A DNA stretch of 64,000 nt from Paraphysomonas bandaiensis (taxonomy: Eukaryota > Protista > Chrysophyceae). The DNA lies in assembly GCA_965644295.1 (NCBI GenBank), contig CBFFRP010000146.1, forward strand, positions 496,001 to 560,000, read 5' to 3'. A program made the position numbers and the translations under genes. Of the stretch, positions 1 to 64,000 are shown one piece after another; within the stretch, counting starts at the first letter, position 1, and each line of letters begins with the position of its first letter. The notes under the pieces were generated by a model. That model ran no database searches. It was not told where the DNA came from and saw only the letters and a list, made by a program, of their open reading frames with translations.

Positions 1-743
1 TCGGATTGGCTACAGCGAGTTTTGGATGTGAGTTGGTGTATGTGTGCATTTCGGAAAGTATCTTACTGTTGTGTTAGAAAACCTGGAGCTTGTGCCAACA
101 GCAGATATTTAACTGGAAGATGCTGTGCTCCAAGAACCCTGATCCCCACTTTCTGCAGTTTTTTAACAAAATTGAGGAGGTTATTGTTGAGCATTTTTGC
201 TGGTGTAATGTTAATATGCATACTTATCAGACTCTCTACAATATGGTAAACTGTATAGCTATTGATGAAGCAAAGGCACAGGCCGAAGAAGAAGATCGAA
301 AGCGGAAGGAGGAGGAGGAAGAAGAGAAGGCAAGGCAGATTGAGGAAGAAGATAGGCTAGCATTCGAGAACATGAGTATGTGGAGTAGCATAAACATTCA
401 TACTGGAGAGGTCATGTCAGGCGATGGTTCGCTGATGGCAATGAGAGAGAGAAGAAAGAGCGGACTACTAAATGAAAATGATGCTTCGACCCTCACCGAA
501 AGTTCGAAAGAGGATAATACTACTCGTAATACTGATGATGATAGTGATGGTCCTACGTTGCGTGAACTGGAACAGCAGCAGAAGCTAATGTCGAATCCAC
601 GTTTTAAGAAATCTACTAAGGCCATTCAGAGACTATGTCCTATTACTGAAGTGCTCGATATAACGCAGCTGGCTCGGTATCATTGTCAAAAGCCGAATAA
701 GGCTTTGCAGAGTAGATTAGAAGAAATTCGACAGAATAATTGA
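1..743 (+). CDS. 3' part of a hypothetical protein with an acidic/charged coiled-coil segment (5' end outside the window)
   Basis: ORF 90..743 has an E/K/R-rich helix (AKAQAEEEDRKRKEEEEEEKARQIEEEDR). It is preceded by a GTATCT...TTAG intron-like segment at ~58-77. No family recognised. Confidence 0.6.
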
Positions 744-1251
744 TGTTGTAGTGTTTCTTTGCTTGGTGTACTTTGAAGTACTGATTTATGCGCCATATCA
801 CTAGCGCATATCTATGAGTGCGACACATGTGTATACAATATCTTAGCCCAAATGTATGTGGTAGGTATGTAGGTATAGTTATCCCTGAAGCTGTCGTTAT
901 GGTAGATACGTATGCTCGATAAACTAACCGTGGGTATGTAATATCTCGGCAGGGACACTTTCGATGGATTCGTTGTCGGTATGTAACGGTAAATAGTCTC
1001 CTTATATGGCGTGATAAATAGATAAATAGCGATGGTGTGATTGATATTTAGACTAACTACTGCAACATCTACATGCAAAATATTGAAATCTACAACACTA
1101 ATTTTTTCGAAAGCAAAAATTAAAAATAAAGTAAAAAAATCACGTCAGACAAGTTATACATATAGCGACGAAATACCAAGCAAAATTCGATTGTGGTTAT
1201 ATATCGTAATAGTGCAATGTGATTCACTGCACTAGCACACAGAATTTTCTC

Positions 1252-2720
1252 TCATATAGACCTGAAGTCTGATGGCAGACCATCTCCCTCAGCCATCCAT
1301 AGTGGGCATTGATCCACCCCAGTTGTGCTGACCTCGCTGAGTGGTGTGACATACGTGAGCTGACTAGAAGTGGTTTGGGTGTGTTGAGGGAATGACGAAG
1401 GTACAGAAGAAGTCTGAGAAACAGATCGACCTACACACACACGGAGATCGCTAATGTCGCTCAAAGGAGACTCTCCCTCTGAAGAAGAGAGCTTATGCTT
1501 TGCAAAGCACAGCTCTTCTGATCCCTCACCCTCGTACTCATAAGGAAATTCACAAAAAGCCCTTACATGATGATGGAAGCTAGACATTGAGGGAGACTCT
1601 TGAATCCTGAACATTAGATACGTTGAAACTAATCGCAGTACCAAACACATTGATCACCACAAACAAGTTCATCAAGCACAACATCATAGAGGCGAATTCT
1701 TACGGGTTTCTAATAAGCTCCCATGGTATTCTCGATGATATGGTAGGTAGTGCATCTAGCTTTGGCTCTAGGTCCGGTGTAGGCTGTATGTCACACCTTA
1801 CCTGAAAATCAGAGAGCAGACAGTAAATGTGAGCAACACACGTAATGAACGCACCACAGACACTGTCTTCTGAAGAAGAGGTCGTTCAACTGGCTGAAGT
1901 TCTTGCGACGTATTTAATTTGTAAGGATGAGTGTGAGTAAATGGAGAGCCAGATGGGAGAGTGCTGTAATCGCACATCCTTGCCTGTACTCCCGAGTGAA
2001 CCACTGGGTACTCGAATCCAGGTCCTCGGGTAACTAGCCTCTGCTCTCTTCCAGGTGCAGAAATCGGTATCGCCATTGGCCTTGCTGTGGCACATGTAGC
2101 CCTATTCGAAGGAGTTTTTCGTTTCCTTGAGAACGCTGGTGGAGGGGTAGAGACTGGAGGTGATGCCGAAGTGGAAGTTGACGCTGAGCTCATGACACCT
2201 TGTGATGTCCGCTGTGGCTTATAACAGCCCTTTGACTTAGGACATTTTTTGTAACAATGATACTATATATATTCTTTACTTTAAAATGTCGTGAGAGGGA
2301 GCCAACCTTTTTTGTGCATTCAAGGCTTTTATTCTTTCCACAGCAACAGATTTCCTTGCACTGACAGGCAGAAACAATGATCAGTGATTATGTAAGTAGA
2401 GTATACAATGTACCACAGGGCAGCCTCCTGAGAACACATCCTGACCATGCTCGTCAATCATCTTATCTTCACACTTATGGCAATAGACTTGAGGACATTT
2501 CGTGCTACCCGACCACACATCAACAAATATCAATACAGAGGGCACTTAGTATACCAGTGTATCTTATTCTTCCTTAGATTACCACACCGATGACAGCTCA
2601 CACGCCGAGTAGACGCTGAGTCTTTGACACGACCCTGGGATTGTTTGTTATCTTCACTTTGATCCGGCTACTCAAATTATCATATTCAGCATATCGTAAT
2701 GAACTCAATCTTACCATAAT
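1252..2720 (-). CDS. Hypothetical multi-exon Ser/Pro-rich protein (5' boundary uncertain)
   Basis: Minus-strand ORFs 1252..1650 and 1798..2193 are separated by short GT-AG intron-like segments. No domain recognised. Confidence 0.4.
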
Positions 2721-3312
2721 AACTAATAACTGCTGTAGAGGACACAGCTTAACGTACTTACTTATAGCTTATGGATGTTGGTTATTACCATAGTAAAGTA
2801 CACATATCTATGTTGACTTTAAACATCCAATCGTTCTCTTCCTTCATAACTTCATCTTCATAATAGAATGAAGAAGTAAGTTATGATGCTGGAACTGCAT
2901 GCAAACTAGTGAAAACGAAGTTGATTGAAACGAAGTGAGCTTTTTAGAAGTAAGCTAATTTTAGAAATTCAAACTTTAAATTCTCGACTTTCATTCTTCG
3001 TTCCAATGCTGAAGTTCGGAAGTGAACACATTGAGCCGCTGTCAACATGTTTGTGTGCTGTGTAGACCTGGTTGTAGGTATACTGGTGTAGAACCGCGGA
3101 ATACGATGTATACGATCAAGTGGAAGTCTCTGGGTACATACTGCTGTACATGTATATGTGGTGACAAATGTCAAGTAGTTAAACCCACGGCTCTAAGTCT
3201 TTTGTGCCAGTTCGTTCATTTCTGGTATTTCAGTATCAGTCTGTCGTATACGGGGTTATTGTACACCTTCTATTGATCAGATCGTGGTATAAATTACGAC
3301 TATATCAGCCTG

Positions 3313-4035
3313 ATGTCATACAGTGATAGCAGTGATGACGAGGTTGAGTATGAAGAAGAAGTGTTTCAAATCCGCGAATTCGAATTTAGGATTACGACGG
3401 TGTCCTACATGCCCATTGCAAAGCTAATGCGGAATCGGGAAAAAAGCGTCGAAATATCTGGACAGAAGTTATGGTGTGGTAGTTTGGCTGTTATGGAGTA
3501 TTTACTCGATCACAGAGACTTTATTAGAGATTGTAATATTCTTGAACTAGGCGCAGGAACAGGAGTTGTTGGAATGTTATGCCAGCGACTTGGGAGTGGG
3601 CAAGTGTATTTGACAGATAACGACGTGAGAAGTATCGCCCATATGACTCAGGATATACAGACAAATTCAGTTGATGCAACAGTAGTGCCTCTCGACTGGT
3701 TCAATTTTGATGTATCTGTACTAGACAGAGAAATACCTACTTTATTTCAAAAGCAGGTTCGATTGCTTGCTGGTGATGTTCTTTACAAGCATGATCTGAT
3801 AAGGCCATTCTTTTCTGTGGTGTCTCAAGTTTTGTCTCGTCCAGGCACTAAAATGATACTCTGTCATGTTCCACGGGCTGGGGTTGATCAGAGCAATGTG
3901 ATAACTGCCGCGGAATCTCATGGTCTGAAAATATGTGCTCTTGACCGAGAACAATGGTGTAAAGGGGTTTGCATAGAGTATAGTGTTTCGGAGGACTATG
4001 AAAGAGCTATGGTATATGAAATATACAAGGACTAG
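3313..4035 (+). CDS. Family-16 (METTL21/METTL23-like) seven-beta-strand protein methyltransferase
   Basis: SGQKLWCGSLAVMEYL (G..xW motif), motif I ILELGAGTGVVG, post-I VYLTD, LDW and LAGDVLY (DxxY). Confidence 0.85.
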   Translation: MSYSDSSDDEVEYEEEVFQIREFEFRITTVSYMPIAKLMRNREKSVEISGQKLWCGSLAVMEYLLDHRDFIRDCNILELGAGTGVVGMLCQRLGSGQVYLTDNDVRSIAHMTQDIQTNSVDATVVPLDWFNFDVSVLDREIPTLFQKQVRLLAGDVLYKHDLIRPFFSVVSQVLSRPGTKMILCHVPRAGVDQSNVITAAESHGLKICALDREQWCKGVCIEYSVSEDYERAMVYEIYKD

Positions 4036-4948
4036 TTTCCCCCTCTGTCATAACCGTGTTAATATATAAATTTTAATGTGCCTGCATTGCTAACAAGTGG
4101 GTTCTACATCATTTTATGAAAGCACCTCATGCAAACTAGAAACAATGCGTAGTCTACATGAAAGAATTATTGGTTTTCATGTATAGTTCTCTTTTCCTAA
4201 TATATATGACTTTTGTTCATTAAGAACAAGACATTGGAAATAAGCAATGAATTGAAAGCAATACCTAGGATGTAAGTGGCCAGTCGATAGAAATTTGACG
4301 ATACCTTCGTGGCGCCAAAACCAGCCACTGCATCATGTGAAGTTGGAGCATGTGGAGTGTACGAGTGTACACTTCTCAGTGTCCAAATATAACAGGCACA
4401 ATATCTCTTGAATTAGGGAAAAGTAAACCATGGTCATTATTATTATATGTCACACCCTTAGTGAATAGTATGGTAACGAGACACTTTGGGTTGTAATTGT
4501 AAGTATATTGTACGCTGCATAACAGCTGGTGCTCTGCTTGAATAGACGAAATCAACTTTTATTTTGGAAGACCATTCCGAATATGATTTTTCTCTGCGAT
4601 GATCGTTAACCACTGGTTATTAAGAATTGTGACTTCAAGGTATAACCTCCTAGTTATAGATTCTTCGTGGTCACTTATCACATACTACATTCTAGGACAG
4701 CCTGGGGGGGGTTCAAAATTATTTTCAGAGTAGTTTGAACGGGTCCTATCATATCATATGGAGTCTATATAACTTAATATCTGCAGACATCTAATATACA
4801 CACCTGACATTTGAGTGTACAAAGCAAGATCTTCGCAATGTAGTACTCCATCCACATCCACCAATATACTATATACGTAGTATAATATGTATTGCATAAT
4901 AATTATTATTTTCTACCTTTTTATGTGAGTGGCGCTCATACATAGATA

Positions 4949-5129
4949 CAGACGCTACACAGTAATATTACTTCACACTCTTCTAGCACTATAATATAAA
5001 GCTATTATGGAGGCTAATAAAACCCTAACCCTTATTTCCTAAGCCTCCTTTCCTCTCTTATTAGCCTCCATAAGAGCATTATATTATAGTGCTAGAAGAT
5101 TGTAAAGTAATATTACTGTGTAGCGTCTG
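4949..5129. mobile_element. MITE / foldback element, Tc1/mariner-type (72-bp inverted arms, TA flanks)
   Basis: Arm 4949-5020 (CAGACGCTACACAGTAATATTAC...GGAGGCTAATAA) is the reverse complement of 5058-5129 with 4 mismatches. The spacer is 37 bp and TA lies on both sides (gaTA|CAG...CTG|TAtc). Confidence 0.75.
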
Positions 5130-5653
5130 TATCGATCTCATTACCTTTCCTACTGGTATATCATATATATACTGTATGTATCACAGCGATCATATCCATG
5201 GCACATCATGCAATCCGCTGTAGTCACCAAGTACTCTTCTACTTATTATCTCTCAATCAATTTCATCGTAGATCACGGTCATATCCAGTGTATCTTGTTA
5301 TAGATAAGTAGATGATATTCGTCTTGTGCTGTGGATATCTGCCTGTTCATATGTGACATCTCTGGATATGATGATGGGCTGTGTACAACAGTGTCCACCA
5401 GCAGTGTGCAGATCGTATCTGTTGATGCAAATACAAGCAACAGCATCCTATGTACTTCATGTATTCTGCTGTAGTCTCGTACTACATTCCGATTATTTCA
5501 TAACATATGAATTGGACAGTGTCGGTATGGTGTGGTTGGTCCACGCAATACTTCAATAATCTTTGTGCAAGCAGACACTCCAATACATGTACCCACCCAT
5601 ATCTTAGTCTATCTTCACCACACTACAAGAGTAGTGCTGCAGTTATAGTGGAC

Positions 5654-7168
5654 ATGTCGCAAACAGAATATGGAGCTATTTCCATATCACCTGGAAAGAA
5701 AAAACCTTCGAGAGTGTCCAAAATGCCGGACATTTACTGTCCATCCTATGATTCCCCCGATAGAGTTTCACCGATATACGTGGGGGTGTTTAATGTGCTT
5801 AATACATGTGTGGGAGGAGGTACGCTTTCTCTACCATTTGCATTTGCGCAATGTGGGTGGGGGTTCGCTCTTTTCTTCGTTTTATTCTCAATGCTCTGTA
5901 CAATGTTCTCCATGGTGTTACTCTGCACTATGGCTCGGAAGCTCGGTTGTAGTAGCTATTCAGATATAATGGAGATAACATTGGGTAATAGAGGAAAACG
6001 TATAAGCACTGCATTGCTGTTTGGCATGCTCTGTCTGGTTATTATCGCCTTTTTGGTTCTTCTTCGTGATATAGCTGGTGATATAGTTGAGTTCTTCACT
6101 CCCGAAACATATTCACTGAGTATTCACATCAAAAATCTGATTACAATAATTTTAACTGCTATATGCTTTCCACTTATGACTGCGGACAATTTACACGCTC
6201 TCAGATATGTTTCATATGCTGGTACAACTTGTGTGATAATTCTTCTCTACACAATTGCCGAGAAAGCCATTGCTACAAATCTCGCCAAAGGTGACGACGT
6301 TCCACGTGTGCTTCGCGCAGGACCAGAGCGCATTTCAGATGTATTTTCCGCTCTTCCAATAATATTTATATCCTTTTTATGTCAGTTTAATGTTAACGGC
6401 GTATACTCTGACTTGAGAGAGCCTTCGAGTAGCAACATGAATACCGTTATCTATACCTCAATGGGCTCAGCAGCAACGCTTTTCACATGCTTTGGTATGG
6501 CTGGTTACCTCTTCGCATTTGATGATACAGCAGACAACATTCTTAACAACTTTTCTTCGCGGGATCCGGCGCTGCTACTTGCCCGTGTGGGGCTGATGCT
6601 AACTCTGATGTGTCAGCTTCCAATGGTTGTGGTTCCCTGTCGTAAAGCGTTTTACCCGCTAGTATGGCCCACTGTAAACACTGCAGACACACACAGTCAA
6701 TACATACACCATCCTGAGCTGCATATAAATGACATAGAGGACTTAAATCGATCCAACAGCCAACCACAAGAGAGCGCTCGGGAGAGACTTCTTTCTGCGG
6801 CCTCTGCACACTCCGATATTGGGGGTGAGGGTATTACATTCGTACCTGTTGACGAGGGTTATGATGTAGTGGTTAACAGTTCCTCATCCCGTTATCTCAT
6901 TACACTACTGATCATATCTATCACATTAATTATCTCAGAAACTGTTCCCGGTGTGTCGACTGTGTGGACAGTTGCAGGATCCACAGTGTCTATCGTAATA
7001 GCGTTTCTCTTGCCTGCATATGCTTATGTGGCCATGTGGAACGGGAAATTGAGTGACAACAGAGAAGTTGATATGACGTTAGCTGCGGCCTATGGGCTAA
7101 TTGCACTTAGCGTGTTGCTCATTACTTTATGCACAGTACAAACCGCCCACAAGATATTCTTCTCTTAA
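5654..7168 (+). CDS. Amino-acid/auxin permease (AAAP, SLC38-like) transporter
   Basis: VFNVLNTCVGGGTLSLPFAFAQCGW (TM1), SFLCQFNV, GYLFAFDDTADNILNNF and FLLPAYAY; about 11 hydrophobic segments. The likely start is MSQTEY at 5654, although the ORF opens at 5507. Confidence 0.9.
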   Translation: MSQTEYGAISISPGKKKPSRVSKMPDIYCPSYDSPDRVSPIYVGVFNVLNTCVGGGTLSLPFAFAQCGWGFALFFVLFSMLCTMFSMVLLCTMARKLGCSSYSDIMEITLGNRGKRISTALLFGMLCLVIIAFLVLLRDIAGDIVEFFTPETYSLSIHIKNLITIILTAICFPLMTADNLHALRYVSYAGTTCVIILLYTIAEKAIATNLAKGDDVPRVLRAGPERISDVFSALPIIFISFLCQFNVNGVYSDLREPSSSNMNTVIYTSMGSAATLFTCFGMAGYLFAFDDTADNILNNFSSRDPALLLARVGLMLTLMCQLPMVVVPCRKAFYPLVWPTVNTADTHSQYIHHPELHINDIEDLNRSNSQPQESARERLLSAASAHSDIGGEGITFVPVDEGYDVVVNSSSSRYLITLLIISITLIISETVPGVSTVWTVAGSTVSIVIAFLLPAYAYVAMWNGKLSDNREVDMTLAAAYGLIALSVLLITLCTVQTAHKIFFS

Positions 7169-7631
7169 TATATAATATCCTTTCACTGATCGATATACAT
7201 GCTCATTGTAAATGATTTATATATTATTAAAAAGATGTCGAGAAAAAATGTGTTTCATGAAGCCCTAGTACTTATGAAAAAATTGATGTTTGGATATTAA
7301 GTAAAATAACAATAGAACGTATTCTATGTGACCAACGAATTGAATTGTGTGAGTTGATATAGCGCGTATTCAGTATCCAGGTGCGAAGCAGTACAAGCTG
7401 GTAAAGCAAGTATATTTCTCCGAGACATGAAACATTTTACATGCCACGATTAATATATATACCTGAATTCTCATATTCTGGTGATTCATAGGTTGTGTGT
7501 GCAATTAACAATTAATGAAATCAATATAGGTTGCCATTACCGTTTCAGTACTTTGCAATCATTATAAACAAAAATGGTATCCTACAAAAACATTTACTCC
7601 ATACTATTGTTATGATACAAATATATTATTT

Positions 7632-8949
7632 TTATCGATTTATGGCTTTACTTGCGACAGCTCGCTGCTGTGCTAAAGAGTACAAAAATGTCCCTAAAAT
7701 GGCTATGGAAGATCCAATCATACTCTGCATACTAATCGGCGTGCCATACAGCCACACTGCGGCAAATATTATTATAACTCTTTTAACTGTATTACCAACA
7801 GCATGAGTGACCGGATGAACCATATTCAACACTCTTGTTCCAGCCTGATAACAAAAGCTAAGTAAAAAAGGATACACATACACATGTAGAGGGTGTTATT
7901 TTGATATGTATGGCTTACATATGAAACCTGTCTGCTACATATATGAACATTGACCTTACCTCGTTATAGAAAAAAAACGACAACCCAGAAATTACTAAAT
8001 TCAGTAGAAAGCTCCTAGTTTCCTCATTCCAAAAGGTCATACTCTTATCCGCGAGGGTCTTCACACCACCAGCGGCAACTTGTCTCCACGCTGGGATAAT
8101 TTTGTTCCCCTCAGTTAGCAGGGCAATCGGAAGGAGTTGGGCAATAGCCAAAACAGTAAGCACTTGAAACACACGACTCGAGGATAAAGGATAGTCGTTA
8201 GTAGAAATTTGGGCACTGCCATCAGGGGTTTGCTGCTGAGATTGCATGTACCGTTTGAATAGAACTTGGCGAAGTTGATAGAACACGTTCGAAGCCATGG
8301 CAGTAAGAAAAGCAACCCATGTAAATGACATTTCTTTCATTGAAGCAAGTGCTACGCCAAATACTATAGGGATAAAAGTTAAGGCTACAGGCACTGAAAC
8401 AGATTGACTAAGCAACAGAGACGAAAATATCGCTGCAAAAATGGGCTCCGCAGCTTTAACAATTTGAGTAAAACTAACGGAGCCCGATTTCAATGACATC
8501 ACAGATGTTAAAATCCCAAAAGCATGCATAGAGGACATCAATGCGAAGTACTTCAGTTGCGAAGAGCTCATAGCAGGGGGTTTGACAGCCCAAAAAGGAA
8601 GAAAAAGTGGAAGTCCAATAATGAGTTGGGCACAAGACACAGTTGCAGGTAATGGTAGCACTTCCAGAGTTCTTTTATTAGCAACGTTGTACACAACAGT
8701 AAAAAAATACCACATCGTCACATATCCTCCCAGTTTGGTGAGGTACTGGATACCATTTTTAGAGTCGACAGTGTCGGGACCAGTTACCGATTTATCAGAA
8801 CTGTCTACAGTATCAGAGAGATGGTGCGAACTAAATTTAGATGAATATCTAGATAATCGTGTTAGTGGGGGGCGTGTCACCGGTGGGGTAAGCGTGCCCG
8901 TGGTGTGCACATACAACATGCACAACAACACATACTTTAACACAGACAT
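7632..8949 (-). CDS. Triose-phosphate/phosphate translocator family protein with an N-terminal signal + transit-like extension
   Basis: WYFFTVVYNVANK, SVSFTQIVKAAEPIF, AMASNVFY, FFFYNE, then after an intron (~7846-7960) VHPVTHAVGNTVKRVIII and GSSIAILGTFLYS. Confidence 0.9.
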
Positions 8950-9474
8950 GTTCAGAGGGCTCAGATAGCATAAACCTCCTCTGACATTTTACTCCATGCA
9001 CACACTATAAAGTTCCAAGTTTAGATGCAATCAATATCCGTAAAACTCATCACCAATAAGTTCTTTGTGCATGATGTGCTCTGTTGCATGATGGTGCTGA
9101 TGTGGACATACACATACATACACTGCACACAGCAGTATGCGGCGGTCAGCATAGCAAGAGCAGTAAACCGGTATACTACAGCTGTATCTACACCGTATAC
9201 ATCATTCCATACGAGTGCAACCCCATATAACGCCCATCGAAGAGAAGCAAGTGAATGGAAGGAAGGGAATTGCTTGCTGGAATTCCTACACTCTCTACTG
9301 CTGTGTACCTCACTTCATCTAACTCAACACGATACAGAACACTGTGCGTGTGTATCGGAGTTCATATTAACTATATACCATACCATACCATACCATAGAG
9401 TTAAGTCATAGATATTTATAATAGTAATATCGGTACTGTAGTGGTCACAAGCTACAGAAATTAAACCCACATTG

Positions 9475-12282
9475 ATGGCTTCCAAGTGGCACCCGCTGCA
9501 TACTGCAGGTAATGTATGAGTTGATTACCATTCGATGACACTCATGGGTGTTTTTGTAGCGATATCTGGTAACTTGGAAACAGTCCTTCAGGAGTACAAG
9601 AAAGGTGTTGTGAAGGATCCTAACATATTGAATTTTAAGGATGCAAACGGATGCTCTGTCATTCACTTCGCAACATTGTCTGGAAATCCGAAATTAGTAA
9701 GAGAGTTAATAAAACTAGGATGTGATGTAAACAGCTTGAGCCGGAAAATGGGAGGAATTAGCCCTCTTGTAATATCCACGATGAAGGGCCACATCGAAGT
9801 CACTAACATATTGCTAGAGAGTGGTGCAGACCCTTCTATAGCTCGCAAAAATGACGGCTGGACACCGTTACACATATGCGCTTTCGACAACAACCCCAAT
9901 ATGGCAGTTCTTTTTCTGTCGAATCCAAGTCTGATAGATATACAAGATGCCGAGAAGCGGACATGTATACATGTAGCTGTGGAACAGCGATCCCGGCAAT
10001 TCATTCATGCTATCGAACGAAAATATCCTCGCTACCGTCACGTTGTTAATGGTCTTCTCTCTCGGTGGAAAGAAGAACAGCATCGTGCCCGTGGGGCTAT
10101 ACTTCCAACGTCTTTAACTGACCCGCCGGGAGGGTGCCATACTCAGTGTCAATCTCCTCTTCGTCCCCCTCGTGCGCCATTCTCTGTTTCGGCCATGTTT
10201 GATGCCGCCCGCAGTGGTGATTGTGATACACTTAAGGCAGTCTTCGCGGAGCATCCGGCTGGAGTAAATACAACTTTTCGAAATGGTTGGACTCTCCTTA
10301 TGGAGGCTGCCGCAGTGGGGAACCATCAAGTTATAAAGGTCTTACTGGAAATGGGATGTGCCACAGAGGCTCGCAATAAGCGTGGTCTTACAGCGTTGCA
10401 TGTCGCTGTACGGCATGGCTACTTGCAGGCCACACGGGCACTACTGGATGCAGGGGCGTGTCCGGATGTTGTTACTCCACGGGGTGACACAATAGAGGAA
10501 ATCGCTGTTGCCAACGGCCACCACACTCTGATGGCCTTTCTCGTGCAGCGTCGATCTCGCGCACTGGAAAACAATGCAGAGAGTGCTTCTTCAGAGAGTT
10601 GCACTCCCACCAATCTTATTCAAGCGCCGCCACATGAAACACTTCCTAGTGATAAAATCAACCTTGATACCTGGCTAGAGAGCTGGCGGCTTACTCAATA
10701 CAAGGATGTTCTTGCCAAAAACGGATTCGATACACTATGCACTCTCGGTTTGCTATCCAATGAAGACCTGGAGTCGATGGGTTTTTTGCTTCTGCATCGA
10801 AAGGTGTTTGCGCTGGGCTTGGATGATGTCAGAAAGAAATATCCACAGCAATTCCAGTGCAAATCTAGAAGTATACATCTAGTAGAGGAACCAGTGAAAA
10901 GTAAAAAGAACAAGAATAGGAATAGAAAGAAGCGCCGGTCCAGGCATAAGAACAAGAAATCTGACTCGCACGTTACACTTCCCGAGCTTAGTCGTGATAT
11001 CTCCCAGCTTACGACTGCAAGTGAGTGGGAGGAGGAAAGCGAAGGTAGTGGAGATGCAGTTGGTGTGTATGCCAGTGCTGGCCTCCTGATCTCGAGAGAA
11101 CCATCTGACAACATTACGGAGCCTTCGTCACATTCTACATCGCCGATTTCCTCAGTCACATATATGCAAGAGCAGGAGGACTGGATGGATGGAACAATAG
11201 ACTTCTCGGGAACATCCGCTACTGGGGCCGGACCTGCCGTCAAAGAATTGAAGTTCGATGAGATCGAACTTGGACCAGTGATTGGTGAAGGCAGCTTTGG
11301 TTCAGTCCGTAGCGGGTATTGGAGGGGTATGAATGTTGCAGTTAAGACCCTTCGCCCCTTGGTAAAGTCTAATGATCCTGGGTCAGGAAAAGATACGTCT
11401 TGTGAGACTCATGGGTCTGGTGACGAATGTCCTAATGTAAGAGAGCTGAGGCACGAAGCATCCACCATGGCAAGAGTGTGTAACCATGCCTTTGTTATTC
11501 AGTTTGTGGGAATCGTGTTGGAGCCTCTTCCCAGCGTAGTCACTGTGTTTTGTGGTTATGGGTCAGTAGAGGACCTATTGGTCAAGTCAGGAAAAGGTAG
11601 CACATTTGATGCCGATATTTTGTTCCGACTAGCAACAGAAGCGGCGATGGGAATTAGACACCTGCATTTAGAGGGAGTAATTCACCGGGATCTGGCAGCA
11701 AGAAACCTCCTTATTGACGATAACTTCCATATACGTGTCGCAGACTTTGGTTTTGCTCGCGTAAAGGAGGAAGCATTTAGCAAGGGATATACAAGATCTG
11801 ATATGGGGCCTATTCGGTGGAGCGCTCCCGAAGCTATGCGCAACAATCAGTACTCCGAAAGTTCTGATGTATTTTCGTTTGGGGTAGTTTTATACGAAAT
11901 GTTTGTCCAACGTCTGCCATGGGAGGGGTACGAGACCTTGGACGTCGCTATACGTGTGTGTTCTGAGGAAAGAATGCAGATACCGGCTGAATTGCATCAG
12001 GGTGTAGCGGATCTAATGAGGTCATGTTGGGCACATCTTTCGGAGAATCGACCATTGCTTGATGTAGTCATTAATGAGTTACGGAGAATGCGACAAGAAC
12101 TAACACCTGAGCTGTTAAGGAAAGATGCAAATGTAGTCGATAACGACTTGACAGAAGAAGAGTATTGGACTCAGAGCGACAGCCATAGCTACGAAGATAT
12201 TGAGAACTTGTCACTGGAAGATAATTTCAGGACAAGCTACGACGATGACACGCGATATACAAGTATGATGATATCAAAGTGA
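9475..12282 (+). CDS. Ankyrin-repeat / SAM-domain / protein kinase (TKL or TK-like)
   Basis: Exon 1 is MASKWHPLHTA, followed by intron 9509-9559. Multiple ankyrin repeats (GWTPLHICA, GLTALHVAVRHG), a SAM domain (WLESWRLTQYKDVLAKNGFD...EDLESMG) and a kinase domain (IGEGSFG, VAVK, HRDLAARN, DFG, PIRWSAPE, SDVFSFG). Confidence 0.9.
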
Positions 12283-12844
12283 TAATACATTAGAAAACGC
12301 CATCACTGCACCATCAGCTACCAGACGTATAATTTCCACGAGATTTGGAAATCTATCCCTGTATCTGTTTTGTGCGCTAATTATTGAAATGTATATGTAG
12401 TTGAATTAAAGTTATGAAATTATTATTATTATTAATATATTATATATACTAGTGTCGGTAACACAACGGCTGCTGTAAATCAGCAGACACAACACGCATG
12501 AACCAATATATTTGTAGCGCTCTACTTTGGTATCTAATCTAGTGTACGAGGTAGTACTTCTGTACTTCTTGACGGTTGCAATTAAGATGGTATTGATGAA
12601 TCTCGGTATCGATGATAGACATGAAAACTACCAAATAAAAGCTATAAAGACAATCAAAACTCTAGTTTTTGACTACGGAAAACGGTCTATAGTCTATAGT
12701 GTGTCAAGTTATGACATAATTGGATGATTTACTAAGTTAACTGAATGTGTATTTACTCATTAACCTTGTATCCTTATAATCAATTATAAAAATCAACATC
12801 CTTGCAGTCTCATTCATCAATTTCATGTAATCTCTACGACCAAT

Positions 12845-13105
12845 CATATCTCGTACGATCTTGTATGATCAATATATTATATTCAGTTTCATTACTACAG
12901 TAGCTATCATGTTGTTAGTTCTCATAATGCTGTTACCACAACTGTACTCTTCGACTAACGGTCATAATTCCAAAAAGTTAGAATAACAAAACTAAACACT
13001 CCCTCTCAATTCAAGCTGTACAATGAATCTTCAAACCACGAGACATAACTGACGGGTAGAATTACAGCTTTTAATTACTCATATAGCAAAACTCATAATA
13101 GTGGC
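12845..13105 (+). repeat. AT-rich dispersed repeat, copy 1 (old TE remnant)
   Basis: Ordered blocks shared with ~39558-39755: CTCRTACGATCTTRTA, TTCARTTTCAKTACTA, AACGGTCATAAT, TAGAAYTACAGCTTTWAATT and AGCAAAACTCA. Confidence 0.55.
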
Positions 13106-13669
13106 CCAGGGCATATAGTTATATTTAACCACGGGTAATGAGGAAGCTGTATCGTTTCCCGCTCAAAATTTTAAACGAGAGCGAAAAGTTCAAGTATTGA
13201 AATTTGGACAAAAGGCAATACTCCTTATGCCTAGGTTAAATTGAAGCTTATCCTCAGTCCTCATGATGTTTAAAACCTAATATATCTAGAATGTGTAACT
13301 ATATGTCTATATGTAGCTTGCTTGCGGCAAGAGAAATAGCTGCTCCCGGAATAATATTTAAGAAAATGAATAAAAAATCAATGGTAATTGCACTAGCTTA
13401 ACTCAAAACAATAATTTCCAATATCTCTACAATAGTTACAACTAATGATGCTGAGGGAGTGTAACAACTCATACATAGCTATCATGATGAGTAGGCAAAA
13501 AAGAATTTGCATGAGGCTTCTTCTTCTTCTTCTTGGCATCATCTTATTTATCTGCAATCACATTTAACCCCTGCTAATGCAAGTGACTCGAATGCTGTGC
13601 TTATGACATGAGGCACACAATCCTGATAAGCACGACGTGACCCAAAACCTGAAAGGACTAGGTACCACG

Positions 13670-14041
13670 CCCTCAACAAAGTCGGACTCGCACCTTTTCG
13701 TGGTGTTCTGGGGGATAAGTACCGGAGTTATTTCTCTGGGAAACTAACGTGAGCCGCAAATATAGTCAGCAGATATTCTTCTGCCCACTCATAGCCGAAT
13801 GCTTGTGTGGTACAAGGGATACCAATAAGTGTCACTTGTGTAGACGTCTTTGGGCCCTGACGAATAAACAGGCATCCGGGAATGGGTCCACCTCAAGGGC
13901 ATCCGGGACAGGGCCCACCTGAAGGGTAACCGGGGTATTGGGCTGCCTGCTGAAGTCAAGCATCCGGGATGTTCACCTTAAGAACTCAGAGCGGAAGTGG
14001 TCGCACCTTGGTGCTTGCGGCGACGCACAAACAGCTTCCGT
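13670..14041 (+). ncRNA. Structured non-coding repeat element, copy 1 (unclassified RNA or ribozyme-bearing retroelement)
   Basis: Highly similar to 34471-34872. GC-rich, no conserved ORF, and several helices preserved by compensatory and G-U changes between the two copies. Confidence 0.6.
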
Positions 14042-15040
14042 AGCGTTAAATAGTAGGATAAAAAAAGTGTGTACTGATTAGTTACAGGTAGAGGTCTAAC
14101 TAGTTTGTCTAGCATTCATCTAGCTACAAAGTTAGTGCAGGTTTTTAACGCCTATTGCTAATAATAAGACTTTCAATATAGGTACCACTACTCCAAATTC
14201 TTCAAGCATTGTTATATATCTTATATATCTCTTCATCGTAATATACTGTATCTGGTATTAGGAATAAGCTCTTATACTGCGCTCTTAATTTCTTACTAAG
14301 CAGTGCATAAATAGACAAGTATAGTTGAATAGATATTACTAGAAACAATAGTATTGTTAGACTGAAAGGAACTCTGTAATCACTAAGACGACTCACCAAA
14401 ACAATCGAGATTATATATTACGTAAAACTTTCACCAGCTTGGAGTGTAATTTAATACATTCATATGAGAAGTCGTCCTTACGGTGCGTCCGTAATACTTA
14501 CTCATCGAGGAGAAAAAGGAATACCGTGACATCAATAGATGACAATAAGCAATGTTGCAAAGCGCGCCCATGCTGGAATGTGATTGCACTTTAACGAGTA
14601 CACGTCGAACATGTCAAATCATTTATTTCCACTATATACAGCTCAAACACCTCTCTGTGTACCCACTGCAAGCACCTCTTATCTGTTAAATTATCGTCTG
14701 GTATTTAGATACAGTGATATCATGCAATATCTCAAGTAGGACAAGGGCCGTACATGTCCCTATCTCCACACACTAGTCTTACGCACGCACCTACAGCGTA
14801 GTATACCATTCCTGGCTGTGTATGTGTAGGTACGTAGATATCTGTATATGTACGTACATATATGTAGCATGGTACGAATAGACATACAGCAGTACATATA
14901 GCTGTATGTACTGCTGTACATATCCACATACACTCCTCTAGCTATTCGAATTACGAATAGAAGGCAGGAGACAGCGCGGTCTAGTTGAGATACACTGTGC
15001 CCCCTACAACTCCCTATCTCAACGAAATTCTATTAGCGGT

Positions 15041-16155
15041 ATGAGTGAAAGCGATGATTTCTCCTTAGACTCTGATGACAGTGTGTCTGATGATGATTTT
15101 GCTCCCGAGAGACCTCAAAAGACCACGTCTAAAGCCCAAGCGAAGAAACCACCACCCACTGCTAGTAGTCGTGTTGCCAAGAAAAGAACAGCGGAGCCAG
15201 CGGTCTCTTCTACTGCTAAAAAATCAAAGTCTGTGAGTCATGTACCGGATTCTGCCGTACAGCTCCCTGTTGCTCGCGCAGCAGTATCTACGAAAGGCCC
15301 CCCTGTTGCCTCTGCTGCTGAAGCAAGGACTTTAATTAAGAACTATATGCTTCAACAAAATCGTCCATTTTCTGCAATACAAGTGTTTGACAACCTCCAC
15401 CACAGAGTTGCCAAACCACAAGTTGAACGATGTATGTTCCACACGCAGTACACTTCGTGTACTTCTAATTTATACGAATAAGCCTTGCAGGAATTATGTG
15501 TACCTGGTCCAAAGTGTGTTTTACGGGTTAAGGACTATGGGAAGGCAAAAATTTATTTCCCGGATCAAGTAGGATGTGTTAAGGTTAAGTAGTGAAATAC
15601 TAACCCTCAATGGCAGACACAATTGGAGACCTCGTGTGGGTCAAGTAGCGCAGGAGATTTAGAAAGACGAGTAAGGGACTTGTCTGCAGAACTTCAAAAG
15701 TGGAAAGCACGGGAGTCAGAACTCCGAACTGAAAGTAGTATGCTCTCCAATGAGCCGTCGGATGATGCACTGGATCAGTAAGACTACACTGTCTATTCTG
15801 TGACACGCTCATGTCGCTATATATAGGGAACTAGAGAACTTGGAAGCATTACTAATAGATCGTCGAAATCGCCTTGCGTCTTTGGAGTCTGGTGGTGTTG
15901 TGACGCCACAGGAGCGGGAAAAGGCAGTTGATATGTTCAACTTCTTTCGTATGGCATGGAGGACTAGAAAGGAGAAAACTATGGATATTGTAGATATGGT
16001 AGCGGACGGTATGGGAAAGTCACTCAAAGAAACAATGGTTGATTTTCAAGCTACTTTACTTGAACTTTGCTTACTCTTTCCTGATACAGGTGATGATGGG
16101 GATTGAAACCGATGAGGACGAAGGAGTATCGATCCCACCCCCTATTAAGCCATAG
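15041..16155 (+). CDS. HOP2: Homologous-pairing protein 2 (HOP2/TBPIP)
   Basis: Winged helix IKNYMLQQNRPFSAIQVFDNL...KDYGKAKIYFPDQ, then a coiled coil and C-terminal WRTRKEK...MGIETDE. Several short introns; stop TAG at 16153-16155. Confidence 0.85.
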
Positions 16156-17003
16156 TAAATATGGATATATATAGTGTATGTAGTAGCTTGCAGTTAACCT
16201 TCGGAACGAATGTAATTCACGAGTTTAGTGTTAATATGAAATCGTTACATAGTGTGCTTTCTTTAGTAATCAGTCAGAATAACTTTCCTCTTTTATTGAC
16301 TGAAAGCGATGGAGAAGTTAGCTTCTGTATCACTACGCCTATGTGTTGCGTTTTATTTGTCTGGAAGCGTTTGAAGGCTGTATTTTAAGGTATTTGAATA
16401 CATGACAGTTAATAAAAGAATACAGTACTAGTTGTAAACGGTATTACATGAACTAATGATAAAATATGAATTATGTTAGTTGGACTGAAATAGCTCGCGA
16501 CTATCTAAGATTTGATAATTTCGACTAGTAGAAGTGATAATATAAATTTAATGACTGAAAATGAATCATAGAGGATGTTGGTCACAATTTTAATTAATCA
16601 GTTGTGAGTTGCTTGTTCAGGTACTTAGAGTTACACCATCCAAATGTCTGTTACTGACATTACTCTCTACTACTCACTTAGTGCTCGGTTCCTCACTGTA
16701 ATCATTTTAAATGATTTGCTAACTAAGCAAGTAATTACTACGCTAGCCCATGTTCTCATATATAAACCGAACACGGACACTAACAGAAATGAGAACAGAT
16801 TGTCCCCATTAAAATAGTAACATAGTAATTGTTAACATACTCTTCAGCACAAATTCATACTTCACAACCTAGAGTAATGAGTACATGAATCATGTCAGCG
16901 CTATCAACTTTGCACGTCGTATGTACAAAGCATCAATTCAATCTAAAATAGACATACTCTCACTACTGAAGCCGTGTCCGTGTAGACATTAGATACATTC
17001 TGC

Positions 17004-18425
17004 TTACCGCTGAGAAGAGGCCTGCATTTTCTTCTCTATCCTCCTCTTCACTTGTTCCTCAGGAACTGGGAGCCAAAAAAGTTGCGGTACGGTGGTAGTC
17101 TTTCGAAATAAGTCCTCCAGTGAGGTACCCACAGATTCCTTTGCCGTCGGCTCTACGGGTTCTGGCCTTTCCTCAACGACCGGATCCACTTTTCGATGAG
17201 TGGTAAAGCCTCCATCAGCACTCTCTGATATATTTCCTATGACCCTACCACTATTGGACCTTTCCATTCTTGGAGACTTTTGGCTGGGTCCTCCTGACGC
17301 CGCAGCTGCAGCAGTTTGGAGAGTATTTCGCAGCACCCCAAACATCCCGCCCGACCTACTTGCAGGCAGGAGTTTTCGCTTTCCAAGTGACGAGCCGTTA
17401 CTTTGAGTAGCAGGGGCAGCGCGAGGTGATGGTTGTGCAGTTGAAGCTACTGCCTTCCACTCATGTGCACGCAGGGCAGCTTCAGCAGAGGAGGACGCCT
17501 CTGCCGCGGGGACAGAAGTAAAGTCTGCCTCTAGAACATTAGAGTTCGTTAACGGAAATTTCTCTCCTTGGACAGCATCCCGGCATTTTGCAGCAGTCTC
17601 AGCACAGTCAAATGTCACATAACAGTGTGTTTTTATACTATTTAGCCATATATTTTTTTCGTCGAGGTCAGTACCACTTTTCTCAGATAGCCAAGCACAC
17701 AGGCTTCTCATATTGAGAGGGCGCTGAAAATTATCGATACGAAGGTGGCATGTCGCTGTCGTGGGGGATGTATGTGAGGTGGTAGCTGTAGAAAGATCAG
17801 ATGATGTCCTTTCTTGCAACGAGCTTTGTGTTTCTTCAGGCGATATTGTCTTGTCATCTTCCACAATCCTATTCTTGGACGCTTCCTCATCCTCCGATTC
17901 ATCTTGCATCGAAATTTCGGCATCAGCAGGCTCAGTTTCAGCCGAGTCTATACCATGTTCTACTTCCGCTGTGTTTTCATCTGCTTGCATTTCAGCCTTA
18001 TCCATTTCAGGCTTATCCAGGGTGTCGGCAGCTTGTGGTGCATCCGTAATCTTATCTGCACAACAAATAAAACAATATCATAACCATATTCCATGGTACC
18101 TGCAGCGGATTCAGCCGTAGTAACTATCCTATCTTGCAACTCGCATGTGTCAACTAAAAGAGCTCGTTATATTCACACACGGAAAGAGCAATTCACTACC
18201 GTCATCTGATTTATCCTGACCATTCTCAGCATCTTCCATCTCTGTGGCAGTCTCACCTGCGTTTGTATCACCTTCATCAGCTTTTTCTTTATCAATTATA
18301 TCTAAAAGTCTTTCAAGAAGTACAGCTTTCAGTCCACTTGTAGGGGCGCCTCGTGCGGTGAGCTCATTCTTTAGCTCAGATACTTTCATCTTCTTGGCTA
18401 GTTGTGGCGTAAGAGAGTCATCCAT
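17004..18425 (-). CDS. ACIN1: Acinus-like protein (SAP + RRM + RSB motif; ASAP complex)
   Basis: SAP domain (KMKVSELKNELTARGAPTSGLKAVLLERL), Acinus-type RRM (LRIDNFQRPL...IKTHCYVTF) and RSB motif (LEDLFRKTTTVPQLFWLP). Confidence 0.85.
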
Positions 18426-18953
18426 TGCTTATGATTATTTTGTTTTTGCTTTCAAGACGTGTGGTGATAAACTGCCTATTAAAGCCCAACTAGAATGTAT
18501 GTAGAGAGGTGCGAGCTGTAGATTGCATAGAAACAGCAGTGTAACTAAGCCTACATACAACTCCATGTTACATGCTCGCTGTATACTCATGTATACGTAC
18601 AGCAGTATATCATACAGAAAGACTGTATCACAAAAAAATACAAGTGAAATCTGCATAAACACGCTACGAAGGTGTATGTATATACTGTACGTATATACTG
18701 TACGTGTCTTGTGTTATGTGTGGTATGGTATGTGCTGCTGGGTATACTATACAGAGGAGTTTGCATATGGATGTGTATGTATGGTATGGTGCTACAGGCC
18801 GGTATACATACATGCCCAGCATATGCCTGTCTCAGTGGAAATATAAAGATACGACGAATTAAACTCACACTCGTGTCGTATTAACAACTCAATAAGTGAT
18901 TTTATCTCACTGCTGGATTAAACGAGCTCTCTCTCTCTATTCATTCCCTGCAA

Positions 18954-19856
18954 ATGGACCACAGTTCCCTTGAAATTAAATTAAATAAATTCGATCGTGT
19001 TTATCGTCCAAACTCGAAAGTAGATGGAACTGTTGTCGTTAACGCCTATAAAGGATGGCAACATGTGGGATTGAAAATGACTGTAGAAGGGAAAATATAT
19101 CTTAATTCTACTGCGAGAGGTGTGGGAATACTCGACTCAATGAATGCGAACAAACCCATCTCGATATACAGAGAAGAAACTGAGCTCGTACCTCCGGGAA
19201 AATTTGTAGATGGGTCAACTGATGTTCCTTTTCAATTTGTGTTAACAGGTCAAAGTGGGGAACCGCTTATTGAGTCGTATCACGGTGTGTATGTCAGTGT
19301 TATATACTCGATATGTGTATCCTGTCCTCGTGGGGTTATGAAGAAAGGATTAATCAAAGAAATGGAGTTCATTGTTGAAATTCCGTCTGGTCGATCTCCC
19401 GATCCATCTCCGGTCACATTTAGTATATCACCTGAGAGTTTAGAGAATGTTCACGCAGAAGACTTGGTAAAAATTCCGAAATTCAAGATCAGTGGTAAAC
19501 TTCACAGGTCGAACTGTCCTGTTAACCTACCATTCACTGGGGAAGTTATTATAGAATTATGTGAAGCGCCTATTCGATCCATTGAATTGCAGCTTGTTCG
19601 GGTTGAAACCGTAATGGGAGAGCAGTCACCTACTCGTGAGGCAACTGAGATTCAGAGTATCCAAATAGGAGAGGGCAATGTGTATCGTAATATGGTCGTA
19701 CCAATGTACATGGTCTTTCCTCGGCTTTTCTCCTGTCCCACAGTGTCGAACTCGTTGTTCAAATTAGATTTTGAAGTTAATCTGATTGTGATATTTGGCG
19801 ATGGCTACATGGTAACAGAAAATTTTCCTATCACTCTTTTCCGGGAGAATAATTGA
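18954..19856 (+). CDS. VPS26C: VPS26C / DSCR3 (retriever complex subunit)
   Basis: LIESYHGVYVSVIY, IRSIELQLVRVET, EATEIQSIQIGEGNV, VFPRLFSCPT and FEVNLIVIF...TENFPI. Confidence 0.93.
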   Translation: MDHSSLEIKLNKFDRVYRPNSKVDGTVVVNAYKGWQHVGLKMTVEGKIYLNSTARGVGILDSMNANKPISIYREETELVPPGKFVDGSTDVPFQFVLTGQSGEPLIESYHGVYVSVIYSICVSCPRGVMKKGLIKEMEFIVEIPSGRSPDPSPVTFSISPESLENVHAEDLVKIPKFKISGKLHRSNCPVNLPFTGEVIIELCEAPIRSIELQLVRVETVMGEQSPTREATEIQSIQIGEGNVYRNMVVPMYMVFPRLFSCPTVSNSLFKLDFEVNLIVIFGDGYMVTENFPITLFRENN

Positions 19857-21330
19857 AAGGAACTGATTAATTCTTGCTGACAGAGTTTGCGCAAACATCG
19901 GTTGAATATACTTAGATAAATACCGACGTTGCAATAATTACTGGCTATTATCATTTATAGGGTGTGTAAAATTCTGATGTTATTACTAACTAAACAAAAC
20001 AGCAAACTATAAATATCTTAAGCTGTCAGTCACCAGTCGTCATGGAAATTTTATTGGACTTATACTCTTAGTGCTAGCCTCATCATTCGACATGATATGA
20101 TTACTAGCATCACATTGTTGTAAAATATCTTCAAAAATTTTGTTGTTGAACTATGCATATTAATCGTCAATAAAAGCTACGGGATTTGCCTAAATTTAAT
20201 GCATGGGTCAAGCTGATTTTTTTTACATATATCTACGCAGTACAGAACATGGAGGTCATATCATTGAGGCCCAATGAATGCGCATAGGTTAGATGGGAAA
20301 TTCAGTAACTACAATATTGGGGATGATATAGAATTAAGACGAGTTTTTTCATCTACTTGACACCACAAAGGGCATGACGAGATAATCAACTGTCACATCT
20401 AGATTAAAATACATATTCCAATAGTATCGGTATTATTAGGAACTCATAAGGTACAAACGTACGAACACTCAACTCTATTTTGTAGTTTAGGGTTTTGAAT
20501 TATTACTGTTAGTGACCAATTCAATGATAGTTAAAGCGGTAGTAAAGTATTAAACACAGCGACCGTTTAGGATTGAAAATTACAGATTGCTTACAATGAG
20601 GCGAATCAATGATGAAGAAGGTTGCTATGCATGACGACGAGAAATCTTTATCTCAGTTTAGTTGAGCGTCGAGCTTACAGAGTTCAGGTATCTTTCGATG
20701 CGCTTTGCTATAATCATTGTACAATGTAGTGTTTCCTTGTATATCAACACAAATTATAATGCACTCTCGGTTAATATAACTTACTATATATGTGGTATAA
20801 TAACGCACTAGTAATCTACGGAACAGATAATTTACAGGGCTGCGAAACAATTAATAGGCAATTATTGACATTGAAATAATAATTGAAATTGGGACAGCAA
20901 ATAATAATGATTGAAATTATAACTGATCAAAACTTTTCTTCAATTAATTGGTATACTCTTAATACCATCAATTTGAGTGCGTACATTAAGTTAATGCGAA
21001 ATTCCAAGGCCCTTAACACTACGATACGTGGTCAATAGCCAAGTAATTAATTTGAAAAACTAAAACCCAGAAGCCTTTCTTCGTTTGTTATAATCTATTA
21101 ATTCGAAATGAGTAATAGTATCTGATTTAGTAGAGATTGACTTCTTTAAATATATAACGCAAAGCAAATTGAAGAATTTTCCAACGTAAAACTACGAATT
21201 TAAACTTAGCGACATTATAGGTGATACTAGTGGTGGAAAAGACCATTCCATACCTTACAAGTCGAAGTTACTGTGTGTTACACGTCAAATTATACATTGC
21301 TATTTCATTCTTATTGTTAGCCGCTATACG

Positions 21331-24300
21331 CTACGCTACTGATCCATAACAACTGCTTGCACTACGATACAGATACCACACAACGAGGTGAACGCATATG
21401 GCATATGAAATCAAAATTATTCTAGCAGTTGGTGGACGATCTCCAATCCACCTTAAAATGCAAGGACACCACTTCCTGTGTTGCCATCAATTAAACCCAA
21501 GATTAATACATATCTCCCTTACCGCAGCATATTCCACAGGGCAACAAACACAGGAGGGGAGCCCCCACCCCAGCCATCACTCTCTGGGTGGTCATGACCT
21601 GCTACATATTTTCTACTTTCAATTCCCGCCTCGCCTGATTCTACATCAAACTCCACATTCTGTCGCTACAAAAGTGTAAATAGATATAGAATCCATACGT
21701 GCAACAGTACCTGTCGTCGTGAAGATGGTAGCAGAGAGCTCGTAGTCACTTCTGTAGCTTGCCGCAATTCTTCACGTACCAAACGCAACTGATTAGTAAG
21801 CTGTTTATTTTCAACTTCTAAGCGCTTTCGTTCTTCTTGCAACTCCTCGATAAATTCATCTCTACTTTTCAACACAGACAACGTACTCTTGAGCTCTCCT
21901 TCGACACTAATTCTCTCCTTCTCAATGTCAGCAGCCTTTTTCTCTAGCGCCTCAATTCGCTCCTGCGCTATTTTCGCAATATCGGCACTCTCATTTCGAG
22001 ACTTTTCAGAACCGCCCTATAATATAATATCACAAACATTCACGTGACTAACAATGTTTACCATGCTATCACATTCTTTAACGGATTTAGCGGAAGTTTT
22101 CAAAACAACAAAAGAACCCTCTCCTGATCCAACAGAGCCTTCACCTTCTGATGCCGAACTTCCAGCAACAGATCGCGAAAGGGGCGAGAGGTCTGGTGAC
22201 TCCACGGTACATCCTTTCTCGCTATCATTGTAATATTTAATCTGTAAAGTTTGAGACGATCGTTGTTCACTACATGTACAATCCGCGATACGTTGCTCAA
22301 GATCTGCGATACGATCGTCTTTATCAGATACAAGTTGAGAATTCTCTAATTCCACGACTTTAGTTTCAAGATATCGGCATCGAGATGTTAAGGTATCGAT
22401 GGTACCTTGGGCACATTCTATCTCTTCTTCATGCTCACGTTGCATTGTTGATATGCGCTCATTCTGGCGTTTCAAACTCTCTAGATCTTTCTTCTTCTTT
22501 TGTTCATACTTATCCAGTTTAGATTCCACTTCCAGCAATCTACTACGAAGTTGTTCACACTCTGCAACTGCCTGAGATGCGTCGTTGAACTTGTTTTTAT
22601 GTTCGACTAATTCTAATTCAAGCGATGACATTCGGTCTTCCAGTCTCCTGATAATGGAAGCGTCTTCGTTTACTTTATTATTCAAGTCTGAATTTTCCAC
22701 TTCTAACTTTTCGATTGTAAAAGTTTTCTCCTTGAGCTTTTCCTCCAATAATTCACGTTCATCTTGTATCTTCGTCGTGCTGTTCTGCAATGCGGACACC
22801 TCAGCGTCCAATGCTGCACACCGTAGAGTAACTGACTTCAATTTATCAGTTGAGGATTTCATATCAGCTTCCAGTGATGATATATAAGAAAGTTGTGTGT
22901 CCCTCGTTGCATTCATTTCCTTTTCTGTTTGCGACATAAACTCCATATCCCTCTCAGCACTAGCTAGCGCTGACTCTAAGACTTCAACTTTAGCCTTAAG
23001 TCGTGCAACCTCACTAGAAAGAGACTCCTCTTTGGTTTCAAATAATAATATAAACTCCTCCTTTTGCTTGAGTTCACTTTCAAGTTGCAAAATTCTAGAT
23101 TTATACGTCTCCCGAGCAGCACTAAATTCGCTTTCCATATCAACTTGAGTTTGCAAGGTAAGATTCATAGAAGTAATCGTACGACGCTCACTCTCCAACT
23201 CAGACTCCAATGATGCAATCTTAGCGTTCAAACGTTCAACAGTTGATGCATACTCCGATGCCCTCTCATCAACACTGGCCATACTCTGACGCTCACTCTC
23301 CAACTCAGACTCCAATGATGCAATCTTAGCGTTCAAACGTTCAACAGTTGATGCATACTCCGAAGCCCTCTCATCAACACTGGCCATACTCTGACGCTCA
23401 CTCTCCAACTCAGACTCCAATGATGCAATCTTAGCGTTCAAACTATCAATAGTTGATGCATACTCCGAAGCCCTCTCATCAACACTGGCCATACTCTGAC
23501 GCTCACTCTCCAACTCAGACTCCAATGATGCAATCTTAGCGTTCAAACGATCAATAGTTGATGCATACTCCGATGCCCTCTCATCAACACTGGCCATACT
23601 CTGACGCTCACTCTTCAACTCAGACTCCAATGATGCAATCTTAGCGTTCAAACGTTCAACAGTTGATGCATACTCCGATGCCCTCTCATCAACACTGGCC
23701 ATACTCTGACGCTCACTCTCCAACTCAGACTCCAATGATGCAATCTTAGCGTTCAAACTATCAACAGTTGATGCATACTCCGAAGCCCTCTCATCAACAC
23801 TGGCCATACTCTGACGCTCACTCTCCAACTCAGACTCCAATGATGCAATCTTAGCGTTCAAACGTTCAACAGTTGATGCATACTCCGATGCCCTCTCATC
23901 AACACTGGCCATACTCTGACGCTCACTCTCCAACTCAGACTCCAATGATGCAATCTTAGCGTTCAAACGTTCAACAGTTGATGCATACTCCGAAGCCCTC
24001 TCATCAACACTGGCCATACTCTGACGCTCACTCTCCAACTCAGACTCCAATGATGCAATCTTAGCATTCAAACTATCAACAGTTGATGCATACTCCGATG
24101 CCCTCTCATCAACACTGGCCATACTCTGACGCTCACTCTCCAACTCAGACTCCAATGATGCAATCTTAGCGTTCAAACGTTCAACAGTTGATGCATACTC
24201 CGATGCCCTCTCATCAACACTGGCCATACTCTGACGCTCACTCTCCAACTCAGACTCCAATGATGCAATCTTAGCGTTCAAACGTTCAACAGTTGATGCA

Positions 24301-25991
24301 TACTCCGATGCCCTCTCATCAACACTGGCCATACTCTGACGCTCACTCTCCAACTCAGACTCCAATGATGCAATCTTAGCGTTCAAACTATCAACAGTTG
24401 ATGCATACTCCGAAGCCCTCTCATCAACACTGGCCATACTCTGACGCTCACTCTCCAACTCAGACTCCAATGATGCAATCTTAGCGTTCAAACTATCAAC
24501 AGTTGATGCATACTCCGATGCCCTCTCATCAACACTGGCCATACTCTGACGCTCACTCTCCAACTCAGACTCCAATGATGCAATCTTAGCGTTCAAACGT
24601 TCAACAGTTGATGCATACTCCGATGCCCTCTCATCAACACTGGCCATACTCTGACGCTCACTCTCCAACTCAGACTCCAATGATGCAATCTTAGCGTTCA
24701 AACTATCAACAGTTGATGCATACTCCGATGCCCTCTCATCAACACTGGCCATACTCTGACGCTCACTCTCCAACTCAGACTCCAATGATGCAATCTTAGC
24801 GTTCAAACGTTCAACAGTTGATGCATACTCCGAAGCCCTCTCATCAACACTGGCCATACTCTGACGCTCACTCTCCAACTCAGACTCCAATGATGCAATC
24901 TTAGCGTTCAAACGTTCAACAGTTGATGCATACTCCGAAGCCCTCTCATCAACACTGGCCATACTCTGACGCTCACTCTCCAACTCAGACTCCAATGATG
25001 CAATCTTAGCGTTCAAACGTTCAACAGTTGATGCATACTCCGAAGCCCTCTCATCAACACTGGCCATACTCTGACGCTCACTCTCCAACTCAGACTCCAA
25101 TGATGCAATCTTAGCGTTCAAACTATCAACAGCTGACGCATATGTTGTATCTTTCATTTGATGAGAAGCAATCGTGGATTCCAGTTCTGTTTCTAAAGAC
25201 GATATTCTCGACCTTAGACGTGTGATAGTATTGTTATTCTCGGTGGCATCGGTGATCATATGTTGGATTCGTTGTTCGTAGGATTCTTTCAACATTTGGA
25301 TTTCAGATTCATTGGACTTGCTATCTACAGTAGACTGCGACTCCTGAGGAGATACAGCTGAACTGGAACCAGAAGACTTTAGTTCCGTATTTAATCGAGA
25401 ATTCTCTTCCTCTAATTCCTTGATACGAGACTCATTTTGAAGGGATTGACTTCTAGCAGCTAATAGTTCAGAAACTTCATTTTCTAAGTCTCGTTTCGCT
25501 TGTTCCGATAATTCCAACTTCTGGTACAACTCTTTCACTTGGATATGTAAATCTTGGGAGGTAGACAATCCAGAGATATTATCGTAACTTTTATCAGCCT
25601 CAAATCGCTGTGTGGGACCAGAAGTAACATGAGCTTCATTTAACTCATCTACAGTCTCAGTGGCGTCAAGTGATGTCTTCAATGTTTGTTGAGGCTGTTC
25701 CTCATCAGTACTGGGATTACCCGACAATGATCCACTCTGACGCTGATCGCCATCCTCATCATCGGACATCATTCTAGACTGATCGAACTCATCACCATCA
25801 CCATTATCATCTGAATATTTATCTTCTCGATGTAGATGAGAGCTTGTCTGTTCCTCTTCCTCTATATCTTCATCAGAGCCATTATCCTCGACAGCGTTAT
25901 CCAATTGGTCCAAAAATTCATTCGCAGTGGCCAAACCACTCAGGGTATCCTTCTGAACTTGCTCCGCAAGTTGCCTAAGAGTACCCCACAT
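21331..25991 (-). CDS. Tail-anchored golgin (golgin-84/CASP/giantin-like) with an expanded coiled-coil repeat
   Basis: Splicing introns 22017-22061, 21666-21710 and 21476-21522 gives a C-terminus ...DVESG...RPPTARIILISYAICVHLVVWYLY...*, with the Y-x4-H TMD signature. The body is a long coiled coil and the N-terminus is an amphipathic motif (MWGTL...ANEFLDQLD). Confidence 0.75.
23183..25140 (-). repeat. Coding tandem repeat, 105-bp unit (35 aa, 5 heptads), ~18.6 copies
   Basis: CGCTCACTCT recurs exactly every 105 bp from 23185 to 25075 (19 times). The unit is ASTV(ER/DS)LNAKIASLESELESERQSMASVDERASEY. Confidence 0.97.
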
Positions 25992-26442
25992 TCTCTTTCA
26001 ATATATATCGACAAGAAACTAACACTTAAGTATGTTTCCTCTTTTCGTTTCTATCTATACATAATTAACGTAAACTAACCACTCAAAACATCCCGATATA
26101 TACATGACACAAACTATACACTTCATACATTTTTGTACACTTTCTACTATTTAGTCCTCACTTCCTAAGCAATATATTTGAAAAAACTACTAACTTCATC
26201 ATTAAAATCCCGGATTTTATACATGAAGTGTTTTATTTTTAGGCAACACGTACAAAACTGCTGTACATACGATATATATGAATCGTTGCAACAGAGCAGG
26301 TGGAGTAAAAGGTGCGTGCAAGTATAGTAAGTTTCCTCTACGATAGCGTAATAGTTAGAACTGTTGTTTGGCAAATGATATCCTCCTTGTGTTGTGAAGT
26401 GATGTATTGAAAGCTACAGTGTGAACGATACTGAGGACTACG

Positions 26443-27386
26443 ATGTCTACGATGGCTCAGGCTTTATCTGATGAAAGCTATCTGAGTATGATCATTTACT
26501 CTGTGTGTGTTATTCTAACCTTTATTCGTTTTCTTAGACTCAACCGATCTTCATGTTCTTCTCTGTGATTTATTAAAACAGATAAATGAGAAGAAACCGG
26601 TTAATCCTTGGCAGTACAGCGCCACTTATTTTAAAAAGTATGCGTTTTGTGCTACAAATCTTTACATCTCACACTTAGTAAAACCTTTTTAGGGTTCAAC
26701 ATTGCATTCATATTTTGGGGGAGGATTATATGACGGTGGTAGCATGCCGCCACAACCGCAAGTCGTTTGTGTATTGCTGCACTCAGTCCTTTAAAAACTT
26801 TCCACGAAATGAGCGCATCAGTGTACATGACTTCTACAATTTACTTCAGTTGATATGTCCCGATATTCCATTGTCGTTAATTCAAGACTCCGCCCTCACC
26901 GGTTGTACAAGCGTGGGTTCTGATCCCGTACTCTATTGCTTTGATGAGCTTTCAACATCCCTCTACTTCCGCTTTATATTCACAGAATGGCTGATAATGC
27001 TCGAGAATGTGTTTTTTGAGGGTAAAGCAAGACGAGCATCTATAACATGTTCGCTATCTAAACTTCGGTATAAGTTTGAGGAGTGGCAAACATCTATCCC
27101 TTCCAGCACCTCACAGCCATCGCTAGATACGCTAAATGGTGTTCTGGATGGTCTGAGTGAGGCGGGAAAGAGTGATGTCACTTTTGATGACTTGATATCT
27201 TCAATGCTAAGGAGCAACGGTATAAAACGAGAAACGACCTCATACCGCCCTAATAATGTGGTGGAAAGCCTTGCCATAGAAAATATTCATTTACTTTGCT
27301 CGAACATTAGCGATGGGGGAAACCGAATGTGTACGGATGACCGACATGACAGACTTTCCCCATCATTGCCAGGAATTGGAAAATAA
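26443..27386 (+). CDS. CSTPP1: Centriolar satellite-associated tubulin polyglutamylase complex regulator 1 (C11orf49/UPF0705-like)
   Basis: Spliced product KPVNPWQYSATYFKK|VQHCIHILGEDY...HNRKSF...DFYNLLQLICPDIPLSL matches the family pattern (HNR.SF; LLQLLCPDFP). Two short introns. Confidence 0.7.
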
Positions 27387-28418
27387 TGTCGATTACTTTA
27401 GTTAGGAAATGTTTGTATCCCATGTAACGTCGTCATCGTTGATATGTAGGTTATAGTTCAATTTAGTTGCGTAATGTTGGATATATATATATATTACCGT
27501 TTTACCATAAGTAATAGATGCTTAAGTTTCGATCTTCTTTTGTCGTTTTAACCGACTGTGATGGTGATGAATGGAAAGTGGCTTCAACTAGATTCAGAAA
27601 CTCGGTTAAGTGGCGCTATGAGTTTGCCGTTGAAGTTTTTTAAAAATGTTTTCTAATGGTAAGTAGTAATTAGTAACTGTTAGTAGTTAATTGAAGGTCG
27701 TTAACTTATGTTCAATAGTAGATCAATGTTCATAAACAATACCTAGAAAATATATTGTCAACAAGTCAAGCAACCTTTACTCCGCTCTTTTGCGTATATA
27801 GTTCATTATTAGACTACAATGTATATATCAATAGTTTATATTCGTTCCCACAATACATAATACAATAGCAATATATTGTTTCCTTACTCAAATTTACCGG
27901 CACAATGTATCACCACCAGGATTTTACTCTGACTCTGATAAGAAAATTTAGCTTACCGCCCCTTTCCAGGGGAATTCTCGCATAGTCTAGCAAGATCATT
28001 TTAACCCTCCCCCACAAACTAGACTGAAATATATGAGGCTCTCTCGTAATCATGTATGTATGGCGTCAGCATGTGTTGTGTGCATCACTGTATGGCTGTA
28101 TCTCTAGATCTATCTGAATATGCAGCATACGCACATAGATATCAGTGTATTTCAGGGGACATGTATATAGGACGTATACGTTGGTATACTGCTGTATATC
28201 CTGCTCCAAGAGAGTTCTATTTTATGTGGACCGTATAACTGGAATACCATGGAATACCCTACACAAATACAGCCTGGTGTCTTCGTGGCCAGATATCCAA
28301 CACACTGTGTGCATGTTAGGTATGGTAGACACAGAGATGGCGTTGTTAAGGAACAGCATCGTGTGTTGTCGTTCATATGAAGTAATGTGGAGCTAATGTG
28401 TCCTCCTAGACTCCCTTT

Positions 28419-31400
28419 ATGATGGAAAGTGGGAAAGAGGACACATTGCATGGTGTCAAGGAAGTATCGCCTGATACAATCAGCACGTGGTTTTATGAGG
28501 GAAATAGATGCGTACTGCCTCTATTGGAGAGAAAATCGTTACTTATATTTTCTTTGGATGGATGCATTCGATCAGCGTGTATTGAATTAATGCTGAACCG
28601 ATGGTTCGATCGCTCAATTCTTTCTGCTATATGTGCAAATGCTGTTTTTCTTGCCTTAGATGACCCACTTTCTGATAACTTCGATGAGGTATTAATGTCT
28701 GTATAAGGTTAACGATATATTTAATTTTTGTATAGCTTTTCTCAGTTGCAGAGGTTGTGTTTAACAGCTTCTTCCTACTGGAATTTTGCATCAAAATCGT
28801 TGCGTTGGGTGCATGGGGAGGACCATCAGGTTACTTTAGAGATCCATGGAATAGGCTAGACTTCGCAGTGCTACTCTTGGGATGGATGTCGTGGACAATG
28901 GATTTTTTATCCACAGCTGAAGTCGGTAACTATTCTTTCATAAGAGCATTGCGGATTTTGAAGGTGACACAACGCAATACGATGACGTTGACCGTCATCA
29001 ATTTTGCGCAGGTGCTAAGAACCGTCAATAGTGTTCCCGGTCTGAAAAGACTCGTAAGAGCTATACTGGATGTCATTCCCCGACTGGTGGGCACGGGATA
29101 TTTATTACTCTTTATTATATTTCTTTTCGGTGAGCTTTCCACTCTAGTGTCTTGTACAGGACAATTTCTCTCCACAGATCAGCATTGTTTCAAAAATACA
29201 TTAACTTTTAACTCATGTCTATATTACTTACTTGGTGCGTGTAGGAATTATCGGTACACAAACCTACATGGGTTTACTTCGAAATCGTTGCTTTCCTGAT
29301 GACGTAAGGAACTCATACGGGTGAGTTGTCTTGCTGTGGTGTGGAATTTTTGCATCATTTGTGTGGAATAAAGGATGCACTATGACGCTGAGGACAAACT
29401 TTGCTCGTTAGAGAGTGGGAGAGGGAGGCAGTGTCACGGCGACACACCTAAATGCTCTCTTACCTACCCAGGTAGGCTCATGTCTGTGCTGGTATGTGTG
29501 CATTGGTTAAACTGCTCTCCCACTGTAGGTACAAATGACGCCAACCCAAACATACACCGCTTCGAGCACTTCGACAACATACTCAACGCTATGTTGTCTC
29601 TGCTTGTCACACTATCTCTTGAAGGTGTGCATTTAGCATTCTTTGCACTTTAGAATCATTTATATTGAGTATAACTAACAGGATGGACGGGATTAATGTA
29701 TGGACTGTTTGATAGTTGGGGGGTCTTTTCCGTTACGTACTTTGTAATCGTGATTCTCTTGGGCTCCTATGTAGCCCTCAACCTTTTGATCGCTGTACTT
29801 TACTTGACCTATGTAGAGACAGTAGAGGACAGGGTAGATGATGATATTAACGATGACGATGTAGTTGATAAATCGGAGGTGACTCACAGGAGGAGTCGAA
29901 GTGAATCTATGAATATTTCTGTTGACAACATATCTGGCGATAACACCACTCGTCAGGGACGGAGGGGAAGTGGGGGCTCTTTAATGTCATCTGTTGCTGA
30001 GCACAGTGAGTGGCCTAGTCTTGTTCAATATCTACATGATTTCGGAATCACTTGTCACTCCTTGTACAGTTTCCTCCAGCACAATCCCAAATATATGAAA
30101 ATGCGAGATATTCTTACTGGTGTGGTAAACAGTGGATCGTTTAACTTGTTCATAGTTTGCGTGATTTTGTTCAATATTCTTGCACTTGCCATTGAAGCTG
30201 ACTCATCGGCGAATGAAGTTCATTATTTTCTCTACATTTCGAATATAGTTTGTACTGCAATATTTACAATGGAACTCGTCGTGCGCACTGTCGCTGCCAA
30301 TATCCCGACTTTTCTCTATGAAAAGTTTAACCTATTAGACACAGCCATTGTTGCAATTAGCATAGCTGAATTAGCTTTGAAAACAAACTCTATTGTGTCC
30401 CTGCTTCGAGCCTTACGTGCACTGCGAACCTTCAAACTTCTCAACCGTTGGAAATCTCTCCAACTTCTCGTCAATGCTGTTTTAAGGTCTGGTCCTGGAC
30501 TGGGATACTTTGCTATAATTCTTGTGCTATTTATATTTGTATTTGCGCTGGCTGGGCGCTCAATTTTTGCTGGAAAACTTGACGATCCAGAGTTTCAATA
30601 TGGAACACCTCGAGCTAATTTCGATACTTTTTTTGATTCCTGCCTAACTACATTCCAGATGGTAACGGGGAAAAGCTGGAATGACATTCTATTTCGGTCT
30701 ATGGAGTACAATCCGGTGGTTGGATGTACATTTATGGTCATACTGTATATTGCGGGGAACGTGATACTACTGAAGCTATTTCTTGCCATTTTATTGGAAA
30801 ACTTCAGTGAAGGGAGGTTCAAAACGGGGAAAACGTCGTACTATGACTACCTTGAACACGATGCGGATATGGAGGTTATGCAATCAGGTCTATATACTTC
30901 GGTAGTTGTACTGATAACCGGATGCACACAGCGTATGTGGCGCTCTTGCAGCGACAGAGGTCGTAATTTTCTCCCCGAGACTTGGTCCCCGTATGGTATT
31001 GACGACGAGAGTGACGATGATACGCCCACTCCCCTAGATAATGATAGTGATGGGAAACCAATAAATTTCATGTGCTCACGAGATTTATCATCAATAAAGG
31101 AGCTACTGATGGATCTACCTGTCGCTGACCATTATCGTGGCAAAAGGGTTTTTATTGATTGTTTTACCGGTGCCGAGCTACTAGGTTATTTGGTTGCAAG
31201 AGGGGCTGCTCTGACTTCTGATATAGCCTTGGAACTGGCTGGAGAGATACTTGAAGATCAGCTAATATCTCCTGTATATATGATGGAGGATGATGTGGAT
31301 ATATTTCGCGACGATAAAGTCCTACATAGTGGTGCCCGCTCTTTTCGCGAAAGTAATTCATGGAAATATACTGCCGACATGAATTTTGAGTTCCGAGGTG

Positions 31401-34252
31401 ACCAGAGTTTGTATCGCCTGAATGGTCAGTCGGAGCAGGTTTCTGAGTGGCTTCTTTTGTCAAAGGATGCTGAATATAAAATCAGTCAGATTAAGAACAA
31501 AGAGAAGCGCCGGCAAATGCGGCGTTTCTTAGCTGGTCATGCCTGTGGTATACTCGGACCAAACAACAAACTGAGAATTATATGCGCTGAGATTGTGTTA
31601 CATAAATGGTTTGAATGCGCAATAATATGTTTGATAGTGGCCAGCAGTATTCTACTGGCTGTAGACAATCCTGCCGCTCCACGAGGGACAACCATATCTC
31701 TCACGTTGTACTATGCAGATATCGGATTCACATTGGCGTTCTCGGTTGAGATGATTATCAAAATGATAGCTATGGGGATCATGTATACACCAAACGCATA
31801 TTTTACCAGCTCGTGGAATATTCTAGATTTTACTATAGTAGTGGTATCTATTCTCTCGTTGTCATTGTCATCCTTGGACCTTTCTTTTCTTAAATCGCTG
31901 AGGGCGGTTCGAGCAGTTCGACCTCTTAGGCTATTATCTCGCGCACCTGGAATGCGGGTAGCTATCAACGCTATAGTAATGGTTATTCCGTCTCTTCTTA
32001 ATTTTTGTTCTGTCGTGAGTGTATTTCTTCTAACATTTGCGATACTTGGCTCTTCTCTTTTCAAAAATAAACTAAACTATTGTCACGCTACTGGAAGTTG
32101 GCCTTCAGAAGATAACAGTAGTTATGAGGACGAATACCGTTACATGTTAGACAAAGAGGAATGCCACGGTAGCGTGACCAACTCAGGGGGGTACACTGCA
32201 AACTTATCTTGGATCCCTGCAGACTCGAATTTCGACACTATTGGCAATGCTCTCATAACACTATTTGAGCTCACCACAATGGAAAATTGGAATCGCATTA
32301 TGTATCCAACTTTAGACATACCTAGTTCGTCGAATGCGGCCCCTGTGATGGATCACTCAAAGTACAATGCGCTTTTCTTTGTGTGCTTCATCATTGTCGG
32401 TGCATTTTTTATTGGCAACCTCTTTGTAGGGATCATAGTACACAAGTTTGAAAAGGCACGGGTACTAGACAAAAGGAGTGTGTTTATGACTGACGAGCAA
32501 TCTAACTGGCTAAACGGAATGAAAGTTGTCCTTGCGGCCCGACCACAGAAGACCTCTCCGATTCCGTCTGAGACCAACCTTTGGGGTATCCAAAGGTCTA
32601 TTTACATGATTGTATGTAACCCTTATTTCTGTGGGACTATAGACGCAGTCATCGTGCTAAATATGCTTGTGATGTCGTTGTATCACTTCGGACAGTCGAA
32701 CCACTTTTCGTCGTTTTTGTTTGCATGTGAAGTTTTATTTGTCAATGTATATGGCGTGGAGCTCATATTGAGGTACATTGCACTCAACGACATGTACGCA
32801 TTTTGGAAGGCTCCCTGGAATATATTTGATATTGTCATATTAGTGGGTGGTGTTTTGGATATATCAGGAACGAGTAGGGGCGTAAATATCACAGTACTCA
32901 GGGTTCTCCGATGTGGGCGCCTTCTCAAGCTCATTCGACGCTCGAAGCACATATACGTACCTCTCAAGACACTGTTCTATTCACTTCCGGCCCTTTTTAA
33001 CATCGGCTCTTTGCTCCTCCTAGCATTTTTTATATTTGCTGTTGTAGGGGTGAACTTGTTTCATGACGCCGATCGTGATGGAATATGGCTCACACAGTAT
33101 AATAACTTTGAGAACTTCGGTTCTGCTATGGTTCTTCTTTTTCGTTGCCTGACAAACGAGAATTGGAATAGTATTATGCATGTTTATGTGCGTCAGGGTT
33201 TCTCTTTTGCACCGCCTTTTTTTGCTGGATTTTTACTGTGCTGTAACTTTACCATGGTAAACCTTTTCATTGCCGTTATCCTTGAAAACTTTGAAACTGC
33301 CCTAAATGGGGAGCGCAAGGTACAGGTGCAGAGCACGGAAATGTTTGTAGATGCTTGGGCCGCGATTAACGACGAATTGCTCGGATCAGACACCGATACA
33401 CTGCCTGCGTATGCCCTTGTAAAGTTATTACACATGTTGCCTTATCCGTTAGGAATACTTGGGACATCAGAGGCTGATCTATCCTTAGGAAATCCAACAG
33501 ATCGTGTACTTTATCGCGCTTTTATTATATCTCTTCTTCGATCGCTTAACTTAAAGGTTGACTCCTCAAATCGTGTGTATTTCGTAGATGCTATATCCGC
33601 AATAAGTCAGCGGGCGAATGAAGAGAGCTCAGAAACCATTTTTGAAAATATGTCTTCTCATCAACGATTGGAGCTATTGTATAATATGAGGAAGCACTGT
33701 CACAACAAGACGATGACCAAAGTAGAGACAAAGTGCAAAGGACAGGTGTTTACAGCGATTGACTTGACAACTGAATTTAATTGTGCCGCAACCATACAAG
33801 CCGTATGGCGTGGTGCTCTGCTTCGGAAGCGAATCAGGGACTATAAAACAGATGACACTTCTGCACTTGCTGACGGAGTACAGAACAAGCAAAATGCCGA
33901 CAGGAGTTCTCCAGTTGTCGCCATGCAAGCGATTAAAACACCCCGAATGCTAGTTAAAAGTACATTGACTCGAGTGTTCCGACATCCATCGAATTCGCAA
34001 AGTTCAGGCGACGAGGGCTGTACCAATAATGCCCTCCCAGAAGTCTGCTCTCCGAAGTCAAATGGATGGAAAAAAGTATTTTTCCCATTAGATAAACCAA
34101 ATGCGGGAACTATGAGGGAGGCAAGCCCAGTGTTCTGGCCCCTTCCTTCTGGAGGCGCAGAGTTGGAAATGGTCCAACCTTCTGTTGATGATGATGGCAT
34201 AGGTGTAGAAACTAGGGCCACAACTATTTTCAACAGCGCTAGAGTGATATAA
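28419..34252 (+). CDS. Four-domain voltage-gated cation channel (Nav/Cav-like) with a DEP insertion and an IQ motif
   Basis: Four S1-S6 repeats with basic S4 helices (IRALRILK|VLRT, LRALRALRTFK, LRAVRAVRPLR, LRVLRCGRLLK). Pore loops are SLEGW, TGKSW, TMENW and TNENW. Also NLFIAVILENF and the IQ motif IQAVWRGALLRK. Domain I is split by several short introns. Confidence 0.93.
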
Positions 34253-34470
34253 AATTATCGACATGTTTTTCTGATGATTCTATAATAGACGTGTACCATG
34301 AGAATATTTTATCTTTGATCAATGCAATATTCCAGTTCTATATAAAGTTCCGTAATTTCTATTAAGTGAAATTTCAGTGTCACGATACAGATTAATATAA
34401 AAAGAATAGTCAATGACACTTTGACCTGAGGTACGCTGAAAATAATATTTAAGTGGCCTATTTGTGAGTA

Positions 34471-34872
34471 TATTCCTCAACAAAGTCGGACTCGCACCTT
34501 TTCGTGGTGCTCTGGGGAATAAGTACCGGAGATATTTCTCCGGGAGCCTAACGTGAGTCGCATATATAGTCAGCAGATATTGTCCTGCCCACTCATAGCC
34601 AAATGCTTACGTGGTACAAGGGACACTAATTTGTGTCGCTTGTGTAGACTTCCTTGGGCCTTGAAGAATAAGTAGGCATCGGGGAATGGGCCCACCTCAA
34701 GGGCATCCGGGATATTGGGCTGCCTGCTGAAGTCAAGCATCCGGGCTGTTCTCCTGAAGTCAGCAGATGTCAGGTATATCAACATTCTGCTTGCTCAATG
34801 CGTTTGCTTTGAGTGATAGAGCGAAAGTGTTTGCACCTTGGTGTTGGCGGCAACGCACAAACAGCTTTCGTG
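34471..34872 (+). ncRNA. Structured non-coding repeat element, copy 2
   Basis: Paralog of 13670-14041. Perfect helices CCGGAGA/TCTCCGG, GACAC/GTGTC and CGAAAG/CTTTCG, plus G-U-containing helices TATTCCTCA/TGGGGAATA and GACTCGC/GTGAGTC. Confidence 0.6.
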
Positions 34873-35312
34873 TTAAGCACTAGTTAGTTAAATTATTTTG
34901 CTACATTAGTTCTGACACTTACACGCCTGTTGATAATAATCAGACATTCACTACTAACTACTAAGTGTATTGAATACCATTATATTGTACCAGTAGGCTT
35001 GCGTAACAATAAATTGCTAAGAGTTCACCAAATATAATACCTTACAATTATTTACAAAGCATACAAGCATTGGCATGCAAGCTAGCGTACCAGAGACACC
35101 ACTAGTATAGTGTACATGATGAAATAACTTGTGGATAGTAGAGTTTTCAGCACTTTTTCTTACATTTACTAGAATACTTCTCGATTCATCCGTCTGTATC
35201 ATATCTACCAAAGAATAATTACGCATTGCTTGTTTAGAATCGGGTTGAAGTATGACAAGCCTAGTTTAAAATTTGTAAGTGTAATATAATTTTATTAACA
35301 ATAAGTTTCATG

Positions 35313-37640
35313 CTAAAATTCAGCGCTTCCTTGTGTTCTTGGGAACGATATAACGTCTCTTATGTTCTCAAGCCCTGTAATAAACATTAGCAATCTCTCG
35401 AATCCGAGCCCAAACCCTGCATGTGGGACTGTGCCAAACCGCCTGAGATCCATGTACCAATTCATTTCGTGTGGTTTTAATCCACATTCAATACATCGGT
35501 CCGTTAACACATCCAGTCGCTCCTCTCTAACGAGGTCTATTATTTCAGATACTACAATAGATAAAACGCACCTTTGTGAGCCACCAATTATCTCGCCAAT
35601 CTTCGGCACCAGGATGTCCATAGCAGCAACCGTCTTATTGTCGTCATTGAGACGCATATAAAATGCCTTTATCCCTTTAGGGTAGTTATATACAACTGTA
35701 GGACGTTGAAACACCTATAACTCCTTCATGATATACTCTCATTCCTAATTTTTACATAACTTACTTTTTCGGATAAGTATCTCTCATGTTCAGTGTTGAG
35801 ATCAGCTCCCCATGTAGGAGAGTTAATGAAAGAGGTTTTGCTGTTCAAAGCGGCATCTTGCAACAGATCAATCGCATCACTATAGCTAATACGAACAAAG
35901 TCACTGGCTACTACATTGCCCAGACGCTCACGGAGGCCCTTTTCTCCATGTGGACACTGCTCCTCGAAGTAGGCAAGGTCATCTGCACAATGTTCCAGAG
36001 CATATGAGGTCAGGTACTTAATGAAGTCTTCCTATAAAAACGCAAAAATAAAAAGTCTACATCAGCAATGGTACGATATTTATTGCATATATATTCTCAC
36101 CGCCAACGCCATGTTGTCATGTAGGTTTGCAAATGATATCTCAGGCTCGATCATCCAGAACTCCGCAAGATGCCGAGAGGTGTGTGAGTTCTCGGCACGG
36201 AATGTAGGACCAAAAGTATATACGTCAGATATAGCGCAAGCATGGGTCTCTACATTCAACTGTCCAGAGACTGTGAGCGAGCACCGGCGACCGAAGAAAT
36301 CGTTGCTGTAGTCCACTGTCCCGCTAGGAGTTGTTAAGATGTCGGTCGGCTTGGAGTCATCATGTGGGAGAAGAGTGGTAACTTGAAATTGTTCGCCAGC
36401 ACCCTCGCAGTCCGCAGCAGTTATGAGAGGTGTGTGTACATACACGAACCCGCGCTCGTTGTAGAAGCTATGTACCGCATATGCCATCGCATGTCGGATG
36501 CGAAGAACGGAGGAAAACATTTTTGATCGAGGACGGAGATGTGCCATGTCTCGCAAAAACTCAAGGCTATGTTTCTTCTTGGCCAGTGGATAGAGCTTCC
36601 CCCCAACTTCACCATTTTCACCTCCGTATACAGGTCCAAGAACATCTGCATTCACTACGTGGACCTCGATACTCTGTCCTTTTGCAGGGGACTCAACAAC
36701 TTTCCCTTTAACAGATATCGATGCACCTGCCCCACCACACCCGCGCACCTCATCCATTCCAGTAGAATACTCAGCATCCATCACTAGTTGCAGGCTTTGA
36801 GGGGATGATCCATCGTTAAGCTCAATGAAAAGAAGTTTTCCCTTTTGGGCGGGTCGAACAGTTCGTATCCATCCCTTTATCGTGACCTCTGAGCCGACAC
36901 AGAGGTCTCCTCTGGTTATAATATCCTTCACGCGGCTTCGTCCACGATCCCACTTATACTGCAGGTTGATAGGGGCTGTATATAGTGGCAGAGAGAGGTG
37001 GGACAGGCAAGAATTTATAGAGTCGACACTTACCGGCTGCACTGCACAGCTGTGAGCGGTTAATAGAGGCATACCGGTGCAGCTTCAGACCCTGGAGGCG
37101 GCAATATATTGCAGTGGCACCGCCGCGCATCAGTGCAAGTTGACGGAGATAGCCAGGGGCTGTAATGCGTGTGATTGTAATAATAGCATCTGATCTGGAC
37201 AGCACCACAAACCCCAATACATGTCCATTGATAATACGCAGGTAATACATACATACATACATACATACATACATACATACATACATACATACATACATAC
37301 ATACATACATACATACATACATACATACATACATACATACATACATACATACATACATACATACATACATACATACATACATACATACATACATACATAC
37401 ATACATACATACATACATACATACATACATACATACATACATACATACGACATACATACATACATACATACATACATACATACATACATACATACATACA
37501 TACATACATACATACATACATACATACATACATACATACATACATACATACATACATACATACGACATACATACATACATACATACATACATACATACAT
37601 ACATACCGCAGCATGAGGAAGGAGTTCGGAAGCATGTAGA
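35313..37640 (-). CDS. asnS: Asparaginyl-tRNA synthetase, bacterial/organellar type (5' exon structure uncertain)
   Basis: OB fold ([11 protein letters not shown]...FIELNDGS), [64 protein letters not shown] and [12 protein letters not shown]. Confidence 0.93.
37245..37606. repeat. (ATAC)n / (GTAT)n microsatellite, ~362 bp, ~90 units, two identical interruptions
   Basis: Read directly. The TACGACATAC interruptions have their G at 37449 and 37564. Confidence 0.98.
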
Positions 37641-37739
37641 AGTATTCTTTGGGGGAAGTCGGATACTGCATGCATTTCATATCGATATTGGTGTTAGTTG
37701 CTTCACTAATCGCTCCAATCTTTCCTATCAGTCTCTAAC

Positions 37740-39286
37740 ATGTCAACTTTATTAATTCAAATTCTATCTGCTATAGTTGTTGGGTTCATAGGCTATGCTG
37801 GCTATCTGTTTATTGACTCATACAGACGCAGTGCCACTCCGACTGATGACTCAGATATACAGAATGAGAATAGTGCTTCCAATAAATCTCGACCCAAACC
37901 AGCTCCTAAGAAGGAGACGAAAACTTTAATCAAATCCTCTCAAGTGAATTCAAAATTAAAATGGACAAATGCAACGAATAAGAAGGATCACTCATTGTTC
38001 TTCAAGGAAATCGGCGGCCATACTGTTGGTTCGTGCTGTGTGGCGTTCAGTGCTAAAGGTGACCTTGTTGCATCATCATCCCATGATGGTATGATTCGTT
38101 GTATCCCTGTGGGTGATATCGGTTCAGCCAGTCCGCATGATGTGTACACAAAGGTGGAAGGAATTCCCACCGCAATTTGCTTTACCCAAAATGCGAAGCG
38201 AATTATAGCTGCAGTAGGAGGTAAATTGAAGTTTTTCAGTATCTCAATATCCGACCAAGGAAAGAAGCTTGATCATGTCAAGGATATCGACAGTGGACTA
38301 TGTGCTATATCCAGCGTCCATGTTCTCGACGTGGAGCAGTGGATGGTGGTCATAGCCTGCGGCACTGGAGTAGAATCTAAACCTTGTGTACGGGCGTTTG
38401 ATCAAAAGGGGCATGTCATTGCGGACTTCAAACAAGAGAAGCGAAAGGGAGGACGTGCAGACCGTAACCGTATGTCTTTAGCTCAAACAGCGGTGGTATC
38501 GGCATCTCCTGATGACAGGTGGGCTACTTTTCATATTACAATAGTAAAGATGTTTGTATATAACTTAAACTACAATAGATATATAGCTGTTTATGGACTA
38601 GGTGAGGGTGTAGGAGATGGGGAAGTTGGGGTGTTTGAAGTCGTGCGAGAGAAAGGGTCTGGAGCAGCTACAGGACTACGTTTAGTTTTCGCTCTATCAG
38701 GACATACTTCTCATGTTGTGACTATGGCATGGAGTGTCAATGGTACGTTAGGTTTACTATGTGTTTTAAATATGTGGTTATCGTTTTGGGGTTGGAATAT
38801 TATCTAATTACTACTGATATATATGTCAACTTGTGATTGACGTATTACCAGGGAAGCGTCTAGTTACGTGCTGTGATGATTCTGTCTGGCGACTATGGGA
38901 TACAAGCGTCAGATATAATGAGAGTGACCAGCCTAGACTCTTTTCAGGTACATATCTAATGCAACAATTTAAAATGAAATGTATAGTATCAGTGCATATG
39001 GTAAATGCTTCCCATCTTTTTAGGTCATCAAACACTTCCTGAGGGAGCATTGCCAACTCATGTTGCTATGATGAAAGGAGGCATAGTAGCTTTTGCCTGT
39101 GGCAAAGACCTGTACTTTTGTGCATCTGCCAGCGGAGCCGTATTGGAGCACATTTCGGATGCATGTGTGGCACCTGTTAGGGCGACCAGTGTGTCCGCGG
39201 ATGGTTCACTACTCGCTACTGTAGTGGATAACGTGAAACGCATTGCTTTATGGAGTAGTCCAAAGTGTATAGCAACAGGAAATTAG
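37740..39286 (+). CDS. N-terminally membrane-anchored WD40 protein (TBL2-like)
   Basis: N-terminal TM (LLIQILSAIVVGFIGYAGYLFI), a lysine-rich linker, WD repeats (GHTVGSCCVAFS...SSSHDGMIR; LSGHTSHVVTMAWS) and DDSVWRLWDTSVRY. Confidence 0.7.
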
Positions 39287-39557
39287 CGAAGTGCCATTTG
39301 CGAACTGATCACGTGTACTGCTCAGTTTTTGGGTATACTTTACTTACTTCGTGGATAATAAGTAACATATGATGCCATGATTTTCTATCACAATATGTTG
39401 AGCATAAAAAGATTTGACGTTATCACTGATAACTATAACTTATCAGGTGATGAAGAGGACATCAAAAGCAGAACGTAATGTGCACATGGCTTGCATATTA
39501 CTTATAAACAATCTCAGTTATCATTAGTTGTCATTCACCAAAATTCTGGTTATCTAA

Positions 39558-39755
39558 ACCTCATACGATCTTATACACTGTATCACTGTATAATATACAC
39601 TGTATACTGTATACACAGTTAATATATATTTCAATTTCAGTACTATGATATATGATACTATGATTGCGATCATCTCAATAGTATTCAACGGTCATAATAT
39701 AAATACCTTAGAACTACAGCTTTAAATTGCTCTCAAACAGCAAAACTCAATACAG
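39558..39755 (+). repeat. AT-rich dispersed repeat, copy 2
   Basis: Same ordered blocks as 12845-13105. Confidence 0.55.
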
Positions 39756-40135
39756 CAATTACTATGGATTATGGTGTACTTATATCCTTCTATCATAACC
39801 TCAAAATACATACTGAGTACTCAGTACAGAGTACAGGTCAGCGTCGACCGGACACAGTGAGTGCAAATATACTAGTCTTTTTATACTATATACTATACAC
39901 CAGGGCTATGTCACGAATACTTAGGATTGACCTACTGTATTCATCTGTAACAGACAGGTGTTAGTAGGCAACTATTGATGTTGCACAGATCAGGGGGGGA
40001 TTGTCAAAACAGCAGAAACCGTACGATTAAAGTCATAACTTTAACTCATTTATATAGACTGATATACTACTAAAACTATGCAACGTAGATACAATGCCAG
40101 ACTACAATATTAATATACGAAGCCTACTATAAACC

Positions 40136-41110
40136 TTACCCTTGCATTCCAGATAGAAAGTTATCAAATAAAGCACCCATTGGGCTCAGAGCTTGCCGCT
40201 GCGTAACCGGACGTGGAAGATTAAAAAGCCTGCTTCCTATCTCTCTCATAGCCCTAAGTAATGAGGGGTCATATTGATTCAGAAGTGGCTCGAATCTATC
40301 TACTGTTAATGAATATATCTTTGCCCTATCCACTTTCGCGCAAATATCTGGTGTATCCGCTAGTGCTAAAAGGTCCGCCACAATTGTGCACATTTGCCAT
40401 ATATGGTACGTAGCAACGCATGCCTTCTCCTGTATAGTGCTTGGGGGAGTAGCGAGAGTCATCTCGTATGAGTCCATGTACTCATCACACGCAGTCCGGT
40501 GAAATGCAGCTGCCTGGGGAAGTAATCTATTGGCTAGCAGGTATACATACACCCGCACAAAAAACAGAGAATATTCAGAAATATAACCTTCCTGTGCCCA
40601 TTGATGAGCCACTCGCGCCACTCCCTCTATATCACCGATCTCAAAATAGCAATCCTTTGCTGATCTCCACCTTCCACAGCGCTCAAACACCACTGCACAA
40701 CAGGTCGACAACTCATACAAGCATCGCTCCTTTCGTAACTTTGCTATCTTCTGATGACTAATAAATTCGCGCAATGGAGAATAAATGCTGTCCAAGAACT
40801 TCAACGCATTGTCATGTGTCATACAAGAGATAGTACGCAACACATTATTCAAATTGCTCTGCTCCTCATCCAAATAAAACATACCACTGCTCAGAAACCA
40901 ATTAAATAGTGTCCCTCCATATTCTATCTCATTATTCTCCAGAAGAACCAGCACTCCTGTCCATACAAGCGTCCAAGACTGACTCTGTGTCAGAGAGTGT
41001 CGTTTCCTTGCAGAGTAGGTCTGGACATATACCAGGGCCTCGTATGGTTGGTGCGCAGATATCTCCGCCACCATCTTATCTCTCAATCTACTGCAGTGGT
41101 CTTCACTCAT
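40136..41110 (-). CDS. GET4: GET4 (Golgi-to-ER traffic protein 4)-like
   Basis: N-terminal YEAL..VQTY.AR, EYSLFFVRVYVYLL and C-terminal YDPSL...EIGSRLFNLPRP...GALFDNFLSG. Confidence 0.7.
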   Translation of the reverse strand: MSEDHCSRLRDKMVAEISAHQPYEALVYVQTYSARKRHSLTQSQSWTLVWTGVLVLLENNEIEYGGTLFNWFLSSGMFYLDEEQSNLNNVLRTISCMTHDNALKFLDSIYSPLREFISHQKIAKLRKERCLYELSTCCAVVFERCGRWRSAKDCYFEIGDIEGVARVAHQWAQEGYISEYSLFFVRVYVYLLANRLLPQAAAFHRTACDEYMDSYEMTLATPPSTIQEKACVATYHIWQMCTIVADLLALADTPDICAKVDRAKIYSLTVDRFEPLLNQYDPSLLRAMREIGSRLFNLPRPVTQRQALSPMGALFDNFLSGMQG

Positions 41111-41562
41111 GGCTGCAGAAGATGATAGGTACTTGACGAAACCAGATGATGTGATGCTGTCTATCTGTCTATATATGCTTCACTTGTATGTGGGGTTTCT
41201 ATGTGTATGTACTGCATATACAGAGTATTGATATACAGGATATCGTATACGGTATAGGTATACCAATATACTGCTATACTGCACAATTCCTGCAGTATTT
41301 TCCCTACAACTGTACAGTGTGGTACTGTACCATTAATCACCACTCTACTGTATAGTGGTATAGCCAACACTGCTGATAATACATACGGTGAGGTGTCTAC
41401 TTCCTGTACAGTGCTGCTGTAGAGTGTATATGTATAGAGATCTATCATATGTGCTGGGCATATACATACCTGTGCAATATATGCATATCATATCGCCCTC
41501 CATACCACATAATGATCTTATTCCATCTGTAGGACTAGTTAACACATTCACATCTCAATACA

Positions 41563-43207
41563 ATGAGTGATAATGAAGCTCATGAGTGGAACTCAGAAGA
41601 CATGGAGGATGTTGATATCCGGGCCAGTGAATCAGGCGATGTGCGGAACTCTTCTTCGACAGTAACAAGCAGACCAGTGGAGTTAGTTCCTATATCCACG
41701 GATAACCTTCAACCCGAGTTTCCAAGATTGGCACATGTTGATAGCCGTCCCATAGTCCTGCACATATTAGAGTATCTTACTGCTGCGGAAATATGCAATT
41801 TGTCGAACGTTTCTCGTAGCTTGTATGTCATCTCACAGGCACCGGTCATCTGGAAGTCGTTATTACTAATGGATTTTTCATTTGAAGATTCAGAGGTGGC
41901 CACGATAAGGGATACACCCAATACAGTTCCTGAACGCTTGTGTAGCAGTCCCATCGACACTGAATTAGCCGTTGCATCAAAGGCCTTTTATGCTCGACAG
42001 CTTAGGGTGGTGCAGAGTCGAATTAACAGAGCTAAGGAAGCAAAGTTGCGCTTACTGCAAGAATGTGCGGTAGATAGGCGAATTCGAGTCGCCGAGTGCT
42101 GCCTTGATTCTCTAATGGTGCGGTCATTTGTCCCACTACCAGCCGGGTGTATTTTTGTCACTTTGCTTATGGTAGCCCTGAGAGCAGACGGCCTTGATGT
42201 TTCGATCTGGTTCTGTTTGCTCCCTGTACTTTTTTTATTGACATACCATCTTTTTACTGTGGGGATAACTTGTTTACTGCACCGGTACCGTCATACGTCC
42301 ACAGCCTCACTGGCTCTATGGACACATCTTTCTAGCCCGGCTCAATACTTTTACACTCATATTGCATCTGAATCGGTTCGTGCCGCCCAAGGAGCCTGTT
42401 TGGTGTCTGTATTGCTGCTACTTCAGATGGTGGTCATCGGCCTAAAAGTGGCTTCTTCTACTCCTACTCTGTTGCACGAATCATTCTCCTGGGGATTAGT
42501 ATTTACCCCTCTCTGGATGATATTTTCCCTGTACCTTTTGTTACCAGTGCTTGGAATTGCGAATGGAAACCCTGGAGCGTATGTAGCTGGCCTAGTCTTT
42601 TTTTGGGTGCCATTCTTTGTTCTCTTTGTCACTCTTGCTGTGAAACTGGATGGCGAGGAAAGTGGACAGCGGAGTGGACGTTTGCGTTTAGCGCTAATTC
42701 TCATTCCTTTCTGGATTATAGAAGGCATTGCAATGCTGGGAACTCTTATTGGATTTTTGACAGGATTACAAAGGTAATCATACGTGGGTAATGGATTGTT
42801 TTATGTGTTTTACTTTTCTCTCTAGGTATTATAGAGGTTTCTTAGACCGAGAAAATCTCCTGGAGCGAGGGGGTACGCGTATGAATCATACCGGGGTAAT
42901 ATAACTTTGTTTCGTAGGAGTATGTGCAGTTTTTTGGTCACTACTGTCTCCTGTTGTTTTGTTTCAAATATTTTTGTGTTTGAGGGATGAGGAGTATACA
43001 AGTGTTAGCGCGAAGGATGCAGTTGCTCCATTATTGTTTTTGTTGGGACTGGGCTTTATATTATCGTCAATGTTTTCATGTATGTACAAAACATCATTTC
43101 AGGTGAGATTCTCCCGCGTTATGAAAGCCTCTTATTTTGTTAAATAGGAATTTCGGCAGCAAAGAGAAATGGAAGCTCCTGGTGTACGAGATATTTTTGA
43201 CGTGTGA
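41563..43207 (+). CDS. F-box + TMEM185 (transmembrane Fragile-X-F)-like multipass protein
   Basis: F-box (IVLHILEYLTAAEICNLSNVSRSLY...WKSL) followed by TMEM185-type repeats (LRADG.....W..LLP, SWGLVFTPLW, LAVKLDG...ILIPFWI). Three 3' introns; stop at 43205-43207. Confidence 0.7.
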
Positions 43208-44000
43208 ATGCTAGTGTATCATAGTTTTGATAAATATTATGTCTATATTAATCTATTCCTGTTATTTGTAAATAAATGAAATGTTCAGATATTAACACTG
43301 GAATTTATTGCTTTTAATCATTGGCCTGGTTGTAGAATCTTCTCAGAAAGGATTCGTTTTGTTAACATCTTCATCTAATGCCTGATCTCGCCTGTGTGTA
43401 TATTCGTATATTCAATATTCACTACTGGATCAAACATGTTCGTAGCTTATGTTAATAATTTCTGACACAGCTTATTCTCGTATTTACTTCTGAAATGAAG
43501 AGGTGGACAAATATGACCATTTTCTCGAGATATCGAGCCATTAGCTTCAATACACTTATTACTTACTACATATTACATGTCATGTAATATATAATCTTCT
43601 TCGAAGTCAGTTATATCTAATATTATTGTCACTTCATTTTAATGCTTAATATAACAGTTGATATCAGTTTGTTGTAATTTTACTCTTTGAAGGAGAGTAA
43701 AGCTTCATTTTAACTCCTTTAAATATACAATAATTCGTATTACGTGCCTATTGCTGTCATATTATTCTATTCGACTATGGTTCGCAATTTATATTCATCC
43801 AAACCATACTTTCAAACTGCCCATACTCAATATCGCATATTATATATTACGTCAGCACAAACTCTACATTCAGTTAGCTTTGGCTGCTATATATTTATTT
43901 TTCGTTCTCACCTATTCACACAACATCACGGGGCACTCAGCATGTGCGTCATGAAAAGCAACGATTCGATCACAATGACTACGCTAGACCTAGATGAGAT

Positions 44001-45069
44001 TTACTTCATCCTAACTTCCGGAGGACAGTGGAGAAGTCCCCCTTCTGTGGTATCGAACTCAAAGGGCTCGTAAGGATCTTCTTCGTACGTGCCACCGAGA
44101 TAAGGGGGCAAGTAGCAAGGGTCAATATCCTTATGAAGCTCCGTCTGGTACGAAGTGCCTAGGAGAGACACTTTCGCCACCGTACTATATTACAAATGTC
44201 AAGCGATGAATCAGAGCAACATCATGATCAAACTAACCGAGTTGGCAGAACAGCCTTCAAGGCCCACCAAAAGGCATTGAATATCCAGGGTGCATTAACT
44301 ATGTAGAGTTTGCTAAGAAGCTCGGGGTAGTTGTCTTGTGATATAGCTGCACGGAATACATTAATTAAAAAAATGGAATTATTGAAAGCATACCAACAAC
44401 AGTACGAGTGATTTCCGACCCTCTGGGACCAATGTGTTCGAGAGAGAGACCGGTTAAGTCTCGAATAGTGCAGGCTTGTAGGATTACACCATAGGGTTCT
44501 GTCAAGGTCTCGCCTGCATCCTTTGCTTTCTGAAGAGCTTCTCGTTCCTTTTTCTCAGCGAGTTGTTCGAGAACAAGAGTTTGATACTCCAGAGTATAGT
44601 GGATGAATTGGATATAATCTTCTCTCTCCACAGAGTCGAAGACGGCAGCGGGTGAAAACGTAGTACGTAAAATCGAGAGCGGGCTGCACAACTTAGTTTG
44701 TGTCTTCCAATCACACACAGTTTGAGGTATCAAAGTAGTTAACTCCTCTCCATGAGGAAACTTTTTTGGTGAATTTTTACCGCCATGAACTATGTCATGT
44801 CTGACTTGGTCAATATTGTTTTCAATTCTCCAGTTGAGATAGTTGCCCAAGTACTTGCAGGCTGTTTCCATGTTGCCAAGATGACCGCGGTAAAATCGGA
44901 GAAGTCTATATTATTAGATTATCAATGCATGCATACATCAAGCACAGTCACTCTCTTACGCTCTGTCTCCGACAACTTCCACGTTTTGCTCAACCTTCGC
45001 CAGTTCATCTTTCATAAGCTCCCGCATTGTTTTCAGGGCCTGCGTTTCCTCATCACTCCAACGCTGCAT
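44001..45069 (-). CDS. CRAL-TRIO (Sec14-like) lipid-binding protein
   Basis: VGDR|.LLRFYRGH...YLNWRIEN, IRDLTGLSLEH, QDNYPELLSKLYIVNAPWIFNAFWWALK and LPPYLGG. Confidence 0.9.
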
Positions 45070-45527
45070 TCTCAATAGAGGATTATAAAAACAATAACTA
45101 TTCCTAGGTCTTTTAAATGGGGAGCACTTTGCTAGAAATGAAAGTAAACCGCTCGCTGAATTGCACTCCAACACATATGCTTATACACGAGTATCAACAC
45201 TGCATAACTACCTGTATATGGACCTACTGCTGTAGACTGCTATAGAGTGCTCACCAACCCTTTCACCCTCACATAGCCAATCAAATCGTACTGTGATGAC
45301 AAAAACATATGACTATGAAATACGTCAAATACGCCATAGAACTACCAAATTCCAATATATATCCCAAGTATGGGAGAAGTGGATGAAGTGGTCGTTGAGG
45401 AAGTAAGACTGCACTGGACTTCGCATCATCCAATTCTCTTGAGGGATATTCTTCTATATCCATATATCTATACGAGTGTTGGTGTGTTTGTATCCTCACT
45501 TTAAGTGTTTAGTGTGTTAGTCATACT

Positions 45528-47193
45528 ATGAAAAAGGCCACTACATTCCATGGCATTAACCTCCTGTCGTGTCCATCTGGGGTTGGTATTTCGGACATGA
45601 TTTTAATTAATTCCATACTCTCTAAGTCTCAGATGTGTCGAGATAAGAGTAATAGAGAAGCTGATTGTAATAATAGTTTCGATCATGTGCAATGCAACAA
45701 CTACACAACGAACATGTCCCTGCAGCTGAGTCCCATCTCACCATGTCCTGAAAATGGCGAAACGCATTACTGTTCCGATGACGAAGAATCCTCCATCTCA
45801 TTTGATAGGTTTTCGTCTAATACTAATAGGGATTTAAGTGGAAGCCCATTGGTGGAAACGGATGATTATAGCAGATCTTCACACACGATAGAGGCAGATC
45901 AGGACGTAAACAATGATTCCAATAGTGCGGGATGGTTATCACCTGCAGCTTGCAATGAAAACAGTCATCGATGTGATATCAAGAATCATGAATCATCTTA
46001 TTCACTATCATGTAATAATGCTATGGAAGTCTCTGAGTTCCCATATCTCTCCAGCCCCGATGATACGGAAAAGACATCACACAGACGTAACAAGCTGGAA
46101 CCCTTTTCGAACTGTAACCGCGAATTCGTAGTTGCTGGTTCTTTAACTTTAACAAGAAGGTGCAGTAGGAAGGCAAGTCTGTCTAGCAACTCCACGTCCC
46201 AGAAGATTCCTGAAGAGGGGTTTGTGCAATGGCTTGAGCAGGTACTTTTTTCCACTACTGGAAGCATAATCACACCTGTACACAGAACGAAAAACATGAA
46301 GGGTACTGTGGTAGAAAGAGACCTTCTATTATGTCTTATGCTATAAAAGAATCCAGAAGTATTATCTTGACTTATTTACTACAGGTATGTATGCACTGTA
46401 TTATACTGTCATCTCACTTGTTCCTTCAGTACTGTTTGTCTAGTATTGATAATAAGGTCCGTACAACTACAACTCGCCCTCGTGGATCCGTGGAGAGATA
46501 TAATGGCAGTACATTGATTGTGACATCCAAGAAAGATATTGGAGAGTGGGAACATCACATCAGGAACAATTTACAAGCCAAATATCATTCATACACTGAT
46601 ACAATGGCAAAGAGAAGACGACTAGGGGCATTTAGGGTAGCTCAGTTTGATGTGGTACTCACAACGTTTGATGTAAGAAAGTTTTCAGAAAAAAGCGTTG
46701 TATGATTTGATTTTGCTTGTGATCAAGTCATAACTTCATTTTTATGCGCAGGTGTTGAGGGCGAAAGAAGTTGTTCTTCCTTCAGAGTGCTCAGAGAGTG
46801 ATGACGAGAGTGTAACGTCATTTGAAGGCGATAGACAAAGTAGAGGCTGGTATCGAAGGAGGCAAGGCTTCAATCAACAGCTGCTGAAAGAAGGGTAAGT
46901 TAAATATTTATTTAGTTCTTACGTGTGTCATGAATATGCCATTTAGGATGTCAAACCTACATTTGATTAATTGGGAAAGAGTGGTAATAGACCACAGGTT
47001 ACTAACTAATATTCGTTGTGGAACAGCTCGTGGAGATGCTGTATGTGCATTAGATAGTTCTACTAAACTATCTCTACTTGAGAGGGAGGAACCATCAGCA
47101 GATGTGCCCGGAACTGTGCTGTATGATGTAGCGAGTTTGTTATGTGTACCTAGCGATGATATAAAGCATATATATTATCATATGGATAGTTGA
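45528..47193 (+). CDS. Degenerate SNF2 (RAD5/RAD16-like) N-lobe protein
   Basis: STLIVT....IGEWEHHI (motif Ia-like), FDVVLTTFDVL and LHLINWERVVID (motif II region, DEAH replaced by DHRL). No Walker A or C-lobe seen. Confidence 0.55.
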
Positions 47194-47595
47194 TGATTTA
47201 GCTATTAACTATCATCAATACTATCACATTGAACGATTCGATAACGGTGGAGTGTAATGTTTGTATATATACTGAAACGTATATTGCGTAAGTCGTAAGT
47301 CATAATACATAATAATATTTGTACCCAAGCTGACACATCAACTGCTAGTATAGAATAGCTTGCATTCTTATTGATACCATATATCCATTTTGGATTTGGG
47401 CAGGTATTGGGTGCACCAAAGATTTCATCCACAAGTGATTCATTGAGCAAATATAACAGCGATACGGCTGTAGTAGTTTTACTTTAACGGCATAAATATT
47501 TTATTTAAATAACGAACAATAACAGCTCATCTAAACACGATCTAGATTTTGCAATTGACTAGCAGAACTATTCGTTATACAGTTATTGCATTCCG

Positions 47596-49466
47596 TCACA
47601 TATGGTGGAATCGTTGCCCTTCCAGAATCATAGAATCTAATTTCCTACATCCGACACAAATAACCACACATTCATACAGGCAAAACACGTTTTACCTGTG
47701 TATTCCAAAGCTTGCGACCACCGTTTTCAACAATAACCACGCGGACGTAATACCTCAACGAAACAGCTTCTTCCGGTTGCACTGTTGGTAAAAACACAAA
47801 TTGTCATTCAAACCGCACATCATATAAATATACCTACCTGGGTACATAATCAATTTTTCATCCTCTTTTTTAGCAGAGTCATCAGACTCATGATTCCCGT
47901 TTTCTTCTTCATCGTTCTCTTTCTCTCTTTCACTTGGTAGCTCTGTACCAGGGGGTGCCACAAAGGGAGCGTAGTTAAAGGACGGATGAATGCTTATATC
48001 ATTCCAGAGTGCGAGCTGAAGTTTATGCTCGTGGGACGACTTTTTCCCATGAATCTGGAATCCAGCAATATTCTCGGGATCAAGGCCACGTGGAATATTC
48101 GTGTAGCCATCAAGAGGAATTTCAAAACTGATCACGCTTCCTGTTTCAAGAAATATTAGCTAATCAAAGCCCACATCAGATAGTCATATGTGAGTTGTAC
48201 TTACCTATTCGCACCGGGTCAGTCGGACGAGGATTAGAATCGTCCATGTCTAGGCGTTCCCAATATCCCCAGGATTTAGCCACTGATTTCGGAGCGACTT
48301 CTAGATCACGAGCAGTAGAATTAGCTGCTTCTGCCTCGTCGTCAACACCGAATACAGTATGCTCTACACGACACCAAAAAAGTCAGTATTATCAAAGCTG
48401 TACTGACAGCAGTACTAACCAAACTCTACATTCGTATGTGCCACAGTTTCTCCTACCACCTCGGAGCGTATCAGCATAACTTTCGCAGACAAAACGTAAT
48501 CTTCCAAAGCACTCAAACGAAGTGTACATTTGATGGCCCCGCCTGTCGACGCACCGCCTCTGCCATAGGAAGAAGGATCTGCGGTTCGACTTACATCCAA
48601 GTTGAGAGAGGAAAAACGGAACACACATTTCCCGCGGCCCTGAAGACCGGCAATGGCCACTGACGACAAGTGAATAATAACTCACGAATTACGATAACAC
48701 CACACCTTCAGATGGCGCAGTGGAAGACTCAGGTATCGGATCACGTACCATGCGCTGCAGAGAAAGAAACTGATAGTGATAGCAATTGAAAGTGTACCAC
48801 GGCCGTAGCACTTCCACTCGCAACTAAGAGAATTTTAAGATATATACAGGAAATTGGGCACACCTACCAGATGACGCACACCGAATGCAGTGCCATTATA
48901 AGAATTGCACCACGACTTTTTGCAGTAGCTCACCCCACCGTCAACTGCCCGTTGCGAATCCATGTCTAGTGAAATACTAATAGGATAAGAAGCATTGCCA
49001 CTGCGTAAATCGTCATAAGCACAATACCCAGGGTGAAAGATTTCACCATACCGTACGTACTCCTCTGAGGCAATTTTAGTGGTATACTCCTTCACATCAA
49101 CACAAACATAAGGGTCCAAACTGTGTATATACTCCGATAGCGTTATCTATATACACACTTTTAATAGCCCATAATTACGGCATGTATAGATTACCAAAAC
49201 ACCCCCATGCCACACCTCCCTCCCATTGTAAGTTCGGAGATTAACTTTCCCGCTAATAGTGGAGTCCTTCCCGAGGTACAGAGTTTGTCTACCATCAAAG
49301 TAAAACCTGCAGATATATGAGACTTCATAGTCGAACTAATATCCGCATACCATGGGACGGCAAATATTTCACCGTCATCTAATATCTGTTGATTGGTATC
49401 GTGCTCCAGAGACACATCGAACACGTTGTAAAACCAACCCGGACCGAATGTGCTAAGAGAGGACAT
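47596..49466 (-). CDS. Hypothetical multi-exon protein
   Basis: Chain of minus-strand ORFs (49191..49466, 48835..49119, 48415..48669, 47755..48135) separated by short GT-AG introns. No confident family. Confidence 0.6.
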
Positions 49467-50016
49467 AGGGCGGTAATATTGAGATAAATATGATAAGTAA
49501 TCGAAGTTGTTTAGTTAGCGATGTGTATCGAGGTCAACTGATGTCCAAGTCTGAAAGATAATATCAGGCAGATGCTACATATGACAATGATACGTCGTAC
49601 CAATGCCTGCCGTATGTAGGTAGGTATGTATGTGAGGGTAGGTAATGTGTGTATATGAAGTACGTATTTCCATTTGTATTCCTGTAGTCCACATGGAAGG
49701 AAGAATCATAGAGGAGGGCATGTTGTTTTTCGGAAATAAATTAAAGCACAAATTACCTACATTACTGCAATACAACTACGGCTGGAATACAGGTAATTAT
49801 TGCCTCAATATTAGAGGCATCTTTGAACAAAAATATACAAAGGATGCTGATACGAGTGCTAAGGTGCGCAGTATACACTGCAGGGTGTATGTGTATACTG
49901 CCTGTATATGTTATATAGGGATCTGCGTGTGTATTAAAATAACCGCAGCTAACTCACAACACTTACATCAGACCCTTATCCACCTCACCTCACACATGTC
50001 CAATTCACAGTAGAGA

Positions 50017-51320
50017 ATGTATATCGGGCCATGGCAGGAATATAATTTAAGTAAATCCCGATATGGGGGTCCCTGTACCTCCTCTAAAGGCGACACACAG
50101 CACGATACTCTACGCAGAGAGCTACTTAAAGCTCTAGAGGTAATATACACTCATTTACGCTCGATCATCACGCTCACTGGTGTGTGTAACAGGAGTCGCT
50201 TGATCCTGATGTAGCTGCTAAGGCTATACAGGCTGTCAATAAGACTCTTGAGCAGCCCACTCCAAGTGCTAAACCACACATAAGCCTTCCTAAGTTAGGA
50301 CCCAATGGACGGGATGTTAGGTCCTATCGACGAGCAGTTGGAAATCGTAGTCGTCGATCTCACTTACCCAGAATATCATCTGTAAATTACGACAGCGAGC
50401 GTGAGTCGCTCCCTTCTACCAGATCAACAATGAGTGAGCCCATCCAGGGTACGAAAATGCTATGTACTCCGGACTCTGGGCCCCCATCTCATCGTGAGCG
50501 TGTGCATGTCACGCACAGACGCGGAGATTACGATGCAATGGGAATGCTTGATGTACTACGATTGCAGAAAGCTGCTGAAAAGAGAAAACCACGTCCTGAT
50601 TTCTCAGGGCTTTGGAAATGGAATCATAATCAGCATGTCAGTGGAAAAAGCGACAAGGCCCAGCCCGACAAAATTCAGCATGCTGATCAAAAAATGGATC
50701 GTGTGAAGCGCATGCAGGAGCTATACACAATACAGAACAAGGAACAACAACATGGCAAACAGTCAGATAATGAAAATTCAACGGAGACTGCATGGATAGA
50801 AGGTGGGAGTCCTCAGGGACGAATTCATCTTAGCCCTATTCGTGGTCGAACGACTTTATCTCCACATTATAAGCCACGCACCCCAGTGGTGAACCACAAG
50901 GATCTAACTGACGACGACTACGCAGCGGTGTCCAAGTACTTTACTCGTATGGGATCTCCACTCAAGCCTATGTGTCGTCAGGATGTGCAAGAGGATGCGT
51001 GTAGTCCGACGAAGCCACCATCCTTGCACATATCGAAAGGAGAGACCGAAACAGAAACTACCGCATCCCCTATACAAGTCCGCGTATCCAGTCCACGGGT
51101 TAGGAACCCATCTACTAATATGGAGGACAATGTGCAACTAGACCACGCACAGTTTTGTGGAGCGAGCAGAGAGCTGTCATTAGATATGGAAAGCGACAAC
51201 GACATGTCTGATACAGAAAATGCATCGGACATGAGGGACACATATGGAAAAATATCTTCACCTGGTTTACTTGATTGGACTTCAACACTAAATATCGATA
51301 GTATAGATTCTATGTATTAG
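50017..51320 (+). CDS. Hypothetical protein (N-terminal MYIGPWQEY motif, mostly low-complexity)
   Basis: Exon 50017-50139 and intron ~50140-50192 (GTAATA...AACAG) continue in frame into ORF 50430..51320. Confidence 0.65.
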
Positions 51321-51912
51321 TGCATTTTTTGATGTAGTGCTTGTGCGTTCGTAATAATGTGTGTTTCTATTAATTTCTGGTTGGCGTCGTAATTAGATGA
51401 TGAGCTGCTTATGCTTACTGCTATTTTGTTAATACGTATCTATCGTATAATGTATAATATACTAGAAGAAACTGAATAGTTTGACTGTGTAGTGTGTAGA
51501 TCGTAAGAGATAAGAGAAGTGCAAAGTAGTAGCACCTGATACTAGATACATAATATATATGATAATTATTGCATACACAATTGTGTGTTGTCATGTAAAC
51601 CCAAGACCCTCCTGAGTATGGATTAATTGTCAATAATTAAAATAGGGACAGCTGCTGCATGCGGCACTGTAAATACAAAAAAATATAGTTTATGGTTGCT
51701 CGAAATGCCTTCATGGCCTATTATGGCATTGTAGTCTATTGGTCAATACACACATGTCCCCTTATCACTCCTTTTGTATTTCTCCACACACTTGAAGCTT
51801 CACAAAATAATGCTCTGTATTATACAATCAACACTTATACAGGACTATATGTCATCTAAACATTCATAATCGTAATACTATTGGAAAACATCAATATCGC
51901 CTGGACGGCGAA

Positions 51913-54900
51913 TTAAACAGTAGAGCCAAGAGCATCGATTTTATTTTGTCTTGCTGCTTTTTTTTGTTGCGATCGGAGTTTATTGCTACTTTGTAGCTTT
52001 GCGCAACGTCTATCCAACACCCCATCGTCATCGCCGTCTTCCTCCTCCACATCACGCTCACTGGGGAATCCTTCGTCCACAGGACGAGATGGCAGAGTGC
52101 CTGCAAGGCGGGCCTTTGGTAATTCGTACTTTGACAACACAGCTTCCAGTTCAGGGGGACGGGTATGCGTTTCGGGGCTCTGCATGAAAGAAAGATCACA
52201 AAAACACATTACCAGGAACTACATCGTAACTCACCGCTACACCATCACGCGCTATCATGCCACGGTGACCACTAGAATCCGAGTGAATTGATGCACTTGC
52301 CGTTTGTTGGCCTTGCTGCTGTTTTTCACGCTCCTCGACCAGAGTTTCCAGGACAGTTTCGATATCTTTAATAATGTCATGAACTGCGGCATTATCATCC
52401 CTTTCAGGAACTCCCAGCATATCACTGATATGATTCAAACCAGCAATTACTTGTTGTTGCAATTGCTCAGTTGTTTCAGTGCGCTCCTTCACCCGGCGCA
52501 GTTTCTGCTGCACAGTGGCTAATTCTTTGTGTTTCTGATATGTATCCCTCGACTGCCCACCAACAAATGACGCTTCATACCGCACTTCTTCCAATTCGGC
52601 TTCAACTATGAGAACTTCATTTTTCAGTGCGCTAAGTTTCGTCTCACTCTGTTTTTTCAATGATGTAATTTGCTCTTCAAGGGCACCCCTGTATGACAAT
52701 ATTAACCATAAAATGACATTGTGTATATACATCGAGAATACCCGTTATTCAGTCGCTGGAAAAATATATCAGGATCAGTAATTCCTGTTCTAGAGCTTAT
52801 GATCTGCCACATATGATCCCATCCATTAGTAGTTGTCTCAGTCTCCATTTGAATGACTGAACTCGAGCAAACTTTGCTGCCGTTGTTACTCTTCGTTGAA
52901 TATCCTCTCTGAAGATTGCTTTTATGGGAGCGAGCATTAAGAGTCTTGGCGTCTTCTGAGGTCTGCATTTGCATGTGGCGTTTCATTCCATATCGATACT
53001 CCAGCAACTTCGTGTGCATGTCAACACCTTCTTGAACAAGACTCTTCATACGCCGGAATGCAGAATTGTGACTCTGTCTTTCGAATTTCTGTTCCCACAA
53101 CCGCGATCTAATTTCTTCCAAGAGATACTTGTCTTGCTGAAGCTTATTTTCTATCTCCGTAATGAGAGCAGGACAATGTGCTGGATGGCGCTCACACATT
53201 ACTAAGAGCTTTTTCATATTTTCGTGAAACGTCAGTGAGTTATCAAGCTTTCTGGCACCCTTCTTCTCATTTCTTACTGCAACCTGTAACTTCTGTTCGT
53301 AAACAGCAGTAGAGGATTCGGACAATTGAAGTTCCTTCAGCATAGCCTTCAACTCAACTACTTTCTTCGCTTTAACCCGTCGTTGTTGTTTGAAGAAATC
53401 GTATTCTTCGCGAAGGGTGTGAATCTCTTCATTCATAGAGTCAATACGCTTGGATACTGCATCCCCAGACGTAGCAGCGTTCTTTTCGAGTTCTTCATCG
53501 GGGTTTGCAATTCGGCGCGTCGTTTTCGCGGCCTTTCTGATGAATTTTAACTCAGGCAATTTGTATGATGCAGAACTGAATGTTCGTGACGGCATGGATC
53601 GCGACGGCAACCTGCGCATCACTGCATTCACAGCCGCCTCCTCGTCAAAAGAATTCCTCTTTCCATTGGCTGTTGAATTGGTGCCCTCAAACTCCTTCTT
53701 CTGCTTCACTTTGATACCTGTCTGATAGCGCTTACCACAATTTCCCAGTGCGATAAGTGGGAACTGGATCCACATCCATCGGTGGAAGTAGTAGGTTGTA
53801 CATTCTGGGAAATCTTCATTGGGTTGCTTTAGAGGGGCGTCGCTAAGAGCTTTGAGACCATCGTCCTGCTTACCACCCATCACCGGAACTAGGAGGGTGC
53901 TTCGCCCAGCTTCGTCATCCTTTACTATGTGCGGTACACCTAGTGAACACAAGTCCTCAGATGGAATCGGTGGGTGAATCAGAGCTGGCACGTCAGCATT
54001 GAGTTCATTCCCATTCGTCGCAAACTCAATTAAAAAGTCAGCTATCTGTAAAATGGTTTCGGCGACCTTTTCATCAGAAGGCTTCTTCGCCGCTATATAT
54101 TCGTCTAAACTTTTAACATACTCTTCCACTATATCATATGTCGGACGATGCTTAGATGAGGCTACAGCCGATCCACCCCCAACTCCCAAGGAGTTGTCAG
54201 GGTTGGGCTTGCGAGACGTAAGTGATGCCCAAAGCTTAATAAAATCCGTCTTGAATTTCGGCGTCCACCACAGCTCAAACATATCAATTTCCGTTAAACA
54301 GTTCTTCACCTTGTTCCATGAACCCGCGACTTCCAAATGATATGGAAGGCACTCCAGTTTCCGATCGCATGGCGGTAGCTGATTGAAAAATCGTGCCATC
54401 AATACGTGCCAACGTACAAGAGCTTCTGATGAATTAATATATTTTTCATATACCACCTCATGATATATAGCATGCGAGAAAGAATGAAGCCCGCTGACAA
54501 CCATTGTGAAGTCCTTCAGTATGATATATAGCTTATCAATGTGTTGCAATTCTTCCTGCTTAGTACACACCATTTTGATTACTCCCCACAACTCATCCAA
54601 GCTCAGTCCATTTCTTGAGACGTATAACACTGTCATCATCTTTCCAACTAAATCTGAAAATGCGTCATCCAATTCATCATTAAAGAACGGTCTCGAACAC
54701 ACATTTAAGCAATGTTCGATTAGCTCAAACGCCGAAGTACATTTGACATAGTCATCCAGTAAGTCATCTATTGTTAAATTCGTCATCTGCACTCCTAATC
54801 GAAGGGCTTGCAACAGAGATCGAAGGTAAAGTGGCTGAGCAGAGGAATTCGTTGTAACAATCTTAAACTCCTGCTGCTCGTGCACAGCAAAGTTTTCGCT

Positions 54901-55715
54901 ACGATGAAGGGAACAGTATGTACTAACTATTGTCTGGCGTGTACTCACAGATAATGGCTCCATACGTAGCATTGGGCATTGCCGTCGTGCAAGCTCGATG
55001 TAAGTTCGGTGATGTGCAACTTCCTCGTTTCCCTTCTGTTCACGTTCAACTTCGACAGATGATACAATGAATCTAACACATGGGGGTAACTCCGTAGGAA
55101 GCCAGTAGAGCTCTCCATCCCGGCCCCCCTCACCTTTCAGATTGTTAACTCCATCAATAACAATCACTATTCTTGCTGGTGAATGTTTTTTAGCAGCCGC
55201 ACCCAAAAATCGATTTAGGCTCCACCGAAGACGTTCCTCAGAATCAGGAACATCCATTTCACGAAGTTGAAAAAAATCTTTGAGGGCGGACTCTAAGCGA
55301 AACAGAGTGTGCGCCAGCTGACAGTTATTAGCAGAACAACCCACGAAATGCTGAAATAAAAACTCATCACGATGCTTGATAATTCGACGTTTTGCTACCC
55401 AGTTGGCAAGAAATGCACTCTTACCACTCCCTATACAAAATTAATACAGTTTACTGATATCAGCATGTTGCATACCTTCCGGTCCCAATACAACTAGAGG
55501 TGGCTTAACATCGCCTTCAAGTGTATCGGCATGCTGATCTAGAGTAGAAAAAAAATAATCCCTTGTTGGAGTGTAGACAAATTGAGAGCTCCGACTGTTG
55601 AAAATATGGTCAATACAGTGACTGTAATGCATACATGCTCCTGTATATACCTCGCTGCGAATGCTTCGTGTTCATCATCGAAAGATTCAACAACATCTGA
55701 ATCAGATCCTGGCAT
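51913..55715 (-). CDS. NACHT/STAND NTPase (NPHP3/TEP1-like) fused to a long C-terminal coiled coil
   Basis: Walker A PLVVLGPE|GSGKS (split by an intron), HFVGCS, Walker B IVIVIDGVN, WLP, PLYLR, SRNGLSLDEL and LPYHL. C-terminal coiled coil. Confidence 0.8.
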
Positions 55716-56177
55716 TCTAATTCAAAGCTACAGCAAAAAGTCTAATATACTGTCTCAATATGTATCTCGTTAAGCCTCAGTGCTTAACATACCTCAATAG
55801 GCATATATGCATATATGAGCACCTGCCCTCATCTAGTCGCTCTTAAGGACACTTTCACTCCCTCCAAAAAAAAAGTGAAACGGTATAAAAAGTAGAAGGA
55901 TATCTGATGATCTTCACCAGTCATTTTCAGTTTTTAATTGGACGATATGGTGCTCCTGCTGTCCCTATAAACTGAATGGTGTGGACCTATTCTCATCATC
56001 TCATACATATATATGGACATGTCTGAGTTAAGAGCTCTGGTGGACTAACATGAGGAGGAGTTACCACTTAAGTGAACCAGTTGTTTAACTATCATTAGAT
56101 TTATTGGATCATAATTAACAGCAATAGCATTAGATAAGTAGATACAGGCTACCTGTAGTTAGATTGGATTTAGTAAC

Positions 56178-57575
56178 ATGAAGATCAAGACTATATCTCG
56201 CACTCAAGAGGACTATACAAGGAAGAGTAAGCTAGACATCGTTAAGGTCATTCTTTACTATCAATTTTATGTAGTATGTGTTTAATATTCACTACAGGTG
56301 CATCGAAATAGGGATCCGAAGTTACACCCATTCGAACGCGCGAGAGAATACACGAAAGCTGTTGTAGCAACCAAACTTGATAAAATATTTGCAAAGCCAT
56401 TCATCGGCGCTCTTGATGGTCACGTTGATAGCGTCTACTGCACGGCAACTGTGCGAAATCGGATGACACCGTTCATATCTGGGGCGTGTGATGGCGATTT
56501 GCGTGTGTGGGATCTACAACGAAGAGAGTGTGTGTGGTCGGTTGCTGCACACACGGGGTTTATACGTGGTATTGCACCTGACCAATCTGGAAATACATTC
56601 TACACTTGTGGAGACGATAAGTTAGTTAAGCAGTGGGCTCTTGCGCAATCCTCTTCTGTCATTGAGTCGTCCGAAATTGAACCATTGAACGTATTCACTG
56701 CTGAGCATTCATTGACAGGAGTGGATCACCATTGGGTGGACAGTCAATTTGCTACCAGTGGGGAAACTGTTTGTGTATGGGACAGCTCAAGGACGGATCC
56801 GATACATACTTACAAATGGGGAGCTGATGCTGTCATCTCTGTGGCATACAATCCTGCCGAGTCTTGTTTGCTCGGCTCAACTGCCTCAGACCGTAGCATA
56901 TGTCTCTACGATTTACGAGCGTCTGTTCCGATGCGTAAGTTTGTCCTATCCATGAAGTCAAATAAAATTGCGTGGAACCCAAGGGAGCCTTTCAACTTCG
57001 TTCTTGCAAACGAAGATAATAACCTATATACTTTCGATATGAGGAATCTCTCGAAAGCCAAAATGGTCCACAAGGACCACGTATCTGCTGTTTTGGATGT
57101 TGCCTTTTCTCCTACTGGCCGTGAGTTTGTGTCCGGTAGTTACGATCGTACGGTGCGTATATTCCCACATGAGGGCGGAAGAAGCCGGGAAGTATACCAC
57201 ACGAAGCGTATGCAAAGAGTATTTAGTGTTAACTTCTCCGCGGACTCAAGGTTCGTACTGTCGGGAAGTGATGATACAAATATCCGCATATGGAAAACAA
57301 AGGCATCGAAGACATTAGGTGTAATGCCTGGCCGAATGGAGCGAAAAGAACAGCTAAATGATGCCTTGAAAAAGAGATATGCCCACATGCCCGAAGTTAA
57401 GAGAATAGCGAAACATAAGAATGAGCCGAAATCTATCAAGAAGGCGACTGCGCTGATGCACATTCAAAAACAGTCAGAAAGAAGAAAGCAAGACAATCGT
57501 AAGCGCCATGCCAGAGATGATGAATGTGATGTTGCTCCCGAAAGGAAACGTGCTGTATTGAAGGAATTTGAATAA
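56178..57575 (+). CDS. DCAF13: DCAF13 / SOF1 (WD40, U3 snoRNP / SSU processome)
   Basis: MKIKTISR...|VHRNRDPKLHPFERAREYTKA, FAKPF, SREVYHTKRMQRVF, SGSDDTNIRIWK and a Sof1 C-terminal domain. Confidence 0.96.
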
Positions 57576-57759
57576 ATAATAAGTCATATTACCTACCTCA
57601 ATGTATACTTACTGCTAGTTCGATCACATGTTTATTATATATATTGTGGTATAAGCACTGTCGATAGGGACATCCAGTGCTTTGGTGCAGGAATAATAAA
57701 AATGACTCGATACCATTGTTTCTGTTTCTTTTTACATTACATTGCGGCTGTTGTGCATA

Positions 57760-58057
57760 CCTGTACAGCGCAACTCAACTTATTATCTCAGTGTTGCGCA
57801 AAAGTATGCATTGTGTATCATATATACTACTACAGTTGTAGCCGGATGCATACTTACTAATTATATCCATTAATTTAGAATGCATGTCATGGTGATGATG
57901 GCTCAGAGGATGAGCAAGATTGTGTTTGCCAGCGTAGTGAAGAATTTTTGAATATCATGTAATCGTAATGACTAGCCATAATTAGTGACTGAAATGTTGA
58001 ATTACTGATTAATGATACTACCAGAATAGTATTGCAATATATTGTTACCTATCCCTT
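57760..58057 (+). mobile_element. Degraded third copy of the hAT derivative (3' part and right TIR)
   Basis: TATTATCTCAGTGTTGCGCAAAAGTATGCA, GCCGGATGCATA and GATGATGGCTCAGAGGATGAG, ending in the TIR-like GCAATATATTGTTACCTATCCCT. All are shared with 60270-61037. Confidence 0.75.
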
Positions 58058-58788
58058 ATATATACTTTAAACTGTACACTGCATCAGCACCATCTGCACA
58101 TTGTTCCCTAGCTCTGATGTAAACGTATTCTTGTATAGATTGTCCATAACGCATTGTTTACATAAATTGTCTCCGAACGGGTCCTAAAATATACCAATGT
58201 CTTGAGCTCTGCATATATCGTCAGCAAGAATTGTAATAGAATAAACGTCGTACAACGGGAAAAGACAACGTAAAATAAGAGTTCTCACTTATGTCAGTTT
58301 AGTGATGTGAAGTATATTCAATAACATTGCAGCTCACTTGGTACACTACATCTCTCTGCAAATCCTAATCTGTTGGTGTCGCTCTTAAGAAAATTCGCCC
58401 CCAGATCTGCTTGGAAATGTAGAGAGAGGTACTATATATGTGTACATACAGGCCCAGGGTCATATATTGTCCATGTAAGACAAGGCGGCAGTGTAAATCT
58501 GGTGCTGGTGATGTTTACATTACACGAATTATCAGTCCATTTACAATATTGATTGGATATAATCGATTGAAAAAAAGAGCATATACTCTTTTCACAAATC
58601 ATCATACGATTTTTAAAAATAATAGGCTATGAATTCATTAGAAGTCAACCTGCTGGTCATATTTCTAGAATTTGGTACACCGGCCGCATGTACAGCACAG
58701 TATACCACACGCATATATATACACGACCATCACACATCCATAACTTCTAGAAACAGTGTGTTGGAAGGGTACATATATCTGTGTAACG

Positions 58789-59715
58789 ATGGTCGATGTT
58801 GCGATTGGTGAGGTTGAAGATCTTGATCTTGTATTGGATTCCTGTGATCTAGTGGACCGTAAGAGGGAGTGTGAGAGGGAGTGTGTATGTATATCATCAT
58901 CATTGAGTGATGTGGAGATGATGATCATCAGGAGTCTATCTACTGTAGTAGAGATAGCAGGTGGACAACCTCTAGATAGATTTAAGGTCAACATGCAGCT
59001 GCCGAGAGGAGAGCGTGTGCCTATAAGAGACCTGTTGTCTCGGGGTGTATCTGAGTTCTATACAGCATCTGCGACTTCTATGGTGCAGAGATGTCTCTTC
59101 TACATCCCTGCACTATATTTCGGGTATGATATATGGGACCGTAACTTTAAACTGGAAAACAAAACATGGAATGGAGTTATGGCCAGCTGCTTTGCCTCAG
59201 CGCTCGTTACGCCTGGAGTATCTTGTTTTGAGAATTTAAAGACGGAGCAACAGTTACACCGCAATCGCGGTGTTCCATTGCGTAATATATACCGTTCACT
59301 ATACACATCACACGGAATATGGGGGGTGTTTCCATCTCTGATATCCACCTTTGCTCGTGAATCCGTGTTTGCCTGTGGAATATGTTTTTTGACCCCAACA
59401 CTGCATTCCTTCTTAAAAAATCGGAACTTTGATTCTGTTGTAGTTGCTGGGTGCACAACAGGGTTAGTTACGCAGTTAGTAACTCACCCGTTTGATACTG
59501 TAAAGACGTGGCAGGAAAACAAGAAAACTGGCTTAATTACATCAGTTCGAGACATAGTGCGAAGTGAAGGCCTGTCATTCTTTTGGAATGGCGCTCTACC
59601 GCGATGTGTGCGCGGCATGTGGACATTCACATGTTTATATGTTTGCGTAAACAATTTTTCGTCTTTTTATTGGAAATTTAAGGACTCTATTCCTGTGGTT
59701 TCAGTGCGAAAGTAA
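58789..59715 (+). CDS. Mitochondrial carrier family (SLC25) protein
   Basis: Three carrier signatures (PLDRFK, CFENLK, PFDTVKT) and IVRSEGLSFFWNGALPR. Confidence 0.88.
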   Translation: MVDVAIGEVEDLDLVLDSCDLVDRKRECERECVCISSSLSDVEMMIIRSLSTVVEIAGGQPLDRFKVNMQLPRGERVPIRDLLSRGVSEFYTASATSMVQRCLFYIPALYFGYDIWDRNFKLENKTWNGVMASCFASALVTPGVSCFENLKTEQQLHRNRGVPLRNIYRSLYTSHGIWGVFPSLISTFARESVFACGICFLTPTLHSFLKNRNFDSVVVAGCTTGLVTQLVTHPFDTVKTWQENKKTGLITSVRDIVRSEGLSFFWNGALPRCVRGMWTFTCLYVCVNNFSSFYWKFKDSIPVVSVRK

Positions 59716-60269
59716 ATACTGGCCACCCAGCTGTTGCCACGATTTTGATATTTCATATCCACAATAGACTTCTGTTAGTGATTCTATAGATTGCATGTAA
59801 CTTTGTGAATAAATATTTTTATATATAGTGGGAGTTATTTACGTGATCTGTATTCACCAATTGTTTTTTATATCTTGTATGCGAGTAATATTTTTGTGAA
59901 TTAAGAATAAGTAAAAATATTATTGCTAAGTTTCTACAACTCGTTCTTGAACTTTCATATCCTAATGAACTGCATACATTTTTGATATACTAATTCAAAA
60001 ACTAAAAATATTACAGGATGCATGAATGTATCCGTTGATGCGGAAGTTGCTGTGGATGGTGGTTGTGCGGAGCGATTTATACAATCTGCTCAAATTACAA
60101 TCTGCTCGAATTAATTCAAACACTTATTCAGTACTACAAATTTTATTTTCTGATCATAGTGGCTGTGATACTGAATAAAAAATGCATTCTAGAAACGTTT
60201 TGCATTTGTTATTGAGGCCTCCAATGACACGTACTATTGTAGAATATTTCCTCCTAGCACTGTCTGTTT

Positions 60270-61037
60270 CAGGGATAGGGAACAATATATTGTATTGCAA
60301 TACATTGTACAATATGTAAAATATATTGATTGGTGGACTGGTCAAATATTCCATCAATAGTGTTTCTGCTAAAAAAGCTCACAATACTATTGCAATATAT
60401 ATACGCAATCAATATTATGATAGTCATATATATAAGAGAAGATTCTCAACTGTAGGGTGCAAAATGGATATAAATAACCGAGAAGCAAAGGATAATGAAG
60501 CTGATGTTGACTATGCGACTAAAAACCTTCAGTCCGCTCAAAAAATTAAGAAACGTACAGATCCACGAGTCATTAACGGTTGCCTGGCTGGTATGTACTT
60601 CCAATACATGGGAACGTCTGTTCAGCACAGCTAAAAACATATTATATCAGTGTTGCGCAAAAGTATCCATCCTACTTAATATGCTGTTGTTTTAGAAAGC
60701 TATTCGACAGTTATGGCCGGATACTAGCATATTCTGTGGATGAATATGGTGATGTTGACCTCACCGATGATGGCTCAGAGGATGAGGACGAGGTGAATTT
60801 TTATTAGCTATAAGCAGCAGTTGGTTTGGTTGTCATGTGATCTTAACGACTAATACTAAAAATGAAATCTACGGATGTGTTTACCTACTGATTAGTCAAA
60901 CTAATATATCGCAATACATTGACAATATATTGCAATATATTGTAATTGTATTGTAGGAACGGTTTAAAAAATCCATCAATACTATTGATGGAACGCTATC
61001 TAACAATAGTATTGCAATATATTGTTTCCTATCCCTG
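60270..61037 (+). mobile_element. Non-autonomous hAT DNA transposon, copy A (8-bp TSD GTCTGTTT)
   Basis: TIRs CAGGGATAGGGAACAATATATTG / CAATATATTGTTTCCTATCCCTG, with the TSD at 60262-60269 and 61038-61045. The internal relic CTSNTWERLFSTAK...LNMLLF matches the hAT C-terminal dimerisation motif. Confidence 0.9.
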
Positions 61038-61053
61038 GTCTGTTTCTCTGTTT

Positions 61054-61859
61054 CAGGATTAGGGAACAATATATTGCAATACTATTGTTAGATAGCGTTC
61101 CATCAATAGTATTGATGGAGTTTTTAAACCGGCCCTACAATACTATTGCAATATATTGTACAATATATTGTCATATATCATATAATAGTACGAATTATCA
61201 GTAAGTAAACATATCCGTAGTTTTCAGTACTTATCATTAAAAGGTCTAAGGTCACTTGTTGATAATCAGACCCACTACTCTTAACTGATTAAAAGTTTCC
61301 TCATACTCATCCTCTGAGCCATCATCGGTGACATAATCACCACCATTTACATCCAATATTAATTAAAATATGCTTGCATCCGGCCACAACTGTCGGTTAG
61401 CTTTCAGAAACAACAGCATATTAAGTGTAGTAGGATGCATACGTTTGTGCAACACTCATATAATCAGTTTTGCTGCGCTGAACAGGCGTTCACATGTATT
61501 GGAAGTACATACTACCTGACTCGTGCACCTGCACTTAGATATTTCATCTTTCCGTTTCTTCAATTTTTGATCTGATTGAAGAATGTTCTCCACTTAGCTA
61601 TCCAACTTCTGCTTCATCATCCTCTGTATTGTTGCAATAATCACTGTCTGAACGGACATTTATATACATGGACATATATTTTTTACCCTACAGTTAAGAA
61701 TATTTCTGTATACTGTATATTATGACTATCATAATATTGATTGCAATATATTGTGAGCTACTTTAACAGAAACTATATGATTGATGGAATATTTGACCAG
61801 TCCACCAATCAATATATTGTACAATGTATTGCAATACAATACATTGTTCCCTATTCCTG
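61054..61859 (-). mobile_element. Non-autonomous hAT DNA transposon, copy B (inverted relative to A)
   Basis: Same TIRs. Minus-strand relic VCTSNTCERLFSAAKLII*VLHKRMHPTTLNMLLFLKANRQLWPDA at ~61375-61515. No intact TSD. Confidence 0.88.
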
Positions 61860-62011
61860 GTATATATACTAATCTATACTAGTAATTGCACGAAGAAATA
61901 ATACGAGTAAAATTAAATTATTATCACAATCATACAACTAATGCCCAACACTATACCAGGCTAACAATATGATTACATATTATCAATGAAAAAATTAATA
62001 ATTTCGAATAT

Positions 62012-64000
62012 CTAGCCTCTGTTAGGTGATAGGGAATAATCTGTTAAGCAGGATGAATCTTGTTCAGCGTCAGACGACGACACATACCAGGAACAACTCC
62101 CCTCATCATGCCCACATGCTACAACAGATGAAGCTGCCGACATATCGTCAGCAGAGATACCATCACTCCCGATTTCCGGGGTGTAGTCACCAAGCTCAGT
62201 TCTCTTACCCTGGAATTTCATATCAGATGGAATATCATTTATCGCAAATATAGGTCCAATAGAAACTTTAGAAGGGCTAGTACCAGATGCCAGACATCGA
62301 ATATACGCCATTTCGTCAGGAGTAAAGTGCTCGACATATACTTCCGTGTCACTCTTAGATTCTGAGTTCGCCGGCACCACGGAACGCTCAGACCCTCGGT
62401 ACCGCGTCTTTTGTACTCTCCATGCATTTAAAGCGAATTTCGCAACAGTTTTCCACACTAACAATGATTGGTATTTGCACTTTTTCGAAGGTTGGGAAAA
62501 ATGATATCCAGAGTGAGAATGCTGAAGTCTGAGCTGCTCCTCTCTAGCTTGAGATTCGAACACCATTTCAGTTAGAGACTTTATTTTATCTTGGGCGGCA
62601 CTGAGTTGTTTGACCAGAGACGAAGATATTAAATCATCGGCGCCAGACGTGTCACCAGGCCAACTGCCACAAGACGAGGACTGGTTCCATGAGCACTGCA
62701 CAACATATTTAAATATATACAGAAAAAGCTATTAACATGGTACCTGAGAGTGTAATGACTCTATGCTGCTTTGTAGTGAATATGCACTTGACACATGCTG
62801 TTCTGTAACAGAAAATTCAGAAGTCGAAGAGCAGTCACCTAGTTGCGACTTTAAATTTTCCTGTGCCTGGGGCTCATAATCAGAGGTATGTGTAGTTTTT
62901 GTGGCTTCTTCGGCAAGATTATCTACAATACTCTCCAGCTTTTTGAGCTCCTTATCTTTTCTTGAGATGCTAATCCGTAATTGCGAACACTGTTCTTTTA
63001 AACTACTCCTTTCGTTTGATATTTCTAGCAGCTGAGTTTCTAAAGCTACTACACGAGACATTGCAGCACTGGCTTTTCCCCGCCATTCCTCGATTGCAGA
63101 GCGCAAGGATTCACGAGCACGTGCCCACTCAGTCTCGCGAGACTGGGCCTCCTGAATAACAGTTTGCAGTTGTCCCAATAATGGTCCCACAATATCTTCC
63201 GATGCTTCTTTCGCGGCAACTGAAGCCGACGTGGCAGCGACCTGAAAAGACGAAGATTCATTTGATTTAAGAATAGCTTCTTTCTCAGACAGCAACGTGG
63301 AGTATTTCTCTTCCCAGGAAACACACTGTGAACATTCACCACTCCAGACATCACTAGTTATGGTGGAAACATCTTTCGAGTCGCACTTGACAATTTCACT
63401 GCGTACAGAAATTGCAGATTTAAGGGAATCTGCTTCTTCGGACAGAGAAGAAAATTGCTGGAGCACTTTGGAGTATTTCATCTCCATCCTACTAAGTGCT
63501 TTAATGGAGTCTGTTAATTCCTTTTCAGAATCAGTCAAAGAAACTGTGAGTTTATCTCTTTCTACACGAAGGTTAGAAAGCTCCTTCTGTTGTTTCTCAA
63601 ACTGCTGAGTTACTTGCTGCAATTGCTCACTTAAATCACGAATCTCAGTAGTATGTTTCTCCATGTTAGCATTTAGTGAGTCTTCCGCTGACACCGATAG
63701 ACTTTGGTAATGATCACGTTCAATTTTTAATTCTTCAAACTGTAGATCATACCTCTCTTTACAAGTTTTCAATAGGTGCTCTGCTTCAACAACAGCATTT
63801 TGCAATTCAAAGCATTGCGATTTCGCTTCAAGCATCTTTTTGTTTGTTTGATCATTGGTTTTCTCGATATTAGATAAAGCATCGCTTAGTGCAGTATTCT
63901 CTGCGCGCAGTTCAAGAATCTTTGCATGACTTTCTTCCTCACATTTTCTAAATTTATCTTCCATTTCACAGATCTCGTTGCGGAGGGAAATTCTCTGCGT
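62012..64000 (-). CDS. Long coiled-coil protein, 3' part (5' end outside the window)
   Basis: Heptad-rich ORF 62732..63964, joined by a short intron (~62698-62743) to ORF 62012..62701. Confidence 0.7.

Follow-up and report, generated by a model that had tools for sequence, protein, structure and literature searches.

The 64,000-nucleotide stretch of the Paraphysomonas bandaiensis genome analyzed here (the window) contains two copies of a non-autonomous non-LTR retroposon of the SINE-like/SIDE type, about 510 bp long, which is present in this genome in about 1000 copies. An HDV-like double-pseudoknot ribozyme can be fitted to its first 87 nt and is predicted from the sequence to cleave itself at the first base of the element. 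Our preferred reading, which we regard as very probable, is a ribozyme-headed SINE-like non-LTR retroposon with a proposed self-cutting 5' end, spread by target-primed reverse transcription. An earlier note had presented the same DNA as a two-copy structured RNA, and what was claimed as a new RNA gene is now replaced by a concrete mobile element.

Copy number, borders and classification

Between copy 1, which starts at 13670, and copy 2, which starts at 34474, identity is ~90% over ~370 nt, and their flanks cannot be aligned. The family is far larger than the two copies first noticed. The 62.5 Mb assembly contains 40 or more full-length copies (96-99% identity), and a first look yielded 2793 candidates. 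With up to two mismatches allowed, the 5' terminal 23-mer has 1209 matches and the 3' terminal 23-mer 524 in the 62.5 Mb genome, against 0 for the reversed controls. Exact matches to the ribozyme core number 380 in the genome and belong to one lineage with three P4 variants. In DNA runs under three organism labels, the element reaches a summed word depth thousands of times that of single-copy DNA. The family can serve as an annotation marker for ~1% of the genome.

Thirty loci compared side by side shared the 5' border sequence CCCTCAACAAAG, which corresponds to window position 13670, and the 3' border ...AAGACTTTCAATAT, which corresponds to 14179. The latter lies 138 nt past 14041, where the element had been thought to end, and the true unit of ~510 bp (13670-14179), flanked by TSDs, has sharp 5' and 3' borders common to 30 or more loci (Table 1). 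Head-tail pairs span 484-515 bp, a spread due to the variable number of GC-rich 27-nt repeats inside the element; copy 2 has one repeat fewer than copy 1. Exact TSDs of 8-16 bp, with a mode of 11-12, were found in 27 of 39 head-tail pairs, while mismatched flanks used as a control reach at least 8 bp once per ~1950 trials. The majority of the TSDs directly abut C1, begin with A and come after T. At the 3' end of some copies there is an additional AATAT, or the terminal 14-mer is present twice.

No ORF longer than 57 aa and no terminal inverted repeats are present in the element. An ARAGORN scan detected no tRNA or tmRNA, and Rfam gave nothing relevant, either for the whole window at the gathering threshold or for the element at E up to 10, so the comparison with Rfam proposed in the earlier note yielded no clear match to a known family. 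The sharp ends, the absence of an ORF, of terminal inverted repeats and of tRNA or Rfam matches, and the TSDs in 27 of 39 pairs place the family among the non-autonomous non-LTR retroposons (SINE-like/SIDE), which it resembles in its variable TSDs, defined 3' end, non-coding sequence and lack of terminal inverted repeats or LTRs. The combination of variable-length TSDs, a fixed 3' end with terminal slippage and non-coding sequence points to target-primed reverse transcription by a LINE enzyme. A MITE or another DNA transposon was considered and rejected, as terminal inverted repeats are lacking and the TSDs vary from 8 to 16 bp instead of having a fixed length. Six young 5'-truncated copies were found, all six without a TSD; later deletion or nested insertion is their probable origin, and therefore they do not document truncation at insertion.

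The family is divided into subfamilies. Several of them, including that of copy 2, lack ~14061-14141 (joints from 14060 to 14142-14151), and an alternative tail starting TCAGAGTTAAG... exists in the family. Copy 2 has an extra segment (34763-34815) and a shortened tail, its 3' end is approximate, and no clear TSD is left around it. The extra segment, already described as an insertion, is real but is not private to this copy, being a subfamily feature found in many contigs. The subfamily markers of copy 2, TGAGTGATAG..CGAAAG..CTTTCG, likewise recur at other loci.

Table 1. Positions of the retroposon copies and their parts in the window
Feature	Position	Strand	Remarks
Left TSD	13660-13668		AGGTACCAC; one extra G at 13669 before the element
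Copy 1, full length, 510 bp	13670-14179	+	Young subfamily, 98-99% identical to many copies
HDV-like ribozyme module, copy 1	13670-13756	+	Pairing read from the sequence, with covariation in relatives
Predicted cleavage site	5' of C13670	+	First base of the element
P1	13670-75/13709-14	+	CCCUCA (nt 1-6) with UGGGGG (nt 40-45)
P2	13683-90/13750-56	+	nt 14-21 with nt 81-87; A17 (A at 13686) bulged
P3	13691-94/13702-05	+	CACC with GGUG
L3	13695-13701	+	7 nt, UUUUCGU
P1.1	U13697:A13715	+	Single A-U pair
P4	13722-27/13734-39	+	CCGGAG with CUCUGG
J4/2	13740-49	+	GAAAC75-UAA-CG; candidate catalytic C is C13744
Internal imperfect 27-nt tandem repeats, GC-rich	13871-13982	+	GGCATCCGGGA...CACCTSAAG
3' stem-loop domain	13988-14041	+	Outer stem CGGAAG/CTTCCG
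A7 run, then tail module	14060-14179	+	Ends in AAGACTTTCAATAT
Right TSD	14180-14188		AGGTACCAC; direct repeat D3, 13659-13668 = 14179-14188
Copy 2	34474-34954	+	Older subfamily, core ~90% identical to copy 1
Ribozyme module, copy 2	34474-34560	+	P1 with U1-A45 in place of C1-G45; P4 CCGGAG/CUCCGG

Structure of the proposed ribozyme head

In copy 1 the helices P1, P1.1, P2, P3 and P4 can all form, in the canonical strand order, giving the nested double pseudoknot, with P1 crossing P2, and with P3 and P4 nested. Two of these helices had been seen before as isolated stems: CCCTCA/TGGGGG is P1 and CCGGAG/CTCTGG is P4, and every hexamer and tetramer listed as a stem strand in the earlier note was found where it had been placed. 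In J4/2, C13744 is followed by UAA(CG) and then by the 3' strand of P2. This C is invariant in alignments A4 and A5 and is retained in copy 2, where J4/2 is altered (GAGCCUAA). One P4 variant among the genome copies, CCGGAGAG-AUU-CUCUCUGG, makes the helix two pairs longer through changes on both strands. Every full copy has its genomic 5' border at the first nucleotide of P1, which most of the TSDs adjoin. Features weighing against a ribozyme are the bulged A in P2, the single A-U pair of P1.1, and J1/2 and J3/1 segments longer than those of the relatives.

The head resembles the ribozymes of trypanosomatid retroposons in sequence as well as in fold. It is identical to LmSIDER2A(81)Rz at 56 of 79 positions (71%, z = 5.4); neither 2000 shuffles nor 2000 window 91-mers gave so high a score. 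In vitro activity has been shown for this ribozyme of Leishmania major SIDER2A (PMC4035085). Nucleotides 27-77 of L1Tc, rebuilt from published primers (PMC3185411), share GTGGTG, AGTAC and GGAAGCTAAG with the window head. C1 is also where L1TcRz starts, and its P1.1 likewise consists of one pair (PMC3185411). As in the Pr77/L1TcRz type, the module makes up the first 77-90 nt of a non-LTR retroposon. No curated Rfam covariance model of HDV type matched the head, either at the gathering threshold or when E values up to 10 were admitted; such models are narrow and have no means of encoding pseudoknots.

The fold of the head had been held to be conserved by compensatory changes between the two window copies. 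This is not borne out within the genome: among 46 distinct copies 93.0% of the cells are paired, against 92.9% in shuffles, and the 3 double changes against 1.9 expected are not significant, as is to be expected for decaying copies of one lineage.

Relatives in metagenomes and covariation

Metagenome contigs were scanned with a pattern composed of CACCTNNNCGTGGT, AGTAC and GGAARCYAA. It contains only unpaired or P3 motifs common to the window head and the trypanosomatid ribozymes, and P1, P2, P4 and P1.1 were left out of it. At least 120 matching stretches (L091-L210) were found in soil and other metagenome contigs. The matches listed represent ~45 families in which the sequences of P1, P2 and P4 are wholly different; 30 distinct P1 strands and 38 distinct P2 strands occur among them. 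In 34 of the 45 families listed P1 pairs at 6/6 positions, compared with 25% of mismatched controls, and P2 pairs at 6/7 or more in 39 of the 45, compared with 8% of controls.

An alignment of 35 of the listed relatives was made with MAFFT, excluding the copies of the window family. In these relatives 88.3% of the cells are paired, against 59.9% in shuffles, and 216 cells show double changes, against 68; neither value is reached in any of 500 shuffles. Covariation is strong for P1, P2 and P4. The P1.1 pair, formed by the third base of L3 and the first base after P1, is Watson-Crick in 35/35 relatives and occurs as four pair types. A covariance model built from the 35 relatives has only two matches in the 64 kb window, at 13674-13756 (E = 3e-14) and 34478-34560 (E = 3e-12), although this agreement is partly by construction, because the scan pattern was derived partly from the window sequence. 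The proposal of a selected RNA fold on the + strand is thus upheld for the 5' module, on the strength of relatives in other organisms and not from the comparison of the two copies. The relatives also supply an alignment for a curated model of this ribozyme subtype, whose two copies in the window are missed by the current Rfam models.

Two of the metagenome ribozymes lie upstream of ORFs with Exo_endo_phos and RVT_1 domains (L119:3-3329, - strand, and L129:939-3419, + strand). Judged by this arrangement, L119 and L129 are predicted autonomous APE-type LINEs headed by this L1Tc-type ribozyme. Another metagenome family, with P1 CTCGGT/ACCGGG, occurs on ~40 contigs among the matches listed, and its 5' border is nucleotide 1 of P1.

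The best of the competing explanations, though an unlikely one, is that the head acts mainly or only as an internal promoter, like the trypanosomatid Pr77, and that the ribozyme fold is a relic or inactive in this family. In L1Tc the same 77 nt serve as RNA polymerase II promoter and as ribozyme (PMC3383444, PMC4748587), several SIDER ribozymes showed no activity in vitro although their folds are adequate (PMC4035085), and the window P1.1 and P2 have the weaknesses mentioned above. However, the pairing partners are conserved, and the covariation of P1, P1.1, P2 and P4 in the relatives indicates constraint at the level of RNA and not of DNA; moreover, the genomic 5' end is exactly nucleotide 1 of P1. 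The roles of promoter and ribozyme are, besides, not mutually exclusive.

A classical Pol III SINE, whose tRNA-, 5S- or 7SL-derived head had escaped the tools, would match the family in size, in copy number, in having TSDs of variable length and in being non-coding. We consider this very unlikely, since ARAGORN found no tRNA, Rfam gave no tRNA, 5S or 7SL match at E up to 10, and the HDV-like fold accounts for the head base by base. The ribozyme-headed retroposon remains the preferred reading, and it offers a predicted ribozyme-defined 5' end for a SINE-like family without a Pol III promoter.

The 3' domain

The outer stem of the 3' domain (CGGAAG/CTTCCG) contains one covarying pair, which is GC in 20 copies, AU in 8 and GU in 6 and is broken in none. 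The domain has 11-12 double-change cells, against ~4 expected, and 0/500 shuffles reach this number. Support for the stem is nevertheless modest, because one or two events in related copies account for these cells. The interior of the domain predicted by RNAalifold differs from that drawn before: the TCGC/GCGA stem, also reported as compensatory, does fit, but two hairpins (CUUG and GNRA loops, GCGA/GUGA/GCAA) fit equally well, and both changes in this pair are CpG transitions.

The 9-mer TCGCACCTT, which belongs to P2/P3 of the ribozyme at 13688-13696, is repeated at 14001-14009 in the 3' domain. There it is followed by GGTG, without the L3 core; part of the P3 hairpin may have been duplicated inside the element.

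The earlier note had favored a cellular structured ncRNA gene family under purifying selection for its fold, with an RNA-mobilised element as the other option. The local stems, the few compensatory-looking differences between copy 1 and copy 2, and the 3' stem pair that passes through GC, GU and AU states without being broken would all suit such a gene. Against it stand ~1000 dispersed copies with TSDs and random decay, a head without covariation inside the family, a variable repeat number, and an overall fold that is not unusually stable (MFE of the whole element, z = -0.31). Copy number and TSDs largely refute the ncRNA gene, which we now hold to be highly improbable, and with it the idea of an undescribed structured RNA family; it is the RNA-mobilised option that the dispersed, TSD-flanked retroposon confirms. 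There is just as slight a chance of a retrozyme-like circularising element: the 9-mer is indeed present in both head and 3' domain, HDV-type cleavage leaves ends that a ligase could join, and one contig of a DNA run joins tail to head with 11 nt between, but the copies are dispersed singly with TSDs and not in tandem, and the 3' domain lacks L3, P1, P2 and J4/2, so that each unit has only one ribozyme.

Genomic neighborhood

Both window copies lie downstream of the preceding gene and in the same orientation. Copy 1 is located ~1.4 kb downstream of a 915-aa ORF with ankyrin repeats, a SAM domain and a TKL-type protein kinase (9535-12282, +). Another dispersed repeat, with a word depth of 70-300 times the single-copy level in DNA runs, is found just upstream of copy 1 (12633-13298), and 13521-13631 is mildly repeated. 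Copy 2 begins 220 bp past the stop codon of an intronless ORF (29696-34252, +) for a voltage-gated cation channel of 1518 aa, with four domains and, in a cytoplasmic linker, a DEP domain, assigned from Ion_trans, PKD_channel and DEP matches. A 9 kb contig from a related strain (run X5, record 32) aligns from 14179 on and has 45 unaligned letters before this point. It could be an empty insertion site for copy 1; no joint was listed.

Proposed mode of spread

The ribozyme-headed retroposon may spread as follows. The + strand would be transcribed, probably either within longer transcripts (of the host or by read-through) or by means of a promoter inside the element. In the RNA, the first 87 nt would fold into the HDV-like nested double pseudoknot and cut immediately 5' of C1, giving every RNA an identical 5' end. 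The endonuclease and reverse transcriptase of a LINE would then recognise the 3' tail and nick the target, often at T|A, and the RNA would be copied by target-primed reverse transcription, generating the TSDs of 8-16 bp. Self-cleavage, the mode of transcription and the role of the LINE partner are steps that we infer.

Contigs of a polyA marine metatranscriptome contain the family, and flanking unique intergenic DNA is absent from them; for a thousand-copy repeat, such contigs in RNA libraries could be explained by DNA carry-over. When the element was compared by BLAST with 30 RT loci, only a neighboring tail fragment matched, no exact tail match next to an RT was present among the matches listed, and no LINE with the head or the tail of the family came to light there. 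A non-LTR-type RT fragment (L043:1604-3130, +, which is G000 C15 at ~15.6-17.1 kb), with RVT_1 over ~880 nt, is directly adjacent to a truncated retroposon copy that lies on the other strand, and it is 23% identical to the RT of L119.

Comparison with known systems

R2 with its SIDEs, and likewise L1Tc, NARTc and SIDER, are known cases of non-LTR retroposons headed by HDV-like ribozymes (PMC3185411, PMC4035085, PMC3414825). This kind of element is therefore already known, and the window family is a further ribozyme-headed retroposon and not a new class of RNA. Classical tRNA-derived SINEs are, like this family, short, non-coding, present in high copy number and flanked by variable TSDs, with a tail presumably recognised by a LINE RT, but the family has no Pol III-type head and its 5' end is set by the predicted ribozyme fold.

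The HDV-like ribozymes of genomic HDV, CPEB3 and drz type (Rfam RF00094, RF00622 and related models) have the same order of parts as the window head (P1-P2-P3-L3-P3'-P1'-P1.1-P4-J4/2-P2') and the same C three nucleotides before the 3' strand of P2. The window head differs from them in that P1.1 is one pair instead of two G-C pairs, position +1 is C and not G, and there is no Rfam match. In R2 and the SIDEs of Drosophila and other animals, a 5' HDV-like ribozyme frees the RNA of the element from a co-transcript, and P1.1, P3 and L3 are the conserved core, as in the window head. The R2 SIDEs are internally deleted non-autonomous copies that keep the ribozyme and the 3' end (PMC3414825, PMC3774820). 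However, R2 is site-specific for 28S rDNA and has a restriction-like endonuclease, whereas the window family is dispersed, with the variable TSDs typical of APE-type LINEs.

The closest likeness is to the retroposons of trypanosomatids. L1Tc, NARTc, ingi, RIME and SIDER1/2 carry the HDV-like module in their first 77-90 nt, as the window family does, and their short non-autonomous derivatives likewise reach hundreds to thousands of copies. The L1TcRz/Pr77 type agrees with the window head in cleavage 5' of C1 (here predicted), in the single-pair P1.1 and in the unpaired motifs U-N-N-N-CGU in L3, AGUAC in J1/4 and GGAARCYAA in J4/2. The insertion sites also invite comparison, as most TSD-flanked insertions here start with an A preceded by T, and the site used by L1Tc is TATG|A (PMC5814959). 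There are differences as well. J1/2 and J3/1 are longer than in L1TcRz, P2 is bulged and the body has GC-rich 27-nt repeats; in place of the poly(A) tail of the Pr77 and L1Tc type, whose elements are themselves LINEs of the ingi/L1Tc clade (APE-RT-RNase H) or are moved by them, the element has CAATAT at its 3' terminus, where short duplications occasionally occur. The host, unlike the trypanosomatids, is a marine protist whose genes alternate between strands and appear to contain introns.

A search of the available literature found no account of HDV-like ribozymes in diatoms or other stramenopiles, nor of Pr77 outside trypanosomatids. The head described here is tied by sequence and fold to Pr77/L1TcRz in an organism that does not look like a trypanosomatid, and the wider spread of this ribozyme subtype among environmental eukaryotes, with its clean covariation, is the most interesting by-product of the analysis. 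We suggest tentatively, as an idea somewhat more likely to fail than to hold, that the Pr77/L1Tc-type module, described until now as a hallmark of trypanosomatid retroposons, is a widespread 5' processing module, either ancient or horizontally spread, of APE-type LINEs and their SINE-like parasites in distant eukaryotes, and that it heads here a still-active family freed from read-through transcripts of the host, possibly acting on the 3' UTRs of its neighbors as SIDER2 does in Leishmania.

What the first reader, a model, noticed from the sequence alone, without database searches (positions are those of the whole stretch)
29621..33160. Four-domain voltage-gated channel with an E-K-E-E selectivity filter
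Seen filter residues: DI SL-E-GW (GAA 29621-23, across an intron), DII TG-K-SW (AAA 30671-73), DIII TM-E-NW (32282-84) and DIV TN-E-NW (33158-60). Known: Cav is EEEE/EEDD, Nav1 is DEKA, and cnidarian DKEA and invertebrate NALCN EKEE isoforms gain Na+ preference from a DII lysine. Unlike NALCN, all four S4 helices here retain regular Arg/Lys spacing. Inference: an independent origin of a Na+-preferring, voltage-gated four-domain channel in a stramenopile-like protist.
Basis: partly seen in the sequence, partly recalled or inferred. Interest (0 to 1): 0.8.

Follow-up and report, generated by a model that had tools for sequence, protein, structure and literature searches.

The report
Diatom voltage-gated channel with E-K-E-E filter
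A silica-making marine alga (most likely a diatom) expresses one extra copy of its calcium/sodium-type voltage-gated channel in which a key pore glutamate has become lysine, a change that in animals makes such channels carry sodium; the change is real, but its effect on ion choice is untested.

Summary
All four filter codons are at the stated coordinates: GAA, AAA, GAA, GAG, giving E/K/E/E. A 5.6-kb spliced transcript-like contig from another strain label confirms the DI intron and five more. The gene has 7 exons (28419-34252, +) and encodes 1818 aa: four domains, charged S4 helices in all four, a Nav-like VFM motif in the III-IV linker and an IQ motif. It resembles Nav/Cav far more than NALCN (E 1e-140 against 1e-44).

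The AAA codon is unchanged in three other datasets, so it is not an error. The genome carries at least 7 silicon-transporter loci. It also has three close paralogs, all with Glu in DII. In trees the Lys channel sits inside a 100%-supported clade of Glu-bearing channels, sister to an own-genome paralog. No ortholog outside this species complex turned up, and none of about 167 nearest cluster representatives has a DII Lys.

So the Lys arose independently and recently. Other pore positions have changed as well. Sodium preference remains an inference. Lys-bearing filters in protist four-domain channels are already published (PMC5824947), so this is a new variant of a known kind.

The parts
28344..34260 (+). 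Transcribed region as far as the spliced contig was laid. The contig runs about 65 nt beyond 34260.
   Evidence: X8 record 25, 5605 nt, laid from 28344 to the end of the stretch with six GT..AG joints
28419..28688 (+). Exon 1: start codon, N-terminus, DI S1
   Evidence: Translation; joint 28688/28736 in X8
28736..28963 (+). Exon 2: DI S2, S3 and the first half of S4
   Evidence: Joints in X8; model rebuilt
29012..29129 (+). Exon 3: second half of DI S4, and S5. Removing the 48-nt in-frame intron restores the R-x-x-R-x-x-K-x-x-R spacing.
29245..29320 (+). Exon 4: DI extracellular turret
29374..29471 (+). Exon 5: DI turret, holding three of its four cysteines
29529..29624 (+). Exon 6: DI pore helix, ending in the filter Glu (GAA 29621-23) plus one base
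29682..34252 (+). Exon 7: rest of DI, then DII, the II-III linker, DIII, DIV, the C-terminus and the stop codon
   Evidence: ORF list; Pfam Ion_trans E 2e-157
30671..30673 (+). DII filter codon AAA = Lys626 (motif TGKSW)
   Evidence: unchanged in X3, X8 and X12; aligned to the Cav1.2 DII Glu
32282..32284 (+). DIII filter Glu (TMENW)
33158..33160 (+). DIV filter Glu (TNENW). The residue before it is Asn, where 149 of 167 relatives have Gly.
30401..30454 (+). DII S4 voltage sensor (R,R,R,K..K)
31889..31942 (+). DIII S4 voltage sensor (K,R,R,R,R)
32897..32947 (+). DIV S4 voltage sensor (R,R,R,K,R,K)
30773..30775 (+). DII S6 codon AAG = Lys660, at the site of the conserved pore-lining Asn (N in 134 of 167 relatives)
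32477..32500 (+). III-IV linker motif SVFMTDEQ (paralogs have SVFLTEDQ; Nav1 has DIFMTEEQ)
31133..31327 (+). DEP-like domain in the II-III linker
   Evidence: Pfam PF00610 at 26.5 bits, below the 32.7 cut-off. The same domain lies at the same place in relatives, and in P0008 it scores 41.7 bits, above the cut-off.
33791..33832 (+). C-terminal IQ-type motif (IQ..RG...R)
   Evidence: Read from the sequence

Best explanation
This is an intact, spliced and expressed gene of a silicifying stramenopile, most likely a diatom. [quoted passage not shown] It is one of four close paralogs in this genome, and the only one in which the DII filter glutamate has become lysine (GAA to AAA), with the neighbouring Asn also changed to Ser. 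The ring of four acidic residues is thus E/K/E/E. The voltage sensors, the III-IV inactivation-type linker and the IQ motif are kept, so the channel should still open on depolarisation. The inferred consequence is that the lysine, together with the loss of acidic residues in the outer vestibule, removes the high-affinity Ca2+ site. The channel would then conduct mainly monovalent cations, which in seawater means an inward Na+ current, while the Glu-bearing paralogs stay Ca2+-permeable. Shown here: the gene structure, its expression, the reality of the Lys, its derived state and the channel's family placement. Inferred: ion selectivity, gating and cellular role.
For: The codons and motifs are at the stated coordinates. 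Six introns are confirmed by a spliced 5.6-kb contig, and the AAA codon is unchanged in three datasets carrying three organism labels. PDB phmmer gives Nav1.7 and Cav1.1 E about 1e-140 against NALCN 1e-44. The Lys aligns to the Cav1.2 DII Glu. All S4 helices carry regularly spaced charges, and the S2/S3 counter-charges are present. The own-genome paralogs C65, C234 and C432 all have Glu in DII. Their codons are GAG/GAA followed by AAT/AAC, against AAA AGC here, which amounts to two transitions. In trees the channel is sister to paralog C432 (UFBoot 100 / SH-aLRT 99), inside a 100/100 clade whose other members do not have Lys in DII. Among about 167 nearest cluster representatives the DII site is E in 124 and D in 33, and the single apparent K was an alignment artefact. 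Further charge-reducing changes surround the pore: at filter+4 the residues are G/D/R/S, where relatives mostly have D in DI and DIII, and DIV filter-1 is Asn instead of Gly. Within the species complex there are 4 synonymous and 4 conservative non-synonymous differences, giving omega of about 0.3. The literature holds that a Lys in DII or DIII is the main determinant of Na+ selectivity in DKEA/DEKA Nav channels and of Na+ permeability in NALCN (PMC6259924; PMC10120453; PMC5824947).
Against: There is no functional measurement. In the papers I read, E/K/E/E has not itself been shown to be Na+-selective in any background (PMC4063719). NALCN with a Lys ring is described there as a poorly selective leak channel that Ca2+ blocks. 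The conserved DII S6 Asn is also replaced by Lys, which could change or impair gating. No ortholog outside one species complex was found, so long-term conservation of the Lys cannot be demonstrated. The selection estimate rests on only 8 substitutions. Depth from contigs says nothing about expression level or cell type.
Confidence: 0.55

Rival explanations
1. The channel remains a Ca2+-permeable or broadly non-selective cation channel. The Lys only tunes conductance, divalent block or pH sensitivity, without making Na+ the preferred ion.
For: Three acidic residues remain in the ring. Selectivity in four-domain channels also depends on filter+1 'beacon' residues and on the extracellular turrets (PMC10120453; PMC5824947). 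NALCN with a Lys ring is described as a poorly selective channel with strong Ca2+ block.
Against: No acidic residue sits at filter+1 in any domain, and the outer vestibule has lost acidic residues. Both features are said to favour Na+ permeation over Ca2+ selectivity.
Confidence: 0.25
2. This is a redundant paralog drifting toward loss of conduction, or reused as a non-conducting voltage sensor. The pore changes would then reflect relaxed constraint rather than a new selectivity.
For: It has several rare substitutions at normally conserved pore positions: DII filter Lys, DII S6 Asn to Lys, DIV filter-1 Gly to Asn. There are three other paralogs in the genome, and no orthologs elsewhere.
Against: The 5.4-kb reading frame is intact, with six correctly spliced introns and a full-length transcript-like contig. 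Its branch is shorter than that of its sister paralog, 0.40 against 0.62. The voltage-sensor charges, S2/S3 counter-charges, III-IV linker and IQ motif are all kept. Omega is about 0.3.
Confidence: 0.13
3. The Lys codon is a sequencing or assembly error, a private allele or an RNA-editing site.
For: It differs from GAA by one base and lies in a GGGGAAAA run. X3 contigs show many 1-nt deletions elsewhere.
Against: AAA is read in X3, in X8 (the spliced contig) and in X12, under three organism labels, with no alternative letter or indel at 30671-73. The neighbouring codon is changed too.
Confidence: 0.02
4. It is a NALCN/Cch1-type leak channel, the family in which E/K/E/E is already known.
For: The filter letters match those of invertebrate NALCN isoforms.
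Against: Similarity to NALCN is far lower than to Nav and Cav, 154 against 472 bits. All four S4 helices are charge-rich, whereas NALCN and Cch1 are charge-poor. DIV filter+1 is Asn, not the Asp found in NALCN. The nearest relatives are stramenopile Cav/Nav-type channels.
Confidence: 0.01

Closest known systems
Four-domain Cav/Nav homologues of centric diatoms and other stramenopiles (4D-Cav/Nav; PMC6509283, PMC11085791)
   Same: It has the same architecture. Its nearest relatives by sequence are P0001-P0005 at 45-48% identity, and the clade has 100/100 support. The genome context is a silicifier with SIT genes. The DI filter intron position is shared with own-genome paralogs C65 and C234, and the DEP-like insert in the II-III linker is shared with own-genome paralog C65 and with relatives from other sources.
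   Different: The published descriptions I read give EEEE-type filters for diatom representatives (PMC6259924). This paralog has Lys in DII, plus rare changes at DII filter+1, DII S6 and DIV filter-1.
Lys-bearing protist four-domain channels: oomycete D/D/K/D, A/G/K/E and S/S/K/E, Guillardia D/D/K/D(G), Thecamonas D/K/T/D (Pozdnyakov et al. 2018, PMC5824947)
   Same: These are also non-animal, Cav/Nav-type channels with a filter Lys that arose independently. All are proposed, without measurement, as candidate Na+-permeable channels.
   Different: The Lys there is mostly in DIII, and the rings differ. E/K/E/E is not listed, and diatoms are not among the lineages named. Those channels have an acidic residue at filter+1 of DIV or of DI/DIII. 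This one has none.
Invertebrate NALCN isoforms with an E/K/E/E filter (PMC3557258, PMC4436565)
   Same: The four filter letters are identical.
   Different: NALCN is a different and distant subfamily. It has charge-poor S4 helices, an Asp at DIV filter+1, and makes the Lys form by alternative exons. Here there is one intronless DII exon and a separate paralog.
Cnidarian Nav2.5-type channels with D/K/E/A
   Same: The Lys is in DII rather than DIII, and it arose independently of DEKA in a voltage-gated channel.
   Different: Those are animal Nav-clade channels, with Asp in DI, Ala in DIV and a DII filter one residue shorter. Their Na+ selectivity has been measured, according to the reviews read.

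Membership tests
[quoted passage not shown] | Four homologous 6-TM repeats (Pfam Ion_trans) in one polypeptide | tested here: met
   Pfam Ion_trans E 2e-157 on the last exon. DI, rebuilt from exons 1-6, aligns with DI of P0001, Cav1.1 and Nav.
[quoted passage not shown] | Arg/Lys at every third position in S4 of all four domains | tested here: met
   4 to 6 charges per S4
[quoted passage not shown] | P-loop filter residue followed by a conserved Trp in each domain | tested here: met
   Motifs LEGW, GKSW, MENW and NENW align with the filter columns of solved Cav and Nav structures
[quoted passage not shown] | Voltage-dependent gating and cation conduction | not testable with these tools
   Needs electrophysiology
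NALCN/Cch1 | Charge-poor S4 segments | tested here: not met
   All four S4 helices are charge-rich; criterion taken from PMC5824947
NALCN/Cch1 | Closest sequence kinship to NALCN/Cch1 | tested here: not met
   154 bits to NALCN against 472 bits to Nav1.7 and 457 bits to Cav1.1. No NALCN sequence was available to put in the tree.
NALCN/Cch1 | Asp at DIV filter+1 | tested here: not met
   DIV reads NENW; criterion from PMC10120453
Animal Nav1 | DEKA or DKEA ring with a DII filter one residue shorter (GEW) | tested here: not met
   The ring is E/K/E/E and DII keeps the extra residue, GKSW
Animal Nav1 | Placement in the Nav clade | tested here: not met
   The Nav sequences P0075 and P0099 form their own 100/100 clade, away from the query
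Animal high-voltage-activated Cav1/Cav2 | EEEE ring with Asp at DII filter+1, and GPHH/Ca_chan_IQ C-terminal domains | tested here: not met
   The ring is EKEE and DII filter+1 is Ser. Pfam finds no PF16905 or PF08763. Only a bare IQ-type motif is present.

The most novel reading that the evidence does not exclude
[quoted passage not shown] It would have arisen by a recent Glu-to-Lys change in one paralog of a diatom, and would supply the fast Na+ component of diatom action potentials, or act as a sperm or vegetative excitability channel, alongside Ca2+-permeable sister paralogs.
Probability: 0.25. Interest if true: 0.8.

Novelty: new variant of a known kind. Interest (0 to 1): 0.5.

Why it matters
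Sodium-selective four-domain channels have so far been demonstrated only in animals (PMC5824947). How often, and by what route, sodium selectivity evolves from a calcium-type pore remains an open question.

This case offers a natural, very recent experiment in a single genome. One Lys-bearing paralog sits next to three Glu-bearing ones, so wild-type and swap mutants can be compared directly.

Diatoms fire fast Na+/Ca2+ action potentials whose molecular basis is only partly known (PMC6509283). A Na+-conducting four-domain channel would add a candidate. If the current turns out to be Ca2+-selective or absent, the case would instead show that a filter Lys alone does not predict selectivity. That would caution against the common practice of calling channels from their filter letters.

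Tried and rejected
1. My first splice model used the acceptor at 28753 for intron 1. The spliced contig shows the intron ends at 28735, which adds six residues.

2. I looked for orthologs of the Lys channel outside its species complex and found none.
- The word-based search gave a best hit of 48% identity, and those hits proved to be orthologs of the other paralogs. P0001 is 98% identical to own-genome contig C65.
- The exhaustive HMMER search of 1.84 billion representatives gave a best hit of 54%, a fragment that falls in the other subclade.
- The metagenome contig scan found only a 23% relative.

3. A second apparent EKEE protein, P0240, was an alignment artefact. It is N-terminally truncated, and its true DII filter reads SENW.

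4. I did not find the DI filter of paralog C432, so its full ring is not stated.

5. No NALCN or Cch1 sequence was available for the tree, so their exclusion rests on score differences and motif criteria.

6. No structure was predicted. The full spliced protein exceeds the size limit and has no single reference, and a three-domain fragment would not form the pore.

7. Rfam found nothing in the window.

Full report
**Observation**

They are GAA 29621-23, AAA 30671-73, GAA 32282-84 and GAG 33158-60. They sit in the motifs SLE|GW, TGKSW, TMENW and TNENW.

The last exon is a 1518-codon open frame, 29696-34252. Upstream I assembled six more exons from GT..AG boundaries.

One 5605-nt contig of run X8 skips six introns of 47, 48, 115, 53, 57 and 57 nt, all GT..AG. 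One of them splits the DI filter codon from the following Gly-Trp.

That contig corrected my acceptor for intron 1. The final model has these exons:
- 28419-28688
- 28736-28963
- 29012-29129
- 29245-29320
- 29374-29471
- 29529-29624
- 29682-34252

It encodes 1818 aa with no internal stop.

**Is the Lys real?**

No alternative base or indel is reported at 30671-73 in three datasets:
- X3: organism label A, a sample other than the probable source.
- X8: label B, the spliced contig.
- X12: label D.

X11 (label C) does not cover the site. X3 shows many single-base deletions elsewhere that the other runs do not share. I take these for errors of that dataset.

Between labels there are 4 synonymous and 4 conservative non-synonymous coding differences, a crude omega of about 0.3. 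These labels are about 99.8% identical here. They confirm the base but say little about long-term conservation.

**What the protein is**

Pfam finds Ion_trans repeats (E 2e-157) and a sub-threshold DEP match in the II-III linker.

Against solved structures, the best matches are Nav1.7, Cav1.1, Cav1.2 and Cav3 at E about 1e-140 to 1e-126. NALCN reaches only 1e-44. The DII segment aligns best to DII of Cav1.2, with the Lys opposite the filter Glu of tgEdw.

Other features, from sequence and alignment:
- All four S4 helices carry Arg/Lys at every third position.
- The S2 and S3 counter-charges are present.
- The III-IV linker is short and reads SVFMTDEQ, close to the DIFMTEEQ of Nav1.
- The C-terminus has an IQ-type motif.

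This matches the ancestral determinant set described for protist four-domain channels (PMC5824947).

**Host and paralogs**

The window's genome is 62.6 Mb. It has at least seven silicon-transporter loci above the Pfam cut-off. I therefore read it as a silicifying stramenopile, most likely a diatom. I did not establish the species.

The genome holds three close paralogs, on contigs C65, C234 and C432, and a distant one on C258. All three close paralogs have Glu in DII.

| Gene | DII motif | Filter and next codon |
|---|---|---|
| This channel | TGKSW | AAA AGC |
| C65 | SGENW | GAG AAT |
| C234 | SGENW | GAA AAT |
| C432 | TAENW | GAA AAC |

Two transitions separate this gene from its sister C432 at these two codons.

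**Phylogeny and census**

The top database hits, P0001-P0005 at 45-48% identity, are orthologs of the C65/C234 type. P0001 is 98% identical to C65.

I built trees of the DIII-DIV region, first a quick one and then a careful one (IQ-TREE, LG+G4). Both give the same picture:
- The Lys channel is sister to C432 (UFBoot 100 / SH-aLRT 99).
- That pair lies inside a 12-member clade with 100/100 support.
- In every other member whose DII is present, that site is not Lys: it is Glu in most, Asp in P0005 and Ser in P0122.
- The Lys channel's terminal branch (0.40) is shorter than its sister's (0.62).

An exhaustive HMMER search of 1.84 billion cluster representatives found nothing closer than a 54% fragment, and that fragment belongs to the other subclade. 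A scan of metagenome contigs found no close relative.

In an alignment of the 167 nearest representatives and references, the DII filter site is Glu in 124 and Asp in 33. The one other apparent Lys, P0240, is an artefact of a truncated sequence.

The Lys is therefore a derived, lineage-restricted state that arose independently of NALCN, Nav1 and the cnidarian DKEA channels.

**Other pore changes**

Compared with the same 167 sequences:
- DIV filter-1 is Asn, where Gly occurs in 149.
- DII filter+1 is Ser, where Asn or Asp is usual.
- The filter+4 positions read G/D/R/S. Asp is commonest in DI (89) and DIII (64).
- The conserved pore-lining Asn of DII S6, found in 134, is Lys here (AAG, 30773-75).

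The net effect is fewer negative and more positive charges around the pore. That fits a move away from Ca2+ binding. It could equally reflect relaxed constraint or altered gating.

**Mechanism**

The literature I read holds that a Lys in DII or DIII of the filter is the main determinant of Na+ selectivity in Nav1 (DEKA, DKEA) and of Na+ permeability in NALCN. It also holds that an Asp at filter+1 of DII or DIV favours Ca2+ selectivity or Ca2+ block (PMC6259924; PMC10120453; PMC4436565). This channel has the Lys and has no filter+1 Asp.

I therefore consider a voltage-gated, mainly Na+-carrying (monovalent) current in seawater the most likely function, at about 0.55.

The caveats are real:
- In the papers read, the E/K/E/E ring itself was expected rather than measured to be Na+-selective (PMC4063719).
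- The S6 Lys may disturb gating.
- No current has been recorded.

**Comparison and novelty**

Lys-bearing filters in non-animal four-domain channels are already on record as candidate sodium channels: oomycete D/D/K/D, A/G/K/E and S/S/K/E, Guillardia, and Thecamonas D/K/T/D (PMC5824947). A review also mentions DDKD-type pores in algae and protists (PMC6259924).

I found no paper that links E/K/E/E to diatom or other non-NALCN channels. Diatom four-domain channels are known but uncharacterised (PMC6509283; PMC11085791).

I file this as a new variant of a known kind. It is worth a bench test because the Glu-bearing paralogs in the same genome provide ready controls.

**Earlier findings**

My scans agree and add that it is shared by relatives.

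Noticed in passing
window 31133-31327: There is a DEP-like domain in the II-III cytoplasmic linker. It scores below threshold here (26.5 bits) and in P0001, P0002, P0004 and P0006, but above the Pfam cut-off in P0008 (41.7 bits), always at the same place. It therefore looks like a conserved feature of this stramenopile channel clade. I found no paper linking DEP domains to voltage-gated calcium channels.
   Followed up: partly
window 30773-30775: The near-universal pore-lining Asn of DII S6 is Lys (AAG) in this channel, while it is Asn in 134 of 167 relatives. This is a second unusual Lys in domain II and may alter gating.
   Followed up: partly
window 28689-29681: All six introns lie within domain I, and the remaining 4.6 kb of coding sequence is intronless. 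The intron that splits the DI filter (after Glu plus one base) is at the same position in paralogs C65 and C234 (47 and 46 nt there).
   Followed up: partly
window 28377-28421: The 5' leader of the transcript-like contig holds three tiny upstream reading frames (2, 3 and 8 codons). The last one's stop overlaps the main ATG.
   Followed up: no
window 28903, 29718, 30628, 31031, 32186, 33026, 33217, 34070: Run X3 contigs lack one base at each of these places at full depth, while X8, X11 and X12 agree with the window. This is probably homopolymer-type error in that dataset rather than real frameshifts.
   Followed up: no
window 33182-33230 (DIV turret) and the paralogs: The extracellular cysteine pattern is 4-0-2-0. 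The two DIV cysteines, said to be universal in four-domain channels (PMC4436565), are absent here and in the close relatives.
   Followed up: no
G000 contigs C65, C234, C432, C258 (loci L013-L016): The genome holds four further four-domain channel genes. C65 and C234 are recent duplicates, 83% identical over DIII-DIV by way of P0001. Relatives P0005 and P0122 have Asp and Ser at the DII filter site, so this position varies within the clade.
   Followed up: partly
window 35313-35714 (- strand): This open frame has a C-terminus typical of a class II aminoacyl-tRNA synthetase (Asn/Asp type).
   Followed up: no
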